Source: a virus. From it: a DNA stretch of 11,407 nucleotides. Numbering within the stretch: the first letter of the stretch is position 1; each line of letters starts with the position of its first letter. Both the position numbers and the translations under genes were made by a program. Where the stretch lies: IMG/VR virus record IMGVR_UViG_3300005541_000153. The stretch is one strand, 5' to 3'. The notes below the pieces were generated by a model. The model ran no database searches, had not been told where the DNA came from, and saw nothing but the letters and a program-made list of their open reading frames with translations. Of this stretch, positions 1 to 11,407 are shown piece by piece.

Positions 1-6820: not shown

Positions 6821-7101
6821 GGCTGCATCAGGTCGTTGTTGTGGAGCCAGCCCAGGCGGTTGTTGGGGAGCAGGCAGAAGCTGTAACCTTCGCGGCCGTC
6901 TTTCAGCCCTGTGGCAACGACCATCGCCAAGTCACCATCGCCAGCTCGGAACAGCTCGACGATGACTGTGCTGGTGCTCTCGACAACGCGTCCCAGCTCC
7001 TTGTTGTAGTGGGAACGCATCTGGGTCTCCTGGAAGACCGGGTCACCGTGGACGGGCGCGTTGCTCTTCACCATGAACAGTGCACCTGGCTTCGCTTTCA
7101 T
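6817..7101 (-). CDS. Small hypothetical protein and PG-motif family member.
   Basis: The ATG at 7101 overlaps the upstream stop (ATGA at 7098..7101). The ORF track's 7110 start is a GTG three codons upstream. The protein reads MKAKPGALFMVKSN... The C-terminus ...LMQP* and the stop context repeat the 13-mer also seen at 2500. Confidence 0.6.
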   Translation of the reverse strand: MKAKPGALFMVKSNAPVHGDPVFQETQMRSHYNKELGRVVESTSTVIVELFRAGDGDLAMVVATGLKDGREGYSFCLLPNNRLGWLHNNDLMQP

Positions 7102-7325
7102 GTCTCGCACTCCTCGTAGTCGTCGTCTTCACCGCAGTTGCCTGCGGGTTCGGGTGGTGGTGGAGGTGGGGGTACGCTGGCATCGGGGGTGTTGTTGAGC
7201 GGGATGGCGGGCACTGGGTCGGGTTGGACCTGACCCAACCTGATCGACAGGAGGATGGCCACGTAGAACATCGCCGCGGCGACCCAACCTCCCAGCTTCA
7301 CCGGGCCCTCTTCCCCAGCCCCCAA
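7098..7325 (-). CDS. Small membrane protein with one transmembrane helix, a poly-proline stretch and an acidic Cys-containing tail.
   Basis: 75 aa from a TTG start at 7325; an ATG at 7271 is an alternative start. It has a transmembrane stretch (GWVAAAMFYVAILLSIRL), then PPPPPPPEP and ...CGEDDDYEECET. Confidence 0.45.
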   Translation of the reverse strand: MGAGEEGPVKLGGWVAAAMFYVAILLSIRLGQVQPDPVPAIPLNNTPDASVPPPPPPPEPAGNCGEDDDYEECET

Positions 7326-7405
7326 CCGCCTGCGACGCAGAGGAACATCAGCAACGCGATGCCTGCAGGCATGCAGACCAGGATGTCTGTGGCGATCTCG
7401 CTCAT
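7298..7405 (-). CDS. Possible 35-aa single-helix membrane peptide.
   Basis: The protein reads MSEIATDILVCMPAGIALLMFLCVAGGWGLGKRAR. The ATG overlaps the upstream stop (ATGA at 7402..7405). GC3 is about 85%. The R-rich N-terminal extension in the ORF track (to 7708) looks non-coding. It overlaps the next gene by 28 nt in another frame. Confidence 0.4.
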   Translation of the reverse strand: MSEIATDILVCMPAGIALLMFLCVAGGWGLGKRAR

Positions 7406-7620
7406 TGACGTACCAAGCGCGCGAAGGCGCGGCCGACGACAGTCACTGCGACGTAGTTGTCGCGGTGGCAGGTCGGGCACTGCCACTTGAGAGCGTCCCC
7501 GTCCCGTTGGTCGGAGAAGTAGGTGAAGTCCTTCGGTTCGCAGGAGACGACTGTCTCGCACTCCTGGCAGGTGCACTCGACCTCTTTCATAGGAGGCTTG
7601 GGTTGTCGAATGATCTTCAT
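7402..7620 (-). CDS. Small zinc-ribbon protein.
   Basis: 72 aa reading MKIIRQPKPPMKEVECTCQEC...KWQCPTCHRDNYVAV, with two CxxC pairs. The ATG overlaps the upstream stop (ATGA at 7617..7620). The 232-aa R-rich N-terminal extension in the ORF track is not coding-like. Confidence 0.6.
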   Translation of the reverse strand: MKIIRQPKPPMKEVECTCQECETVVSCEPKDFTYFSDQRDGDALKWQCPTCHRDNYVAVTVVGRAFARLVRQ

Positions 7621-7919
7621 GTGACTGCCTTGACAGCGTGGAAGCTGGGCACCGTCTTGTGGGTGTGTGGACCCGAGTCCTCCAGCAGAGCAGCGAGCTC
7701 GACGGCATTCATGATGACCGTCTTGTCTTCGAAGTCCTGGAGCGGGACGATCTCGTCGCCTGTCGGCGTGGCGACGATGGCCGCAGACGGGATCATCGAC
7801 GAGGGGATGATGGTGACGATGGGCTCGTCTGACGGGACGACGGTGATGTCCGACATGTCCTCCTCTGTCAGCTCGTCCAAGCCGAACGGGTCGTCGAGGT
7901 CGGGGGTGTACTGGCTCAC
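7617..7919 (-). CDS. Acidic hypothetical protein.
   Basis: The GTG at 7919 overlaps the upstream stop (GTGA) and is preceded by a strong SD, GGAGAGGAG. The protein (VSQYTPDLDDPFGLDELTEEDMSDITVV...) is Asp/Glu-rich. Confidence 0.55.
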   Translation of the reverse strand: MSQYTPDLDDPFGLDELTEEDMSDITVVPSDEPIVTIIPSSMIPSAAIVATPTGDEIVPLQDFEDKTVIMNAVELAALLEDSGPHTHKTVPSFHAVKAVT

Positions 7920-8212
7920 TTGTTGTTCTCCTCTCCGCGGGTTGCCATGGGTGCCATGAATTTGACGGTGCCGACCCCCGCTGCCTCGCACTCAGCGACG
8001 CACTTGGGGCAGGCTCGGATGGTTTTGCTGTCCTTGTAGTTGCGGACGGCATGGCCCGCATCGTTGAACATGTACTCCGAGTTCTCCTTGACCTCTTCAC
8101 CGCAGTACGAGCGGTTGTCGCGCTTCTTGATGTGGGCCCAGGGCACGGTGCCTGGCTTCATCTTGGCCTCGTCCTTCTTGTCCGCGATCACCGCACCGAA
8201 AAACGGCATCAT
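7916..8212 (-). CDS. Small Cys-containing hypothetical protein with an internal MKPGTV motif.
   Basis: 98 aa from ATG-ATG at 8212/8209, overlapping the upstream stop (TGATG). The protein reads ...AKMKPGTVPWAHIKKRDNRSYCGEE...ACPKCVAEC. The R-rich N-terminus in the ORF track (to 8395) is rejected. Confidence 0.55.
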   Translation of the reverse strand: MMPFFGAVIADKKDEAKMKPGTVPWAHIKKRDNRSYCGEEVKENSEYMFNDAGHAVRNYKDSKTIRACPKCVAECEAAGVGTVKFMAPMATRGEENNK

Positions 8213-8499
8213 CACGCAGCCTGCCTTTCTTCCCGAGTGGGGACGCCGAAGACCAGATACACGTTGTCGACGAAGTGAGCGTGGACCAGCTTGACGAGCT
8301 CCAGTTCTTTGATGCCCCCGGCGGTCAACTGGGACCATACCCAGATCTGGAGCTCCCCACACAGCTTTCGGTGCCGGTCCACGAGACGTCGCCACTGGTT
8401 GGGCGTCAGCTCATCACTCCAGACCAGCACGGTCGTGACGATGTGCTGTGCTTCGCGGATGCCCGCTTCGCCACTGAGGCTGTCCCGGTACGGGTGCAT
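8212..8499 (-). CDS. Hypothetical protein.
   Basis: About 95 aa reading MHPYRDSLSGEAGIREAQHIVTTVLVWSDELTPNQWRRL... The ATG at 8499 (or GTG at 8502) overlaps the upstream stop. Confidence 0.55.
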   Translation of the reverse strand: MHPYRDSLSGEAGIREAQHIVTTVLVWSDELTPNQWRRLVDRHRKLCGELQIWVWSQLTAGGIKELELVKLVHAHFVDNVYLVFGVPTREERQAA

Positions 8500-9032
8500 C
8501 ACGCCTTCCCCTTTGCTACCTTGCGAGCCTCTCGCTCGGCCTTGATGACATCCTTGGGACGGTTCTTGCTGCCCTTGGGCCGCCCACGGCCTTTCTGGCC
8601 CGGCAGCCGCTGTGGTTTCGGCTGCTTGGGCGGGGGCGGCGGCTCGAATGGGTTGCCACGGGCCGGCGCGAGCTTGAAGATGTGGAGGGCGTCCTTGAAG
8701 TTGGTGTAACGACAGGGCGGGTTGCGGGGGTCGCTGTCCTCGTCCCAGACAGTGACGAGGCCCGTGTCGTCGTCGATGCTCCGGACCTTGCCGACGATGG
8801 TCTCCAGCCAGGGGGTGCCCCTGAGCAAGGTCGTCCGACGGTCGACCACAATGCGGTCGCCCACGTCGAAGAGCGGGACCACCGACCCGTCACCCGGGTC
8901 GACATGGACCCCACTGGCCAGGTGGTCGATGTTGGGACGTCGTGCCTGCCAGCGCTCGAAGCGAGCCTCGTTCGAGATGAGGTCCTCGCCTGAGAGCTCA
9001 GCCTCCTCCAGTGCCTGCGGGGTTGGCTCCAT
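8499..9032 (-). CDS. Putative DNA-binding protein with a KOW/SH3-like core and a C-terminal AT-hook plus basic tail. It is the first gene of the leftward operon.
   Basis: From the ATG at 9032 the product is 177 aa (MEPTPQALEEAELSGEDL...). The core reads VGDRIVVDRRTTLLRGTPWLETIVGKVRSIDDDTGLVTVWDE. The C-terminus contains PPPPPKQPKPQRLPGQKGRGRPKGSKNRPKD (a GRGRPKG AT-hook) followed by KAEREARKVAKGKA. The ORF track's longer N-terminus (to 9125) would cross the control region and is Cys/Ser-rich and non-coding-looking. Confidence 0.6.
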   Translation of the reverse strand: MEPTPQALEEAELSGEDLISNEARFERWQARRPNIDHLASGVHVDPGDGSVVPLFDVGDRIVVDRRTTLLRGTPWLETIVGKVRSIDDDTGLVTVWDEDSDPRNPPCRYTNFKDALHIFKLAPARGNPFEPPPPPKQPKPQRLPGQKGRGRPKGSKNRPKDVIKAEREARKVAKGKA

Positions 9033-9108
9033 GGTCAAATCATACCACGTGAAGGGCTGGACTTTCACTGACGTGGTACAACACGACAACCTGTAGGACA
9101 ATGGCGGC
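9033..9108. promoter_or_regulatory. Divergent intergenic control region with an inverted repeat (operator-like) and a leaderless-type -10 element for the leftward operon.
   Basis: This is the only sizeable non-coding gap, lying between divergently oriented genes. On the minus strand, TATGAT (plus 9039..9044) sits 6 nt upstream of the ATG at 9032, the geometry of actinobacterial leaderless promoters. An 8-bp perfect inverted repeat, TACCACGT (9043..9050) and ACGTGGTA (9071..9078), has flanking partial arms TGAA/TTCA and contains the palindrome CACGTG. One arm abuts the -10. Confidence 0.45.
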
Positions 9109-9558
9109 ATGCAGCCTTCAGGCACCTCAGTTGACGGAGTGAAAGTCGGGCTCGATAGTTACTACGTCCACGACACGTACTCGGGTGTCCTGATGGGAGT
9201 GCCCTCAGCAGACATGATGATTGACGCGGCGAAGTGCACCGCGGAAGACATCTGGGGCAAGGGTCGCCCGACGCTGGTGGTCCCGCCCAAGCGAACCCCC
9301 ATCCTGAAGCCCGACGGCACGCCCCGGGTGTGCACCTGGCCAGGGTACACGGGCAAGCCGCTGGAGAGCCTGCCCGATCGGGTCATGATGGCATGGCTCA
9401 GCTGCTTCACACCGCCCGAGGGCACTGACTTCGACGGGAGCCACCTGTTCGTCATCTGGTTCGACGACCAGGACGCGACTGACCCGGTGCTGATGGCCCT
9501 GAAGCACGTCAACGAAGCGGGAGGCTGGTGGAAGAATGCCCAAGGTTGGAGCATCTGA
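9109..9558 (+). CDS. Hypothetical protein and first gene of the rightward operon.
   Basis: 149 aa with protein-like composition (MQPSGTSVDGVKVGLDSYYVHDTYSGVLMG...). The antisense ORFs here are Ser/Arg-rich junk. Confidence 0.65.
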   Translation: MQPSGTSVDGVKVGLDSYYVHDTYSGVLMGVPSADMMIDAAKCTAEDIWGKGRPTLVVPPKRTPILKPDGTPRVCTWPGYTGKPLESLPDRVMMAWLSCFTPPEGTDFDGSHLFVIWFDDQDATDPVLMALKHVNEAGGWWKNAQGWSI

Positions 9559-9838
9559 ACACGTCTGGCGAGCGGGCGACCTCTGCAAACGCTGGATCGG
9601 CATCATCAGCCGCGTTGTTGAGGTGATGCCCCCAAGGGACGATGCCAAGGTCGGCTCACGTCAGCGGTACACCCGTCTCCGGCTCGAGCAGGCAACGCCG
9701 CTGTTCGGCACCCACAGCAAGAAGACGATCGTGCTGGCCCAACAGTGCCAGCCCTTGACGCTGGTGGACTTGGGCACTGAGTATATGAAGCTTGGCAACT
9801 TCATCCGAGAAGAAGCACGAAAGCGAGGCATGGAATGA
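9536..9838 (+). CDS. Small hypothetical protein, paralog A of a tandem pair.
   Basis: 100 aa. The ATG at 9536 lies downstream of GGGAGG, with a 23-nt overlap of the upstream gene. The motif WRAGDLCKRW...VVEVMPPRDD...LGTEYMKLGNFIREEARKRG matches paralog B. Confidence 0.6.
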   Translation: MPKVGASEHVWRAGDLCKRWIGIISRVVEVMPPRDDAKVGSRQRYTRLRLEQATPLFGTHSKKTIVLAQQCQPLTLVDLGTEYMKLGNFIREEARKRGME

Positions 9839-10176
9839 CGTGGCAAGGCAGCAACCCGTTCGACTCCGACTACCCGTGGCGTGTCGGTGAGATCTGCACC
9901 TGCAACTACCAGGGCATCGCTGGTGGCCTGCTCTACATCGTCACTGAGGTGACGCCCCCAAGGGAGGAGAAGCTGGCCAACGGCACCAAGTACCAGGCCG
10001 ATGCGCAGCTCAAGATCAAGCCCGTCTATGGCCTGTTCCAGGACATCGAGGGGCGCAAGACCCGCAAGATCGGTGCGGGCTGGTGCAGGCCACAGTCGTT
10101 GATCGAGCTCAGCACCGAGTATGCCAAGCTGGGTCACTTCATCGCCGACCTGGCGCGGCTCCGTGGCGCAGAGTGA
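9835..10176 (+). CDS. Small hypothetical protein, paralog B of a tandem pair.
   Basis: 113 aa. The ATG overlaps the upstream stop (ATGA at 9835..9838). The motif WRVGEICTCN...VTEVTPPREE...LSTEYAKLGHFIADLARLRG matches paralog A. Confidence 0.65.
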   Translation: MTWQGSNPFDSDYPWRVGEICTCNYQGIAGGLLYIVTEVTPPREEKLANGTKYQADAQLKIKPVYGLFQDIEGRKTRKIGAGWCRPQSLIELSTEYAKLGHFIADLARLRGAE

Positions 10177-10460
10177 AGCCCGGAGACCTCATCAAGGTCG
10201 ACCCGGTCGACTGGAAGAAGACAGACGAGAAGTTCGGCCGTCGCATCCTGTTGACGAAGCTCCCGGAGCCCATTGAGAACCCAGGCAACGCCATCACGGG
10301 CAGATTGGTGAAGGATGAGGTCGGCATCGTCGTGGCGACACAGACGATCGAGACACACCCACGGGACGGGTGGCAGCTCGAGGGCAAGCACCTCGAGGTG
10401 TTGGTGCTCTTCGGTGAACGCCTGGGTTGGAACAGTTCCCAGTGCTTCAGCCTCGCCTGA
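10173..10460 (+). CDS. Small hypothetical protein and PGDLI family member.
   Basis: The GTG at 10173 overlaps the upstream stop (GTGA). The protein reads VKPGDLIKVDPVDWKKTDEKFGRRILL...GRLVKDEVGIVVATQ. The ORF track's 10083 start lies inside the preceding gene. Confidence 0.6.
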   Translation: MKPGDLIKVDPVDWKKTDEKFGRRILLTKLPEPIENPGNAITGRLVKDEVGIVVATQTIETHPRDGWQLEGKHLEVLVLFGERLGWNSSQCFSLA

Positions 10461-10763
10461 TCACCACTCTTCGGCTGAGCGAGGTCGCGGAGCGTACCTG
10501 CCACCGGGCATCATGCCGGCCGGGTGCCAGGTTCCACCACCCCTGTAGGGCTCGGGCTTTTTCTGGGGCGGCTTCGGAGGGAGCTTGAGGGCCTTGCTCG
10601 CGTCGGACAGCAACTCCCAGGCGTGCTCGATGGCATCCTCAGTCTTCCGGTCCATGCCTGGGAACTCGCGGAGCAACGCCTTGATCTCGCTGGCGTGTTC
10701 CTTGAGCCTCGACTTGAGGCCTTCAGCATCGTCACGGTTGAGGGGCACTTTCTTGCTGGACAC
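10461..10763 (-). CDS. Helical hypothetical protein.
   Basis: 100 aa from the GTG at 10763 (VSSKKVPLNRDDAEGLKSRLKEHASEIKALLREF...). It is convergent with the plus operon. The overlapping ORFs at 10511..10933 and 10524..11066 are Arg/Ser/Ala-rich junk. Confidence 0.55.
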   Translation of the reverse strand: MSSKKVPLNRDDAEGLKSRLKEHASEIKALLREFPGMDRKTEDAIEHAWELLSDASKALKLPPKPPQKKPEPYRGGGTWHPAGMMPGGRYAPRPRSAEEW

Positions 10764-10766
10764 GGT

Positions 10767-11024
10767 TCACTTCGCTTTCTGTTGAGCTGTCGCTGCGGCT
10801 GCCATGATGCTGAGGCTCTTGAGCTGGTCGGGCGTTGCCGGGTACACCTGCAGGCTCGCCATGCCGCCCGGGCACTCGCGTTCGCCGCCCGCAATCCAGA
10901 CCTCGGCTGGGAACAAGCGGTGGAAGACCTCATCAGGGACAGTACCGCCCATCGCGGCTTGCAACAGGATGCAGCCGGGTCGCTTGTACTTCACAGAGAA
11001 GGCGATGCGGTACGTGTCTTCCAT
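10767..11024 (-). CDS. Small hypothetical protein.
   Basis: The ATG at 11024 is preceded by the SD-like GAAGAGGG. The protein reads MEDTYRIAFSVKYKRPGCILLQAAMGG... The ORF track's N-terminal extension to 11144 overlaps the upstream gene and looks non-coding. It is in frame with the downstream gene, separated only by TGA-ACC. Confidence 0.5.
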   Translation of the reverse strand: MEDTYRIAFSVKYKRPGCILLQAAMGGTVPDEVFHRLFPAEVWIAGGERECPGGMASLQVYPATPDQLKSLSIMAAAATAQQKAK

Positions 11025-11407
11025 GTCAGGACCCTCTTCACTGCAGCGTTGATGGCATGTCGGTGACGTTGTGGGCTTTGGTTGTCCCACTCCCACAAGC
11101 GTGCTAGCGCATCCCGACCTTCGCAGAGCCATGGCTTGTGCCACTCGCTCGGCCGGGTGACGACCTGGACAGGCCTGGTGTAGTCGAACTGGGTTGCGGT
11201 CAGGTCAACGATGAAACCGTCCACCTCAGTCCAACAGTGCCTGCTGCCCGGGAACGGGCCGCCCGACATGACGAGCTTGGGCTTGTGATCCAGGCGGCGG
11301 AGCAGCGAGCACATCGAGTATGCTGCGATGCCGCAGGCACCTGCGTAGTTGGGGAAGCCGAAGTCGGTGGGGTACCGGCAGATCAGAGGCCTCAGCTCCC
11401 GGCGGAG
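10991..11407 (-). CDS. Partial CDS: the N-terminus runs off the right edge. It shows a putative papain-fold (C39-like) Cys/His peptidase signature.
   Basis: The frame is open from 11407 down to the stop at 10991; the ORF track truncates it at the internal ATG at 11314. The protein reads ...YPTDFGFPNYAGACGIAAYSMCSLLRR (CGxAxxxM, as around the catalytic Cys of C39 peptidases). Later it reads GSRHCWTEVDGFIVDLTATQF (H-x-W...VDG...IxD, as around the catalytic His). Confidence 0.45.
   Translation of the reverse strand, partial: LRRELRPLICRYPTDFGFPNYAGACGIAAYSMCSLLRRLDHKPKLVMSGGPFPGSRHCWTEVDGFIVDLTATQFDYTRPVQVVTRPSEWHKPWLCEGRDALARLWEWDNQSPQRHRHAINAAVKRVLTWKTRTASPSL

Follow-up and report, generated by a model that had tools for sequence, protein, structure and literature searches.

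The 76-bp gap at positions 9033-9108 of the window (the whole 11,407-bp contig that was analysed) probably holds two divergent promoters, set back to back, and not a repressor operator; the DNA is that of an uncultured huge phage. The leftward promoter, P_left (9069..9032, minus strand), would be a strong copy of a promoter class found throughout a group of related phages. The rightward promoter, P_right (9072..9109), would be made up of a conserved GTACA block and the hexamer GACAAT, and would be weaker and also leaderless.

The gap and its inverted repeat

The gap separates gene A, read on the minus strand, from gene B, read on the plus strand. On the plus strand the gap plus both start codons reads, from 9030 to 9111, CATggtcaaATCATACCACGTgaagggctgGACTTTCACTgACGTGGTACAACacgacaacctgtagGACAATggcggcATG. 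The flanking genes and the arms of the inverted repeat are as follows.

8499..9032, minus strand: gene A, which heads a leftward operon of more than 9 kb without gaps; beta-barrel core and a C-terminal AT-hook, RGRGRPKGSKNRPK
9109..9558, plus strand: gene B, first gene of a short rightward operon (9109..10460)
9043-9050: inverted-repeat arm 1, TACCACGT on the plus strand; coincides with the extended -10 of P_left
9071-9078: inverted-repeat arm 2, ACGTGGTA on the plus strand; overlaps the conserved GTACA block

A sequence-only reading of this DNA had described the gap as a divergent control region with an operator-like inverted repeat over a leaderless-type -10, and its description of the letters is accurate. 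The 8-bp inverted repeat is perfect, with 20 nt between the arms. The CACGTG palindrome said to be embedded in it is present at 9046-9051, and the secondary TGAA/TTCA arms are both found within the spacer of the repeat. On the minus strand TATGAT (9044..9039) is followed by TTGACC (9038..9033) and the ATG (9032..9030), which places the hexamer 6 nt before the start codon, with TTGACC standing where an SD sequence would be. The gap is also, as had been stated, the only real intergenic gap: the leftward block is otherwise gapless, its genes being packed with ATGA and GTGA overlaps from 9032 to position 2, and the sole apparent hole is occupied by a 35-aa open reading frame (7298..7405, minus strand). 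This small open reading frame, MSEIATDILVCMPAGIALLMFLCVAGGWGLGKRAR, looks like a single transmembrane helix, is coupled to its neighbours by ATGA and GTGA overlaps, and is missed by lists of open reading frames with a 60-aa cut-off.

A bare inverted repeat of this size is not remarkable by itself. The window has 4 perfect 8-bp inverted repeats with spacers of 3-30 nt, as compared with 8.3 +/- 3.7 in Markov-1 random sequences; any 76-nt stretch should hold about 0.056. The promoter that contains one of the arms, by contrast, is far beyond chance.

A promoter class in related phages

Eighty metagenomic loci with gene A homologues were fetched, to which four distinct close orthologues (five loci) were later added, and the sequences upstream of in-frame ATGs were lined up across the gene A loci. 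One arrangement is found over a range of gene A identity from 83% down to 30%: [A/G]GTGCAAAGT, exactly 10 nt, cGTGGTAnnAT, 6-9 nt and ATG. It precedes the gene A homologue in 58/84 loci; the remaining loci mostly have no upstream sequence. Gene A is the gene most consistently preceded by the class promoter.

A position weight matrix (PWM) was made from 47 distinct sites and used with a cut-off of >=14 bits; it was seeded by a regular expression that required a TAnnnT hexamer, and some of its columns are thereby inflated. The TG of the extended -10 shows T at 0.81, which was not forced by the seed, and G at 0.97, which the seed required. At the cut-off, 185 sites are found in 65 non-redundant loci (352 kb) versus 0.7 in shuffles, and about 130 of them lie before genes other than gene A. 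Some loci display a site before nearly every small open reading frame, e.g. L053 with 15 in 7.8 kb. The first ATG follows at exactly 6 nt in 119/185 sites, at 7 nt in 17 and at 8 nt in 6; an ATG is situated at 5-8 nt in 143/185. The loci of the group were sampled in soil, peat and freshwater, and their GC content ranges from 33% to 70%.

The upstream box and the TGnTAnnnT element are spaced as two hexamers 17-18 nt apart, and the architecture of the class thus appears sigma-70-like. At the rigid 17/18-bp spacing the upstream box reads GTGCAA or TGCAAA, unlike TTGACA. Instead of being a variant of the host -35, GTGCAAAGT might be recognised by a sigma factor that the phages encode, or by a sigma-appropriating activator, shared by the huge-phage group, although we regard this as rather unlikely. 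If it were so, these phages would run their own transcription programme, with most small-gene transcripts leaderless; the giant phages phiKZ and AR9, whose starts have been mapped, offer no parallel.

Where the class promoter lies farther from the start codon (L042, L092, L012), an SD-like GAGG or AGGAG is present in a short leader. This fits a transcription start about 7 nt after the -10, and hence a leaderless mRNA where the ATG is at 6 nt. In L042 the hexamer is TACAAC or TATAAC at six promoters, each followed by an SD leader. L092 (JBBAUR010000009.1), an 89-kb contig in a Bdellovibrionota MAG bin, carries a gene A homologue and 10 class sites in 10.4 kb; with so many copies of the phage promoter, the contig probably belongs to a phage and not to a bacterium. 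Short leaders with AGGAG or GAGGTG replace the ATG at 6 nt in both L092 and L042, so leaderless versus short-leader use appears to vary by sub-lineage.

The promoter motif is absent from LR756500, a huge phage of 24% GC that shares the Major Vault Protein (MVP)-like protein of the window, and is therefore not a general huge-phage feature. A limited literature search found no description of the motif or of leaderless genes in huge phages.

The predicted leftward promoter

The following elements make up P_left; a second copy of its upstream box is also listed.

9069..9060, minus strand: P_left box 1, -35-like, AGTGAAAGTC; class consensus [A/G]GTGCAAAGT; box score 9.5 bits
9049..9039, minus strand: P_left box 2, extended -10, CGTGGTATGAT; TG at 9047/9046, hexamer TATGAT at 9044..9039; 15.9 bits
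9038..9033, minus strand: P_left spacer TTGACC, 6 nt from the -10 to the start codon; nnGACC plus ATG conserved among orthologues
9138-9147, plus strand: second copy of AGTGAAAGTC, inverted with respect to P_left box 1; codons 10-13 of gene B

P_left is very probably a class promoter with leaderless geometry. Its total score is 25.4 bits with a box gap of exactly 10 nt, and in the PWM scan it is the only strong site of the window, the next best match having 16.6 bits (2098..2068, minus strand). Box 2 is by far the best box 2 match in the window, fits the class consensus cGTGGTAggAT and is identical in L001, L007 and L089. A generic sigma-70 scan gave two matches in the 11.4-kb window, of which one is GTGAAA-18-TATGAT with an upstream TG at P_left. 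In TGG-TATGAT both the TAnnnT hexamer and a TG one base upstream of it are found, and GTGAAA agrees with TTGACA at 4/6 positions. The secondary arm TGAA of the sequence-only reading sits within the conserved -35-like box, and matrix positions 19-26 read A-C-G-T-G-G-T-A, which is the arm ACGTGGTA in the minus-strand reading.

The leaderless layout proposed earlier, with the -10 hexamer 6 nt before the ATG and no SD, recurs in gene A homologues at 30-83% protein identity and in well over 100 other genes of related phages. From this we infer a transcription start of P_left at the A of ATG 9032 and a leaderless transcript; the leaderless claim derives from geometry and conservation only. A sigma-70-family holoenzyme, likely in view of the sigma-70-like architecture, would most likely open the -10 of P_left and start at this A. 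The product would be a leaderless mRNA for gene A, with more than 20 tightly overlapping downstream genes translated off the same transcript.

The other generic sigma-70 match, TTGACG-17 nt-GATAGT (9131-9159, plus strand), points rightward and lies within the 5' end of gene B. An in-frame ATG at 9193 follows it, but the conserved protein N-terminus still favours the gene B start at 9109. This N-terminus (SVDGV...DSYY) is conserved in L006, L087, L088 and L002; 5 homologues of gene B were found, and the protein gives no Pfam or PHROG match.

The two copies of box 1 form a perfect 10-nt inverted repeat, GACTTTCACT at 9060-9069 and AGTGAAAGTC at 9138-9147. On a plus-strand RNA they would pair and enclose the start of gene B. 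This repeat is probably a coding coincidence, since it is not conserved in L006, which shows GCGTCATAGTC; L002 has a box-1-like CGTGAATGTC at the same gene B codons. A role in RNA through a longer plus-strand fold that uses the 10-nt repeat (z = -2.55) was considered and rejected because the repeat is not conserved. Folding of the gap RNA itself gave z = -1.3, and an RNA scan yielded no Rfam matches and no tRNAs. If the predicted starts are right, the 8-bp inverted repeat would be transcribed from neither P_left nor P_right, as it is situated upstream of both starts.

Gene A and its start codon

Gene A has at least 129 homologues (alignment A1), nearly all on metagenomic contigs. The AT-hook-like sequence RGRGRPKGSKNRPK is invariant, and the C-terminal end forms a basic helix. 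The structure model (pLDDT 83.5) is a small beta-barrel with weak fold similarity to bL19 and tandem-Tudor proteins. As modelled, this profile is unlike that of a sequence-specific dimeric repressor; gene A could encode an early DNA-binding protein.

ATG 9032 is the conserved start, and the homologues begin at an aligned M-E. P0001 instead starts gene A at GTG 9068 (9066..9068, minus strand), within the -35-like box, which gives 189 aa with the N-terminus MKVQPFTWYDLTM... P0016, P0023 and P0056 are over-extended as well, and extensions of this kind consist of translated promoter, e.g. ..WYDLTM, with ..WYDWTM and ..TWYHVNM among the homologues. The leaderless layout thus leads to a systematic start-codon error in gene calls.

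The inverted repeat as an operator

In the model of the sequence-only reading, TACCACGT-N20-ACGTGGTA is an operator. A dimeric repressor, for which the flanking proteins would be candidates, would bind both arms, cover the -10 and thereby control the two operons. We consider that model highly improbable, and the inverted repeat is quite probably not an operator. In favour of an operator, the arms match perfectly, their pairing occurs once in the window and covers part of the -10, and the chance expectation is about 0.06 for the 76-nt region and about 0.1 across 212 promoters. One arm, however, is the consensus extended -10 of about 185 promoters, so that the sequence of this arm needs no operator.

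Eight orthologous intergenic regions were aligned, with a gene A identity to the window of 72-83% in the seven relatives. Complementarity of at least 7 bp between the arms is found in 2/8 of these regions only (the window and L001/L007) and is lost in 6/8, the orthologues not being independent samples. L001/L007 keep 7-bp arms in spite of a diverged spacer between the two boxes, which speaks for an operator, but the arms show no co-variation. L006 (arms TACTCCCGT and TCGAGGTA) and L087 (arms TACTCACGT and TCGAGGTA) have lost the complementarity at a gene A identity of 83%, although they are no more distant from the window than L001. L089 displays the identical extended -10 (CCGTGGTATGAT), and as its other arm is TACTCGC, complementarity is lost here as well.

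Recurrence of the repeat motif was searched for in the window and the fetched loci. The exact arm pair occurs a single time in the window, and among the fetched loci it is found only in the orthologue L001/L007, with the 7-bp arms. An exact inverted copy of a promoter's own extended -10 8-mer within 40 nt upstream is found, among 212 distinct promoter copies, only in the window (control 0.1). With one mismatch allowed, the same 212 copies add only the window's orthologue and one AT-rich chance case (control 1.6). The arm centres are 28 bp apart, or about 2.7 turns of 10.5 bp, which by this geometry argument places the arms on different sides of the helix.

The flanking proteins also bear on the proposal. 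Gene A does have a DNA-binding AT-hook, but it models as a beta-barrel, and a Pfam and PHROG scan of ten neighbouring open reading frames showed no HTH or repressor-type domain. AT-hooks bind AT-rich minor grooves and not GC-rich sites such as TACCACGT. The claim of a dimeric-repressor operator for both operons is thus not supported by symmetry among orthologues, by half-site spacing, by recurrence or by a repressor-type domain nearby.

The inverted repeat most likely looks as it does as a by-product of promoter sequence. The perfect 8-bp symmetry would arise because the upstream box of P_right reads GTGGTAC, like the extended -10 of P_left, in this lineage only. Being most likely a side effect of this kind, the inverted repeat should not be annotated as an operator.

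The rightward side of the gap

Three elements on the plus strand are considered here.

9074-9079, plus strand: putative P_right -35-like element TGGTAC, within the conserved GTACA block
9097-9102, plus strand: GACAAT, a -10-like hexamer proposed for P_right; separated by 17 nt from TGGTAC and by 6 nt from the start codon of gene B
9074-9082, plus strand: alternative rightward -10, TGGTACAAC; 7.3 bits for box 2 alone

GTACA is invariant in the 8 orthologous regions, whereas the complementary ACGTG part is not. In the rightward reading the block appears as TGGTACA in the window and L001 and as GAGTACA in the other orthologues. The window has the layout TGGTAC (9074-9079), GACAAT (9097-9102), ggcggc and ATG 9109. 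Seven orthologues show nA(C/T)AA(C/T) 17-18 nt past the GTACA block and 6-7 nt before the rightward ATG. Hexamer and GTACA are kept whether the rightward gene is gene B (the window, L006, L087, L002, L088) or a gene-C-like paralogue (L089, L090), and the ATG-to-ATG distance in those seven regions is 76-78 nt. L001 has both elements as well; its ATG lies 18 nt from the hexamer, i.e. 12 nt farther, with GGAG 6 nt upstream of the ATG. The register of the rightward elements is like that of the class promoter, with a box at 9072-9081, a 10-nt gap, the hexamer and 6 nt. The gap can thus be read as two 38-bp modules, 9069..9032 and 9072..9109, set 2 bp apart.

From this layout we infer, tentatively and at slightly less than even chances, that the GTACA block and GACAAT form a weaker rightward leaderless promoter, P_right, at 9072..9109. 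P_right as a member of the class was rejected: the class PWM gives it -5.2 bits, which is in the top 0.1% of window positions but below the 14-bit cut-off, and the -10-like hexamer has neither the T at -12 nor an upstream TG. A second promoter class of the form GAGTACA...ACAAy was also rejected, as the composite is found only at the orthologous site and other GAGTACA matches are coding.

Another reading, which seems unlikely, takes the arm at 9071-9082 (ACGTGGTACAAC) as a rightward extended -10. Transcription would then start near 9089, gene B would have a leader of about 20 nt, and the inverted repeat would be two opposed copies of the same extended -10. Among the box 2 matches on the plus strand of the window, CGTGGTACAAC ranks 4th (7.3 bits). 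The corresponding place in L001 reads CGTGGTACACT, and a spacing of 26-27 nt between the element and the start codon of gene B is conserved. The six L042 promoters, in which TACAAC or TATAAC precedes an SD leader, are a parallel for such an arrangement. There is, however, no box 1 at the obligatory 10-nt gap, and in 6/8 orthologues the TG is lost through an extra base that leaves GAG-TAC in place of TGG-TAC. The hexamer ends in C or G in 6/8, and the putative SD (AGGA, GGGA or GGAA) is far from the ATG, at 10-12 nt. The conserved nAnAAy 6 nt before the ATG, which forms part of P_right, would be left unexplained.

The GTACA block could also be a regulator site instead of a promoter element. Seen from P_left it lies at about -43 to -49, upstream of box 1, where it might be an activator site or UP-like element that tunes P_left, the rightward operon being driven from elsewhere. 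TGTAC(T)C is invariant in the 8 orthologues while neighbouring bases vary. Moreover GTACA lies outside the class-wide PWM, in which positions -15 to -1 carry little information, and its absence there makes it locus-specific. This alternative is nevertheless very unlikely. The gap of only 76 bp leaves the rightward operon no other room for a promoter, the distance of 17-18 nt to the rightward -10-like hexamer is fixed even where the rightward gene differs, and no candidate binding protein was identified. P_right is thus the preferred reading of the block.

Other features of the window

The open reading frame 2..2503 (minus strand), which runs off the left end of the window, shows Pfam matches to the MVP shoulder and the Vault_3 repeat (E = 5e-29 and 4e-9). 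At its N-terminus it has a CxxC zinc-ribbon. Unannotated open reading frames of LR756500, LR756501 and LR756503 match 80% of its length at 42-44% identity. A vault-protein homologue is unusual in phages; the published uncultured huge phages with MVP-like proteins are 462-735 kb.

The second best match to the class promoter, AGTGTAAAGC-10 nt-AGAAGTAGAGT (2098..2068, minus strand), lies within the low-complexity linker of the MVP-like open reading frame. It is about 40 nt upstream of an in-frame ATG at 2027, where the similarity to MVP-like phage proteins begins. The match may be an internal promoter, from which the MVP-like part would be made independently of the zinc-ribbon part.

Many small open reading frames at 4700..7110 (minus strand) and 9536..10460 (plus strand) carry an N-terminal (K/R)xGD(L/M)(V/C) motif, e.g. 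MKPGDLVRN, LKTGDLVRC, LRTGDLVVP, WRAGDLCKRW and VKPGDLIKV. Two of them, 9536..9838 and 9835..10176, are paralogues with 34% identity. These sequences look like an expanded family of small beta-rich proteins. At 10460/10461 the stop codon of the rightward operon abuts the stop codon of a convergent minus-strand gene, with no spacer and no terminator-like hairpin.

Source of the window

The window represents part of the genome of an uncultured huge phage, not part of an actinobacterial chromosome. Related huge-phage contigs are 72-369 kb long, with several in the range of 300-370 kb. The window appears to have no cultured relative: neither megablast with its full sequence nor tblastn with gene A gave a match among 50,697 phage records. 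A search of genome collections for the host yielded 3 MAG contigs only, of which one is the contig binned with Bdellovibrionota (L092).

The genes of this group are almost all unknowns, and a simple, highly specific bipartite motif that marks transcription units and true start codons in phages of 300-370 kb is therefore a practical key to them. It points out where gene callers mis-extend N-termini in this phage group, and it gives a direct handle for in vitro transcription tests. The class further suggests that leaderless translation may be the default for the many small genes of the group, which would constrain the possible hosts.

Comparison with known systems

The gap resembles lambda-type immunity regions and TetR/tetA-type regions in having divergent genes, a short gap and an inverted repeat over a -10. 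It differs in that the half-sites are 28 bp apart, versus about 10-11 or 21 bp in those operators. In addition the symmetry is not conserved, no HTH regulator is adjacent, and one arm is explained by the promoter consensus.

P_left is like the leaderless mRNAs of Actinobacteria and Deinococcus-Thermus, and like lambda cI from P_RM, in that the -10 ends 6 nt before the ATG and no SD is present. Unlike in those cases, the arrangement here is the rule for a whole phage promoter class, with the ATG at exactly 6 nt in 119/185 sites. The two giant phages with mapped transcription starts differ from the predicted leaderless class, as none of the phiKZ transcripts was seen to be leaderless (PMC8244752) and the leaders of AR9 measure 26-491 nt (PMC5312081).

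[quoted passage not shown] They share with the class reported here a TG one base upstream of a TAnnnT hexamer, and both are phage promoter classes with their strength in the -10 region. The present class differs from P23-45 in its well-conserved upstream box, GTGCAAAGT, held at a rigid distance. To our knowledge the P23-45 middle and late promoters have no -35 element. Many P23-45 transcripts are reportedly leaderless, as Berdygulova et al. are said to have found in 2011.

In T4, early promoters are a phage-specific 'flavour' of host sigma-70 promoters, and in the middle promoters a MotA box replaces the -35. T4 transcripts have leaders with an SD. The sequences of the class here are unrelated to those of T4, and nothing here points to AsiA/MotA-like appropriation. 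The likeness to the early and middle promoters of T4 lies in the many copies of one strongly conserved promoter before clusters of small unknown genes, and in a conserved upstream element that departs from the host -35 consensus.
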